From the NCBI GenBank assembly GCA_051294905.1, contig CM119372.1, positions 6,574,001 to 6,638,000 of the forward strand: 64,000 nucleotides of DNA. Reading direction: 5' to 3'. Both the position numbers and the translations under genes were made by a program. Source of the DNA: Botryllus schlosseri (taxonomy: Eukaryota). The notes beneath the pieces are model-generated. The model was not told the DNA's origin, did not search any database, and saw only the letters and a list, made by a program, of their open reading frames with translations. Positions 1-64,000 of this stretch are shown here, one piece after another (position 1 is the first letter of the stretch; each line of letters starts with the position of its first letter).

Positions 1-1430
1 CTGTTTTGAAATTTTGAATCACTGCACTTCAATGCTGGAGAAATATATTTTAGAAGGCGAAGCGTATATATATAATGTGGTGTATCGTTGCATCATTCTG
101 GTTACATAGGACTATCGAATTCGTGCAATAGACGTGATAAAAATACGACATCCAGAAAACATTCTATAGCAGCTGGAAGATTTGTACGAATGTCGGGAAT
201 AATTATCTAATCCTATTAATGCGCTGACCCTTCAACCAAGGTTTTAACAGAGTTTATCGATTGATTCGAAATCAGACACTATATTCACGCTTTTGCTCCG
301 TTTCGGCACCAATTTCATTATGAATGTTATTTTCCCACGTTCGGCAGAGGCAAGCGTGTTTGCCGTGTCCAGGTGTGGGGAGATTCAGTGACAAAAATTT
401 TTGACGCGCATTGAATATAAGTTTGCAAGGCGAGGAAGCAACATACAACTTTGATGCGCCGAACGGCCGGTAAATATTTTAAAACATTCGAAGGAATTTC
501 AAACGTTCCACCATTTCTTCCTAGAAAATGGCTCGTACCTAAGCACGTGCCTAAACTTGGACTATAAAATGAGCAATGGGCATACGGTGAAATTCGAAAT
601 TTGTAAAAATGGCACGGTGTAAAATAGTTCCGAAGTGCGCAGCGGGTGCGAATGAAATCGGTTTACGCGGGTCGTTGCATATTTAAAGACCGAGTAATTG
701 CGGTTATATTTGTGGTTTGTCACGTATCACGTAATTTTATATCTAGAGTAAAATATATCATAAGCAAGCGACAGCGTCCACAATCACAGCAGGACTGAGT
801 CTAGTATGTTCACTAGTTATTTGGTTGTGTTTTACAATTGAGATGCCGGGCTATTGTCACTATATTGTTACATATGTGTTTGTGTGATTTTCACATTCAT
901 GTATATACCATGGTGTGGATATTCGTATCGAGCAGACAAGTCTGTCATGCACATGCCGTGGACTATTCAGTATTCAGTTTCCTGCTACATATATCCATCT
1001 ATGAATCCTCTATGCTTTAGCCTATCTTAATCTGGAGTACAATTGTAGAGACATTTGTAGTTCTCAGATTTAGCTTGGTCAAGAGTCTAGTAGCAGAGTA
1101 ATAATATATTCGAAGCTGAATCGCGAAAATTTGCAAGTATCTGGGATATATCTATATGAATATCAACTAAAACATACATAAATACGTGAATTGCAAATTA
1201 CCGGCGACACAACATTTACTTTTCACATGTCCTGCAATTCATTATGAAACCGTGAAATGAAATATCTTGTAGTAAAACTGAAATAGTTTAGAGTCGTATT
1301 TCAATCAGCTAATCCGTTCCGCTTTTTGTTTATCTTGCGATATCTCAGACAGCATATTGATATAGTGATACAAATGTACAACTGAGAAAACCATACTTTT
1401 GACACGCAAGCGCTCTCGACGGCCTGGTAA

Positions 1431-1519
1431 ATGAAGATTTACAAGCAAACACCAATTTATGTTCTGCTAGCGAGTTTCGTATGGAGTTGGAGCTCATTAC
1501 TCGTCAGTGCTACATGGTG
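1431..1519 (+). CDS. Wnt: Wnt exon 1 (signal peptide MKIYKQTPIYVLLASFVWSWSSLLVSATW|W)
   Basis: ATG followed by a hydrophobic signal peptide, ending TGG TG|gtgagt. This is the typical Wnt split-Trp phase-2 intron, and it joins the phase-2 acceptor at 6152. Confidence 0.85.
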
Positions 1520-4500
1520 GTGAGTGAATAGTTTATAATTAAGGAGTTGATATCAAAAGTATATTGGGATTTTCACCTGTTGCTCTTGCGAGAAACAAGC
1601 AAAAAATAAACAATTGATTTTGCGTCAATGATAACAGGTAATTCGTAGATACCCATTCCCACACTATATGACAGTGCATCACTGCATCATGGTGGCATAT
1701 AGACTGTAATCACAATATCATTCAATGCAGTACCATGATGGGCCTGTATCCATTACAATTATATATTCCTTTGGATTTATAACAATGCTTTTTTAATACT
1801 TTTGGTTTTCCAAAAGTGATGATGTCGGTTTTGCATGCGATTTGTAATTTTTCTGTTAAATGTCCGATGTTCAAGTGCATGATGGTGGAAATAAGGGAAA
1901 ACGATACGCTTTAAGTACATGTATTCAATGTATAATGCTTCAACAATAATTAGATATATCATATGTGGCTAATTTCATTGATCAAGCATTGCGCAAATCT
2001 CATTGAAATAAGTTGTCATGTCCCTATATCTCAGTTACATGCATCGTTTCGCTGCCGGGAGTGTCAAAACTACGGCCCGCAAGCCGAGATATTTTTTCCG
2101 TAAATATAAATAAAATGGCTCGCGAACTATGCTAGACACTAAAGTTTCGACACAAGTTGATTCTTAATAAGTCAAAAGGTGGTTCTACGCTAAACTAAAT
2201 GATGTAAATGCAGATCTTCCTCAAAATCACCAGAAATTAGTACTAAATTATATTGATACTTTTTGACACTGCATTTATCGTATAAATATATTTTCTACCA
2301 TATGGATTCGAGTGTTAATACGTCTGTTTTCATTATTACCTAACGAAAACACCAAATTGACACTTATACCAAGTTAAAATGCATTGCAATACAAAATGCT
2401 ATCCTCTCGCGGCCTTGACCCTTCTACTAACACCCTAACGCATAATACAACGAAGAGTCAAATGAAGCTTTTGTGGTATCTTCGTCGAAAATCTCTCGAC
2501 GGCATGGATGGAAATTTTCCATTCCATATCATATGTTATGCCCTGGCTATACCATACATATGTTATAGTAGTAATTACCTATGCAAGTGCGCATTGAGGA
2601 TATTATTTAATTGAACGATTGATAGATAATGACGCATGGTGGTTTGGAGTATTTTTTCGGAGGGCATTCTTGGGAAAGTCCCAAATTACCGTGACAATGT
2701 ATCGCCCGAAGAAAATACTCCATGTTGAAAATATATGTCATGAAATACTCTATATGTGAAATAATATTGGGCCCCCTTCACGTTTGCCCGATTAGGGGGT
2801 TTGGAGCGCGGCCACTGTCTGCCGTCAACCTACTGATTATTGATGCCGTTTAATTACGCGTCATCATTTATGTAAATAGCGAAATTTAGCACTCCGTGGT
2901 AAACTCAATTTAATAGACTCATTAAGCAATTTTACAACTGTCGCTTGCACCAATTGAGAATCTCAAAGCACCTATATTCTGTCCTTGATCGAATGCTGAC
3001 GATATAATATAGTAAAACACTAAATTCCGGTGTCAAGAATGCTGTACATTCTATCTACCTATTTTGATAGTAATGCTTAAGTGATATTATTACTAGGATT
3101 AGTGAAGATATACTGAAAATAATACCTTAAAACGACATATTCTCCAAAACCACAAGTGATTTTGTATTCGTCGCCCGACAAGGACACAATACGATGAACG
3201 CGTCGCTCCAGGTGTCAGTTGACATAAACATGATAAATTTGATATCAGCAACGTGTGGTCGCAAGTCGTACCAGCATCGATCAAATATTACTGAGCAATT
3301 TTTGCTCAACGAAGCGAAAAATATGGGTCTTGGGATATCACGGACGCCAAATTGGCTCATTCCGCAGTGTGTTCTGGAAACGCAGTCACAATGACGTGAC
3401 GTGAATGTATCAAAATGTAGTCTTTCCGAACGCTTTACGGAAATTCTTCCTCCATTAGTCCAATTTGACGGATTTCGCTGGTTCATGGCGCTTAAAATAT
3501 CCCCGCCTATGATTGTGGATATGTTTACCTTCCACACCAATTACATAGATAATAGATACCTCAGACGGTGTGTAGCCTGCCGAGGGGTGAATCTCATACG
3601 AAAGGTAATTTTTCATAGTAAATTATTCCCGAGCAGTCTCATTAACAGATTAAATATGAGAGGTGAAAAGTTACCTGTTCGACACCAGATGTTCACACGG
3701 ACTATAGCCGCACCCCGTTTTGCAAGATCACCTTAAATCCTATGTGACGCGTTTTCAGTCATTTTTTCATTATTTGCGGACGCCCCACAATACGTGATTT
3801 ATAAACGTTTCAACTGATGAATCGGGTGTATCCTCACTTTCCCTAATGACGCACTGGATCGCACAGGAGCATGTACAAATGTCAAAAAGACAACTTTGTG
3901 TCAGACAGCGTATGTCGTCGTATGTGGCATAGTATATATATGTTAACACTAACCGATAGACGATCGTGACAAGAGCTTTTCTCAATGCCATAAAAAGATA
4001 TAATGCCGGTCCCTTTTTAGAAAGCGTGACCTAGGATACATTGACACTACAGTAACACGACGAGATCATTCATTCAGCATTGTTACGCACGTTTGCAAAG
4101 TACACCGTATACGTTGTTAACGTTTTACGGCGTTATGAAGCCACGACAAAACCATCATAAAAATCGCCGATTATCACTGACTGCCACTATATATATAAAT
4201 ATGAATGTAACCTGTCACAGTGTCACATCATGCACGATAAATGAACTGTGCATTGCAGTTATCATACCACTGCCGTAAAGGGTTATAGCAACTCGGAACC
4301 AAAATATGTCGCAAGTTGGTAGCTATTGGCAATGCGTTTTATTTTATGTTTTCAGTGGGTTTATGTGTTTGCAAATAAATATAATTTAATGGAATCCAAC
4401 GACTTTACGAGCTTTGACTTTAACTTATATATTGTCAAATATTACGTCACAATTCAATTACAGACGAACGTTTGCCTACTCATGGGGTTAATTTAGATCG

Positions 4501-7500
4501 CATAAGTCGCAGACATGCGTCGTAATCAGCATCATATACACCATAAATCGATATACGGCATGGATTCTGAATAGGTACGAATTGATATCCGTTTTATATG
4601 TTTATATATTGTCTGTGATTTGCGACATTCCCGCATCGGATACTCGAAACCGCAACTCGACATATTTTCTGCGGTTCAATTGCAGGGGTCAACTATATGC
4701 CTACAAAGTTTTTATATAACCTGAAAGCATCTTTTAAAGCTACGTGTCATTAACAACGGCATCATGAATCACGGCTATGCTTTGATATGGTGCATGTGTG
4801 AAGATTACAGATATAATCATTATGAATCATTCATACAGTATTCTATATGGACTTGCTGTAAGACAATAACTCTGAGCAGGAATATAAAAATCTTACATGT
4901 GTTGTCATGTACATCCCGTTTTATTCATAATAAGGACAACCACCTTAGTTCGGTGGTTACATCACGATGTGCTGGTTTTCAATTTGGGAGTTGTACTCCC
5001 TGGCTGACCGAAGGAACGATGGACACTGTACAGTTATATATCCCTCAAATTTATGTGTTTTAGTTTTAGCACATGCTGTATTATGGTGGGCTTGCGAATA
5101 ATCCAGTTCGACATAAACTAACTCAATTTACTAAGACGCATGGGCAATTAGGTAATTCACAACTGGAGTCAGATGACTCTTATTTCCGCCTATCTGCTTT
5201 GAGTAAGCCTCCCTGACGCGTAGAGTTGTAATTCTTCGCAATAAGCAAATAAAAGAGGGATTTCTTCAGGTTCATAATCACTACGAAAATCCCGAGGGCC
5301 CAGCTTCAAAGACTATGAATGGAAAGTTATGATGGGAAATGCGACATTTCATCTTGCTCTGTCTTACCGTAAAACATATATGGGCTGCGGACGCGGTGAC
5401 GCACTTTACAAATGAACGATGCCGTCCCGGGCATATTACACTGAAAAGTCATCCGCGCAGTATAAGGTTACGACTTCTTCCGCAGATATTTTTTGGCTCA
5501 TTTCGTTCCTAAATGATCGCATTCTTTGTGAGACGATTTCGTTGGTCGGTAAAGGATTAATATTTGGTTTCCCTGGCGTTAAAACAGGGAATCACTGCGT
5601 TTCGTATTTGCGCTGCTGTAAATTATCGAAATGTTTTGTATGGTGTCCCGTCTTGTGAAATCTCAATAGAAAACAGAACCCGTGTTGAAATAAAAGGTCG
5701 TCTGCGTCTTACAGATCGTAAATCTCAGTTCATCCAAGTAAGTGAATACATCAGATCGCACGGAATCGTGAATTAATATTCAATACTGGAAATAAATCTA
5801 AAGGCGCAATTAATCTTCCCAACCATAGGAAATGACATGTGACGACATTGTGCATCAAACGTTCACCGAGAAACAGGAAGTCTCAAGTCATATGTTGTTG
5901 GCAGAACTGTAATAAAACGTTTAATGACGATTTTGATTTCACGTACTGGCCACAGAAGCTTATCCGATTACAATTGATAAAAATAACTCTCTCTCTCTCT
6001 CTCTCTCGCTCTCTCTCTGATGTTTCAGATTGCATAATGCATATTCAATGTGTCAGCATCTCAGTATCTGCTACTTTCAGTTTCACAACACACGGCGAAA
6101 TGACCGTTTTAATTACCACTCACCAACATCTCAATAATTATTACATTACAGGCTACTCAACGTTCCTCCACACGATCCTACGGAGCATACGACCAGCACA
6201 AAGGGGACAAAACTCTACTGCAACTCACTGCGTTTCCTTTCGCAAAGGCAACGAGAACTGTGCATACAACACCCCGATATAATGAGAAAAATTAGCGAAG
6301 GGGTGCATTTAGGCGTACGGGAATGTGGATATCAATTCCGCAACAGCAGATGGAACTGTACAATGTACCCGGGACGACCAAAGCAACACGCATTTGAACC
6401 GGTAATGCGAAATAGTAAGTATATGGACCCTCAATCAATGTGGGATGAGGTGTCATACTATATATAAGTTGAGCAACTGGGCATATATGGGCACAAACCA
6501 GCATTTAATCAAGTATTATAGCACAAAATAACATCAATTACGAATATCGCTTTAACAAAACTTTAGGATTTAGGAATGAAATTCGCGTATGTGGCGTTTG
6601 GGAACTCAGTCATCAATCATTACTACGGCCACTCTCATATGGCATGTTAGCGTAGGAAATAGGTGAAATTAATAGGAAACGTATCAATGATCAAAACATT
6701 AGGGGGCGAATCACACTGACAATTTCTGCGAAATACGTTTCGTTACAAATACCGGAATTACAAAATCAACAATGTGTCGGCGGAATTCCATTAAATTGCC
6801 ATGAAAATGGCTTTGTGTTTGGTTACAAAATTTGTCATGAAAACGATCAGGTTGCGGAGCGGCATCGCGTCGTTCGGCATGCCTCAGACGGAATGCGGAC
6901 AAAATTTTATCCTGGCGATAATGATCGAACGGTTAACAGTAAATATTGATTGCAATTGAAGGTGTTGATGTGGTCTTTGTGAATGCGAATGCCGTGTCTT
7001 TGAAGTAACTCACTTCTTTATTCGCCGACAGTCAAGTTCGTTTACTAGCTAACACTCAAAGGTCACAAATACGAAATTTGTATTTCCGAAATTCGCGTGG
7101 TTTGAAAGATAGAGAAGTAACGGTGCAGCATGCCACTGCGTAAACCAATGCTGCACGTCCATGAATCTTTCATACGCTATCGTAAACTGGCGATGCACAA
7201 TGACTTATGAAACGGCCTGCTACATATATATGTACTTGATGGTACATTAGTACACAGATAATTTAAAGTGACAATATATAAACATGAAAACTATATGAAT
7301 TACTACATTGTGAATATAGCCAGGTGAATGTTCGCAATTTCATCAAAGTTAAAGTAACAGAATCATACAAAAGTATACTAACATAGTTCTCTGAAACAAT
7401 AAATCTCAATAACCCCGTATCATTTCATCCATTGTACGGCCATGTTTGCTTGATACAGCGATGATCGCGCGTTCGCTAGCCAACTGATGGTAAGATCATA

Positions 7501-10500
7501 ATTATCTCTGCATGAGAGGAAAGGTTTTGATTAGATTCCTAAACGCCGAGTTCAATGTTGACAGATGGGATTGATTACAAACGCAAACAGCGTCACCAAC
7601 TTCACATGTACGATGCTCATTTAATCTTGACCTTGACAGAAAATGATAGTCGGATGTTTACGCAAGGCCGCAATAGTTAAACATCCGCTCTGCCAGGGTA
7701 TCGAGATTACCTTTACCCGTAGCGTCTAATGATTTTTAGGGAATTCGCGGTTCGCTGAAATCTCGATGAAGCGACTTAGTTTAAGGGATACTCATTATGT
7801 CCCGAGAAAGATCTTTATTCAGCTGACGGAAAAAGGGCTTTCGACACCGTGCGGTCAAGTATCATGGTAAAATCCGACGCTTGGCTGCAAATCTTGACGA
7901 TTCCCAAGCTCTCGGTACACGTGCTTACTGGAACGACACATAGATTTTCGCTTGTTGCATTGACCCGTCCCTAACCGGTTGAAGAGTATAGGAATCTCGT
8001 GTCGTGCCATTTACCGATCCGCTAGTAGTAATCTTAGACAGAAGAGAGAACGATCAAACGAAATTTAACGGAGCTCAAAACGACAAAAACTCGTAGATTA
8101 TAACTCAATACTATGTATTCAAATAGTAGCAAGGATTTCATTGTGTTGCTCCAAGTAGAAATTGGCGGTTTTGACTTCTCAGTCGTCGATAATGCCGTTT
8201 AACTTTTCAAATTTCGTATATAGGCGCGGGAATGTGTGCCGTATATAGTACACGGTGTTCATCGCTTATTTGGGTCCGGCGTGAAAGCAATTTTCAAGAT
8301 CTAAGTTTGTTCTGCAATCGAATCACAGCGCGATTGACAAACATGGAGGGGTGAATGGGAACGTCAGACATCTGGAATTTATCAATGCGGCCCGTTTGAT
8401 GTATATTCTGCGGTGCGACACCGAAATCTGTTTAATGTTGAATGTAAGCTTGACCAACCCACTTAAATTTTGCTAACAATAGCTGGCCGATTAAACGATC
8501 TCATATCCTATTCTTATCCGTAGTATTTGCGTCAAGGCGTAAACTTGGCAGCTTCCACTATGCTGATCGAACGCGACTGCTAACGGGTGTTGGAAAATAA
8601 ACTGAACGTATAATACCTACAAAGTCGCGATTGTAACATATTTATTACATCATGCACCATGAGTAACGCTTATAAATAGACAATAGGGATTCACCTGGTA
8701 AGAGCAGATTGCTAGTTATCGTAGTTTCGATGTTGTCTTATGCTGTAGAATCATAGACACCGTATATTCTCTCAGGATACTAGGTTCCACCTCTACCTTC
8801 CAAGATATATTAACTTAACTTCGATGTCATGTTACGTTTTGGCATAAGCATTTCCACAAAAGCACTACCACAGTTATATCCCCCATACATTGATTGAAGA
8901 TATCAAATTTTACTATATGTTACATTACAGCACGTGGATTTTGTACCCCCAGCGGAAATTTTTACTCTTTTTACGATTCAGCGTGTGCTGACTTGGCGAC
9001 TGGCATACCTAAAGTGTATGAGCGCGTCCCTCCCATGGAAGTGTCATGGTCATTATTTTTCGCAGAGGGCAAAGAAAGAGCCTATATCAACGCTATATTA
9101 TCTGCGGCTGTTTCATTCACTGTCACGGAAGCATGTTCACGCGGCGAGTTGAAACTGGACTGCGGGTGCGCCCGAATGAAACGGAATTATGATCACGAAG
9201 CTCGAAGAGTGAGTACGGCGTTGTGAAGTTCGTGTTCGTGAAGAGGTGCTAAATCATGCCCCGCGTCGATTCGGGTCCGGAAGATATACATTATGCATTC
9301 CTTCAATTCTTTTCCTGTTCAGCCAAGAGCCCGTGACAGGCCAGAACTATGACATAGGGTTGTAATCAAGTCACAAGATCCTGAGTCACAAGTCAATTAT
9401 ATACTTTTATAGTTTTGACTCTCGAGACAATTCGAGTCATTTTCAATTCACCACCGCGTCAAATTCGAGTCCAAGTCAGGATTCAAGTTCGAGTCCGAGT
9501 CACAGTCTTGACACTCAAGTCCTATTCCAAGTCATTATGTTCACTGTTCCAGTCCTGTTCAGCTCACTTTTTACAACTCACTTTACACAGTTTCTGCCCC
9601 TATTTTACAAATACCAGTACTGATAGACGTGGTAACTTACTCTTCTTCGAAGTTGCAATGAAATGCCCGTCTTGGCCGACCGAGATCGAGTCACGCGTAA
9701 TGACTCGAGTACAAGTCAAGTCGAGTTAATACACAAATTGCCTCAACTCAAGTCTGGAGTAGAGTCATTTTTCATATATGAGGAAATGTCCCGAGTCAGG
9801 TCGTGTCAGACTCGGATCTAGCCATGAGTCGAGTCATTGCACATTTGCTATGGCAAGCATCGGTTACCTTATGGCAGGGCTGCCCAACCTTTTCAGCCAA
9901 AGGGCCACATTCAATCGACGAAATATTTCGTGGGCCACAAGCCGCGCGAAGCGCGAAAATTTTGTCGAAGTTCATAGCTGAATAATATTGTCACTTGACT
10001 ATATTGCGGGTCTGCAGTATATCGCTGGGCTCAGTTTGCCAGCACTGGACTATTCAGCGCCTGGACATATCAATTTCGAAAGCTTCGACCAACATGCGTC
10101 AATCGTTTTGTGCCTCGGTTTCATAGTCGACGGTCTTTCTGCGAACGCAAACGCTAGGTCGCATATGTTGAACGACACTGTCTCGTAATCGAGAATATAG
10201 TTTGACTCAATCTGATACATTAGGTATTCTTTCATTTTCACAAAGGGGTAACAATATTAGAAGCAAGAAATCGAGTGACAACATGTTGCGCGAAGCGTGT
10301 AGCAAATATTTACTTTTGATAAATTTATCGCAAATTATTCTGCTTTATTGTAGTGTACGAAGATCTACCGAAGTGTGACTGGCTCATGGAAATGCCAATG
10401 CGTCGTAACTGATATTTTAGTCATAAGATCTCAAGTGTTGCTTCCAGACTAATCAAATTTTTGGTTGGCCTTGCAAGTTCACAATCTGTGCAATTCATTT

Positions 10501-13500
10501 TTTATAACATTACGAATTTCGGAAATTACCTCGCGGGCCACTCAAAACCTTCTCGCGGGCCACATGTGGCCCGCGGGCCACGGGTTGGCCGGCCCTGCCT
10601 TATGGATACCACTAAACCAGAATAAGACCCAGCTTTAGCGGGAGCGAACCAATTTCTGCAATTTCTATCGGCAAAGCATTTTTGGATTAAGGGTGCGTTA
10701 CGTTGTTTCAGACATGTGAAAATTCATTCTCTTCGCTGAGACGCTGATATTTCCAGAAATAAAAATAGTTTAGCAACAAGGAATATGGCTGCATTCGATA
10801 TTCAGCGAATCTGCTGTTAACTATTCATTCTTACCCCGACCGAAGAACGGAAGTCCCTCGGCGTTATTCATTTGACCTTATTTTAACTGCGTAGTTTCAT
10901 CACAAGTCGAACCCTAATAGGATTTGAGGTATTACTCCCTTTGGCGCATGAAACCTCCGCCGAAATTTCCCACGATCCGAATTCTACCCCTTAGTGCACG
11001 GGTAAAGGATGAGTAGCTGCAACATTTCTGCGGTTTGCGATCATTCGCGGCGCATCAAAATATATTTTCGGCAAGTCCTGGTAGCACAGGTGCGAATGAA
11101 CGGGCGCGTGTCTCGCAACACTTGAATCGAAATTTGTTTCACGAGCATTACTGTGTTGAATATCCGCATCGGATCTTCGGCAGAGCACTCAATTTGAAAT
11201 TTGAAGTTATGTCGTGGTTATCCGTCGATTTCAAATATTTGTCTCACCCTCATAACAGGATTACATTTCAGAAAGGTTTCGCTCAAGCAGTGATAATCGT
11301 GCAAATTCCTTTGTTCCGAAGTAAATTTCTTGGGAATTTCGTCAAGCAAAGTTAAGTCAAACGATTTAGGGAAAGATCGCGGCTCTCACTAGAATCCACA
11401 TTTTCCATTTTGCGTCTGGAAACGCGCTCCGGTCGCGTATAAAGCGACATACTGTGCAATTCGTGCAGAGTTATAATATTATGGTCCTGGTCCCTGGGTG
11501 CGGGGTACGCTTTTGTCAAGAAATAAATTTGGCTCTTTTCTACTTAAGACTTGAGGCTATTATATTATTGTGAAGCAACACACAAAACTATAATTAATAT
11601 GGTAGACTAGGGTTGTTCCCAAAATCATTAGCATGAACCGACACTAAACGCAGTTGTTTTACAGAGATCATTTGAATGGGGAGGCTGCTCCGATGACGTG
11701 ACTTTCGGCGATGGCATATCCAGAGATTTTTTCGAGGAAAATATTCGCAACTCCCGAAAGGGATTGGAAGTATTGGATTTACATAATAAAGCTGCAGGAC
11801 GCAGGGTAAGTCATTTCGACAATCAATAATGAATGTTACAAGCAGAAAGACGGACATAGTACTCTAAATATGGTATATGGCAGTGGTTCTCAACCTTTTT
11901 GGCTTCGCGGACCACTTTTTGGCCCTCACGGACCCTCGCGGACCCCCTAAAATTTTAGTTCAAATTTAGCTCAATTGTGGTGCAACCGTCATCTGTCTTG
12001 TGCAAATATGAACTGTAGGCTTGTGATAAACAGCAATAAAATGAATTTTATTGAATATAACATCATACTATTTACGTAGAAATTGGGTAGACTCTTATCA
12101 TTTTAAGCTAATTTTGCAGCTTTATTTCTTAAATACGTGATTGTGTCTTGAAAATCCGCGTCTTCGATTTAATATGAATGAGTGCCGACAATCCATTCCC
12201 CCAAAGATAGATGGAGGCTAATCTAATATTAATGCGTAACGCTTCTGACGATACGTTTGGTGTGGTCGCAACATTTATGGCACCAAAATAAAGAAACATC
12301 TTTTTAATAAACATGTCACGTCTAGCCTAGCCATTTTTATCTAGCATCTCATCTTGAAGATGTTCTGGAATAGCGGTTAGGTATATTACAGGATAAAATG
12401 TATTTCGTGGCTAGGTTCCAATCCCTTCATTGGGACAAATTAGGGAAATACATCAGGAACTTTCATTTCAGACGACTGTACAGTGTACACTAATTTGATG
12501 AGACTTCAAATCGAAAAGGTTTCGCAAACATTACGACGACACCCTGATTGACCTTACTATCTCCTTACTTTTATTTTTTTCACAAACCCCAACATAACGT
12601 CTCTAAACAGCAATATTGTTGTAAAAGAGGGTTATTGGCAATTTGGCAATTAACATGAATTTGCACAGTAGGATACTTCATGTCGGACGATTATTCTGAT
12701 GACGTGAGGCATGACGTTTTAGCAGTTGTGGAGCGAAACTGCCTCATGCGTCCCTAACTTAGAAAAAATACAAATTAGGTTATCAATCACTTAACTAGTT
12801 TAGAGGTCTCGCGGACCCCCTGAAATTGCTTCGCGGACCCCCGGTTGAGAACCATTGGTATATGGTCTCAAACTGCAGTTGGTACCGTGAAAAATATTGG
12901 CAGCACCTATTTTCCACATAAAACCACCGTATTCGAGCTGTAAACAAATGATTTTCATAAGTGGCCCTATTGCATTTCAGCAATCTCGGTGGTATTAGGC
13001 TACGTGTCATCGCTTCTTAACACTTTACGAACTGTTCATGAAAATATGACTGTGTAATTCGTCTTCTTGAAATCAAAGTAGCTTATGTCTATTTTCCACA
13101 TTTTGACGAAATTAACTTTGTATAATGTTTTCATATTCTTTCGGTGAAATCTTGGTTATGATTTACTTTCAGACAATGTGATAAACATAAACATGACCAA
13201 GATATGGCCGAAAAAATGAAAATTTTACAAAAATCTAATTTTCTATAAATTTGAAAAATGGACATAAGCTACATTGATTCTACTCCGATGAATTACTACA
13301 GCGACATGTTTCGGAGTGACGCCGATTTCAAATTAATAATAGTCTGCGCTCGAGATTACGGGACCAAGATTTGTCATTGATTTCGCTTACCAACACACAC
13401 CATTTCATTTTCATCGCTTGTCCATTTTATCATATTTTCTGTTACTTTTGAGTCAATGGCCATGGCCATGGCTTGTGTCTGATCGAAAGACCTCTGCAAG

Positions 13501-14762
13501 TCATCACGACCACTTCCTATCTCTTTATTTTATCGTAATTTTATGGTGTTTTGAACTGATGAAATTATTAGTAAACTAAACTGAAATGAACTGAAGCGAA
13601 CGCTTCCTTATCGCTGCGTTGTTACTGATTCGACTGATATATGACGTTTCTAATAAATTAAGATTCCCACGCGCTTTCACTTCCATTTTCCTCGGCGGCA
13701 TCCTCAAAATCGTGCGCGTTCGATCAAAACTGAGATTAGGCTTATTTTAGTCGGGCGTTTATGGTATTTTACACCGGTATGACAACAAAATCCGTCGGCG
13801 CTGATCGCGTGAACAATTGCCAAGAAAGAATATCGCGAAACGTATTGACATTTTTAGCATTTCGTCCCTACAAAACGTCATGAGTCAAACATAAATCGAC
13901 TCACACGACAGCGAAGACGGGTTCATGTCACTTTTAATTCCGAAAGTAAATTATGACTGGGAAATTTCTCGCGAGGTGGCATAATACCCAAAATAAGATC
14001 CAGCAGCGCAGTCACCATTAGTACGTCTTACTTCATCTTTGATATGACGTCTCATCTCTCGCTTGGGCGTTGACTGGAAAATTGTTTCCAAAGTACAAAG
14101 CTACCGATCATTACTGAGTACGCTCGATCCCGGTTTCTCGCGTCGATGAAACAGTGAGAATAGCTCTATCGCGATTTTTAATCCCAATTATACGGTTACG
14201 TCACGCTGATATTGATTTATATTCGCTGCGTAGGCGGGAAACTAACGCATCCACAAATCCACAATGTCGATTCGCTTTCATGTCTAATTTGGGTTGCTTT
14301 TGGTTTTAGGAGATCGTTCGGAATACCGTAACAGCTTGTCGCTGCCACGGAATAACTGGCTCGTGTCAGCAAAACGTCTGCTGGCGGGCGAAGCCGCGAA
14401 TACGCAACGTCAGCACTGAACTGTTCCAGCGGTTCAACTCAGCGCTCAAGGTGCGTGTGCGAAAGTCACGCGTGCAGCCGGTCAAGTCGAGACGATCTCT
14501 CGAACTGAGCGACTTGATCTATCTGAGAAATTCTCCAAAGTTTTGTAAAGCAAATTTATCGAGAGGCTCCTACGGAACGGCCGGGCGCCGGTGTAACGGC
14601 ACTACCACCGGGCCTGGTAGTTGCAGCTATATGTGCTGTAACCGCGGATACAACACGGTGGAAGAAACGAAGGAGTCTAGTTGCAACTGCAAGTTCGAGT
14701 GGTGCTGCAACGTCAACTGCGATACGTGCCGTGAAATGCAAGTGGAAAACTACTGCAAGTGA
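1431..14762 (+). CDS. Wnt: Wnt family ligand, 5 coding exons (1431-1519, 6152-6414, 9066-9208, 11665-11805, 14310-14762), 362 aa; subfamily unresolved
   Basis: All introns are GT-AG with matching phases (2,1,0,0); the spliced length is 1089 nt = 363 codons. The product has a signal peptide ending ATWW, ECGYQFRNSRWNC, EACSRGEL-DCGC, FEWGGCSDD, LHNKAAGR, CRCHGITGSC, and a C-terminal CCNRGY..CNCKFEWCCNVNCDTC..C; 24 Cys in total. Confidence 0.96.
5986..6018. repeat. (CT)n microsatellite in Wnt intron 1
   Basis: ctctctctctctctctctctctcgctctctctct. Confidence 0.9.
6152..6414 (+). CDS. Wnt: Wnt exon 2
   Basis: ttacag| acceptor; LYCNSLRFLSQRQRELCIQHPDIMRKISEGVHLGVRECGYQFRNSRWNC; |gtaagt donor. Confidence 0.95.
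9066..9208 (+). CDS. Wnt: Wnt exon 3
   Basis: ttttcgcag| acceptor; GKERAYINAILSAAVSFTVTEACSRGELKLDCGC; |gtgagt donor. Confidence 0.95.
9355..9847. mobile_element. hAT-type MITE, family A (GACTC/GAGTC-rich), in Wnt intron 3
   Basis: Starts TAGGGTTGTAA; flanked by CTATGACA/CTATGGCA (7/8 TSD); homologous to the copies at 15334 and 17509. Confidence 0.85.
9875..10597. mobile_element. hAT (Charlie/Buster-like) MITE in Wnt intron 3
   Basis: TIRs CAGGGCTGCCCAACC / GGTTGGCCGGCCCTG; perfect 8-bp TSD CCTTATGG; GCGGGCC subterminal repeats. Confidence 0.92.
11665..11805 (+). CDS. Wnt: Wnt exon 4
   Basis: ttttacag| acceptor; RSFEWGGCSDDVTFGDGISRDFFEENIRNSRKGLEVLDLHNKAAGRR; |gtaagt donor. Not in the ORF track. 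Confidence 0.95.
11881..12857. mobile_element. hAT (Charlie/Buster-like) MITE in Wnt intron 4
   Basis: TIRs CAGTGGTTCTCAACC / GGTTGAGAACCATTG; perfect TSD GTATATGG. Confidence 0.93.
13069..13280. repeat. Imperfect ~210-bp palindrome (fold-back MITE remnant)
   Basis: atcaaagtagcttatgtc...gacataagctacattgat, with internally matching inverted arms. Confidence 0.7.
14310..14762 (+). CDS. Wnt: Wnt exon 5 (terminal)
   Basis: ggttttag| acceptor; EIVRNTVTACRCHGITGSCQQNVCW...DLIYLRNSPKFC...GTAGRRC...CCNRGY...CKFEWCCNVNCDTC...YCK-stop. Confidence 0.97.
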   Translation, partial: EIVRNTVTACRCHGITGSCQQNVCWRAKPRIRNVSTELFQRFNSALKVRVRKSRVQPVKSRRSLELSDLIYLRNSPKFCKANLSRGSYGTAGRRCNGTTTGPGSCSYMCCNRGYNTVEETKESSCNCKFEWCCNVNCDTCREMQVENYCK

Positions 14763-15079
14763 TGACGGTAGAGCACAGTGAATGACGTCAATGCAAAGAT
14801 ACGTATACTCGGTCGGGAGGCCGGAGATGGGGCGCATTGCGCGTCACGCCAAGCGTGAAGCCTGGAATATGCGAAGTCCCGCCGTTGGGCACGACAATCT
14901 TGCGAAGAACTCTATCTACAGAATCGATTCACCAGCATGCCTTTTCTATTCGCCAATATCCTTCAAATCAGTATACATGCAACAGTATTTGTTATCATAT
15001 TTATTATAGCCTTTCAATTGACATTGGAGGCTACCGTTTTCTTCCGTTTTTCAACTTCTTCAAATTATTATTTGATTTT

Positions 15080-15085
15080 AATAAA
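15080..15085 (+). terminator. Candidate polyadenylation signal of the Wnt gene
   Basis: AATAAA about 320 nt after the stop codon; ATTAAA also near 15163. Confidence 0.4.
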
Positions 15086-15333
15086 TCCAAAGATTCCGCG
15101 AAATTGCTAGTTTTACTCGGAATGTGTGAGGTAGAATATGAATATAGGTGATGTTGCTGTTTATTAAAGAAAAATTAGGTGCTTATCACCTGCTGTTCTT
15201 TTGCACCACGGCCAAAGATTGCTTACAAAGAATTGCATCGATTACTCCAAAACTCCATTATTGACCCTGATGCATATCTTTGTACGCAATGAGTATTGGT
15301 GTAATCGCACTTGCATTTCGCAAAACTGCAGTG

Positions 15334-15873
15334 CAGGGTTGAAACCAAGTCACAAGGCTCCGAGTCACAAGTCAATCTCACTTTTTATAGTTTTGACTCG
15401 TGTCGATTCGATTTGAGTCTTTTTCAGTTCACCATCGATCCAAGTCCGCGAGCGGAGGGTCGAGTCCGAGTCATGGTATATTACGACTCGTGTCCGAGTC
15501 CAAGTAATTGCGTTCACTGCTCACTTTCCAGTTAAAGTCTTGTTTAATCCACTTTTCAAAACTGTTTGGCGATATCGAACTGTTCGCATTTATAATATAC
15601 AGATTTTTCTCAATTTTACAAGTTTCTGGTCTCATTTTAAAGTGCCGCTACAGATAGATGAAATACCAAGGATGGGGTTACTTTACTATTCTTCGAAGTT
15701 ACAATGAAATGTCGGTCTTGGCCGCCGGAGTCTCGAGCCATATAACTTGTTCCGCGTCATTACACAGATTGACTCAAGTCGAGTCACTTCCATATTTTGA
15801 GATTCGATTCATCAGAAAATCACGACACATGTCGGACTCTAGTCGAGTCAAGACTCAAGTCATTACAACCCTT
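15334..15873. mobile_element. hAT-type MITE, family A copy
   Basis: CAGGGTTGAAACCAAGTCAC...GTCATTACAACCCT; collinear with the 9355 and 17509 copies; TSD not preserved. Confidence 0.85.
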
Positions 15874-17107
15874 CCCTTGGGGTATACGAAGCACGAAAGT
15901 TGGGGGTACGAGATGCAGTTGGAAATTATACGCTACTTAATGACCTACATTGTTGTGCAAATCAACATAAAAGTAGAATATTATTGGCATGATTTCTTCA
16001 ACTCAAAAATCTTCTTCGCGATTCGCGAGATTTGCATTCAAGAGAATTGTTGCTGTCAGTTTGGGTATGCCATACCCCCGAAAAAATAAATATGGCTAAT
16101 AATAAAACGAAAACAAAAGTCATAGAAATGAGTCTAGCCTTTTCGCAATTGTGAGAGAATAGTGGCTTAAGGACATTCGGATGCTTTAGCGCAGTGGTGT
16201 AAGACCTGTTGGTGCGGGATTATCACGCTGTCGCATTTCGGCGCTGGCCGTAACTTCCGCCCTAGAACATGCCAATACCTATGACGTTTCGGTGCACCTG
16301 CGGCCAAGTAAACTGCATTGCCACAGATATCGGCGGCGATAAACATTTGGACCATAAGAACACAGGACGTTTGCGAAACCTTCGATATCAATATGTAAAC
16401 TGTACAGTCGATGAAATGTCTCCCGTCCCTCAAAGCCACAGAAGTTATGTCGAAAACCCTAAGGTGAGCCACATCGGCGTTGGGGGGAGGCGGCTTGACG
16501 TGCTGTTTCGATATTGGACAGACCATACGAGAAACATTTCATTTCTGCTCAATGGGTACGAGCGTTCTATGGAACCGACCACGACCGGTCTTATAGCGGC
16601 AACTAACTGATGTTGTGGCAGGATAATATACCACTTTGCTACTCATCACATGTGTTGACGGCTGCGATTAAATATGGATTGCGTTCGTATCAAAGATTCA
16701 CTTTGTTTTAAAGATGTAATGAATTAATCACTTCCGTAGTTGAACGGATCCACATTTACGTCACGCAGACGCAGACAGATGCTCGCGATCCATTCGATTT
16801 CACGCAACCATTTCATCTCACGCATCTGTCAACCGCAATTGGATTAGTGCGGGAAAGTGCACATTGACACCACCTACCGGTGTACATTTCAAGATACGTC
16901 CTTCGATCGAATTATAGTAGCATATTATTGATCAAGGTACGCATCCTACGGCAGGGTTGTCAGAAAAAATAATAGGTCATATAAACACAGTATACTATCA
17001 CTGCCTAAGGCAATTAGATGGTTCTTTCATAAATCGCATCAACGGTTGAACCAATATTAGTTGGTTGAAGGAGTTGGAGTCGTTGGTTATGTCACCATCG
17101 TGTAGAG

Positions 17108-17480
17108 CAGTGGTTCTCAACCGCCGGTCCGCGACGACATTCCTGCCGGTCCGCCGAGTATATTACAATTTTATATCTTAAATTCAAGATGCAATGTAAA
17201 AGGCTTGTTCATTGATAAAATAAATGAAACATCAAATTTTAAACTAATTCAGTACTTCGCGAGGTAACATTAGGGCTGGAAACATGTTCGATTTGACTTA
17301 TAGTTCAAGACGTGTCATTTGACGACATGCGATCGACGTAAGTACAGAACAGGTACGAGCTGACTCATCGCTAAACAGCGCAGTTTGCGCGATCATTCGT
17401 CATCGATTCATTCATTTTGTGTCGGACCGTAGCCGGGGCACCCAAAACCGCTCAATAAGAGAGGGGCTGAGCTTGAAAAG
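17108..17480. mobile_element. Truncated hAT (Charlie-like) element
   Basis: Left end CAGTGGTTCTCAACCGCCGGTCCGCG; no right TIR found, so the end coordinate is approximate. Confidence 0.55.
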
Positions 17481-17508
17481 AGCCCGGAATTATTTTGCAA
17501 ATGAACAT

Positions 17509-17997
17509 CAGGGTTGTAACTGTAACCAAGTCACAACGTTCCAAGTCGCAAGTCAATCTCACTTTTATAGTCGAGTCATTTTCAATTCACCACCGAGTCA
17601 AGTCCGAGTCCAAGTCACTGAGTAGACTGTCGAGCCCGAGTCATAGTGTTTTGACTCGAGTCCTAGTCCAAGTCATTGTGTGGACTGTTCAGTTTCGAGT
17701 TAATGTCATGTTAAACCCAATTTTCACAACTCTACTCTGTGATATTGAATGTTTCTCATTCATAATATCCTAATTTTCCTAACTTTCAACAGTTTCTGGT
17801 ATCATTCTCAAGTACCGGTACTGATAGATGAAATAATATCAGTGTGATAACTTTACTATTCTTAGAAATTACAATGAAATGCCTGTCTTGGTAGACCCAG
17901 TCTCGAGTCATATTACTTGGTCCGAGTGATGCGCAATGACTCGAGTCGATTCGAGTCATTTTTCATTTAAAAAATGACTCAAGTCATCCCAACTCTG
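17509..17997. mobile_element. hAT-type MITE, family A copy
   Basis: CAGGGTTG...CAACTCTG with perfect 8-bp TSD ATGAACAT. Confidence 0.92.
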
Positions 17998-18689
17998 ATG
18001 AACATAAATCATAGCGTATTTCTTCGAAACTTTTTCCAACGTTCTTCAATTTCTTTTCGCGCTTTGCACGATTTAGTGTCACTAAATGTCTTGCTTATTA
18101 GGTTCCTTTATCCGAGAAATACGCATGATTTATAGAAATAGGCATTTGGGCGTCGGCCATTACCGCGTCATGACGTACCAACACATAATGATGAAGATTA
18201 GGCTAACATGGGACTACGAAAGGCGTGCCAAAAATTCGGCAGCGAGAAAACCGATTGAGTCATGAATTATGGAAAATTTTTACTATTGGCGCGATTAAGC
18301 TACTCAAACTCTTTGCATGCACTGAGTACAATGAATGTGCTCACAAGTAAAGGTGAAGACATAAGCCCAACGGTAGGGTCTGGGGGCGAAGCCCCAGAAG
18401 TTTGGCTTATCGCCATATGGAGCCCAAGTCCAACGCTTTTGGGGCTGGGCTGACGAAGTGCTTTTTCGGCAGGTATGACTTGTATAGTTGCTGTAAGGTG
18501 TTTTATTGCGTCACGCATTGCATTCGTAGTTGCCAGAGTAGACTATGCGTCCGGTGACAGATGGGCAAGGAGCAAAGCAGCACAACAAGGTGCTTGGCTC
18601 AACTCCGAAACGCGTCTTGTCTCGATATTCTCAAAGCGAAGACTATATTCGAGTTGGGCGACCCGGGTTCGATTTCCGCAATTGGATTA

Positions 18690-19182
18690 TTCTGAGCTCC
18701 TCGTCCCCAGAGTCGTTGTTCTTACGCCGACAAAGAAAAAGGCACAGAAAAGAAAAGTCCCACCAACGAAAGAAAAAAGACTATAGCAAAAAGAACCGTC
18801 GAAGAAAGAATAAAACCGAAGAAGACTGTGATACCGGGCACTATATGGCGAGGTGGGTGCCACTTCAAGAGACTCCAACTGATTGTGGTCGTTCGGCATC
18901 CCTCTATCTGTTCATTACATCGCATTGCGTCTTTTGTATATCGCATTTTACATTATGTGTGTGTGTTGGGCAGATGAAAATATGATCTGTCCATTGATTG
19001 ATTGATTGTTTGATCTGGCACTAAACCGAGGTGGATGTAATATCGAGAGTCCGCACCTGATCATTTCAACCTCCTATCTTTTCATTGCATCGTATTATGT
19101 CTTGTGTGTCGCAGTGTACATTGTATGTGTCTTGAGTGGATCAAAACATAAAAGCCTACTAATACGAGACGTTTTTAATTAC
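18690..19182. repeat. Interspersed repeat family R (other copies at 19630-19994, ~54090-54400, ~58730-58960)
   Basis: Shared core gggcact..ggcgaggtgg..tatctgttcattacatcgcattg..cagatgaa; the copy here contains two diverged ~180-bp subunits. Confidence 0.75.
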
Positions 19183-19629
19183 TTATTATTATTAATATTA
19201 ATATGGTTAAAAGTTGTAGTGGCGCTTATCTCCCTTAAGGGTCTGGTGCACCACGGTCTGAAGTTACCTACTGGTATAAGTACCCTTGCAATGTATTTCA
19301 ACCTCGTCTATATACGAATCAAATCTTAAAGGATTCTACGACATGATAGCACGAATTCAGCCACAGGGGTTAATAGCTCGGGCTGGACTAATAGGTTATA
19401 AGTCGTGAATGGGATGTCATGATTACGGCATGACTCAATGAGAAAGGACCGTTGAAAATCGTATCTTGCACAATTCAGTAGAAAATGGTCGACAGTTTCA
19501 GTGATATTACAATGGAGACATAGCGGAGTATCTGAACAATGTGAACATCCTATTTTGAACGAATGGGCGTTAAGCCTACAATGGCCGGAGCGCAGACGGA
19601 ACATGATCACCTCAAATTGCCACAGAGGA
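19183..19629 (-). mobile_element. 5'-truncated non-LTR retrotransposon (LINE) 3' end: ORF2 C-terminal Cys/His domain, 3'UTR and (TAA)n tail
   Basis: Minus strand reads FEVIMFRLRSGHCRLNAH..CLHCNITETVDHFLLNCARYDFQR..stop at 19326. The RLRxGH..CxxC..ETVxHxLxxC pattern is typical of I/R1-group ORF2 C-termini. A (TAA)n tail lies at 19183-19200. Confidence 0.88.
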
Positions 19630-20125
19630 ATACCGGGCACTATATGGCGAGGTGGGTGCCACTTCAAGAGACTCCAACTGATTGTGGTCGTTCGGCATCC
19701 CTCTATCTGTTCATTACATCGCATTGCGTCTTTTGTATATCGCATTTTACATTATGTGTGTGTCTTGGGCAGATGAAAATATGATCTGTCCCATTGATTG
19801 ATTGATTGTTTGATCTGGCACTAAACCGAGGTGGATGTAATATCGAGAGTCCGCACCTGATCATTTCAACCTCCTATCTTTTCATTACATCGTATTATGT
19901 CTTGTGTGTCGCAGTGTACATTGTATGTGTCTTGAGTGGATCAAAACATAAAAGCCTACGAATACGATTGAATCAACGAGACGTTTTTAATTACAATTTC
20001 CATATTCTCCACAATAACCCTCCTCACGGGTACATCAATTAGGCTTAGCACATGACCGAAGGTTACTGGGAAGATAGACATTTTAAAAAATATTTTGACC
20101 TTTCATTATATACATTACCTTACAA

Positions 20126-21352
20126 CAGGGGTCACCAACACGCGGCCCGCAAAGTCATATTTTGCGGCCCGCGACCTGATTTGAAATTTAGGAAGAACGC
20201 TCAGTAAAGCATTTTGAAATGCTGAAATTTATTTTAGTATAGACATATTGTTGTTGTTGTTGTTCAAAGTGAAAGCTATTCTCCTGTACCCAATGTCACT
20301 CTTCCTCACTAGCTGTTACGGCTTCGGCGATTGTAATATCATTCCACAGAGGAATAATTTGATGATATGAATGGGCATATTGCCTTGACTTGCAATGGCC
20401 CACCACTGCCCAGACCGGGACGCTTAGAAAACGACGTCGGGCTCCCCAAAAGACCAAGCTTTACGGGGAGATAGTTTTCCAGCAAGTACAGTGTCTAGCT
20501 AACCACAATATCGATTCTTTAGTCCAGCGGTGGCGAGTCTGCAGCAGTAGAACAAAAATGATGCGGCCGTCGACACTTATTTTGAATAGGATGTGTTGGC
20601 GGCCGTCAATAAGCAAATTGAATTTACGAATTGACTCCCTAATTATTATGAGGCTTGCATTATTCTTGAAATTTTCTTCGCTGTACGCACGGTTCAGCGC
20701 GAGTTGATTTTCGATATTTATATAGTAGTGTCCTTTGTAATCTGATCCCCACAGTACAGATGTGAACTGCAGAGGAAAATTATGCGCTCGATAAATAAAT
20801 ACCATTTTGTAATCGTGTTCTCCTAACCACGAAGAAAATTTGTTTCTGGTAGGCCTATGTTTGGGCGAATCCAATATCTTCCCACTATACTGAAAATGCT
20901 GAGATGTCGAGAAATAACAACATGCAACAAAAGGGACTAATAACAATTTGCCCACCCAAAGATGCAGCACAGCATTGATAACTTCCCTAAATTTTCGTGG
21001 ATACCCCCTGCATCAACTCTACCGATGAATTTGATCACATGGACTGAGAAACGATAAATATTTCATGGTAATGTGTGGAAATTTACTAATATTAATGACA
21101 AAATTCACTCGAGAAAATGAAAAAATTTTCGCGCCTTGCGCGACTGGAATACGAATCCATGTGCTTATTCCTTACATGACTAATCACGATTTGTCCGTTG
21201 CCCATATTAGCGTTGTACTGGCGTAGAGTTATCAAGACATGGCTGTTAAACAACGTTGCCTATTTTAATCTCGATATATAAGTCATGCGGCCCGCGGCCT
21301 CGACGAATTTTAAAAAAGTGGCCCGCGTCCCGTTTTGAGTTGGTGACCCCTG
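20126..21352. mobile_element. Non-autonomous hAT (Charlie/Buster-like) element, 1227 bp
   Basis: TIRs CAGGGGTCACCAAC / GTTGGTGACCCCTG; perfect TSD CCTTACAA; second, truncated copy at 33084. Confidence 0.93.
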
Positions 21353-21362
21353 CCTTACAACG

Positions 21363-21735
21363 TAGGGTTGCCATATTTTGAGATCCGGGTTTTAGGACAC
21401 GCAATATTTTATTAGAACTACTGTTTTGCTGCCGAAGAAAAAGGGTCATTTTTCCAACTCGACTCCTGCAAGACCTGCTCTAACGTAATTTAGGTTGTGG
21501 TTTACCATTATTTCACTCATCCTTGCCGTTACTGCCGTCGAAATCAAGATTTCGCGACATTTATCGCGCTATTAATTTTGCCTACACAAGGGTACAATCA
21601 CCTGGCTGTCAATGCTATGAAGGAGGACGAATTGTAAAAAAATGACGACATGTGTGCATCATCGGAGGACATTCTCGATTTCTTGAAAAAGGACGACAAA
21701 TCCTTTAAAAGGAGGAAGTATGGTAGGTAACCCTA
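21363..21735. mobile_element. hAT (Blackjack-like) MITE
   Basis: TAGGGTTGCCATA...GGTAACCCTA; TSD TTACAACG/TTACTACG (7/8). Confidence 0.8.
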
Positions 21736-24700
21736 TTACTACGACGTCAAGTGTATATTACTGCAAAATTCGCAGAAGTGCATTTGCAAAATTCTGCCGT
21801 GTACCGTGCCTGTAGGGTAGGCCAAGGTGAAATCTCGTGAATCACCAAGGTTGTTTTGGCTCCTTTCTTCAAATGATATTAAGGATAATACAAATTATGA
21901 TGAAACGTGCACTGTGCAGTGTTCTGTGCATCTAATCACCATGTCAATTTACGATTCGTCTCATTTACATTCCAACTAATCGCCAGGTGGTACTGGAGAT
22001 TCTTCACAGTTGGTATTCTTTGCTATCGATTATGGTCTCGTTGGGGCACATGACATATTCTCGACAACAATTAATAAATGATTGTATATACATTGCACAT
22101 TTGCACAATAGTGTAAGCCCAAGCCCGCCATAATATTTTATCGCGTCATCGACGGTTCATACCATATGCAAGAGATTTACATCTTATCTTCTGAACTGGT
22201 AAGAGGAAAATATACTAATGAATGACTTATTGCGTTGTATTTTAGATGTTTCTAACAGCGTACCTTGTCAGTCAGAACTCGGCGTGTTCATCATTTACTC
22301 CGCATTTCATGCCCGGAATCTGTCTGAATACGGCACAATCTTCAATGCATCGGGTACAATAGGATATACAACCGATCGCGATCATATGTAATAGTGAACA
22401 CGATTATTCACAATTGTCTTTACGTGTAGTGTCCAAGGTTTGGGCAGGTCGGTTGAACAAGATAAGGCTATTCAGTACGTGACACCAGCAATACGGAATG
22501 TTCCTTGACATGGAAATTATAAAATACGAGCGTTAACAATGCAATCAATATCTCCTCGTATGAGTTACTATTTAGCATCAGTCAACAATGGTTACTCCCG
22601 GAATGTAAACGTTACCACCGCGATCGGCAATGGATTTGCTATTGTTAGACGCTGATTCCGATTTTTCGGCGCTATTTGATCACTTTATTACATTGACATC
22701 GCGAAAAAATATCAGATTTATTACTCTCTGTTTAATTACCGTAATCCTAGAGAAAGTCACTAGGTCTCGATCTTCTGTGGTAGTCTATAGCTCAGTGTAT
22801 CCAACGGGTTTGTGAGGAGAATATGACATAGATATTTCAATTCATTGAATCATGCCGCACACTTTGTTCCATATCTGGTTACTGGACGACGGTGTGATAT
22901 GTACAACGCCGCACATAAAGACAATAACGGTCAGTCCCTAATTGCATTTTTAATTTGATAAGGCTATTGATTGTCCGCTGGACTGCTCAACCAACAGGCT
23001 TCAGATCAGTGGTTCCCAAACTTTGGTACACAAGACTCTATGCTATGGTGCGCGAGTAGCTTCAGTGAATTATGCAAGTTAATAAACCAAGATTTGTATT
23101 TCGATTGTCGAAGTTTCATATCTTAATATCATTCCCCTATTGGAAGCTAGGCGCCACCAGTTGCTATAAGACTCCTCCAGTGACATGGCTAAGATGTTAC
23201 AGCTTTCTCCTAGGGGCATTTCTGAATGTGCTGAGCATCTGCTATCCCATACTGGCATACTTCTCCATCGAGCCCAACATTGCCGTCGTCACGCACCGCA
23301 ATCCGATCATCACTGACATCGGTGTTTTATCGGAACACGAATATAGAGAAAGCTGGAAAGGTGGCATTTTACGGTTTCCGAGTTTCAAACCCCAGTTTTA
23401 GTCCGATAAGACGTATGTGGTACGTAAACGATGTACAAAAAATTAAAACGGTACGAGAGTATAAAATGTTTGCGAATCACTGCTCTGTAGGTCATGGATA
23501 GTAATATATTCCTCTGCAGGGGATTTGGAGAGAACGAAATTGATATGGCAATTGGCAAACACTGTACACAGTGTACTGTACACTGAGTATAGAGTTCCCA
23601 ACAATGCATTTTTCACTGATCGAATAGCCAGTCTTGGAGCGCACAATCGGCGTCCAAATTCCTTGACCGAACAGGTGATTTTCAAAGAGGGATCCATTAC
23701 TATCAACTTAGCGCCTGCTAAACTGAGAAACAGCTTTGTATAAGAATGTGAGTTGCTGCTCCATTACGATTTATAAATAAAGCAAATCTTTCCAATATAA
23801 GCATTGGCGGCGTCGGCGAAAATGGGTCACTGAGTAAATATGCATTTACACAGGAGTCATCAGCTTGCGGCCCGTATATGTAAGCGTCAAATTCGTTTTG
23901 CACGGCCCGAGAGACCGGTATCACGTTATATCAAAAACGTGTATCTATCAACGTCTGAGTTCAACTTCAATTTTCAATCCTATACCGAAATCACGTTTAG
24001 CAATTTACCACTTGAGCGTCCAGAAACACATCACGTAAAATTCCTTGCTGCATAAGGTTTCCGCACAATATTATTGACGTAATATCACCGATGATCATCG
24101 GGGGGGTGACGAGCATCAATCTTCATTCGTTATCGTAGATTCGTAGCTATTGCTGAGTAACAATGATTCATTATGATATAGGTCGTCGTGGCTTTCCAAA
24201 TCTGCTTTCCGCTCACTTTTTGACACCGGTCGAAGGAAACAGGAACTGACGGCTATTTAGCATAACCACTAAACAATCTCAGTGGATCAAGTCAAGCCTC
24301 GGTTTTCATCTTCATAAAATGCTCGCGCTCACCACTCAATGTTGTTAATAGAATACTCTTAACTGTCTCTTCTCGGTCACTATGTTATCACAGCCTACGA
24401 TGGACGAAAGTTGAAAAATGCAAGCGTATGACTTTGCAGTATAGGATTAATGGGTCACGATAGCGCATAATAATAGCGGGCATATAGGTCATTTAGGCAA
24501 GCATTAAAATTATTTCACTTTTGGACGTGAATGTTTGTGAACATTGCCTGAACTGTATTTCATGGTTGACGAATAAGAGAATTCTCTCTCTCTCATAGGC
24601 CTACAGCAGGAATAGCCCCCCTCCTCCTCCCCCCACGACCGACGACAACCGACAATCTGTTATGTGTGTGATGCTAGACAGTATGTTGAGTTGACAGTAT

Positions 24701-26057
24701 TTCTGCAAAATTACGAAATCGTGTCATTGACACATTTTCCATGGTATGACTTACTCGTATATAATTCGAGAGCTGGTGAGATTTTACAATACATATGCTA
24801 ATTGTACGAAATACAAGTGGGAAATAGCCACATGCAATGTCATCCTCAAGCTACTACGTGTCAGGTCAATACGTACATCAGTTACCGAACAGTACAGAAT
24901 ATCATGTCAGCGTAAGTGCGTCTCTAACAACTCATCAAGAGCTTGGAGCACACTTATAATCTTACAACGGCCGGTATGTTTGTATTTCTACCGTATAGAT
25001 ATTACACTTTCTAGTGACTATGTGCTTGGTAATAAGCAATCAAATAGCAAGCAGTAGCAGACTCCTTGCATCTATCATAGTGCAATACCCAAGGTTCAGA
25101 TGTTGACTCTCATTATTTACCTTAACCCCCTGTGCGTTTGCAGGTCATGAGAAAAGCTTTCGATCAATACTTGTTTGACAAATAACGTTTACGTGGTCAC
25201 GAAACACGGCACGATACCTGAAACATCGAAAACGCTTTACTAATAATTTACATTCGATTGGAGAAAAATAATGTTAAGGTATAGTGAAGAACTTTACTCC
25301 AAACCTAACGCGTCTGTGCTGATATATATGTAAACCATTTGCTGATATCGGATAGTACAACGCCATCATCGTGACAACACTGAATGAAACATAATGAATT
25401 ATGATTTTTTTCAAACGTGTTATATCAGAGAATATTTGCAAGTTCTAGCGTTTATCGTACTTGAGTTTGCCTCGTCGAATGGTCTCGATGGATGAATGGA
25501 GCTACCTGCTCGTAGAGAATACCAAATAGAGTTAGAAGTCACAAGTGTACAGAAGACTGATGACGAATGATTACTGTTGCTGAACATACCCAAGTATAGG
25601 ATTAATGCAGGGTAGCAATACCATCCTATGTGCCTCTGAGAATTTTGAGAGTTTTTGTTATTCCAACCTTACGATGGCGTAATGAGAATCACGTGTTGAA
25701 TGTACTCGGTCAGCACGGACTGTCTGACGGTAACAGCCCACCACATGAGAACAGACGAGACGGTACACAAAATTTAGTAGAGAGAAAGCCATACTCGTGA
25801 AACTTGCTGCAGACTGTTAAACATCATTGCGATTATATATTAACGAATAATGAGGCAGTATACGCCCCATGGCGTTTATATTCAGAGCGCTGCGGATGAG
25901 GGTATCATTTGGTCGGCAATAAAATCAGATGAAAATATTGTAAGTGTCCTTCATTTACAGTGTGTCGGTGGTGTAATCTATGTTAAACATATTTGAGGAA
26001 AGTCACCAATACAGAAGTTCAACTCCAAAAAGCAACGCTGACACAAGAGCTTTATCA

Positions 26058-29000
26058 ATGGAGCGCACAGCCGAAGGTTCCGCCGGTGAGTAATCGCGCA
26101 TGTCATCCTGCAAAAAGCAGTCGTCTGAAATATTGCGTATACTCTGTATTAGAATGGTTATTGAAGCATATTCGTTAAAGCTATTAGCAGATGAAGTAAT
26201 CTCAACGCTGATAAAACTGTTGGTCTGATAAAGTGATGTTGATAGAGTATAATCTGTGTTGACCAAATGCTATAAGCCCATCCGCAATGAAGGCAATGTC
26301 TATCCTAAATATTTCCCAGGTTTTGTCGTATTGATTGTAAACATAGAGTCACCGTTTCTACAACTTTTATGAGTCTGCTTACGCGATTTACACTTATGAC
26401 GTAGAGATATCCGTGACCAGAAAGGGATACCAATCACACTCATATACGGTCGGCTCGTCAAGCTATCAAGCCGCATTTGGATACAAGGCAAAGCGCCACA
26501 CTGATCATGGATTGCTGCGGTACAACCGCGGGTATGTCTTACTAAATCGAGGGATGACCATCGTTGAGTCGATCATAAATAACGGGAATTTATGAATCAA
26601 CAGCTTGTATCTCTAATTCTTGGTCAGTGCATTGCATTGTAGATAGGGGTCGCAGATACATTATGTAAAGAAATTCACCGTTGCTTCAATCTAAGGTACT
26701 CCAAGGAGGGTACCATACATTCGGTTTCCGCAGCCGAAAATTTCGCCCAACTGCCCGGTATACTGAACAGCCGCACCGATGAGAAGGAAGAGCTTAGTTC
26801 ACTCAACGATAGGTTTGCAACCTACATCGATAAGGTGAAGAGGCTGGAAGCTCAAAACAAATCTCTAACCACGAAGATCATTGAGGTAAACAAGGGCGAG
26901 GGTTCCGTTCTTCAATTGTCTGACTATATTCAGTACGGCACCACGTGGATTCCCATATAGTTCCCAAACTTTATTGTGTTATCCATCGGAACATGATAAT
27001 ATTAATAGAAAGAGTGAGAGGTGCTTATCCCATTCACGGCCTTGTACACTACAGTTCTGGGTTAATTTACAAGATATACAGTATATACGGATTCAAAGTA
27101 ACGATAAGATCTTTCGATGGTATGAGCCAATCGACTTACTAAAGTAAGGAGCGGATATACAGACACAAAAGCAAACATCGCCATTATGTACCGGTCTGGT
27201 CATTCATTATGTTGAGAAGGAAAAGCCAACAGATATTCGTAAGTCATCAAAATTGCCCCAATGAAAGAAATTGCAGATTATGATCAGTCAATGGCGTTAG
27301 TCTGCCGGATTATGACGGCCATTCATGGAATATATTGGTTAAGTTAAAATATTAGGAAAGTAAGCTATATAGTATGCTCGCCGATCTGCCATTCTATATT
27401 CTCTGAAGGAAGTTTTTATTAATAACATGAACAGAGCTATATTTGACAACTAATATAATTTTTATGGCTCGCGTGGGAAATTCGCAGCGTAAGTAACTTT
27501 TCTACGACTCTTGATATACCAATTTCGCAAATGTAATCCACAAATCAACGCTAAATTAAAAACAGCACCATTTATCAACAGCTTGAATCGAGCAGGAGCA
27601 TGGTAAGTCGCTCTGGTGACATGTACGACGACGAACTTGCAAGGCTCCGTCGCGAAATTGAGAAACTGACGCACGACAGAGCGGCGTGCGAGATCCAGTT
27701 GCACAACTGTGTTCAAGATTTGCAGGAATCGGAAAAAAGGTATACGAACATCAGTTTTATCACGCCTTTCCATACCTGCATGTATGCTGGACCCATGGCA
27801 GCCTATCATTGTCTATTGTTCCTTACAGAGAACAGCAGGAGGCGAATGCACGGCGTGAAGCAGAGCGCACCATAAAATCTCTGAGGAAGGATGTAGACGA
27901 CGCCACTCTATCAAGAATGGATTTGGAGAGAAGGGTTGAAACATTGCAGGAGGAGTTGGAGTTGCTTAGGGCAACTTCGAATGAGGTATCCTTTTAAATT
28001 ATTATTGCTGTATCGGACGGATACCAATACGGACTGATTCGGTGTCACATTATTTCACGGTCAACCGTGTCGCTGTCGACCAACAAGTGTCCTAAATTGA
28101 ACCATTGTGACCAACTAGGAACGTCTATATATCGTTATACTGCTCTAGTTGGACAGGACAGCCGTAACACAACAACCTTATAATTCTAGATATCACGATG
28201 TAATAATTGTCTGAATCGAACTAATGAATTTAGTTAAGAATCTATCCACGCGGCAATCTGCAACAACTCACGAACGATTCTTACAGATATGGATGCTCGT
28301 ATTCAGACATACTTCATAGCTAAATAAATAATCCGCAGACTTGGTGTTTGCTTTTCTCATGTTTTCAACTGATGTACTAATTAGTTTCGCTCTGTCTTAT
28401 GTACAGGACATTGAGACTTTGAAATCACATGTAACGGTTACACGCGAAGATGTACTCGATTCTGCTCCCGAGCCGATTTGGGACCTCACCGACTCCCTAA
28501 AAGATATCCGCGCGGCGTACGAACAATTGTCTGCGAATAACACAACCGAAATTGAGAAAATCTACAAGAAAAATGTAAGTTGTCCAACAATGAACTACCG
28601 CAAAATCGAACGGGTCGTATTCAGATTGCAGATTTGCAAGCACAAGTTAAGAAAGCTAACCAAGCTCTGGCCACGTCCAAAACCGACTCGGTGGAAACGC
28701 GCAGACAGTTGCAGTCGCTGACCGCCGACATCGAAGGTCTGCGAAGCACGGTAAAACCTCCTCAGCGACCTCCAACGGCCGCACAATATTACAAGTTTAT
28801 ACCTACTATTGCAGAACGCGTCACTCGAAGCACAAATCTCCGATTTGGAGGGCCGTCTGGAAAAGGAAGGCATGGAAGCGAGAGACAAAATACAGGTGAA
28901 ACGTTAATTATTTTATAGACGCAATCCATTTGAAAATATACCCGTTTCTGTTTAGGAACTGGAAGAGGAACTGCAAAAGTCACGCGATATGTTGGCTAAC

Positions 29001-30072
29001 CACCTCGCAGATTACAACAGGCTCATGAGCTTGAAACTGTCGCTCGATCTCGAAATCGCCACCTACAGAAAATTGTTGGAGGGCGAAGAGGGAAGGTAAA
29101 TTAGGACCTCATTACCAATTGTGGAAAAGCCTGATGATGTGACGTGTTTGGAATAATCTTTTTAGAATCAGCAGAAGCGCTAGCAACATGGAAACGAGCA
29201 GTGTGACAGTAGAAGGCAAATTTTCGGGTGAGAACAATTTCAAAATGAAGGTACTTGTTTTGAATTGCATCCGCATTGCTGGACAGCGGTTCATCTAAAA
29301 GTCTTACGCATTTATCATCGTCTACAGTGCATTACGTTAAAAGCGACGAGCTTGGAGACTGTCAGGGGAAATTGTGTTGTTTTGAATATATTGACATAAC
29401 GCATCTAAAAGTTTAAGGTCGAATGGTGGTCCTATCCTCGGATTTTAGCTTTGTACAGCAGAATGCTGGTATTATTCACTACTTTGCTGGAAGTATTTTC
29501 ACACTAGCATGTTGGTGGCTACACTCGCTGGGATACAACGTTGCCTTGCTTCCCGCTGCCTAACATATGAAACTGGGTAGAAACGTTTTTACAGGAAGAG
29601 GCCGAACATCCTCCACAGGGAGCGAAAAATACGGAACCACACAATCGTACCTCGAAGATGACGTTATAAATCTCATGATTGACGACAGTGACGTCGATGA
29701 CCTTGCTCATTGTCACGAGCTGTTAAGTGATGCAGCGGACCACGAGAACTCATGTAGTGAAAACTTCGATGGCTATCATTCTTAGATGAGTGCGCTAGGC
29801 ACATCGCGAAAGCCTCAGTGACACACACGTTATGGTTTCATTACATTGTCGATCGCAAATAAAACCACGTTTATGTGATTTGGAGTATTACCGCGGGTGG
29901 CCTTGCGCAGCTGCGAAGGACAATACAGGAAAATATGAATGATAATACGTTAAGCCGGGGCTTTTACTTTTTAGCACATTCAACTGTCGAGAAACCACAG
30001 ATCCTGGTGAAGGAGGAAGTCAGGAGGACATCCGTCTCATCATCTTCTTCGTCGTCATCTGACTCAGATTAA
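26058..30072 (+). CDS. Cytoplasmic intermediate filament protein, type III-like (desmin/vimentin-like), ~444 aa; exons 26058-26085, 26405-26531, 26696-26885, 27582-27739, 27829-27985, 28407-28574, 28625-28750, 28815-28895, 28956-29095, 29166-29227, 29975-30072
   Basis: Coil 1A motif [26 protein letters not shown]. Coil 1B aligns without gaps to vimentin ([19 protein letters not shown]...[25 protein letters not shown]). Rod end [16 protein letters not shown]. Phases close to 1335 nt. The head exons and the AAG acceptor at 26695 are less certain than the rod exons. Confidence 0.93.
29595..29785 (+). CDS. Putative alternative terminal exon of the IF gene (acidic tail; ~475-aa isoform)
   Basis: The tttttacag| acceptor is phase 1, like the 29975 acceptor. 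Open frame [67 protein letters not shown], with its own AATAAA at 29858. Confidence 0.55.
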
Positions 30073-30189
30073 AGAATGGACACACGGAAGGGATAGAAGC
30101 ACATAATTCAGAGATTTCTCCGACTTAGAAATACACGCAGTATATGTAATCAAGCATACCACAGGAGATTCGCTTAGGCGCATGTTGGC

Positions 30190-30195
30190 AATAAA
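30190..30195 (+). terminator. Polyadenylation signal of the IF gene
   Basis: AATAAA about 118 nt after the TAA at 30072. Confidence 0.6.
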
Positions 30196-30541
30196 GATTC
30201 TTTTGAAAGTGTCTATGCCCATTGCGTCAAAAGTAAAAATGGGGTAACTTCGTTTTGGTGGTAAGCATCGGTGGTAGCTTCGTGTGAGGAATACACTGTT
30301 TATAAGAAGAGAAAAGTATTAACCGATCGGGCTCATGGAATGGATACTACAGAAAGATCATCTGATCGGCCCATTGATAGGCAGTGACTATAGTCAACTG
30401 ATCTAGCGTGAATCAGCATATCCTCGCTCTATATATCGACGGGGGCAGCCACATATATATAAATATAGACGCGGCGGATGCCTTGGTGCCGACTTTTCGT
30501 TCAGACGGTATCGTTTATATAGCGTACACATCACATATGGT

Positions 30542-31417
30542 AAGTGTTGGGAACAAGTCACTGCCGTTGACTGTTCGAGTGACAAGTCATCTCGAGTCAT
30601 TGCGTATTTTGACTAAGTAAAGTGACGTCAATCGGATTTTGGGAAGTCACTCGAGTCCAGTCAAGTCGAAATGAGAGCCACCATTCAAATTCATTGCATT
30701 TTGCTATCTGTTTGAAACGCAGATTGTGCCGCCATTTATTCTGTATCGAGAAACGAATACGTGCAAAAATACGTTGTATCGCTCACGCGTACAACTGCTG
30801 AACTTTGCGTTAACTGTATAGCCTCACTCTGAAGATAGCAGGCAAATAGAAACCGCAAAAAGTCGAAACGAATTGATATGATGCAATACACTCGTTCTCT
30901 ACGCATCCATGAAAATAAATTTAGCCTGCTCCTATTGCTGACGAGCGATATAAACTATATAAATTCAAAATATACAAGAGAATTGGTTCGGGTGAGCACT
31001 GAGTTCGGCGAGCAGTCTGTAGAACAGGCATAGCCTAGATTGCTAAGTACTAGTTTACGACACCGTAATCTGTAAGCTTGGCCACTGAGTTGTGGTCAAT
31101 TTATTTGTGATGTAACAATCCAGACTCATTCAGTAAAACCAAAACGTACAATCGATAAAATGATTGGTTGCCGGCGCTGACATCGGTCAAACCAGCGTAT
31201 CGCGAACAATCCGAAGTCCGAACACATACAAGACACAGCGATGTAGTCGACACCGATTACTTGATGACTTAAAATTGCCTCGTTGATTTTGCTCACGTCC
31301 TCACGAGTCAATCCACGTTTCTGAAACGTCGATCGAGTGAAGTCAAGTAATTTTTGGAAAGTGACTCAAGTCAAGTCGAGTAATAAGTAAAAGTTGACTC
31401 AAGTCATTCTAGCAGTG
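30542..31417. mobile_element. Degenerate hAT MITE with GACTC/AAGTCA subterminal repeats
   Basis: aAGTGTTGGGAA...TTCTAGCAGTG; TSD CATATGGT/CATATGGC. Confidence 0.75.
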
Positions 31418-33083
31418 CATATGGCTACTATTGCGAACCGTGGTATCCTTATCCACAAGAAAACCGTTATATAGTTCTTTAGTAACTGAAATGTCGATAT
31501 GCATGGTAAGTAGCAGTTAAACGTCCACTATTACCCAAACAGTAAGACAAGCATTTTGAGTACTTGAACGATGGTATTGATGTGACGTTTATTGGTTGTG
31601 GTCAATTGATCTCCAAGAGGCGTTTCCCTAGCGCATGACAAGCGGTCCAGTACCATTAAATCAGATTCGGTTCGGTTTATTAGCAATTTTTATCAGTTCA
31701 ATACACCACAAAATTGCGATACAATGAAAAGATAGGAAGGTGTCGAAACGACTTGGAGTAGTCTTTGAAATCAGATACCCACCTTGGCCGAGGCGATGTA
31801 AAAAGGAGGCAGGCACACTGAGTGAAAAGATGGGCAATGGCATGGATGTAGCCTACTGTGTACGTAGGGCATACAGTTGTACACTGAAGGCAAAATCTCA
31901 GTTTTTTTTTTCAACTTCGTTTCGTATTGCTGCACTCGGTGATGCCCATTGTCGGTAATATACATTTTTGGTATTGTACATTCTCTGCAACCTCCACTCC
32001 AGACCGTGTCTTCTCGGTTGCAGCATTCTCGGTATTGATCAGTTGACCACAGATGTCGAATTCGATTATGAGCAGCACCGTTAGAGCACCACCTAGCGGG
32101 TATCACTGATAATAAAATGTTGACGTTAGTTGCTTGTTGTGTCACAATATTTCCATCGAGCAACTTCATCACGAACGATTTATCACCCTCATTTACTTTT
32201 GTTTTTGGTACGACTCAAGCTATAATATTATTGGAGGGTAGTTGGTTGCAGAGTCAAGAATGGCGTAACGACGATTGGTTCCTGGACCATAGGAGTATAT
32301 TGCAACGTATACAAATTTGTGCCATATGTTGACTAATTTTTGTCATAACGTAATACACGTAGTACGTCGTAAACCTACGAACCACATAAAACCGTAAATC
32401 AACGTAAAGTATGCAGTATTCTGGGAGAATTTATTCAACTTGACGGTTTTCTTCGCGCTGGAAGTCTCGACTTTAATGTACGTAAGGTAGTAGGAACACG
32501 CCAATAAAAATGTTAATTTACAGGTCCGACTTTATGCGCAATAACGGCATATTCTGACTATCGCTTGAGGCCTTTATTGGGATGCTGTAGTTTAAGGGTT
32601 TTCAATCTGCTGGTGAATGACTATTAGGTGCCCGCCATTAACGCGCCATGATACACCGAGACGTATAAAGTTTCGACCAGCATGCGTATCAGCGAAGTGC
32701 GCTGCCGAAAGATCGGTGGCAAGAACACCTTTGCCGAAAAAGACCGCCGCCTGTTGGCCGAAACCTTCGATTATATATATACTTCTACATGTGCGTTATT
32801 CCAATATCTTTTGACTGTAGTGACGATCTTGACCAGGCACGCAACTAAGTAATTAATACCAATAGGCCCGCCCTAAGACATTTAAGTAATAATTACGTTT
32901 CCTAAAGTTTCGAAGGCGGCATCAGCACCTCTAAATTAGCTCTACCAGTATATTTGGTCTCGTGGGTTCGGCGATTATCAAAAGTTTATAGCAATATATC
33001 CAATTATAATATTATTACGAATAGCAATATCTTATATACGTCACAATATTTCTTGTTCAGTTTATGTCGCAGTCGTTGTAACA

Positions 33084-33906
33084 CAGGGGTCATCAACACG
33101 CGGCCCGCGACCTTATTTGAAATTTCGGAAGAACACTTAGTAAACATTTTGAAATGCTTAAATTGATTTCAGTATAAACATATTATTGTTATTGTTCAAA
33201 GTAAGCTATTCTCCTGTGCCCAGCATCACTATTCCTCACTATAGCTGATACGGCTTCGGCGACGGTAACATCATTCCATGGACGAATAATTTGCTGAGAT
33301 GAATGGGCTGGGCACATTGCCTAGGCGTGCAATGGCCCACCACTGCCAAGACCGAGACGATTAGAGAATGACTTCAGGCTCCCCGAAAGACCGAGCCAAG
33401 GAGATAGTTTTTCAGCAAGCAACGTGTCTAGCTAACCCCGATATCGATTGTTTAGTAAAGAGGTGGCCAATCTGCGGCAGTTGAAGGAAAATTATGCGGC
33501 CGTCGACACTTAATTCGACTAGAATGTGTTGGCGGCCGTCAATATGCAAATTGAATTTACGAATTGGCTCCCTAACTAATGAGGGGTTTGAATTATTCTT
33601 GAAAATTTCTTCGCGATACGCGCGGTTCAATGCGACTTGAATTTAATATAGTGTTCTTTGTAATCTGAGCCCCACAACAGATGCGAACAGCAGACTTCCC
33701 TAAATTATCGAAGACATCCCTGTATCAACGCTACCGGTGAGTCTGATCACATGGGCTGAGAAAGGATAAATATTTGATAGTAATATGTGAAACTATACCG
33801 ATATTAACGACGAAATTCACTCATGAATATGAAAAAAATCTCGCGCTTCGCGCTATTAGCACACGAATCCCTGTGGTTATTCATATAACATCACTGCTCA
33901 CGATTT
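33084..33906. mobile_element. Truncated copy of the 20126 hAT element
   Basis: Left TIR CAGGGGTCATCAACACGCGGCCCGC; interior collinear with 20126-21200, with internal deletions. Confidence 0.88.
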
Positions 33907-34113
33907 CCGTGGGTATGGTATACGCCGACATGAGGTAAATAAATTGGTACGGAGTTCACTGGCAATGGGCAATTGGACATGGACAGTGTAACATGGGTAT
34001 TTGACCTCCAGGTTAGTTCATTACGACTGTATACTGGAATGCGGCCGTAGGCTACCAAAGTAATCGATATACGGCCCTAAATAGCAAAAGGGTTGGTCAG
34101 CCGTGCTTTAGTT

Positions 34114-34543
34114 CAGGGGCGGGAAACTTCTCCAGTCGAAGGGCCGGATGTGGGAAAATGAAGTACTTGGCGGGCGGATTCTTGAATCGATACATTAATC
34201 ACATATTTATCCACCCATACAAGGAATAAATCGCATTTAATGTACATTTTAAGAGTAACGCATAGAGACCAAACGCAGTAGTCAATGAATTTATTAACGT
34301 AATATACTTCAATAGCTGTGGGCGATTAAAGTTGTCAACAAGTTCTTTGAATTGTCGCTGCCTCGTGGACGTACAAACCCTTAGTAAAGAATGCATGTGA
34401 ACATATGCTACATCGGAACGTCGCTTTGTCTTACATATGTTCATGGTCGAAAAAGGTTTGCTAGCAAATTATTATGTAGGACCGGAAGCTGTCCGCGAGC
34501 CGCTCAAAATCCCGTCGTGGGCGGTATATGTTGCCCGCCCCAG
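34114..34543. mobile_element. hAT (Charlie-like) MITE
   Basis: CAGGGGCGGGAAAC...GTTGCCCGCCCCAG; TSD CTTTAGTT/CTTTATTT. Confidence 0.8.
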
Positions 34544-35037
34544 CTTTATTTGCTGAAAGGTGTTGTCAGGTATCGTGCGCACCTCATAGTTCAAAATATA
34601 ATGAAAGTGATTATCATGAGATTTTTTTGTATTTGTATTTCTTCAGTAAAATATTATTACTTTGTGGTAACTGTGCCTGTCGCCCGTCTAGGCTAAACGA
34701 CTATGAGTACAGCTTATATCTTGATGTTAACTTTTCCAAAAACCATGAATGAATACTTTACTTTTACAAGATGTATGCCATATAAAATTTCGATTTATGA
34801 TGAAGCTATGTAACAAAATTTTACAATGGAGAAATTCATTAATGAACATTTCACCAGTAATAAAAGATAATAAAGAGGTGCCGAGTAAAATCGAAATTAT
34901 GCAATTGCTAGTTATGTTTTGGTTGGGATAAGGCCATGAGGTAGGAGTATAGTTACGGTGTTAATATTTCCAGCTAAGAAGAAAAACAAAATATTTTGAT
35001 GTTTTTTCAAACGTTTGACTTTCTAGTCTCTTTAATC

Positions 35038-36560
35038 CAGGGGTTCCAAACAAGGAGTCGCGACCCCAATGGCGTCGTTTGCCTATTCTCAGGGGTTACG
35101 GAGACGAAAATTAAATACCAATGACAATTACAAGAGTGCTAAATAAGCGTATCCTATCGGCGGCTCATTTCTGAATATTTCAGTTTATTTTTCAAAATAG
35201 AAGAAAACACCACCTCCAAGGAATGCTAACCCGGTAAACAAGGCATTAGATCAGTTACCATATTTTTGTAACACAAATTCCGGACGCTCTTTAGCGCCCA
35301 CTAGCGGATTTCAAAAGTAGGCATGAGCACACGGTCGATCAATATGACGTCACACCAGCAAAGCTTTGTCTATCAACTAGAGGCGGTCACGATCCGGTTC
35401 AGGAGTATGTGATTGTGTGTTGCAAGTTGTAACCAGGGCCGAAGCCACATTTTTTCAGCCCCCTCAGCTCCCGCCCAAATAAACATGGGGCCATCGCGGG
35501 GAAATCAATGCAACTTCTGGGGGCTTACTACATGCATCTGGTTTCGATATGCATCTCGTCGTTAAATGATTTGAATGAATTATGTCAATAATATTAGTTC
35601 TTCTATCTATTACTATATGATTTGATCCTCTCTCAGCCCACATAATCAGAGTTAGCGGTAGAGCTGGTAGAGGATGATGACTTCAAAATTGCAAGGAGCG
35701 TAGTTGTACATCGTCAAGTCATGTTCATGCCACACCGATAATATTATTTATCAGCCTAATGCCGGTGCGCACTGCACCACTGAGCTATATGAACACCGCA
35801 CATCCGGTGGTTTCCAACCTTTTATGGTCGTGACTTCATTTCCAATTTGAAAATGTTCCGTGGCCCGGATCAAAATTTGATAAGCTAATTAATAATTAAA
35901 GGTCGGCACATTTTCCCAAACTTACGGCCTATTTTGGAAGCTGATTAAGTTCAACATCTTCGCGAACCCCAGGATAAACGCAAACTACTTCAAGGTTTAG
36001 AACCACTATCTTTGAACAAAGCATCCAAACGGCCTAAACCGATTCTACAAATATATCGTTATCTTGTTATTGCGATTACAATTAGACTTCTTTCTGTAAA
36101 TGAATGTTTTTTATTCATTTTTATCGCAGTTTTTGCGAGGGTGGTATTCTCCATATTAAAAGTCATATATGGGATACAACATCGCGCGCAGCGAGAAGAA
36201 AAATCTCATGTATCAAAAATCTGCCCAAAACATAATATTGTTTATGTTGATTTAGGAAAAAATTATTAGCTTACTTCAAAATTCCGGACATTTAGACATA
36301 TTTTAGAAATTCCTCCCGGACGCAGTTTTAACAGTGAAATTCCGGACATGTGCGGGAAATTCCGGACGTATGGCAACCCTACTGCTATAACTTATGGTTG
36401 GTGTCTGGTCATCACTATGAAGTGTCAGGAGCACAATAAAAACCAGCAAAACGGTTATTTTGCCTTCCGGGAGAACTAAAAGTTGCCGGTATTGCTGTGT
36501 GTTGGGAGTATGAATCATACACACACGCTCGGCGCGGCCGAATAACTTATAGATCGTTTT
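35038..36560. mobile_element. hAT element (paralog of 46643-49021) interrupted by a Blackjack-like element (~35250-36381), which itself contains a Charlie-like remnant (~35803-36008)
   Basis: 35038-35255 and 36385-36555 match 46643-46766 and 48457-48725; the internal element ends GGACGTATGGCAACCCTA at 36381. Confidence 0.65.
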
Positions 36561-36662
36561 CTGTAAGTTTACTAAGCTTCTAACCCGCATGAAGTTGTAT
36601 TATAGATATTTGAAGTTTATACGGGATACATTTTTAAATTACTGCCACTAATTAGCAATTAA

Positions 36663-37116
36663 CACTTTGACTGCCAACAATCCTAAATATAGGATTTTAC
36701 TCAATCCCATAAACTGCCAGCGATCCTATATTTAGGATATTTTTGAAATGAGTACAGTAAAGTCCGGAATTGGTTTTATCCCCGGATTACGGCGGTATCC
36801 GAGGCTACTGAATAGGCTTGTTGTCATAAACCCCCATTTTCGTTGCCGGGAGTATTTTTTTTAAATCACATTTGCATACAATAGGTCAACCTTTTTTTGG
36901 TTTGACCACTAGGTGGCTTTTCATAAAATGAGCAGCAAAAAAATTGAATTATTTTCATAATTCCTTGATGTTGAAAAAAAAATTTTTTTTCATAAGTTGC
37001 GCAAGGTTTGCACTTATCAGCACGCCCGATTCCATCCAAATATCCAACTAGTCGAAAATTCATTGTTCGCTGGCGTTTACTGGCAATTTCCATAATAGGC
37101 CTTGGCAGCTAAAGTG
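36663..37116. mobile_element. piggyBac-like MITE
   Basis: TTAA|CACTTTGACTGCCAA...TTGGCAGCTAAAGTG|TTAA. Confidence 0.85.
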
Positions 37117-37267
37117 TTAATTGTTCTAGATCTGGTGATCATCTAGTCGAGTTGAATCATGTCATGTTTTGATATCAGCGCATAGAATATGTTGGTTTTA
37201 TCGGCATGAGTATGTTGTATCGGTGTTGTTGGTATCAGCTCAGAACTAGGATATCGGCTATAGTAAT

Positions 37268-38703
37268 TAGGGCTGAGCACAATGATTCGAGTCCAGTAGT
37301 GCAAGACGATTTTTCAAGTCCTGAAATTATGCGTTCATTGCCAGTAAGAGGTAATTTATCAACGGAAATGGGAAGCCGCGGCGCAGCGTCACGACACCAA
37401 CGGCAGCGGTTCCCGTCCCGGTTCGGACCAAGTTCTATGTGTAGGAAGTTTATCTGGACTCAGATCATCGCTAACCTCACTGCGATTGTATTGTATGAAA
37501 AAGCCCAGAGTGAAGGTGAGCCGAGCCAATAGTGGGCAGCAAAGACTCAAGATACCGATGCACGAAAAACGAGAGTGGCCGATGGCGGGAGAGAGCGAAA
37601 ACGGAAGTCGTCTGTAATATGACAAAAACACCACAAAAGACACTGTTGTAAATGAAATTACCGTGCTGGGCGCAAATGACCTTACAGGCGATAAGCGCCA
37701 ATGTTGTGAGCAAAACAATAAACAATATCAACGGAAAGTATAGTTGTGATAGTATTTTCCACTGTGGAAGCCGCGAAACATCGATTAGCGGTATTGCAAT
37801 TGCGGCATGCGAAACATGTAGCACTGAGCATTTCGCGTTAGGGGAAATGGCATTTCTGCAAAGTTGTGATAAATCCGCGGCATTGTCACATACAACAATA
37901 AAGTACGCGGGGCCGAAAAATACCGATGTGGAATTGACGTTATATTCTTTGTGGTCACATAAAAGGATATATTTTTGAACTCCCCACATTTTCTATGCTG
38001 CTATGACGTCATAACGAGTAATACTCGAATACTCCAAGTATCGAATGTTAACATGGAATGGCAACGACAGCGAGCGTTCCGTTTCGCTGAGGCCTTATTC
38101 AGTCGTATCTTGCGGCAGCGACTGTAGGATTTCTGGCAATCCAAAAGTTATCTTCCAGAGCGCTGAATTTACTGAATCTGGTCTTGATCGAAAACTACTG
38201 TCGCACCGACTCCGAAAACGTAAATTAAAATATGATCAGGCACTGAACCACCCAGAATTCACCCTCCAAGTCTGAATTATCGGCAATGTTCGAACAATCG
38301 AAGAGCCGCAAAGGGTAATTGTTTTGCGGTCGTCACATTGTTCTGAACAATGCAGATCTTAGATCTTGAGGGTGATATTTCATCTAAGTACGGAGCCTGA
38401 CCATATTTTCATTTATATTTTCGGAATCAGTGCGACAGTAGCTTTCAATCAAGACCAGATCCAGTAAAGTCTGCGCTCTGGAAGATAACTTTTGGATTGC
38501 AAGGAATCCTACAGTCGCTGCCGTATAATAAGTCTGAAAAAAGCCTCAGCGAAGCGGAACGAAGCTGCAAAATCGGTCGTTGCCATTCCATGTTTACATT
38601 CGATACTCCAAGCCTAAAACTATATATTACTTACCTCCGCTCTAGATTACTAAAACTCGATTTAGAATCGATTCATTCCGATACTCAATTTTGCGCAGCC
38701 ATG
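37268..38703. mobile_element. hAT (Ac-like) MITE, paralog of 58017-58533, with a nested fold-back element
   Basis: TAGGGCTGAGCACAATGATTCGAG...degenerate right end TTTTGCGCAGCCATG; TSD ATAGTAAT/CTAGTAAT. Confidence 0.75.
38039..38605. mobile_element. Palindromic (fold-back) MITE with 7-bp TSD, P-element-like
   Basis: TATCGAATGTTAACATGGAATGGCA...TGCCATTCCATGTTTACATTCGATA; TSD CTCCAAG; same family as 44819. Confidence 0.85.
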
Positions 38704-38847
38704 CTAGTAATAAATGATTACAGTAAAGATCCAGGCGAATGAAATTCACGCCGTAATGAATGGATGCTTCGTTAGAAGCCGACGATTGGGTCGCTGTACT
38801 CTGTACGGTACACTGGCCTCACAAAAAGAATGAGATATACCTATCAC

Positions 38848-41434
38848 TATGGGTTGCATTTAAAACAAACGGGGTTTTGAAACACTTTGTTTGAAATATG
38901 TTTTTAAACAGTGTTTTGAACAGAGGCCTTTCTAAAAAAAATAAAGTTGTACAATTATGCCATAATTGTGCAAATACTCTCCCAAAAACATGTTTTATGA
39001 GCCTACGGACAATTACCAACCGATAGAGTCAGGGTTGCCATACCGTCCTTATTTCTAAGACTTGTCCTTATTTTGAAGGGCCTCGTCTTAGAAAACTCAA
39101 CTGTCCTTATTTCTATGAAATGTACTCATTTTCGACTTGCGTCCTTATATTGTCTTATTTTCGACCACTACAGAATTTCGATCGTGTTCCTCTGGTATGT
39201 TGCATAATATTCTAAAATTATGCTTCTGCGTTGAGATCTTATGATATCATAAATGAAAGGAGCTCTCGTGACGTACAAACCACAAGATTTGTCTTCTTAG
39301 TGGTGAGATCGTTAGGGCAGTGAGTGGTAGTGTAGCAGTTTCGTCTGTACCAAGCTAACGCAGCGGACGTCAAGGATAATCCGAGAATTATCAACGAAAA
39401 ACTCGCATAACTCCGCTTCTACTAGTCTGAATTGACTCAAATTTGTTTTGCATCGTTTTTGAAGACAGCTCAACAACAATTTCATGGGGTTGACAGAAAA
39501 ATTTGAGAATTTTTATTTTTTTATTTTTAATATTAATTTAAAACTTTCAATTCAAGATTGCACGGCCGTTCCTGGTTGAAATTGAGTCAAATTTGGTGTG
39601 CATCGTTTTCTTGGACAACCTGACGATTTAGTCACTAGGCGAGTGATATTTGGAAAATAAATTTTTTTGAACAACCCTACTCGGCATTCCATACTGTCAA
39701 TCACCAGCCATCATCCTTCACCAACGATTGCACATCGCAATTGTTCGAAGCAATATTCCCCGATTCCAACATCGCAAATAAGTTTTCTTCGGCCAGGACC
39801 CAGACTACAAGCATTGTTGCTGGAGTTCTTGATCTATACGCTCAAAAAATGATTTTGTCTGAACTTGGAGTACGACCTTTTTCCATCTTGGTTGACGCCT
39901 CTAATCACAACGAGGCGACGAAGATTGGTTTATCACCCAATACAGATGCCCAAGACCAACATTTTCTTTTTGGGTGGGGGGGGGGGCTGACGAAGTGCTG
40001 TTTCGGCCCCCAGACCCCCCTCTGGGTATTCACTCTTTATCGCTAATTATTATCTATATTTGGGGGCGTTAGCTGAATCAGTTATTCTCATTTCTCGCCT
40101 GCACGCGCGAAGCGCGAGAAATTTATATAATTCATGATTGAATCGGTCAATATGATGGGGATTTCATACATATTGCTATCAATCTTTTATCCTCTCTCTG
40201 CTTACGTAATCAGATTTACAGGTAGAGCTGAGTGAGGCGTGTTGGAAAAGGTAGGCCCCTCAATAGTAATTTTACATCTTCGTGCGTATACCCGTTGGCA
40301 GGAACGAAACAGCACTTCGTCAGGCCCCTCAAAAAAACTTGGGTCTTGGGTTCCCATAGGCCGCATAGGGTGATAAACCTACACCCAATCACGTTGTTCG
40401 CTTTTGCCACGTAATTAGTCGTACTGTTTATTGAGCCAGTGCGAAGCGCAAAAATCTTCAATCATTCAGGATAAAATCGGTCAATAAGATCGGGAATTGC
40501 ATATATATTGCTATCAATTTTTGTCTTCTCTGCTCACCTAATCAGATTTACCGGTAGAGCACAGTGAGGTGTTATGAAAACTGTAGGGCCCGTTGGTATG
40601 ACTCAGTAACATGATGTTATTTCGTGACCTCCTGTTGGCTGTATCAAAAAGATAGAAACGCCCAAACGTATAGGCTACTAAACTAAAAGACGCACACGAT
40701 TTCAAATTGGTATTTCTTCACTGGGATATAATTTTTCCCTGTGGGATGGTAGTTGTTTTGTGAGGCTCAGCTTGCTAAGACAGGAACATTCGGCGCCAGT
40801 CATTTAGGCGCCTAATAAACCTATATGTATTTTGTATATATAACGAAGTTTTCGGTCAGCATAAGGGCAGTCCTTTTCGGCCAAGGTTTTCTTGCTGTCG
40901 ATCGTTCTGACACACTTCTTTCGGTCGCATGTTACATGGCCTAAAACTCTGTAAGTCTTGGTGAATCGTGGCCCGGTAATGACCAACGCCGATATGCCCA
41001 TTTCTATGTTGGGGGAACAGTACCCCAAAATCAAGAAACTTGGCAACTTGAAATCGCGCCTAGCTTGAAAATATTTTGAAAAAGATGCATACATTTTCAA
41101 AAAAAAGTCCATAATTTATGCTAATTCACGATATAATTTTGGGCTCCCTTCGAGCTCCCCCCCCCCAATTAGGGGGTTTGGGGTGCGGCAGTTACGGCCC
41201 TGAATGTGACATGCCGCGGCTCGTATAAACACAAAGTATGTACGAAAACGCTTTTTCATGCTAATCTAATTTCTCGACTGTCCTTATTTTTGGGTCCATG
41301 TCGATGGCAACCTTGGATATAGTCGAGGTATCAATCACGAATATGACGTCATGACTTGAAAAAAAACATGTCTCACACAAGGCCTTGTTCTAAACGTGTT
41401 TGTTTTTAATTCATTTTTGTTTTAAATGCAACCA
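38848..41434. mobile_element. hAT MITE (outer element) hosting the 39030 insertion
   Basis: GGTTGCATTTAAAACAAA...TTTGTTTTAAATGCAACC; TSD CCTATCAC. Confidence 0.8.
39030..41315 (+). mobile_element. hAT Blackjack-like deletion derivative with transposase remnant (~39700-39925)
   Basis: TIRs CAGGGTTGCCA/TGGCAACCTTG; TSD GATAGAGT/GATATAGT. The remnant LFEAIFPDSNIANKFSSARTQTTSIVAGVL..PFSILVDASNH resembles the hAT transposase region leading to the first catalytic Asp. Confidence 0.85.
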
Positions 41435-42559
41435 CCTATCACCATTTCATACAAATAAATGGTATGATTAAACTCGTTCAAAAATTAGCATACTTCTGCG
41501 AATAAGTTCATTTTGTAGTGTCCCCGTGTATATAGTTATATGTCAATATATCCATCTATATATCGTTATATACTAAATAAATTATTGATTTGATTCACAT
41601 TTACAATACCAATTCCACGTCCCGTTCACGCCCGCGAGTATCCAAATCGTGATTGGCGGAGGTAAATACGTAATATCGAATCATATTATGGGAATGTTGT
41701 GGATATGACATTTGTGGAATGGTGACTTGGGGATGAACAACAAATGTCTGGGTCGATATCAATTTCAGTATAGTGATAGTATTCAATGTTTGTAGTGTTC
41801 AAATTCTATTTCTAAATGCCACTTACGCACGATATACATTTACACCAAATCAGTATGACGATTGTTTTATGACCTAAAATGAAAAATTATGACCGAAAAA
41901 TTGAAAATTGTTACATTACAAACTAATTTTTGACATCATTCTGACCACAAGAAAGTAAATTAGGCATTGTTGCACAAAAATTTTCTGGTTGGAACTATAG
42001 GCTATGTCCTTAGCTTGGCAAACATGGAGAAAAAGCGTTCAACAGCAGCAGTTGTTGGCTAGCAGCATTGTTGTCTCAGGTATTCAATGATGCTTTAACT
42101 ACAATAGTCATGTGGAGGCCTATATTCTTTATTATGATTCCGTTGCCGCTGACCAGCCCACTTCTCGACTTTTAAGACACCGCGCGCTTACGCGGATCAG
42201 ATGGCGAGGAAAGCCTATAGGTCACTTTCTTCATTCAGGAAGGGATTGTAGAGTATACCTCGGGCGGACTCGAAACCGCACCCTATTGGTGTTGTAGCTG
42301 TTGTGTCTGCAGTTTTATGAAATTTTCTCTACTCTTTTTCAATTGCGTCGACGTGGCGTCAACGTATCATTCCTTTTCGATCCCGGGTCATGTAGGCATT
42401 CGCGACAACGAAGAAGCGGGCCAATTGACGAAGACTGTCTCCAGCGCCCTGCTGAATTAACCCGACTTGCCGGCGCTCTCCGAACAAGAAGCCATGTCAT
42501 ACGTTGCTCCTACATGAAATTGTGGGATCAAATATCCGAAAACGGATTTCGATATAAAT

Positions 42560-42700
42560 CAGTGGTTCTCAAACTGGGGTCCGCGAGACGATTTTTACGA
42601 CCGCGAAACACGATCCAAAAATTCAAATGATCCGGAAAAACAAATTTAAAAAAAATTCAGGCAACTTATATTTAAACCAAACTCGATGGTGACCCGACAT
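42560..42700. mobile_element. hAT (Charlie-like) left-end fragment
   Basis: CAGTGGTTCTCAAACTGGGGTCCGCG; extent approximate. Confidence 0.5.
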
Positions 42701-44818
42701 TATATCGCTGTGTAGAGTATTTTGTTGCAGAATCATTCACAGCAACTACTTCGCGCACTTTATAGAGTCACTGTATGCATGTCTTGATTTTTTGTGCGTA
42801 TACCCACTCCTGAACGACACATACGCATAATATTACAATAAGTCTACCTGTATTCGAAATGATGAGAACATTGCTTATAGGGCCCTTGACCTTCGGGTCA
42901 ATCATAGGGTTTTCGGCGCTGATCAGTTCCTCGCCATGACACACCAAGATATGTAAAGATTTGGCCAACACGTGACTTCACGAGAAGAGCGTTGCCACAA
43001 AGATCACTGATAAAGCCGTGACCCAAAATTATCATCGCATGTAGGCCAAAACCTTCGATATTGATATATTCAGACACCGAAATAGCCAGCACCGAATAGT
43101 CCTAAGCCCCGTGCGGTAAAATGCGCCCCATGTTGAAATGCGAATCGAAAAAGAATTCTACCTTTAGTTGAGTCTGTTTGTTGTTGTTTATGGTATTCAT
43201 GGTGTTTGTCGACTACAATGGTTATTTACACCAGCCCGGTATTCCTTATTTTCGAATCCGTAACCGCCAACTTTTAGCACGGTCCTAGTCCTATATAGCC
43301 TTTTATGAGACATCGCTTACGCGGATAGCATGGCGAGGCGGAGTTGAGTCTGGTAAGTGTACGCGATTCCAATATCTCTCGAGTAGCGACAATCATTACA
43401 TGAGTTCACGAAAAATAGCATCCTTCAACTAAGTAATTTTCAAATTGATAACATTGATTCCTTAATTCTTTCACTCTCCAAACTTCGCGCTTCACGCGAC
43501 AAGAAAATAACTGCATACTGATTGATGCTTACTAAGCCGATGGATACAAATTAAGAAGTATTGCTATTGCCGTTTGCTATTTCGACTCGTTCGCGAATCT
43601 CATAATACCTTTGTGAATTGGATGTATAAGGGGTATACCCGTATGGATTGACAAAAACAAGCCGTTCTTGATGGACACCGGTTTTATCCATAATGTAATT
43701 TTCAAACTTCTCCGTACGAAAGCTCTCAACGACATTCACATTCATTTGATGATGATGGTTAGTTGAAAATAGCTATATAGCAACTGAGTGTCTGATAATA
43801 TTTTGACATTTACATCTCCGCCTGACAGCTGACCAGATAGATAGATATATTGGAGCGGTAAATGTCACATCGATCATTGTCTGGCATCAGCCCTAATTAC
43901 ATTCGCCGCGACTGTCGAGTGTCACAATATTTATGAGAAATCTACTTTTTTATCATAGAGATTTATTCTGGAATCGTGATCAGGTTGTTTACTGAGTAGC
44001 AGATTCCCGTTATGAAAATTGAATCGAACAAAAGGAAACGACGTCATTATCAACAGCGACGTCACAAATGCAATGCTGTCACTGTCACAATCTTCATATT
44101 TTATTAAATATTACATATTTCATAACTTTTAGTAGATCCGTTTACATAGACTTTCTTCGCTAATGGGCTTAAGAAGTCGTAAACATTATTTATGACCAGA
44201 ATAATTTTTGTATGTTGTCAAGTGTCCCTCTTTTATTGGATTGCTTTGTCGGGTTATAGGATGAACCTCAGACGCTGCTCTCCAAGAACAATTTACCCGT
44301 GAATACTTTCCGAATTTCTTGGTACTTGGGTAACTGCTTCTGTGTATATTTCAGACAGATTAGGGTTACGATAAAACTTCAAGTCGCCTATTGCCTTCAA
44401 GGGGCGACATGCGGTTTGGCCTCAAAATATCCCAATGCGGGAGAATGCAGCTGACTTTCACACATAAAACCAAGCATACACAAAATTGTGTCAGTGAAAT
44501 TTGCATCGTTGATATAGCAAAACGGTTCAGTTTCACATAAACCAAAGTACAATAAAGATTTGAATATAGACAGGATAGCGTTATCTAAATGTACGTTTAC
44601 TGGAGTTAGCATCATTTCTAATTATGATATTTTTTATACCACGTGTACATCATATACTATTGGTGTTTCACCTGACGCCCGTATGCCACCTCCAAGGAAA
44701 TCTGTGCGATCGTCAGCATGCGATTCCACTTTGTTTCAGTTGGTAACCAAGACGTCATACAGAAAAGGAAGCCACAGCCGAAGCTTTGCACTCGTCCGTG
44801 CGAAATCCAGTGTTTCAT

Positions 44819-45408
44819 TATAGAAATTAAACATGGAACGGCAACGACTGATTTTGCAGCTTCGTTCCGCTTCGCAGAGGCTGGAGAGGAGAATTGTTTT
44901 GCGTAAGCGACTGTCGGATTTCTGGCAATCCAAAAGCTATCTTCCCGAGCGCAGAAATTATTGAAACTGGGCTTGAATGAAAGCTACTGTTGCACCAATT
45001 CCGAAAATATAAATTTAAATAATGATCAGGCACTGATCCACCTAGAATCTGTCCTCCGAGTCTGAAATATTGGCATTGTTCAGAACAATCGGGTAACCGC
45101 AACACAGTGACCATAACAATGACCCGTTGCTACTCTCCGATTGTTCGAACAATGCCGATATTTCGACTGTGAGGACGGATTCTAGGTGGATCAGTGCCTG
45201 ATCATTATTTTAATTTATATTTTCGGAATCGGTGCAACAGTGGCTTTCGATCAAGACCATATTCAATAATTTCTGTGCTCGGGAAGATAGCTTTTTTATT
45301 GCCAGAAATCCTACAGTCTCTTACGCAAAACCACTCTCCACTCCAGCCTCGGCGAAGCGGAACGAAGCTGCAAAATCGGTCGTTGCCGTTCCATGTTTAA
45401 TTTCTATA
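44819..45408. mobile_element. Palindromic (fold-back) MITE, ~590 bp, 7-bp TSD, P-element-like
   Basis: TATAGAAATTAAACATGGAACGGCAACGAC...GTCGTTGCCGTTCCATGTTTAATTTCTATA; arms pair over ~280 bp; TSD GTTTCAT. Confidence 0.92.
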
Positions 45409-46642
45409 GTTTCATCGAGTCTATAACTAAAATTGCAGCAAACAATACGCGTAAGGATGTGCTTCCTGCGATTGATCAGAGTAACGTAATTTATACCAAT
45501 ATACGTGCCGATGCGACAGTCGGTATGTGGGTCGCACATCTCAACGCTTGCAACAAAGAATTCGTCAACACGTCCCACGTCAAATTAGGAATTCGCAGGG
45601 TGATGACACGTCTGCTTCATCATCACGGTCCCTATAGTTACCATGCGTGATTATGACCAAGTAACAGGATGTAATTCTGCCATCGGACAGCACCTATATT
45701 AAAACACCCAGAGTGTGCAAAACATTACAGCAATAATCAGTTTTCCATAGTTGCTTGAGGTCGTTCTCTTTTTCATTTAGAGGTCCTTGAATCAACCATT
45801 ATAAAGCTGCAAAAGCCGATCCTCTGCCGCCAGAATGCCAGAAGGAACATCTCTACACACTGGGAATCTTCCATTAGTGTTGTTTCGTCATTCGGCTGTT
45901 TTACAGATGATTTTGTGCGTGCTGTACCGTAACCGTGCGCCGTTCGCGACTATGTGCACTAGTCCTTATTACGTCACAACGACAAAATTCTTTCTATATT
46001 TCGAACTTGGTTAACCTCATTTACCGGCGTTCACTGCTGAAGAAAGCCAGTCGAAAAGCTTCCAGTGGAATAAATATGGCAATATGACCGTACTGTTTGC
46101 TGCAATATTGAAGTTCTGTACTTCGAAAAGCCTACATAACTAAAATTGTGATTAGATATGTGTCTAGGCACTTATCGCCTTCAGTAGTTTCAACATTACG
46201 GCTGAAGCTTGTTTACAATGCTTATCCTGCTTTCGTAGCTTTTTATCAACAGCTCGGTGACAAAATGAAGTCTTTCGGAATACGAAGGTTACATGTTGTC
46301 AGAATACAGCATTTTTATTAGAGCAGGTCGGAAATAGTTAGCCTATATCTATATCTATATTTACAATACACGTTTCTTTGTGTGCTCGGAAACGGTGTTC
46401 ATTCCAGATTTTTCCGAAAACATTTTATTGCGGGACTGTTATTTTACGCTGACACTGCATGGCTTTGAGAAGCTTGGAGTGATTTTAAGAGTTAAATGAT
46501 AAAATCCTAATCCGCATTATATTTCTGTTAACGTCGTAACAATGGAATCATCAGTCAAATGTCGTGCTCATCATATGTTGCAGGATCAAACACGAACAAA
46601 ACACAGATGAATGAGAACTTTTGTCAGATGGTTTGCTAGAAA

Positions 46643-49021
46643 CAGGGGTTCCCGACCCTGGAGTCGCTTCCTTATTCTCTGGGGTCGCAGAAACGAAAAT
46701 TAAATACAAATGACTATTACGAGAATGCCAATTAATCAGGTTTTAGTGTTTTTTAAAATATTAGCTCATAGGCGCTGAACTCAGGTATGCTAGGTATGCC
46801 GCGCATACCTAGGAATGTTTTTGGGTATGCGGCATACCCAGAATTCGGTTTGGTCTGTTACTGACTGACTGGTGAATTGATCGATTTAGAAATAAGCGTT
46901 TCGTAGTGCTGCTGAACACGTAAGTAAACCGGCAGCAATACGTTCAGGCGCTTAACAAAACTCCGTCCTTCAGTTACAATTCAGTTGTCCGTATTTTATC
47001 AGTGTTGCGCGCGGCCACGGCCAATTAGCCGGAAGCGCGTTTCCAATTTGCGAGAATCGTTTGTGCACAATGTAACGCAACGCGATTTCGACGCTGAGAT
47101 GATTGCGAAATTAGGTCATTGATTACCGCGCGCAATCGTCGCAGGCCTGATTTATCGCGTCTCCGTCAGGTCTAGTTCCGCTGGCTTGATGAATCGCATC
47201 TGCAATAGGCCCGGTGCGCACTATACCATCACTGGCCTGCGCACGATAACATCGTTGGCCTACACAATTGCATCTGCGTGGTTCGAAGTATATCATTGCC
47301 GGCCTAACTATCGCGTCTCGGGCCTAGCATGCTTTGGCTCCTATCTATCGGTTGTGATTAAAGATTGATATCACGAAACTTACTGACATCGAATGTCCGC
47401 AAAAATGTGTGACTTGTGCGTACATGCGTACTTAATTTCCGCTAATACTTAAACATAACCAATAATAACCATCAGAAGATGCGAGTCAAGGCTTGAGTTT
47501 TGAGAAAGGTTTGAACCACCTGAAATCGATGCGGATTCCATTATAGAACACACTCCATAACAACTCGGCTATGCGCCAGAATATTTGATCAAACGCGAGT
47601 GGTCAGAAGACGCAACGCGAGGCAACAAGACCGAGAACTCGATACTAAAGATGTCAATTTCTATATGCGCGAAATGTTGCGATTGTCATCTCCTGCTGTG
47701 AAGGAACATGATATCTTATGCGCCGGCCGGAACTATCGCTTCTTCTGTGATGGTGATGTCAGACTGGCTCAGACATTGAACAATGAACATGGACGGAATT
47801 GATTGAAACACATACTGACCGTGAACAGACAGCGGCGTAATTGATTTTGACTAACGCTAATACTAAAACAGAACGATCAGAAAATGTCTTGCAGGCTCTT
47901 GATATTGAAACTTCTAACTCCTATGAAATCAAAGTCACTAATGAATAGAGTCCAGAACAGACTTTTTATTTGGGAAAATAAGTCCTGCAACCTTATTAGC
48001 CGTCGCCGAAGATGCGTATTCGTTTGTTCTCGAGGCGGAGTGATTGAAATCTCCCGATTGTCGGCGCGTGTGTTGGCGAATATGTTGGAGATTGCGAGCT
48101 CGCTAATTGACTACACAGTCGCACGCACGCGTTGGTAATCTTATGGTAGCGTGATGTGTCGAGTACACAAGGATGCTGATCCGATCGATGTATTATCGGC
48201 ATTGGTGCATGTTCTTAACCATACTAAACTGATGCTACCTTGATAAATTTGAAATGGATTCAATCAATCAGCAAGCGGCCGGCTGGCTACGCGGCCTGCT
48301 TAATCATATCGTAATTTTGTCACCATATACAAGTGCCAGGTGATATTGAACGCTTGCGAGTCGGCTAATTTGCCAATTCTGGCGCACTATGACGTCATCC
48401 CTTTGTGACGTCATCGATCTCGCATACCTAGGGAAAATTAGAGTTCAGCGCCTATGATTAGCTCATTTTTCAAAACAGAAAATAGCGACATTTGACGAAT
48501 GCGAGCCCGCTAAACAAGGTATTAGATCAGTCAAAGCGTCACCTACTATAACATAAGAAATAGGTCTGGCCACCACTACGAAGAATTGAAGATGAAAGGG
48601 TGGGGTGCATAGAAACAATAGGATGGGAATTTCTCCATCCAAGAAACTACTAAAGTGAGCGGATATTGTCATGTGTTAAAGAGTAGACGCGCACACACGC
48701 TCGGTGCGACCGAATAACTTACATCATTATCGGTACTTCGAGTGACGCAGTACTTTCACGTAGCACTACTTGACTTCATCGATTGAATATAGATAGAAAT
48801 CTTTCCAAAAGACCTATATCCGTTGCTACAGTATATAGTCTTGATAGAGGTTGCATAGTTGATATTACTGCGCGCATAGAGTCGCCATCTTCCCTGTGGG
48901 TAGGTTTATGCACAGGTTCTAACCATTCTTAGTAATCAGCACGCCAAATTGAGAGGTGGGTCGCGGAACATCTTCAAAACAGAATTTGGGGTCGCAACCA
49001 TAAAAAGTTTGGAAGCCCCTG
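46643..49021. mobile_element. hAT (Charlie-like) element hosting the 46767 insertion
   Basis: CAGGGGTTCCCGACC...AGTTTGGAAGCCCCTG; homologous to the 35038 copy; TSD not recognisable. Confidence 0.7.
46767..48456. mobile_element. Non-autonomous DNA transposon with CATAGGCGCTGAACTC TIRs and 7-bp TSD (P-like)
   Basis: Perfect 16-bp TIRs; TSD ATTAGCT; GCATACC/GGTATGC subterminal repeats; the empty site is visible in the paralog near 35175-35200. Confidence 0.9.
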
Positions 49022-49228
49022 GATTAAGACAATACATCGATAGAGTAATTACTAGGGCGATTTATTTTTACATAAAATTAGGTCAAAATTGTAGCGTTAG
49101 GTCAAAAATGTCAAGATTGTTTAAAAAGTCAAAATCTGTTTGCAACCTGCATTTCGTTTGTATCGTAGGTTTTGCACTGTCGGTGAACTTATCGTTTGAC
49201 ATTTACTGCTTGTAGCCTACTTTATAGG

Positions 49229-51259
49229 CAGGGTTGCCATCGACATGGATCCAAAAATAAGGACAGTCGAAAAATTGGATTAGCATGAAAAAGCGTTTTT
49301 GTACATTCTTTGTATTTATACGAGCCGTGACATATCACATTCCATAGTTTTCACCAGAAACAATCTGCTCCAGCGACTCCTTGTTATTAAAAGTGCTTCA
49401 TGGATCTCACGACAGCTTAGGTCTAGGTTTACCTTTACTCAGGGCCGATACAGCACTTCATCAGCCCCACCCACCCTCAGGGTGATAAGCCAAACTTCTT
49501 CACCTCGTTAGAGGCGTAAACCAAGATGGAAAAGGCCGTACACCATGTTTAGAAAAAATCATTTTTGAGCGTATGGAGCAAAAACTCCAGTAACAATGCT
49601 TCTAGTCTTGGTCCTGGCCGAAGAAAACTTACTTGCAATGTTGGAATCGGGGAATATTGCTTTGGACAATTGCGATGTGCAATCGTCGGTGGGGAATGAT
49701 TGCTGGTGCCCCCGGGGGGCGATTTAGATTTTGACGGGGGCGCAAATGCTCACGGGCGATATGGGGGGGGGGCGCTGGGCGGTATGGGGGCACTGAAGAA
49801 AATTGGTCTCGCAGTAGATGGTGTAGTAAGGAAATATGATTATACAGTAGAACAATAGTTCCATATATTCCAACCGGTACGAGCGAAGGTATTTGAGTTT
49901 TTTATCAATACTTCTGGGATTACTCCCCGTCCAGCAGGCTATTTTTGCATATACACATGTTTCAACTGCAACAACTTCGCTTCTACTGTTTGAAAGCTAG
50001 CAGAAATGGTTATGCGTCGTTCTTTTAGGCAACTTAACAATTTCATGGGGTTGACAATAAAATTTGAAATTTATTTTTTATAATTTATTCAAAAATTTAA
50101 ATAAGCTCTGCGGCCGCTTCTACTTGTTGAAATTGAGCCAAATTTGTTGTGAAGCGTTTTTTAGGCAACCTAGCAATTTAATCAGTGAATCCCTGGAATC
50201 CTAAAAAAATTTACATTAAAGATGCTTTGAAGCTTTTTGGCCAAAATCTTTAACAGAATATACTTGAGAGCTACAATATTTGAGAGCTACAAATTTAATC
50301 GTTAGAATATTTCTTCATCATATCATAAATGATGATAATGCTTAGTGTTCTGACCAACATTCATGTTCATGTTATGACCTTGGTCCAGTACCAAATTTTA
50401 GTGTGGGAAAAGATCTCTACCACATTCTAAGTTGATTTAGTAGTCACACAAAGCAATTAAACAAAACCCAATACAACTAACTTCACCGTATTTCCAATCG
50501 CAGAGGTGAATTCGGGATGTGTACATCGAGCTCGAACCAAATAGTGTGAGCCCGTAGGCCTTACCCGATGGTTATTATAACAAGCATGATTTGATCCAGA
50601 ATATAGCTCATACAATTATTATATCGTTAATTAGTCGAGCGGTCCTCTGGCGCAATTCAAGCGTGAAATATTTATAATATTGAAGTCCTTATCCTAAACC
50701 GGACTTCGACCACTTACCCGTTGTTTTTACTACAGTCCTTAAAATAGGGGGGCGCCAGACCCATGCAATTTTTGAAAGGGGGCGCTGGAGGGGAAAAGGT
50801 TAAGAACCACTGATTTAAACTAATCAGATTTAGCCTTATTTGTAGCTAAAACTATATGCGTAAGTACAATATAATTTATAGAAAAAACCTGGTACTGCTG
50901 TTTACTGCTAAATAACGTCCGCTGCGGTAGCTTGGTACAGACGAAACTGCTATAGCACCACTCACTGCCCTAGCTATCGCACCACTTAGAAGTCAAATCT
51001 TGTGGTGTGTACGTCACGAGAGTTCCTTTCATTTATGATGTCGTAAAATCTCGACGAAAAAGCATAATTTTAGAATATTATGCAACACAGATACCAGAGG
51101 AAAACGATCGAAGTTCTGTAGCGGTTGAAAATAAGACAAAATAAGGACGCAAATCGAAAATAAGGACATTTCTTAGAAATAAGGACAGTTGAGTTTTCTA
51201 AGGCGTGACCCTTCAAAATAAGGACAAATCTTAGAAATAAGGACGGCATGGCAACCCTG
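49229..51259 (-). mobile_element. Inverted second copy of the Blackjack-like element with transposase remnant (~49490-49705), containing a nested Charlie-like fragment ending at 50812
   Basis: TIRs CAGGGTTGCCAT/ATGGCAACCCTG; perfect TSD TTTATAGG; minus strand reads AIFPDSNIASKFSSARTKTRSIVTGVFAPYAQKMI. Confidence 0.9.
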
Positions 51260-51584
51260 TTTATAGGCATACTGTTGTAGACGGCCCATTGTCTGCTCAT
51301 TGTGTATGATAAACATTCAAATGAAACGAATAGGTTGACAAGGTGTTATGCTCGACGTACCGCAATATCCCAACTGAAGCAAGACTGCGCGGGCATTGCA
51401 TGGTTCTTATATCAAGACGCGCAATATGAAAAATTGTGATGTAGACACCATTGTTAGAATGAAGCAACAAGGTGTGTCACCAGCAGTGTACCTACACACG
51501 CACAAATTCAGTGTTGTCAGCCAACAACTGCTACTGTCGAACATTCTTTCTCCATTCTTGGCAAGCTATACAGACACTTTTAGC

Positions 51585-53560
51585 CAGACCCGGGCAAAGA
51601 GCGGCCCGCGAAGCTATTCCGTGCGGCCCGCGTAATGTTGCTTAGAATTTAAAACATAAAATTTGCTTTTTGAATGACTAAAACCATAGGCCAGTGGTAC
51701 TCAACCGGGGGTCCTCGAGACCGCGAAATTTTCAAAATGGTGGAAACATTTTTTTTTTATGATTTGGCAAAACACGAGGCAGTTTAACTTTATTACTTTT
51801 AAAACTTCGTGACTCACATAACCAGATTGGCCGTCTGAGATCAAATAACATATAGTGCAAACTCAATTTACTTGCCAATAGCCTACTAATACAAACATAT
51901 TGCTGCTTAGAGATGTTTTGTGGGGGTTTGTGCAAAAAATAGTAAGTTGGAGTAGTAAGGTCCATCAGGGTGACTTTGAAGTATTTGCAACCATGCACAT
52001 TCTTTTGTGACAGTGGTTCTCAAACTGGGATGAGGTGAAAACATCTGAAGGAGGGCACAAAGCCGCAGTACTTATTGCTCTGTGTATAACTTTTAATTTC
52101 ATATTTGACAATTCTCTCTTCGACAGCCATAACAGTCCATGCCATCAAATTATCCGCTGGGCTTGTTAGCATTCTGATTGTTTTATCGCAAGCATGAGGT
52201 CGATATTTGCACAAGACAGATAACGGTTAGTCAATTCTAATCGAGATAAATTTGATCTGAAACTTGGGGGTCCGCGGAGACAAAAAGGTTAAGAACCACT
52301 GCCATAGGCTGTATCAAATGAACAGGAAATTTGTTTATTTTGAAGCCTGTACATGTACATTAATATGCCACGATTACGCAGCCTATGTAGATGTACCTGG
52401 CATGCGTAATCCAGATTCAAAATAAAGGCAATGCGGCAAAGTATGAGTAGCAATTGAAGTCACAAGAAATCACTCTTTCCATAGAGTTTAGTTCAAACCT
52501 TCCTTGTTGACATTGTCACATTACGCATTATACAGTATGTGTTTCAATTTGTGACGTGATATGTGTCCTAATTCCTAATTCGTAGAACGAGTCAATCAGT
52601 GCTCGCGATTACTATATGACTCATCATAGGCTATCTATCACCCATAAGGTATAACGGGCATGCCAAAATAGAAAGCCTAAAACTGAATTTCAAAGAAGGA
52701 TAAGGTTTAGAATTTAGAGCACTGAATATTCGCATACCGGAGTCAGGGGTAAACCCAGCCTTTGAGTTTTTGCCGACCATGTCGCCGAGATTAAGGATTT
52801 TAATTAAAGTCGGTCTTATGGAAAAAGCACGAAACACTAGGTCAAGGGAGGGCGAAGCTCAGAAAAACTGCATGCTTCGCTCAACGTAAAGGCTATTTAA
52901 CCAGCTCACTGCCCGGGAGGCAGCGACCATGGACATACGCTTTGTACTATTGCATATACATTTCAGTGCAGTGATTCGCGAGCTGGGAGACGTGAAAGCA
53001 TCGGAAGGGTGGCGCGTGCCGAAGTTTATTGAATTTTTTTCGCGCTATGCACGATATACCCTCACTCCCTCAACTTGTAGTTGTTGCTCCGTGTATTCTC
53101 CGACTTTGATATTTCACAATTCTCTGATCAACAGCCATGATCTTGCATGCAATCAAACTATCCGTTGGGATTGCTAGCATTCTGGTTGCACTTTTTAATA
53201 TTTTGTGATATCATCGGCGCGAAGTTGTTCACCATCATAAAGGGAGGTGTGCTTGGAAAAATTTGAGAACCACTGTTTAGAGTCTTAATGGAAGAATGTG
53301 GTTAGGGGTTTAAATTGAGCTAAAATGTATCATGTTTAACATTGTTTCTAATCATGACAGCTAATAGATCATTTTTTTAAATTACCGTCACTTTCTCATT
53401 ACCTAATATTAAAACATTCACTGAGCAACATTTATTAACAATGTAATTTAGACATAAAATTAAAATACGCTGGAGAATATAGCTAAATTTTTTCACTCGG
53501 CCCGCCCACGTATTTATTTTTCTCATTTGGCCCGCGGAGCAAAATAATTGCCCACCCCTG
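51585..53560. mobile_element. hAT (Charlie-like) element with nested insertions
   Basis: CAGACCCGGGCAA...TTGCCCACCCCTG; perfect TSD CTTTTAGC. Confidence 0.88.
51692..52301. mobile_element. Nested hAT (Charlie-like) MITE
   Basis: CAGTGGTACTCAACC...GGTTAAGAACCACTG; perfect TSD CCATAGGC. Confidence 0.92.
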
Positions 53561-53716
53561 CTTTTAGCAGTACTTGAAAATGCGACCAGAAACTGTAAAA
53601 ATTGAGGGAAGTTGGTATATTATGAATACGAAGCATTTGATATCAGCAACCTGAGTTGAAAAAATTCAATTTCACAAGACTTCAACTCGAATCTAAACAG
53701 TTAACGCAATGACTGA

Positions 53717-55474
53717 GGGTGGAGCCCAATTTCTCTACTGAGTAGCGATTCTCTACTCAGCAACGATTTCGTAACTCAACTCACGCCAAAAAGGATACTC
53801 ATACTCAAATGCGTCCAGATCGGCACTCAAATCTAAGTCAGCGCACCACCAGACTTAAGTGTCAATTTTCACGGTCGGGCAGCCAACTGCCGGCAACACC
53901 CGCCAAATACCGTAGTACCGGCACTGTCGTATATAGCTGGAATAGGTACACTAGTGAGGTTCTGCTGAGCGAATGAACGCAGTGGCGCTTGGACGGATAT
54001 TGTGTTTATAATTGTATCTTCTGTACCCTTTCGACTTCTTGTCGTACGGCATCTCGGTATACCGGAACGGTAACTTCTGCAGTCTCAATGCGCTAGCATC
54101 CCCCCCCCCCCGCCGTGGCGGTTCTTACGGCGACAAAAAAGCCCAGAAAAAGACCTGACAAAGAGAAAGCACTCACAAGGAATGGAAATAACTAGAAAGG
54201 GACGTGGCTTCAAAAAGATCAACATCGAAAAGAACTGTGACATCGGGCACTCTAGGCCGAGGTGGATGTCAGTAGAAAAAAAGATCGCAACTGCGTGTCG
54301 TTCGATATCCTCCCATCTGTTCATTACATCGCATTGTGTCTTATCGCATTTTACATTGTGTGTGACTTGTTCAGATGAATAATATAACTTAACGATACTT
54401 ATTATTACGCATGCTCTTCCCACAATTAAATGGATGAAACATCTTGAACAGACCCCAGTATGAACCTCAGCAGATAGAGTTCCAGCAGTGGTGGCCTTAC
54501 GAACGGGGGGACCCTGGGCGAGACTTACCGGGGGGGCTATAAGTATCTAACCGTAACTTCTGGGGGGGGGGGCTCCGCCCACCAGACCCCCCTTTCCCGC
54601 GGTAACGTTTGACCAGGTGCTGGATTCGGCTATGTCTATTATTGCATGTGTCTAAGGATAGACTACATCAAGACTAAGTAATTCTACTGCATGCAGAGAC
54701 GTGATCATCATCGGGATACGGGACTTTTCTAACAAATGCATAGATTTGATGATGATTGACACATCCGCACGGAATCATATTCTTGCTTGGTACACGGATT
54801 TCCATGTTTATTCGTTATTATCCTTATAATCTGAATAGGGGGGCCCCTTCGACCAGGGGGGCCCCGGGCGACCGCCCACCTCGCCTACCCCAAAAGCCAC
54901 CACTGAGTTCCAGGTAATATCAGGGTTAGGATGGAGTCGCTATACCTTCAAGCCAGTTTAGACGATAGCAGCAATATGCTATTGGAAATAAGAAATAGAT
55001 GCATTATTTGTTATTTCTGGTCTGCACTTACGTGTTCGCATCATGTGAAACTTATCTGTATATATTTCGAATGGGTTTGTAGCGTCTAGCAAATATACTT
55101 CTGTGGGGCATAGGAACGTTCCGGGTATCTTCAAGGATTTATATATTCATATTAGATGATCTTTAAAGAGTGTGGATCAGCTGAGGGTATTCATTGCATT
55201 TAGATAAATCAGTGAGAACTGCGTCTAGTTTGTAGGCCAGTGACGAAATAATGACGACAGCGTCGTGTTGTCATGACAAAATCGTTCACGCGTGTCCGGT
55301 CGAAGGCGAAAAAAATCTGGCAACGCTATCTCGGAAAACGACGTCTGGAAATCGATACTCAACTGAGTAGAGAGAATTGGCGCGCACTCAACGCTGAGTA
55401 ACGATCGATACTTAGTTGAGTATCGATACGCATTTGAGTAGAACTTGGCTGAGGATAGGAATTGGGCTCCACCC
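53717..55474. mobile_element. PIF/Harbinger-like non-autonomous element
   Basis: TIR GGGTGGAGCCCAATT/AATTGGGCTCCACCC; 3-bp flanks TGA/TTA; ACTCA/TGAGT subterminal repeats. Confidence 0.78.
54486..54905. mobile_element. hAT (Tip100-like) MITE nested in the Harbinger-like element
   Basis: CAGTGGTGGC...GCCACCACTG; perfect TSD AGTTCCAG; G/C-run subtermini. Confidence 0.9.
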
Positions 55475-55498
55475 TTAGACTCGGATTCGGCTATAAAC

Positions 55499-56464
55499 TA
55501 GGGATGGTGTGAACGTGAGGTTCACGTTCGCGTTCTGTGTGTGAACCTCAGAAATTTATGGGTTCGCGTTCAGAAACAAACCTTGGTAGGATCTGGACTG
55601 TGAACCTTTTTCACAGATTACCATTTTTCACGTCATTATAACATCTTTCTTTGAAATTCTTTGCATTTCAACTTCACACCATTCTATGCATGGCGCTGGC
55701 AGCATAAAAATAAACATCACCCGCCAATCTCAAATATTTTATTTGCTTTGTTACAAAAGTTTGTTCTAAATATCCAGCTTTCCGTTTGTGAATATTTAGT
55801 GACTCTCTGCTATGAGTTTGACATGCAATCACACAACATCAAGAGCGAAATACACTACATGTAGTATGTACATGTAGTTGGCGAATGATGCTTATTCAAC
55901 CAATCAATGAAATTGATGTTGTTGTCTAATGTAAAAATTTAGCAGTCGTATCGGGTCAATTTTGATTTCAGATGTTTATTGTATCATAAAAAATGCGTGC
56001 GATTGGGGTGTTGGCTACTGCTGTATAACTTTTTAATGGGGTAATATTGGTAGCAAGTATAGAAACCCGTCTTACACTCCCCTCAATATCAAGCAATAGC
56101 AATACTCAAACGCCGAATACATGGTACGGTCTGGCCTAGACCGTTGAGGCGTATATATTTCCTTGCAAGTCCTCGTCGAAATTGTTGGCAAAGCGACGAA
56201 AGATATTGGTTTTATGGGACCAAGATATCATTTGATTGCCCCAGTTGATACATTCGGCATCGTTTAAAACGTCAATATGTACTTCAGCATTGTGGCATTA
56301 TGCGGCCAACAATATAAGCTATCACTTCACTGAAATGTAGGGCTGGAATCAGCAATATGACATCACGTGACGTCATGAGGTTCACGTTCGCGTTCACACA
56401 TAACATTTCAAAAAGGTTCGCGTTCACACGAACCTGGACCTTTCAGAGGTTCACACCATTCCGA
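55499..56464. mobile_element. hAT (Ac-like) MITE
   Basis: TAGGGATGGTGTGAAC...GTTCACACCATTCCGA; perfect TSD CTATAAAC; GGTTCAC/GTTCGCGTTC subterminal repeats. Confidence 0.9.
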
Positions 56465-58016
56465 CTATAAACACTATGACTCGGACTCGACTCTCTGCTC
56501 GCCGACTCGAACTTGACTCGGTGCGAATTGAAAATGACTCGACCTGATTCGAGTCAAAACTATAAAAGTGAGACTGACTTGCGACATATTTTCACTTTCA
56601 ACAGATTGTTCTCGAATTCCTGGACACTTTCTACCCGAGAATGAAGGAAAGTATATTTCGTTGTACTCCAACAAATTTCAATTGTTTCTACCATAATACG
56701 TGTTGTAACTACTGGAATTCTTCATAGGGCCAGATTTCGTTACAATAAAGTTTTTTTCCCAAACGAATTTGTCAGTTTTTGAGTCAAAAAAGTTTTTTCA
56801 GGTCAGACTACTTTGCAAGCAAAGACAGTTCGAATCGGAAATGAAGATTTTTAGGTCAAAATCTTTCTTTTTTAGGTAAAAAAATCGCCCTAGTAATTAC
56901 TATATTTCATGGTTATACGACGGTATATGGACTGTCGGACGTCTTAGTGCCGACCAATACAATTTATGTTTTGGAATGGCTCTAGACATAGATTAAAGCG
57001 ACAATTGTAGACAAGGTCGTTGTACATTATTTATTGATGGTTGAAGGGACGATCTAGTAAAATCTAGCTTTCCTAAGAACCCCTCTAAGCGAATGCGTTT
57101 GCCGTATCAACAGTGAATATTCCATATCAGCAAATCCTGGTAACGCAGGTTCACTTTGCGGTAGTTGAAAATGATAAGGCAGTCACAGGAGCCGCTGCAT
57201 CCGAAACCCCTCACGCGAAGAGGTCCACAATTAACCTGAAACTAAAAATATTATGACTTTTTAGTTTTCGTGTCGAACATTAAATGTTTGGGTTTACATA
57301 ACGGTATATGCGACATCATAATATACAGAGGTATGGTTCAAACTATAGTTTTGCCATCGGTAACTATGGGAGAAGGTCGGGACACTCGGTGTTTGTACCC
57401 CTCCCCCAATTTCCAATGAGGAAAAGCACGGGCTTGATGAGTTGATTGCGGAATGATGTTGTTAGTGGTCACCTGACCCGTAATAAAGATGACTGCAGGA
57501 TAAGAGTTGCTAATGACGAACTGCCCAGCCCAATCCGGCTTGAATGAGCGATATCAGTATTTTAACCCATTTTATAGCCTACACAACATCGGCATTTCTT
57601 CGACAGAAGGCTATCACAATCAGATAGGGCTAGTCATCACTTGTTGAAGGACTGCAACATATGTTTAATGAGCAGTTCTCCATCTCGTTGATTTCCACTT
57701 TTACATTTTCTTGTGTCTGCGATCACTGATTACGAGAGTAGCATAAAGCAATCAGATCTGCTGGAATTTTCTGCAAATTGGTTCATGCTGTCCGATTTCG
57801 GCAATTGCATATTCCAGGAAGCAAATAAAGGATTCTGGATGACCAACCATATATGGCGATTTCCGCTTTATTTTGCTCTTCGTTGTAACGGCTCGCCAAT
57901 ATTAATAGTGACATTGAATATATCTCTATTTATTTAGAAGCAGAACAGAAGGCGGCGAAATGTCGGTGCCGATCTGAAAAGTCTACGTGATGCCAAGTCA
58001 CGAGGCTTATGACGAC

Positions 58017-58533
58017 TAGGGCTGGGCACAATGATTCGAGTACTCGAATCTGAATCGAGTATTAATTTTAATGATTCGAGTCGAGTAGTAAAAGACAATA
58101 TTTTCGAGTACTGAAATTATGCGCTCCTCGCCACCGAAAGTTAATTTATCATCGAGAATTATAGTTTCGATACTAATTTTCACTGTTGAAGCCTTGAAAC
58201 CTTGATTGGCCGTATTGTAGCATACTAAACATATCGTACAAAGATACGAACGTTACTGGAAATAGCACATTTCCGAAGTCATGATCATCCCACAACATTG
58301 TCACCAAGTACAATGATATCGGTATGGTTGAAAAAATATCAAAGTATCTTTAATGTGATAGATAACAAGCATTATATCCTTCGCGGTCGCATAAAAGGTA
58401 CATATTTGAACATTGCCATATTACATTCTGTTATGACGTCATAATGAGTGATACTCGATTACTCGATTCGACTCGAAGCATATTAGGTGATTCAGAATCG
58501 AATCACTCAGGTACTCGATTTTGCCCAGCCCTA
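58017..58533. mobile_element. hAT (Ac-like) MITE
   Basis: TAGGGCTGGGCA...TGCCCAGCCCTA; perfect TSD ATGACGAC; TCGA-rich subtermini. Confidence 0.93.
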
Positions 58534-59387
58534 ATGACGACTCAAATATGGCTTGGCATATGAAAAACATCCGGAATTCAACATTCATTCACGGCTTTTT
58601 TGTATTTAGTTACCTCACTCTAGCCATGAAGGAGTCGCGTGACAAGTGGCTGGTGAGATATCCAATCCAATCCTAGGTGACGTGAAACATCACAGGTAGA
58701 ATCAAGTATTTATATTATAGAAGCGTAAAGACCCGACGAAAGAAAGCACTCACAAGCAATGGAAAGAACAAGAAAGGGCCGCGGCTTCACAAAAAAATCA
58801 ACATCGAAAAGAACCGTTACATCGGGCACTCTAGGCCGAGGTGGAGGTCAGTCGAAAAGGATCGCAACTGCGTGTCGTTCGATATCCTTCTATCTGTTCA
58901 TTACATCGCATTGCACATTGCGTGTGACTTGTTCAGATGAAAAATATAACCCAGAGATAATTATATTATTATTATATATACTAAATTGCAAATCACTGAT
59001 GCAACGAAATGACTTAAATTGAAGTCGACGAGTCAATCTCCAATCTCTATGTCTGCTTATACTGCAATGTTTTTCACATGTTACAGCACACCTGTTTAAA
59101 AAGTCAAATTTATTTACAAACTTCATTGTCATGGTGGTTATACAGTCAGTTAACTTTTAATTTATATCTTACACCTTGTAGCCTACTTAATACTGTTGTA
59201 AATGACCCATTGTCTACTTATTGTGAATCCATCAGCCATTAGGTCAATAAATTAGGTTGATACAAAGTAAGCCTACTGCTCAACACGACTTTCCGACGAT
59301 CGGGCATGCGATTTATACCTCAAAGCAAGACTAACGTTACCCACAAGATTTGTCCTTAAGCTAATCCTAACTCTTAACTTTAATCGA

Positions 59388-59682
59388 CATGCTCAAGTGT
59401 AGACGGCTCATGTACATGTACAAATGTACATGGACCACTCAACACACCATGGGTTGCGGGTTCGAGTCCGACCGAGGTCGACTCCAGAACTCCTGCCTAA
59501 GTGTTGGAGGTTTATCTACGCTCCTCCTCGCTAACTCATCCGTTTAAGCGGTGTCTTATAAAAGCCTGGAAGCGGGTTGTGCTACAAGTCGGCAGCTACG
59601 GAATCAAAATGAAGAAAATTGGCCAGGTGAAAATGACCATAGCAGTCGACAAAATACCATGAATATCTCAAAACAAACAAAC
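59388..59682 (+). mobile_element. Putative tRNA-derived SINE
   Basis: Pol III B-box-like GGGTTCGAGTCC at 59458, weak A-box upstream, and an (AAAC)n tail at ~59670-59682; 5' boundary approximate. Confidence 0.5.
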
Positions 59683-61695
59683 ACGTCAAAACGAAGTCCC
59701 TAATTCATTTTGCCCCAACTGTAGGTTATGTACACTCCCTACTTCAATCTATCTTTAATTTAGACAAATATATTGAAAAGACTGCGGGGTATTTGCGCGT
59801 ATATCAACAAGAGTATATAAAAAAAATTGCGAATTTACGAACAACATTTTCAGTATGAAGCAATAGATATTGTCACCAGCAAGATATGCTGATCTTCAGT
59901 GCTGCCAGCCTACAGCTGCTGTTGAACGACGTTTCCTCATTTTTTTAAAGCTACTTCGTCAGGACAGAATGTCAGGACAGAATGTCAGAATGTCAGGACA
60001 GAAAAAAAGTAGAAAAGTACTTATCGTTGTACTGCAATAAATTTCAACGTTTTGCAACAATGCGTAATTTAATTACCTGAGTACCTTCACATACATCTAA
60101 TATTGTCAAAATAATACTGGTCTCTCCGATAAACTAACCATGGTTCCAGAACGATAATAAGCAATGCGGGTGCGGAAGACGTTGTTACTTCCGTAATTTA
60201 GGCGAAATGATCTCGTTACATTTCGAAACCTTATGCCTACCCGTGACGCTTAATGTGGAATAGAAATGATAAGTTGACAGTCCCGAACAGGCTGTCGAAA
60301 TAACTAGTGGAAAGGCATGTTTTCGTTGAAATAAATTGTAGGGCAGAAACTGCTTGATTGGTGTTCGATATTGATGTTTTCTAGATGCGATGCATTAGTA
60401 CTTGATATGTCACTATGGCAGTATACCCATTGGATTTTAGTCAACTCTGCCGCTAGTTTGAAGTTTTACTAAAGTTCCAAGCGTTTTGAGACTGAATGCT
60501 TGATTCTTATGAGTTGACGCAAATCACGCGGCTCAAGTTCATGTGGCGCATGATTCGAAGGTGAGAAGGTCCCAAGAAGAAGCCACCGCAAGAGCACGCG
60601 CTATAGGAACATGTCCATGCCAATTCTTCCTGGTCGGGTGCGTGATACGTAACTTAAACTGATATGACGTATCTTTCGCAGGTGCATGACTATGCAAAAT
60701 ATCACGTGAATAGTAACCGTACCCCTACATTCTAAGGTACATTCTAGTTTCATTCCAAATTATTCGAACATTATTCCGTCACGCGATGAGGAGATGTGCG
60801 TATATGGTCTTTAAGAAGCTGCCGAATCATGTTTGCGAAAAGATATTGTGAAAACAAAGGGAATCGAATTCTTCAGCCGACCACCCACAATAGTATATGG
60901 TTAACGGGCGTCGAGTATAGGCCTACCGTAATCGATTTGCTGAAGAGAAACGCAATCTACAATAGCATGTAGGTCAATGACATCGCGGTATACGCAAGAA
61001 TGACGACAGCGTCCCACCAGTAGCGTGCCATAAAATGTCCTCTAAAAACGGAACGCCCAAGCGTCCTTGGTCACGTATACAGCCGCGCAGCGAACGATCC
61101 GAGAGCAATGAATCACTCTACAAACAGTAAAATCTTGCCATAGTTCATCCCGTCATTGATCGGGACTTCGTTGATCGGTGATAACGGCCGTTTGGTAAAT
61201 GAAATGTAGGAATCTAAACAATAAATAGAATATTGATGTCAAGACGCAACCTCGTATAGCCTTCGTCGATAAATAATGCATATAGAAGTGCACCAACTAA
61301 AGTCATAAACTACTATTAGCGTTCAGGAGGAAAGGAGTGATTTATACAAATACGAGGTGACCTGTGGAACTTATACGAAATATAAGACACGATGGTGCTA
61401 GCACAATAGTTTGAGTAAAATAAGGAAATGCAATACCGAGAAGGCACAAGTTTCGATTAGGTATTGGTGTCGCATTGACTAGGACACGATATTCAAAAGG
61501 TATTTCAAAACATATTTGGATCTTGGTCCTGCGCAAATATATTTTAGTTAGCGCAATGCACATTCAGGACACACAGCAGACGAAGAGGCAAATCACATAG
61601 AAATATGACATTTACATTCCGGAATTCGGGTGCATATAGTCGGATTTCGGTACATTTTTTCTTGGCCCTCACGCGTTTCTCCCCTTTGCCGCTAA

Positions 61696-61732
61696 TATAA
61701 AAGTGGGCATCAAACGCAGTTGTGCCTCATTT
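61696..61732 (+). promoter_or_regulatory. TATA box and initiator of the peptide precursor gene
   Basis: TATAAAAG at 61696; Inr-like TCATTT ~31 nt downstream (61727); ATG at 61785. Confidence 0.65.
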
Positions 61733-61784
61733 CTCAAGACACAATCGGTACCGCCGGAAAACAGCACTCTTCAAAACATCAAGC

Positions 61785-63353
61785 ATGGCGAAGCTTTCAC
61801 TTGGATCAACTGTCAACATTGCAACAATAGGAATTCTCGTCTTCTACTTGAGCACAGCAGAATCCAGGATTTTACCGTACCGGTAACGTCCGAGATTCAT
61901 TCAATTCTGTGCCCAGTGCCTTAACGCTCACGGTTCCATATACAGAAGCATCTCGCGAAACACCGAAGATTCACTTCAAAAATCTTTCGAACCAGCATAT
62001 AAAAGCGATGAGGCATATCGGAATCGCAACGCAGCAAGAGGGAATCAAAATGGTAGGAATGCATCTTGCCGTTATGTATAAACCGGAAATGCTTTCAAAT
62101 AACTTGGTTCCTTTGCAGCATTTCTATCAAACACAAATCAGGATCGGCTATATCGATTGAGGAGGTATTCCGAGGGTACCGCAACGAGTCTGGACTCAAT
62201 CAACAGAGACAGCGTTGCAGCCGATCGTTTAAGACAATCACTTACTGGGTAAGTTTTCGCCAAAGGGAGCATTTTTCAGCTTCTTCCGAATCACCACAGC
62301 GAATCAGCTTTCCCCGCAATCATTTGGCAGAAGATGGTCTTCCACACGCAACCCTTCCTATTTACCCGGGCTTGAAACCGGCACTGGTTTTAGTGACCAA
62401 CGAATGGATTCTTGAGGGAAGGCCATCGGGATGTAAGACCTCTGATTTGCTGAACCACAGATGTAACCATTAAAGGGGTAGGGCACTCTAAAAATGATGT
62501 GGTCTCAAATTGAAGAGCAAAACGAAAAAGAATTTGGCCGCAGCCGTTTTCTTCAGAACGCCACCATAATGGAACTGCAATTTATTAAAATTTCCACAGC
62601 AACTTCACGCTATAGCAGTCACGCAGAGATCAAACTTTATATATTTGTCAGCCGATGTTATGAAGCAAATATGTCGTACACGCGCTATTTCCCAAAGAAA
62701 TAGAATGCACTAGGCCCGATTTTGACATAAATCTCCTGACTCAACATCTTCCGTTGAACGCGGTATCTAAACCACCTTGGCGTGTACGACATATTTCCTT
62801 CATAACATCGGCTGACAACTATATAAAGTTCGATCTCTGCGTGACTGCTGGAGCGTGAAGTTGCTGTGGAAATTTCAATAAATTCCAGCTCCATTACGGT
62901 GGCGTTCTGAAGAAAATGGCTGCATCCAAAAACGAAAATTTCGTTTCGCCCTTCAATTTGAGACCACATCATTTTTAGAGTGCAGTGCCCCTTAGCTTTA
63001 GTTTTAGGTAGTATTTAATAAATGACTACTACCTATATCAAAATGTTCAATGCATTCTAAATGGGGTTGGGGTGCTAGGTGATATGTTCGAGGTGTGAAA
63101 TCCAACTAACATGAGATTTTCCTGAACCGAAACAAATGGCCATGATAAACCTACTATTCTACTCCCGCTAAATGTGATTCAAATGTACCGATGGGCGATG
63201 GTATCGCTACTAATACAGCATTTCAAATTGAATTACCTTTTTTACAGACCAGCCACAGGCGGCTTGATCGATAAGCAATGTCTCATGGAATATCTTCCTA
63301 CAATTGTCTCCGACTACACGTTTAATTATGCAATTTCGATATGTACACTTTGA
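61785..63353 (+). CDS. Secreted prepropeptide, glucagon/GIP/secretin-superfamily-like, ~146 aa; exons 61785-61882, 61946-62052, 62119-62248, 63248-63353 (last exon less certain)
   Basis: Signal peptide MAKLSLGSTVNIATIGILVFYLSTAES. GT-AG introns of 63, 66 and 999 nt with matching phases 2,1,2; 441 nt in total. An RLRR site is followed by YSEGTATSLDSINRDSVAADRLRQSLTG. Confidence 0.75.
62474..62992. mobile_element. Palindromic Kolobok-like MITE in intron 3 of the peptide gene
   Basis: TTAA|AGGGGTAGGGCACTCTAAAAATGATGTGGTCTC...GAGACCACATCATTTTTAGAGTGCAGTGCCCCT; ~200-bp inverted arms, which explain the near-identical ORFs 62494+ and 62685-. Confidence 0.85.
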
Positions 63354-64000
63354 GTAATCACATTCCCGAATATCAGCATTCATACACTGCCGCCTATATA
63401 CTGTGTCGTTTATAATTTATTTATCTGCATACTTCAAATATATTTGTCTACGTGATCAACAAGACTGATCAATGTTCAATGCTCATCGTAGATAAGGCCG
63501 TTTCCTTCGTGATCAAAATCACGAAATTTTATATCGCGGGCAATCCGGTATACAATGGTTTAGAAATGGGCACACGTATGGTTTGATATAGGCAATCACC
63601 AGAAAACGTTCCTATGATATCAGTTTGAGTATCTTGCCACGACGCCAGGCGACAGAGGGCAAAACACGGAATGCGATTAGAAAGTGTCGAAATATAGTGC
63701 CCGAGACATCACAAGATATATTGACGTACCTACAAACAAATTCCTCGCTGTTCAATGTCACAACTTTTACCAAAATATAAATACAAGAGAACAGTGAACA
63801 TGAATACACATGGCACATATGTACGAATGATACATTTGAACCCGTATCCACCATGCAGGATGCAGCACTACTATGGCGCACAAAAGCATCCATGAATTTT
63901 ACTTTGACTAGAGTCTATTGTTTGAGATTTGTCATCATAATAATACTGATTTGGATGCTATATTTTACCTAATATTTCAATACTGATAATTCTAACTGGC

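Follow-up and report, generated by a model that had tools for sequence, protein, structure and literature searches.

Threonine at the lipid-acceptor position of hairpin 2 in a WntA protein of the ascidian Botryllus schlosseri

Porcupine (PORCN) esterifies palmitoleate to a serine in hairpin 2 of Wnt proteins, and Wntless (WLS) then exports the Wnt, as described in PMC10112924, PMC12612157 and PMC13434646. A 2014 review names WntD as the only Wnt in which the acceptor serine is not conserved (PMC4201215). In the stretch of DNA analyzed here (64,000 nucleotides of Botryllus schlosseri contig CM119372.1, hereafter "the window"), positions 14337-14366 (+) read TGT CGC TGC CAC GGA ATA ACT GGC TCG TGT and encode CRCHGITGSC, with threonine where mouse Wnt3a carries its palmitoleoylated serine, S209. 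A preliminary description of the sequence offered two readings, either a Wnt acylated on threonine or a non-lipidated, Porcupine-independent Wnt that would be more diffusible, and it left the matter to a check of the codon in reads and cDNA, an alignment of tunicate orthologues and a phylogeny. Which of the two readings do the gene and its relatives favor?

The threonine codon lies within an open stretch of 150 codons, the final exon of a Wnt gene (Table 1). The coding sequence consists of five exons, with GT-AG ends in all introns, and its 1089 nt encode a protein of 362 amino acids with a single terminal stop, 24 cysteines, four N-glycosylation sequons and threonine at residue 228. Pfam family PF00110 scored above its curated cut-off in the four exons scanned (exons 2 to 5). 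The cysteine frame of the Wnt family is present, and the N-terminus encoded by exon 1, which is hydrophobic as judged from hydropathy rather than by a dedicated signal-peptide predictor, matches that of the Styela and Clavelina orthologues. Hairpin 1, held by exon 4, carries Phe168 and Trp170, which residue mapping equates with W150 and W152 of Wnt3a. Thr228 aligns with the hairpin-2 acceptor serine of the Wnt3, Wnt3a, Wnt5a and Wnt7a chains in the PDB. Hence, sequence, gene model and PDB alignment agree with the preliminary description that threonine replaces the acceptor serine; serine at the tip of hairpin 2, a trait of canonical PORCN substrates, is absent from the window protein. A degenerate pattern for the threonine hairpin matched once in the window and in none of 100 shuffled sequences, and a motif scan of the 64 kb found no second Wnt.

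Table 1. Features of the WntA gene in the window
Feature	Position	Strand	Basis and remarks
WntA exon 1, coding part	1431-1519	+	Start codon and predicted signal peptide; gene model; hydrophobic N-terminus
WntA exon 2	6152-6414	+	Pfam wnt, E 5.8e-14; splice joints
WntA exon 3	9066-9208	+	Pfam wnt, E 5.2e-08; X7 contig piece 9066-9208
WntA exon 4	11665-11805	+	Pfam wnt, E 3.7e-09; joint 11804-14309
WntA exon 5, coding part	14310-14762	+	Hairpin 2, linker, hairpin 3 (Trp343) and stop codon; Pfam wnt, E 6.9e-48; PDB Wnt matches
Hairpin 2 (thumb), Cys222-Trp237, predicted Porcupine/Wntless recognition element	14337-14384	+	Alignment to the PORCN-bound WNT3A peptide, chain 7urd; residue mapping
Thr228 codon ACT	14355-14357	+	Position of the palmitoleoylated serine (Wnt3a S209); the contigs of X5 and X7 have the same codon
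3' UTR, minimum extent	14763-15060	+	X5 contig 6 ends at 15060, X7 contig 7 at 15011

An AlphaFold model was available for the Styela orthologue rather than for the window protein, with pLDDT 68 and pTM 0.62. The ten Foldseek matches of this model at E<=0.001 were all Wnts, and its hairpin can be superposed on the WNT3A peptide bound to PORCN at 1.3-1.4 Å over 19 residues, with a non-significant E-value. The ESM Atlas returned generic Wnt clusters only.

Other features were detected in the window. High-copy interspersed repeats occupy 9239-10639 and 11574-12974, in Wnt introns 3 and 4, where summed contig depth reaches hundreds to thousands and many contigs have loose ends. Exons of an intermediate filament gene lie at 26643-28918 (+), with Pfam Filament (PF00038) in the five stretches scanned. 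At 19326-19751 (-), an open stretch of 141 amino acids without a Pfam match at E 0.01 contains a Cys/His motif that we take to resemble the end of a non-LTR retrotransposon protein. Another open stretch, 34480-34752 (+), shows a dibasic site followed by CCxxxC, reminiscent of the start of an insulin A chain; the last cysteine is missing at the usual spacing, no Pfam match was found, and the likeness is probably due to chance.

The codon was compared with sequencing data in 4 of the 24 runs listed. X7 contig 7 is a spliced sequence of 1422 nt in which exons 1, 2, 3 and 5 are aligned pieces, while exon 4 is implied by a 140-nt gap and by the joint between 11804 and 14309. This contig differs from the window at four positions over 14309-15011 (14477, 14865, 14892 and 14917), and X5 contig 6 at six over 14309-15060 (14477, 14759, 14865, 14892, 14917 and 15019). 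All these differences fall outside the threonine codon; therefore, both contigs carry ACT. Two independent studies thus yield the same codon in spliced sequence, which excludes an assembly error. X7 and X5 are not recorded as RNA runs, but the introns are absent from their contigs, with the breaks at GT-AG ends; exons 1 and 2 are joined by splicing in X23, X7 and X5. Raw RNA reads from X23 give thin coverage, with two reads spanning the joint of exons 1 and 2 and two spanning that of exons 4 and 5; those from X21 cover essentially nothing but the 3' UTR in this region. Five coding differences were listed, of which three are synonymous and the remaining two are R62M and Q268H. The view that a gene with an intact frame and 24 cysteines does not look like a pseudogene is thus borne out by the five-exon model and the spliced contigs. 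An X5 contig in which exon 2 is spliced to exon 3 and continues unspliced into intron 3 (9066-9486) was also seen, and represents a retained-intron or partly spliced form.

Assignment to a subfamily relied on identity and phylogeny. The first homologue search, in which exon 5 was compared with longer proteins, gave an uninformative single protein among 148 candidates. The nearest named proteins are the ascidian orthologues Styela clava XP_039267863.1 (58% identity), Clavelina lepadiformis XP_076813686.1 (47%), Ciona intestinalis XP_002121451.2 (47%) and Ciona savignyi H2ZHF4 (45%), which share the N-terminus and the cysteine frame of the window protein; over exon 5, identity reaches 68% with P0002, an unnamed protein. 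These identities make a stolidobranch-like ascidian the likely source. In a maximum-likelihood tree of 48 rows (LG+G4), the window protein and its ascidian orthologues form one clade (support 100/99) inside a 15-row clade with the protostome WNTA of Euperipatoides kanangrensis (CDI40108.1; 99/97), the one reference in that tree named WntA by its source; amphioxus WntA was not among the rows. An earlier FastTree of 118 rows gave the same grouping with weaker support (0.88). In BLAST against 15 named references, WNTA was the best match for the window protein and for three orthologues. A residue signature points in the same direction: at the position of Wnt3a T216, where the window protein has Val235, valine or isoleucine, as in protostome WntA, is found in 97 of 101 WntA-like proteins and in 5 of 264 other proteins. 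This signature was derived in the present analysis and not from the literature.

Database names suggest other identities. When the two groupings they imply were submitted to AU tests, Wnt2 (from the name Wnt-2b-like) was rejected with p 3.5e-4, and Wnt4 (from Wnt-4-like) with p 2.4e-9. Published surveys describe ascidians as having kept WntA and lacking Wnt4 (PMC6060547, PMC10542563), and ascidian WntA as automatically annotated as Wnt4-like (PMC10542563). WntA went undetected in embryos of two ascidians, and WntA ESTs came from adults (PMC6060547). Altogether, the gene is an ascidian WntA, and it is intact, spliced and expressed.

When the acceptor residue was examined in the five other ascidian WntA genes found, threonine appeared in four: P0002, Styela (P0172), Ciona intestinalis (P0171) and Ciona savignyi (P0021). 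Threonine is thus common at this site in ascidian WntA, a finding that the preliminary description had named in advance as counting, if such threonines are normally acylated, against its case. Clavelina (P0173) has serine and is nested among the threonine-bearing genes in the tree, which implies either that threonine dates from the ascidian base and reverted once or that it arose twice. All six genes, that of the window included, have a hydroxyl residue at the acceptor. Outside the ascidians, the 101 WntA-like proteins of the pool all carry serine, unlike the window protein. The Ciona savignyi protein also has alanine, beside its threonine, at the position of Wnt3a G210; in Wnt3a, threonine at G210 abolishes secretion (PMC13434646).

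Threonine acceptors are not confined to ascidian WntA. Among 388 Wnt records, the acceptor is serine in 372, threonine in 10 and cysteine in one, the motif being unmatched in five; after clustering at 80% identity, the figures for 226 clusters are 213, 8 and 1, with 4 unmatched by the pattern. In the same clusters, the unacylated serine two residues downstream is changed to threonine in 10, alanine in 9, aspartate in 2 and glycine in 1. The two substitution patterns differ with a Fisher p of 0.045, a weak result as it is uncorrected for kinship and 5 of the 8 threonine clusters belong to one ascidian clade. That acceptor substitutions are mainly to threonine nonetheless indicates a retained hydroxyl, within the limits of a weak test.

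Threonine-acceptor proteins in the pool also include a Styela Wnt2 (P0244), a Wnt of the jellyfish Rhopilema (P0167) and the unnamed P0133. Since Styela WntA has threonine as well, two Wnts of this type coexist in one ascidian genome. The Styela Wnt2 (XP_039265163.2) also has a lysine directly before its threonine and a long basic C-terminal tail. A pattern scan of metagenome contigs, which asked for threonine only and has no serine denominator, gave 53 loci (L001-L053). A Wnt hairpin-2 motif is encoded at each of the 53; clustering gave 27 sets at 95% identity and, at 60%, 6 groups, of which the largest, a widespread threonine-type Wnt, comprises 44 loci. One pair is Wnt8-like (L013:983-1474 and L044:748-1239; the best PDB match of L013 is Wnt-8, E 4.6e-36). 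For the 44-locus group, PDB scores slightly favor Wnt5a, and 39 of 41 long segments have the C..LC..C spacing of Wnt8-like proteins. Threonine was found in separate clades formed by Styela Wnt2, Rhopilema with L020, the L013/L044 pair and the 44-locus group. A tree of the C-terminal half (exon 5 only), built from 151 columns with the acceptor column omitted, requires at least 8 changes between serine and threonine, a rough count as the tree is poorly resolved at depth and contains long-branch joins. Because the protein pools came from threonine-bearing queries and the metagenome scan looked for threonine only, these data demonstrate recurrence and inflate frequency.

Does the rest of the protein look like a substrate for lipidation and export? 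Lipidation of mouse Wnt3a depends on G207, export requires H206, G210, W150, W152 and W333, and K204, T216 and W218 contribute, with T216A and K204A lowering secretion (PMC13434646). The window protein has identical residues at six of these sites, namely G226 (G207), H225 (H206), G229 (G210), W170 (W152), W343 (W333) and W237 (W218). Non-identical equivalents are R223 (K204), F168 (W150) and V235 (T216): arginine occurs at the K204 position in 60 of 361 serine-type Wnts, phenylalanine at the W150 position in 65 of about 156 scored clusters, and valine belongs to the WntA signature. Around the threonine, R223, H225, G226, G229, W237 and the disulfide spacing are as in canonical PORCN substrates. 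As the export residues are kept and the three that differ are common in serine-type Wnts, the export surface looks intact.

The preliminary description had also singled out CQQNVCW and LHNKAAGR as divergent motifs. Both are present, and part of their divergence is real. Each of the QQN residues occurs in at most 1% of the 361 serine-type proteins, and the KA of LHNKAAGR in one of 274 other motif-bearing proteins. Much of the divergence is, however, subfamily character: the valine is the norm in WntA, the QQN residues resemble those of other ascidian WntA proteins, and the glutamine before the valine is common to the seven ascidian WntA records. The KA site, in turn, varies, and 20 dipeptides or more were seen there; in HNxxAGR, the ascidian orthologues have ND, GE or SE.

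Because the replacement by threonine is common to most orthologues and to several unrelated invertebrate Wnts, the protein is likely still lipid-modified. The sequence evidence thus points, with good probability, to O-palmitoleoylation of Thr228 by Porcupine, and to a WntA that is exported by Wntless and binds Frizzled like an ordinary lipidated Wnt. WntA would enter the ER by means of its predicted signal peptide; hairpin 2 would be held by disulfides Cys222-Cys236 and Cys224-Cys231, predicted by homology with the WNT3A peptide; Porcupine would form a palmitoleate ester on the hydroxyl of Thr228; and secretion through Wntless, followed by Frizzled binding, would complete the route. Rios-Esteves et al. 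reportedly found in 2014 that serine or threonine, but not cysteine, can serve as the acylation site of Wnt3a (Ser209); a search of the open-access literature found no passage confirming acylation of a threonine-substituted Wnt3a. A natural parallel is provided by bullfrog ghrelin, in which serine is replaced by threonine at the site of O-acylation by an MBOAT enzyme and Thr3 is octanoylated by GOAT, at a lower level (PMC8316800). The substrate, the enzyme and the fatty acid all differ in this case, and the likeness is an analogy only.

Some observations count against acylation on threonine. The acceptor position bears a non-hydroxyl residue or is deleted in certain Wnts elsewhere. Cysteine occupies it in Oscarella pearsei (P0135). 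A Wnt-4-like protein of the hoatzin, Opisthocomus hoazin (P0146), has leucine there and lacks the first hairpin cysteine. Glandiceps talaboti P0003 (XP_077998206.1) has two tandem Wnt domains, both with a shortened hairpin 2 from which the acceptor is deleted. The window hairpin itself has no threonine at the T216 position and contains the unusual QQN, and the alanine of Ciona savignyi at G210 belongs to the same side of the balance.

The second reading of the preliminary description, in which ascidian WntA would be unlipidated, secreted independently of Porcupine and Wntless and more diffusible, has WntD of Drosophila as its model. WntD is the weakest match of the window protein among PDB Wnts (E 1e-4), and presumably has a non-hydroxyl residue at the acceptor position. 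Both proteins lack the canonical acceptor serine (PMC4201215), and WntD, which is unlipidated and Wntless-independent, proves that such a Wnt is possible (PMC10112924); in addition, secretion and signaling have been described for some mutant Wnts that lack acylation (PMC7873896), and the window protein has unusual residues following the acceptor loop. Unlike WntD, however, the window protein keeps a hydroxyl together with the Wntless-contact residues. Over six ascidian genes the acceptor is only threonine or serine, serine being that of Clavelina, and threonine is also the dominant replacement in unrelated Wnt clades. A lipid-free WntA is therefore improbable, as the acceptor toggles between serine and threonine and the residues for lipidation and export are retained, and the acylated alternative is favored. 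P0003, P0135 and P0146 are better candidates for lipid-free Wnts, or for decayed copies, than the window WntA.

A variant would be that Thr228 is poorly acylated, so that most of the secreted protein lacks the lipid and the pool acts as a weak agonist or a competitor. The reduced acylation of threonine by GOAT speaks for it, and the absence of detectable WntA from embryos of two ascidians may mean that the gene is restricted to later stages, in which case constraint could be lower. Yet threonine has persisted in Stolidobranchia-like and Phlebobranchia genes despite an identity of only about 47% between them, and the Wntless-contact residues are intact; we consider this variant very unlikely. 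A milder version, in which Thr228 is lipidated and its acylation is perhaps less efficient than that of serine, is compatible with the preferred reading.

Slimmer still are the chances that the lipid has shifted to Ser230, two residues downstream, leaving Thr228 unmodified. Ser230 is found in the window protein, in P0002 and in both Ciona genes, but the position is threonine in Styela and alanine in Clavelina and tolerates alanine, aspartate and glycine across Wnts; besides, the unchanged spacing of the hairpin cysteines places residue 228 in the acceptor register. Finally, an assembly error, a rare allele or a decaying pseudogene, which has nothing in its favor except the low raw-read depth at the codon, is refuted by the identical codon in spliced contigs of two other studies and by threonine in the orthologues, and is further opposed by the open frame with 24 cysteines and by the three synonymous changes among the five listed coding differences.

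Compared with vertebrate Wnt3a, the window WntA thus has the same cysteine spacing in hairpin 2 and identical equivalents of H206, G207, G210, W218, W152 and W333, while it has threonine for Ser209, arginine for Lys204, valine for Thr216 and phenylalanine for Trp150; it also belongs to a different subfamily, one that vertebrates have lost (PMC6060547). The WntA subfamily was already known, and public records of Ciona and Styela already show the acceptor residue. The novelty lies in the recurrence of threonine at the acceptor in several Wnt lineages. In the open-access literature we found no report of natural threonine-acceptor Wnts, although the residue may already be visible in subscription papers or in the supplementary alignments of PMC6060547; term look-ups in PMC6060547, PMC8220140 and PMC10542563 gave nothing on either palmitoleoylation or Porcupine.

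The present evidence adds no second lipid-free Wnt. Instead, the data show natural threonine acceptors that have become fixed in several lineages of invertebrate Wnts, and so correct the statement that serine is found in all Wnts but WntD (PMC4201215). A speculation that we regard as doubtful is that threonine-type Wnts (ascidian WntA, tunicate Wnt2, Wnt8, jellyfish and other invertebrate Wnts) make up a repeatedly evolved, selected class, in which the ester of a secondary alcohol might slow acylation by Porcupine or removal by Notum and thereby tune the release and range of the lipidated ligand. The orthologues of Clavelina (serine) and of Ciona and Styela (threonine) offer a natural pair for effects of serine and threonine on handling by Porcupine, Wntless and Notum. 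If acylated, threonine-type Wnts would be natural threonine-linked substrates of Porcupine.

Follow-up and report, generated by a model that had tools for sequence, protein, structure and literature searches.

The region at 61785-63353 of the window, by which we mean the whole 64,000-nucleotide stretch of the Botryllus schlosseri genome analysed here, raises the question of whether a tunicate genome encodes a peptide hormone of the glucagon/GIP type. An earlier note on this DNA had proposed that four small exons at this place encode a signal peptide, a spacer, an RLRR site and a glucagon-like peptide. We find that the locus is a real and expressed four-exon protein-coding gene, unannotated until now, and that its product is very probably a secreted, furin-processed peptide precursor. 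The family to which the peptide might belong is taken up after the gene model and the precursor have been described.

All four exons have GT..AG borders, and their joined frame runs for 441 nt, or 146 codons plus a stop (Table 1). RNA from four runs, belonging to four studies, was mapped over 61550-62470, and spliced RNA from this gene was present in every run, as contigs from three of the studies and as raw reads from run X23. The RNA evidence is that of this mapping; the index of sequencing runs listed no RNA run for the stretch. The joint 61882/61946 is carried by one contig each in X1 and X2 and by 15 raw X23 reads (9 + 6, with 11 starts); the joint 62052/62119 is carried by one contig each in X1, X2 and X8 and by 8 reads in X23. 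A loose end at 62248 was found in all four runs, and its 30-letter consensus, which is unique in the window, equals 63248-63277; exon 4 is seen in the reads as these first 30 letters past the junction. The 3' UTR continues beyond, X1 having 219 letters past 62248. No joint that skips exon 2 was listed at the mapping threshold in the four runs over the mapped span. The GT-AG model with closing phases that had been read from the sequence is therefore borne out at all three of its joints (61882/61946, 62052/62119 and 62248/63248), and the two checks suggested with it, for expression and for skipping of exon 2, both came out in its favor.

Table 1. Features of the gene and its surroundings, in window coordinates.
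Feature	Position	Strand	Description
Alternative non-coding upstream 5' exon, 3' end	61164-61194	+	Donor GT at 61195, joined to acceptor 61738/61739
TATA box TATAAAAG of the proximal promoter	61696-61703	+	Read from sequence
Exon 1, coding part	61785-61882	+	Start codon and signal-peptide-like segment
Exon 2	61946-62052	+	Hydrophilic pro-region (spacer); joints seen at both borders
Exon 3, first part	62119-62165	+	End of the pro-region; furin/PC site RLRR in codons 62154-62165
Exon 3, second part	62166-62248	+	Glucagon-like module (predicted mature residues 1-28)
Foldback MITE, 521 bp	62473-62993		Within intron 3; outside the gene product
Exon 4, coding part	63248-63353	+	Gly/Pro-rich linker and 28-residue tail with two cysteines; stop at 63351-63353

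Reads from X23 also inform the 5' end. Four of them carry loose letters before 61738 that correspond to a 30-mer unique in the window, at 61164-61193, in the alternative upstream exon. The junction of this exon reads TG+A, an in-frame stop, and the ATG at 61785 therefore stands as the start codon; it is the first ATG, and its context is good, with A at -3 and G at +4. Five reads have adaptor-like loose letters before 61730, which we take to be the template-switch oligo, and depth climbs over 61705-61735. These oligo-like reads place the start of transcription near 61731, approximately 35 nt downstream of the TATA box, in agreement with the promoter that had been called from the sequence. The MITE in intron 3 has inverted arms of 151 nt and 55 nt; a first look at the genome gave 1,614 candidate copies, of which 40 were scored, and full-length copies have 86-91% identity.

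Polymorphism among the runs gives a view of the coding frame, which the earlier note had derived by joining the exons and which is open over 146 codons. Of eight SNPs in the coding sequence, seven are synonymous; there is one indel, an in-frame 6-nt deletion. The coding part of exon 1 has three SNPs, all synonymous; exon 2 has three synonymous SNPs and one N-to-I change, as well as the deletion, which was found in X8; and no SNP was listed in the glucagon-like module in the four runs. By our own binomial arithmetic, seven synonymous changes in eight would have a chance of approximately 4e-4 if one quarter of random changes were synonymous. From the bias toward synonymous SNPs and the in-frame indel we conclude that this transcribed and spliced 146-codon frame is under purifying selection. 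A spliced but untranslated transcript with a fortuitously open frame would agree with the absence of the protein from all protein collections searched. Such a transcript would nonetheless have to be open by accident across three phase-matched junctions, show this proportion of synonymous SNPs and a sole indel of 6 nt, and carry a start codon in good context, and we consider this explanation highly improbable.

The precursor encoded by this frame has 146 residues. In its signal-peptide-like start, a positive n-region precedes an apolar core of 11 residues, and S-T-A stands ahead of the presumed cut, which, from these residues, is likely to fall after Ala25. A hydrophilic pro-region follows, and then a single RLRR site (residues 81-84), beyond which the C-terminal product spans 62 residues and contains two cysteines. 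The Tyr codon of Y1 (62166-62168) directly follows the RLRR codons. Apart from RLRR and an overlapping RLYR, the protein contains no R-x-[KR]-R or dibasic site. The layout of signal peptide, spacer, RLRR and peptide, with Y1 at 62166, is thus confirmed in its frame and in its single RLRR, while the signal peptide is predicted. C-terminal of RLRR, up to the stop codon, there is no [KR][KR] or R-x-x-R site and no Gly-basic amidation signal; because no basic pair follows RLRR, the product would run for 62 residues, and the "26-mer" that invites comparison with glucagon is not a processed unit. Together with its putative signal peptide, the precursor has the convertase site, small size, expression and coding constraint by which prohormone-type precursors are generally recognized.

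When modeled from the single sequence, AF2 gives a helix over mature residues 9-26, followed by G-P (mean pLDDT 83.5), and the mature N-terminal segment before this helix consists of eight residues, Y-S-E-G-T-A-T-S. For the tail, the same kind of model gives a helix-turn-helix in which each helix bears one Cys (mean pLDDT 75.8). The helix at 9-26 has a mean hydrophobicity of -0.31 and a hydrophobic moment of 0.349, a value reached in 28,546 of 100,000 shuffles. At the positions where class-B1 ligands usually make contact, only A19, L22 and L26 are apolar here.

To gauge the likeness of the peptide to the secretin family, we took as a standard the 18-position chordate secretin-family prototype of Cardoso et al. 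2010 (PMC2880984) and aligned the peptide with it in the register that the cleavage site sets. It agrees with the prototype at 7 of the 18 positions (G4, T5, T7, S8, S11, A19 and L26); a score of at least 7 was reached by 229 of 2,000,000 shuffles (P ~1.1e-4), and no threshold defines membership in the family. Among 57,084 stop-free six-frame 26-mers from the window and loci, this peptide was the sole scorer of 7. The amphioxus PACAP/GCG peptides a, b and c (Mirabeau and Joly 2013 and On et al. 2015, as cited in passages of PMC7251081 and PMC9049855; sequences in Table S4 of PMC9049855) match the prototype at 7, 8 and 7 of the 18 positions by hand count. The prototype has six positions in common with all three amphioxus peptides, namely D3, T7, S8, L14, A19 and L26; four of them are kept here, along with E for D3. 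In the same register and without gaps, the peptide is identical to amphioxus PACAP/GCGa at 9 of 30 positions, including R21, L22, Q24, S25 and L26. Against these agreements stand H1 and F6, which passages of PMC2880984 describe as key receptor-binding residues common to both subfamilies. Neither is kept, position 1 being Tyr and position 6 Ala, and positions 10, 13, 14, 23, 25 and 27, where hydrophobic residues are usual, are D, N, R, R, S and T. The absence of F6 and of other hydrophobic anchors agrees with the description of the peptide as strongly diverged. Neither its placement in the glucagon/GIP family nor the proposed binding of a glucagon-type receptor is secured: the prototype match is significant in the fixed register and equals that of the amphioxus peptides, whereas the family profile does not match, H1 and F6 are replaced, most of the hydrophobic face is missing and the 26-mer is not a processed unit. 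Judged by its residues, the resemblance to the secretin family is more than noise, and kinship with the glucagon family is plausible and unproven.

We also looked for relatives of the gene in a number of collections. No Pfam family was found at E<=10 for any of five exon pieces, with exon 3 given as pieces of 42 aa and 27 aa, and the comparison with Hormone_2 (PF00123) that had been suggested as a check on the peptide was accordingly negative. The PF00123 profile, run over the whole 495.5-Mb genome, did not pick up the locus either: 26 candidates were scored, and the three at E<=10 are all elsewhere and at chance level, with 16.2-16.5 bits against a curated cut-off of 21.2 bits. A phmmer search of the PDB with the 27-residue peptide gave 0 hits at E<=10. 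A homologous-protein search of 5.8 billion clustered proteins, with exon 3 and with exon 4 plus 8 intron-encoded residues, found none, a null that is weak evidence. Two matches of exon 3 among 1.84 billion representatives (E ~5e-5) were rejected as artefacts, being tandem-repeat ORFs that sum several weak matches, and none of the 598 pattern matches for related loci in metagenome contigs was confirmed. Each of exons 2, 3 and 4 occurs only once in the 495.5-Mb genome. Among named protein language-model neighbors a Hormone_2 cluster appears at rank 3, the best named score being a weak 0.77, which is under the level that counts as a lead.

Two further family readings and one argument from gene order were considered and set aside. 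The peptide has an S-E...S-L-D pattern that we take, by eye, to be like the starts of CRF-type peptides; the CRF-like and PTH-like readings of the N-terminus are nevertheless a poor fit by eye, and the Pfam profiles of the CRF/urocortin/DH44 and PTH families gave no match at E<=10. Upstream of the gene lie Wnt and intermediate-filament genes, which might mark a HOX-linked paralogon of the kind that in vertebrates also carries GIP/GCG. Since Wnt5a, Wnt7a and Wnt3 all score E ~1e-31, the Wnt subtype was not separable, and the synteny argument was dropped.

A ligand of this type would need a receptor, and the genome carries class-B1 receptor genes of secretin/PACAP/PTH type, six of which we located. 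One triplet, on contig C6 (cluster at 5.33-5.66 Mb), has a TM exon that scores best against the secretin receptor (1.2e-12), followed by PAC1, PTH1R, VIPR and GLP1R; a PTHR-like triplet is found on C3 (cluster at 9.57-9.72 Mb). A further, uncharacterised 7tm_2 cluster lies on C12 at 3.28-3.35 Mb. The extracellular domains of the candidate receptors are spread over several exons, and a homologous-protein search with one receptor exon found none, which is likewise weak evidence. In Ciona, three GLPR-like receptors are described in passages of PMC2396169, and ascidians are credited with glucagon/GLP-like and PTH-like class-B1 receptors in passages of that paper and of PMC7251081. As for ligands, passages of PMC7251081, PMC2880984 and PMC11661445 relate that repeated searches found no secretin-family ligand gene in tunicates, and the last of these, from 2024, still states that, amphioxus PACAP/GCG aside, glucagon has no invertebrate orthologue.

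The reading that we prefer, at a little under an even chance, is that the gene encodes an unrelated, lineage-specific small secreted precursor of prohormone type, with no kinship to the secretin family. The 146-residue protein would enter the ER via its N-terminal signal peptide, and a furin/PC-type convertase would cut the single RLRR and so remove the hydrophilic pro-region of ~59 residues. In the released 62-residue peptide, a flexible N-terminus of eight residues would lead into a helix of ~18 residues, and a Gly/Pro linker would join this helix to a helix-turn-helix tail that a single disulfide probably braces. The peptide would act extracellularly as a signal, and its glucagon-like start would be a matter of convergence or chance. 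Consistent with this are the lack of a family match in Pfam, the PF00123 genome scan and the PDB, the hydrophilic helix with a moment that is ordinary against shuffles, and the single-copy exons 2-4, for which no relatives were found among the clustered proteins or the representatives. Less easily accommodated are a prototype match that is rare under both nulls and on a par with those of amphioxus, the ungapped identities with PACAP/GCGa, a predicted helix resembling that of class-B1 ligands in length and placement, and the weakly scored Hormone_2 cluster. The main alternative is a true, very diverged PACAP/glucagon-type (secretin-superfamily) class-B1 ligand, which we rate as somewhat less likely than the preferred reading. 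Its free Y-S-E-G-T-A-T-S would enter the receptor TM core, its helix at 9-26 would bind the extracellular domain, and the 34-residue tail would be an extension dispensable for activation, as is the case for PTH(1-84), a long class-B1 ligand. That possibility gains from the score shared with receptor-validated amphioxus peptides and the four (plus E for D3) of six common positions kept, from the start directly after the furin site and the predicted helix followed by G-P, from the C6 and C3 receptor triplets, from the Ciona receptors and the reports of no tunicate ligand gene, and, weakly, from the language-model rank. It is hard to square with the failure of the Hormone_2 profile and of the PDB search, with Ala in place of the key F6 and the loss of H1, with the residues that replace the six usual hydrophobic ones, with a hydrophobic moment not above shuffles, and with the want of a dibasic or amidation site past the module. 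In addition, S, T, A and G account for most of its identities, no orthologue by which constraint could be judged turned up in the collections searched, and we know of no Cys-containing tail in the secretin family.

The product might instead be secreted without being a hormone, serving for instance in defence or in the matrix, and furin cleavage would then activate a helical mini-domain at its C-terminus. Expression is moderate and broad, in that 20 runs in 10 studies contain part of the stretch and X23 gave 131 mapped reads among 12.9 million records, and the three predicted helices could pack as a small folded domain in place of a free peptide. We found no relatives of the gene, a situation common among fast-evolving defence genes. 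Known ascidian antimicrobial peptides, however, are cationic and hydrophobic, and this product is neither in their manner; the gene is single-copy without a gene family, and its synonymous-biased polymorphism argues against rapid diversifying change. We therefore judge this explanation unlikely, and retain the lineage-specific prohormone-type precursor as our preferred reading.

If the peptide were of secretin type after all, a prospect that we rate as somewhat improbable, it would give tunicates their first genuine PACAP/glucagon-type ligand encoded in the genome. Its divergence would then have been extreme, with Phe6 and most of the hydrophobic anchors lost and a helical tail with a disulfide staple acquired, and it would be a ligand for the secretin/GLP-type class-B1 receptors of ascidians, which have had none until now. 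If it is not a class-B1 ligand, the gene would still provide a new, unannotated, lineage-specific secreted peptide, and a useful caution that a likeness to a hormone family may come from a short N-terminal motif. An expressed candidate with a defined cleavage site makes the question of the tunicate secretin ligand directly testable.

Among known systems, PACAP/GCG of amphioxus is also a four-exon gene of an invertebrate chordate whose peptides have few positions in common with the vertebrate hormones. In one ungapped register, T7, S8 and A19 are common to all three amphioxus peptides and the peptide described here, which also has S11, R21, L22, Q24, S25 and L26 of peptide a. At the F6, Y10, L14, 22/23 and 26/27 positions the amphioxus peptides have retained hydrophobic residues, most of which are missing here; at position 6 they have I, F or V, as opposed to Ala. 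Their length is 31-32 residues, and the synthetic versions were amidated, whereas the predicted product here has 62 residues, no C-terminal processing site and a 34-residue Cys tail. Finally, the amphioxus peptides activate a cloned receptor, whereas the present peptide is known from sequence and transcripts.

The vertebrate hormones glucagon, GIP, GLP, PACAP, VIP and secretin likewise begin right after a convertase site and have their module on an internal exon. The x-S-E-G-T-x-T-S start, S11, A19 and L26 of the Botryllus peptide fit the prototype. It differs from them in having Y and A for H1 and F6, and D, R, L and S for Y10, L14, F22 and W25; the Hormone_2 profile failed on it, its helix is not notably amphipathic, and its predicted 62-residue product carries a tail capable of a disulfide. 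PTH offers a parallel of another kind. Its precursor opens with a signal peptide and a short pro-piece that ends in basic residues; the mature chain that follows is long and runs to the stop, and only its N-terminal third would activate the receptor. The precursor described here is alike in layout, and the genome has PTHR-like receptor genes; in contrast, no sequence likeness to PTH was seen, there was no match to Pfam Parathyroid, and PTH has no cysteine tail.

Secretin-family ligands have been claimed from tunicates before, in the form of PACAP cDNAs. According to passages of PMC7251081 and PMC2880984, these cDNAs, the only ones of PACAP reported from tunicates, are 85-96% identical to human PACAP, have never been found in a tunicate genome or transcriptome, and are widely doubted. 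The gene described here, in contrast, is genomic, spliced and expressed, but only remotely similar.

Spliced RNA over the candidate gene was present in all four sequencing runs of this species that were mapped on 61550-62470, and the gene is therefore expressed. Three of these runs (X1, X2 and X8, from three studies) were used as contigs, tentatively classed as RNA by the mapping tool, and the fourth (X23) as raw RNA-seq reads. Removal of the 63-nt intron at junction 61882/61946 is documented by 15 X23 reads and by single contigs of X1 and of X2, and that of the 66-nt intron at 62052/62119 by 8 X23 reads and single contigs of X1, X2 and X8; coverage fell to zero in both short introns and past 62262. 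All four runs exit at 62248 with an identical 30 letters, which are unique in the window at 63248-63277, the start of exon 4. The junctions of the earlier note are thus borne out, the first two by spliced contigs and reads and 62248/63248 by this continuation. No joint skipping exon 2, a transcript form that the note had regarded as damaging to its gene model, is listed in the mapping of these runs to this region. The predicted stop codon and 3' end of exon 4 were placed from the genomic sequence and from how far the loose ends of the contigs extend.

Positions of the candidate gene's elements and of other features in the window
Feature	Position	Strand	Remarks
Exon 1, coding part	61785-61882	+	GT..AG borders
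Exon 2	61946-62052	+	GT..AG borders
Exon 3	62119-62248	+	GT..AG borders
Exon 4, coding part	63248-63353	+	GT..AG borders
RLRR codons	62154-62165	+	
Tyr codon (Y1 of the earlier note)	62166-62168	+	
TATA-box element	61696-61703	+	TATAAAAG
Wnt gene, three exons	6138-6467, 8894-9226, 14310-14762	+	Pfam wnt, E 5e-14, 1e-7, 7e-48
Intermediate-filament gene exons	26643-28721	+	Pfam Filament, profile positions 1-40, 90-140, 140-199
Dispersed-repeat copies	18542-18985, 19456-19776, 54074-54382, 58729-59022	+	Stop-to-stop frames

A transcription start about 35 nt downstream of the TATA box fits the reads, as five from X23 stop near 61730 with adaptor-like letters, which we take to be the template-switch adaptor. 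Four X23 reads carry an alternative upstream exon, whose 3' part covers 61164-61194, spliced to the acceptor at 61738/61739, 46 nt before the ATG; this gives the gene a distal promoter in addition to the TATA promoter. Because this joint makes an in-frame TGA, the upstream exon is an alternative leader that does not code. The transcript's first ATG is that at 61785, with A at -3 and G at +4.

Joined, the four exons give 146 codons and a stop in one 441-nt frame, which polymorphism supports. Eight coding positions differ between the runs and the window, seven of them synonymous third-position changes and one replacing N61 with I (a two-base variant, N or I, at 62029/62030 in codon 61). The sole indel, in X8, is an in-frame 6-nt deletion in the pro-region at 62017, inside a short Y-R-N-R-N stretch. 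Such a synonymous bias has a binomial chance of about 4e-4, assuming that 1/4 of random changes are synonymous. Across the 83 nt of the glucagon-like module (residues 1-28 counted from Y1, exon 3) no differences are listed, which is not significant with so few SNPs.

The N-terminus of the product resembles a signal peptide: it opens with a basic n-region, continues with an apolar core of 11 residues and has S-T-A ahead of the likely cut. A hydrophilic pro-region of some 59 residues would follow, ending in the one predicted furin-type site, RLRR, past which there is no basic pair, so that the predicted C-terminal product has 62 residues. The layout of signal peptide, spacer and RLRR described in the earlier note therefore stands on the sequence, whereas its 26-mer does not stand as a processed unit, having ended at an exon border rather than at a processing site. 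Single-sequence AF2 predictions, made separately on the exon 3 and exon 4 pieces, gave for exon 3 a helix over product residues 9-26 with a break at 6-8 (mean pLDDT 83.5) and for the exon 4 tail a helix-turn-helix with one Cys per helix (mean pLDDT 75.8); a Gly/Pro stretch comes after the 9-26 helix.

Intron 3 holds a 521-bp foldback (62473-62993) with inverted arms of 151 nt (92% complementary) and 55 nt, from a very abundant MITE-like family with 1,614 first-look candidates in the genome; among the 40 of these that were scored, full-length copies of 86-91% identity lie on many contigs. Elsewhere in the window, the Wnt gene matches Wnt5a, Wnt7a and Wnt3 of the PDB all at E ~1e-31, so its subtype is not separable, and the intermediate-filament gene lies about 12 kb downstream of it. 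Four stop-to-stop frames have long near-identical peptide stretches in common and therefore represent copies of a single dispersed repeat; on the opposite strand, a 141-aa frame (19326-19751) had no Pfam match. On contig C9 of the species' own genome, two Glyco_hydro_6 matches, C9:15025585-15025875 and C9:15068570-15068854 (-), lie in 545- and 531-aa open frames, consistent with tunicate-type cellulose synthase genes; to our knowledge, this domain among animals marks tunicate cellulose synthase, and the two matches thus speak for a genome of tunicate origin.

Homology searches identified no relative of the candidate. No exon piece matched Pfam at E<=10, and the profile Hormone_2 (PF00123, the secretin/glucagon superfamily; curated cut-off 21.2 bits), run across the whole 495.5-Mb genome, did not pick the locus and gave three matches elsewhere of 16.2-16.5 bits. 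The profile check proposed in the earlier note thus came out negative both ways. A phmmer search of all PDB chains had no match at E<=10, and no relative was found in metagenome contigs. When 1.84 billion protein representatives were searched exhaustively with HMMER, the two matches obtained were both tandem-repeat ORFs and were rejected. Exon 3 and exon 4 queries of word-indexed protein collections did not return even the gene's own protein, and the gene is therefore absent from those collections. Exons 2, 3 and 4 are each single-copy in the genome.

Receptors of the right broad kind are present. The genome has at least 10 HRM exons and 84 7tm_2 matches, including a tandem cluster of three PTHR-like genes on contig C3 (9.57-9.72 Mb), whose three HRM exons (9.58-9.71 Mb; E 1.3e-13) are clearly of PTHR type, and one of three class B1 genes on C6 (5.33-5.66 Mb). 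The latter are secretin/PACAP/PTH/GLP-like and have three HRM exons at 5.33-5.65 Mb; their HRM match is ambiguous, and a TM exon matches the secretin receptor best (1.2e-12), then PAC1, PTH1R, VIPR and GLP1R, with neither CRF nor calcitonin receptor among the top 60 matches. Another tandem group of strong 7tm_2 matches lies on C12 (3.28-3.35 Mb). Their presence agrees with Ciona, for which the accessible text of PMC2396169 gives three GLPR-like, two PTHR-like, two CRHR-like and one CALCR-like gene. In the open portions of the literature consulted (PMC7251081, PMC2880984, PMC2396169, PMC9049855, PMC7481443, PMC11661445, PMC6475428) we found no description of a genomic secretin-family ligand from a tunicate, and three sources state explicitly that none was found (PMC7251081, PMC2880984, PMC11661445); subscription papers and supplements may hold more.

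The peptide was compared with the 18-position chordate secretin-family prototype of Cardoso et al. 2010 (PMC2880984, as openly accessible), in a register not open to choice because the cleavage site fixes it. It agrees at 7/18 positions (G4, T5, T7, S8, S11, A19 and L26), a score attained by 229 of 2,000,000 shuffles. Among 57,084 stop-free six-frame 26-mers from the window and the loci analysed with it, only this peptide scores 7 (four rows of one locus, from the window and three overlapping loci), and 15 rows score 6. A language-model neighbour search placed a Hormone_2 cluster third among named clusters (score 0.77), a lead at most. The resemblance to the family, as read from these comparisons, still does not look like noise. 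A second, weaker match (6/18, including H1, T5, F6, T7, S11 and F22) lies just 5' of the TATA box at 61596-61673 (+), with a basic cluster ahead and an open frame that closes within the TATA box; RNA depth over 61581-61673 was zero in X23 and 3.86 in X1. This match is probably a coincidence, the rough chance of a 6-scorer so near being about 0.1.

We consider it highly probable that the gene encodes a secreted, furin-processed peptide precursor, its expression, frame and prohormone-like layout being solid. With the frame supported by polymorphism, a non-coding transcript is improbable in the extreme, and a non-hormonal secreted protein is unlikely. The observation in the earlier note is confirmed, and its glucagon-family interpretation is partly supported: the prototype match speaks for it, and the Hormone_2 profile, the residues at positions 1 and 6 (Y and A, vs H1 and F6, named as key shared residues in the accessible part of PMC2880984) and amphipathicity against it, the helix being hydrophilic and 28.5% of shuffles equalling its hydrophobic moment.

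The prototype match has a chance of about 1e-4 for one peptide, and the ascidian receptors must have a ligand somewhere. However, given the numbers of convertase sites in a genome's secreted proteins, such a match could arise by chance about once per few genomes, and hardly any of the hydrophobic anchors is kept, the trait least expected of a class-B1 ligand. Weighing these points together with the amphioxus benchmark, by which a functional invertebrate ligand need not outscore this peptide, we hold true secretin-family kinship and class-B1 function to be a tentative possibility; that the product is an unrelated, lineage-specific signalling peptide has a nearly even chance. The gene is accordingly a good, testable ligand candidate and not a demonstrated glucagon-family member.

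The benchmark consists of the amphioxus PACAP/GCG peptides a, b and c, which are listed in Table S4 of PMC9049855 and described, in the accessible text of PMC7251081 and PMC9049855, as activators of a cloned amphioxus receptor. Counted by eye, with a one-residue offset that aligns their T-S to T7-S8, they score 7, 8 and 7 of 18 on the prototype, against 7/18 here. In the same register and ungapped, also by eye, the Botryllus peptide and amphioxus peptide a are identical at 9/30 positions (T7, S8, S11, A19, R21, L22, Q24, S25 and L26).
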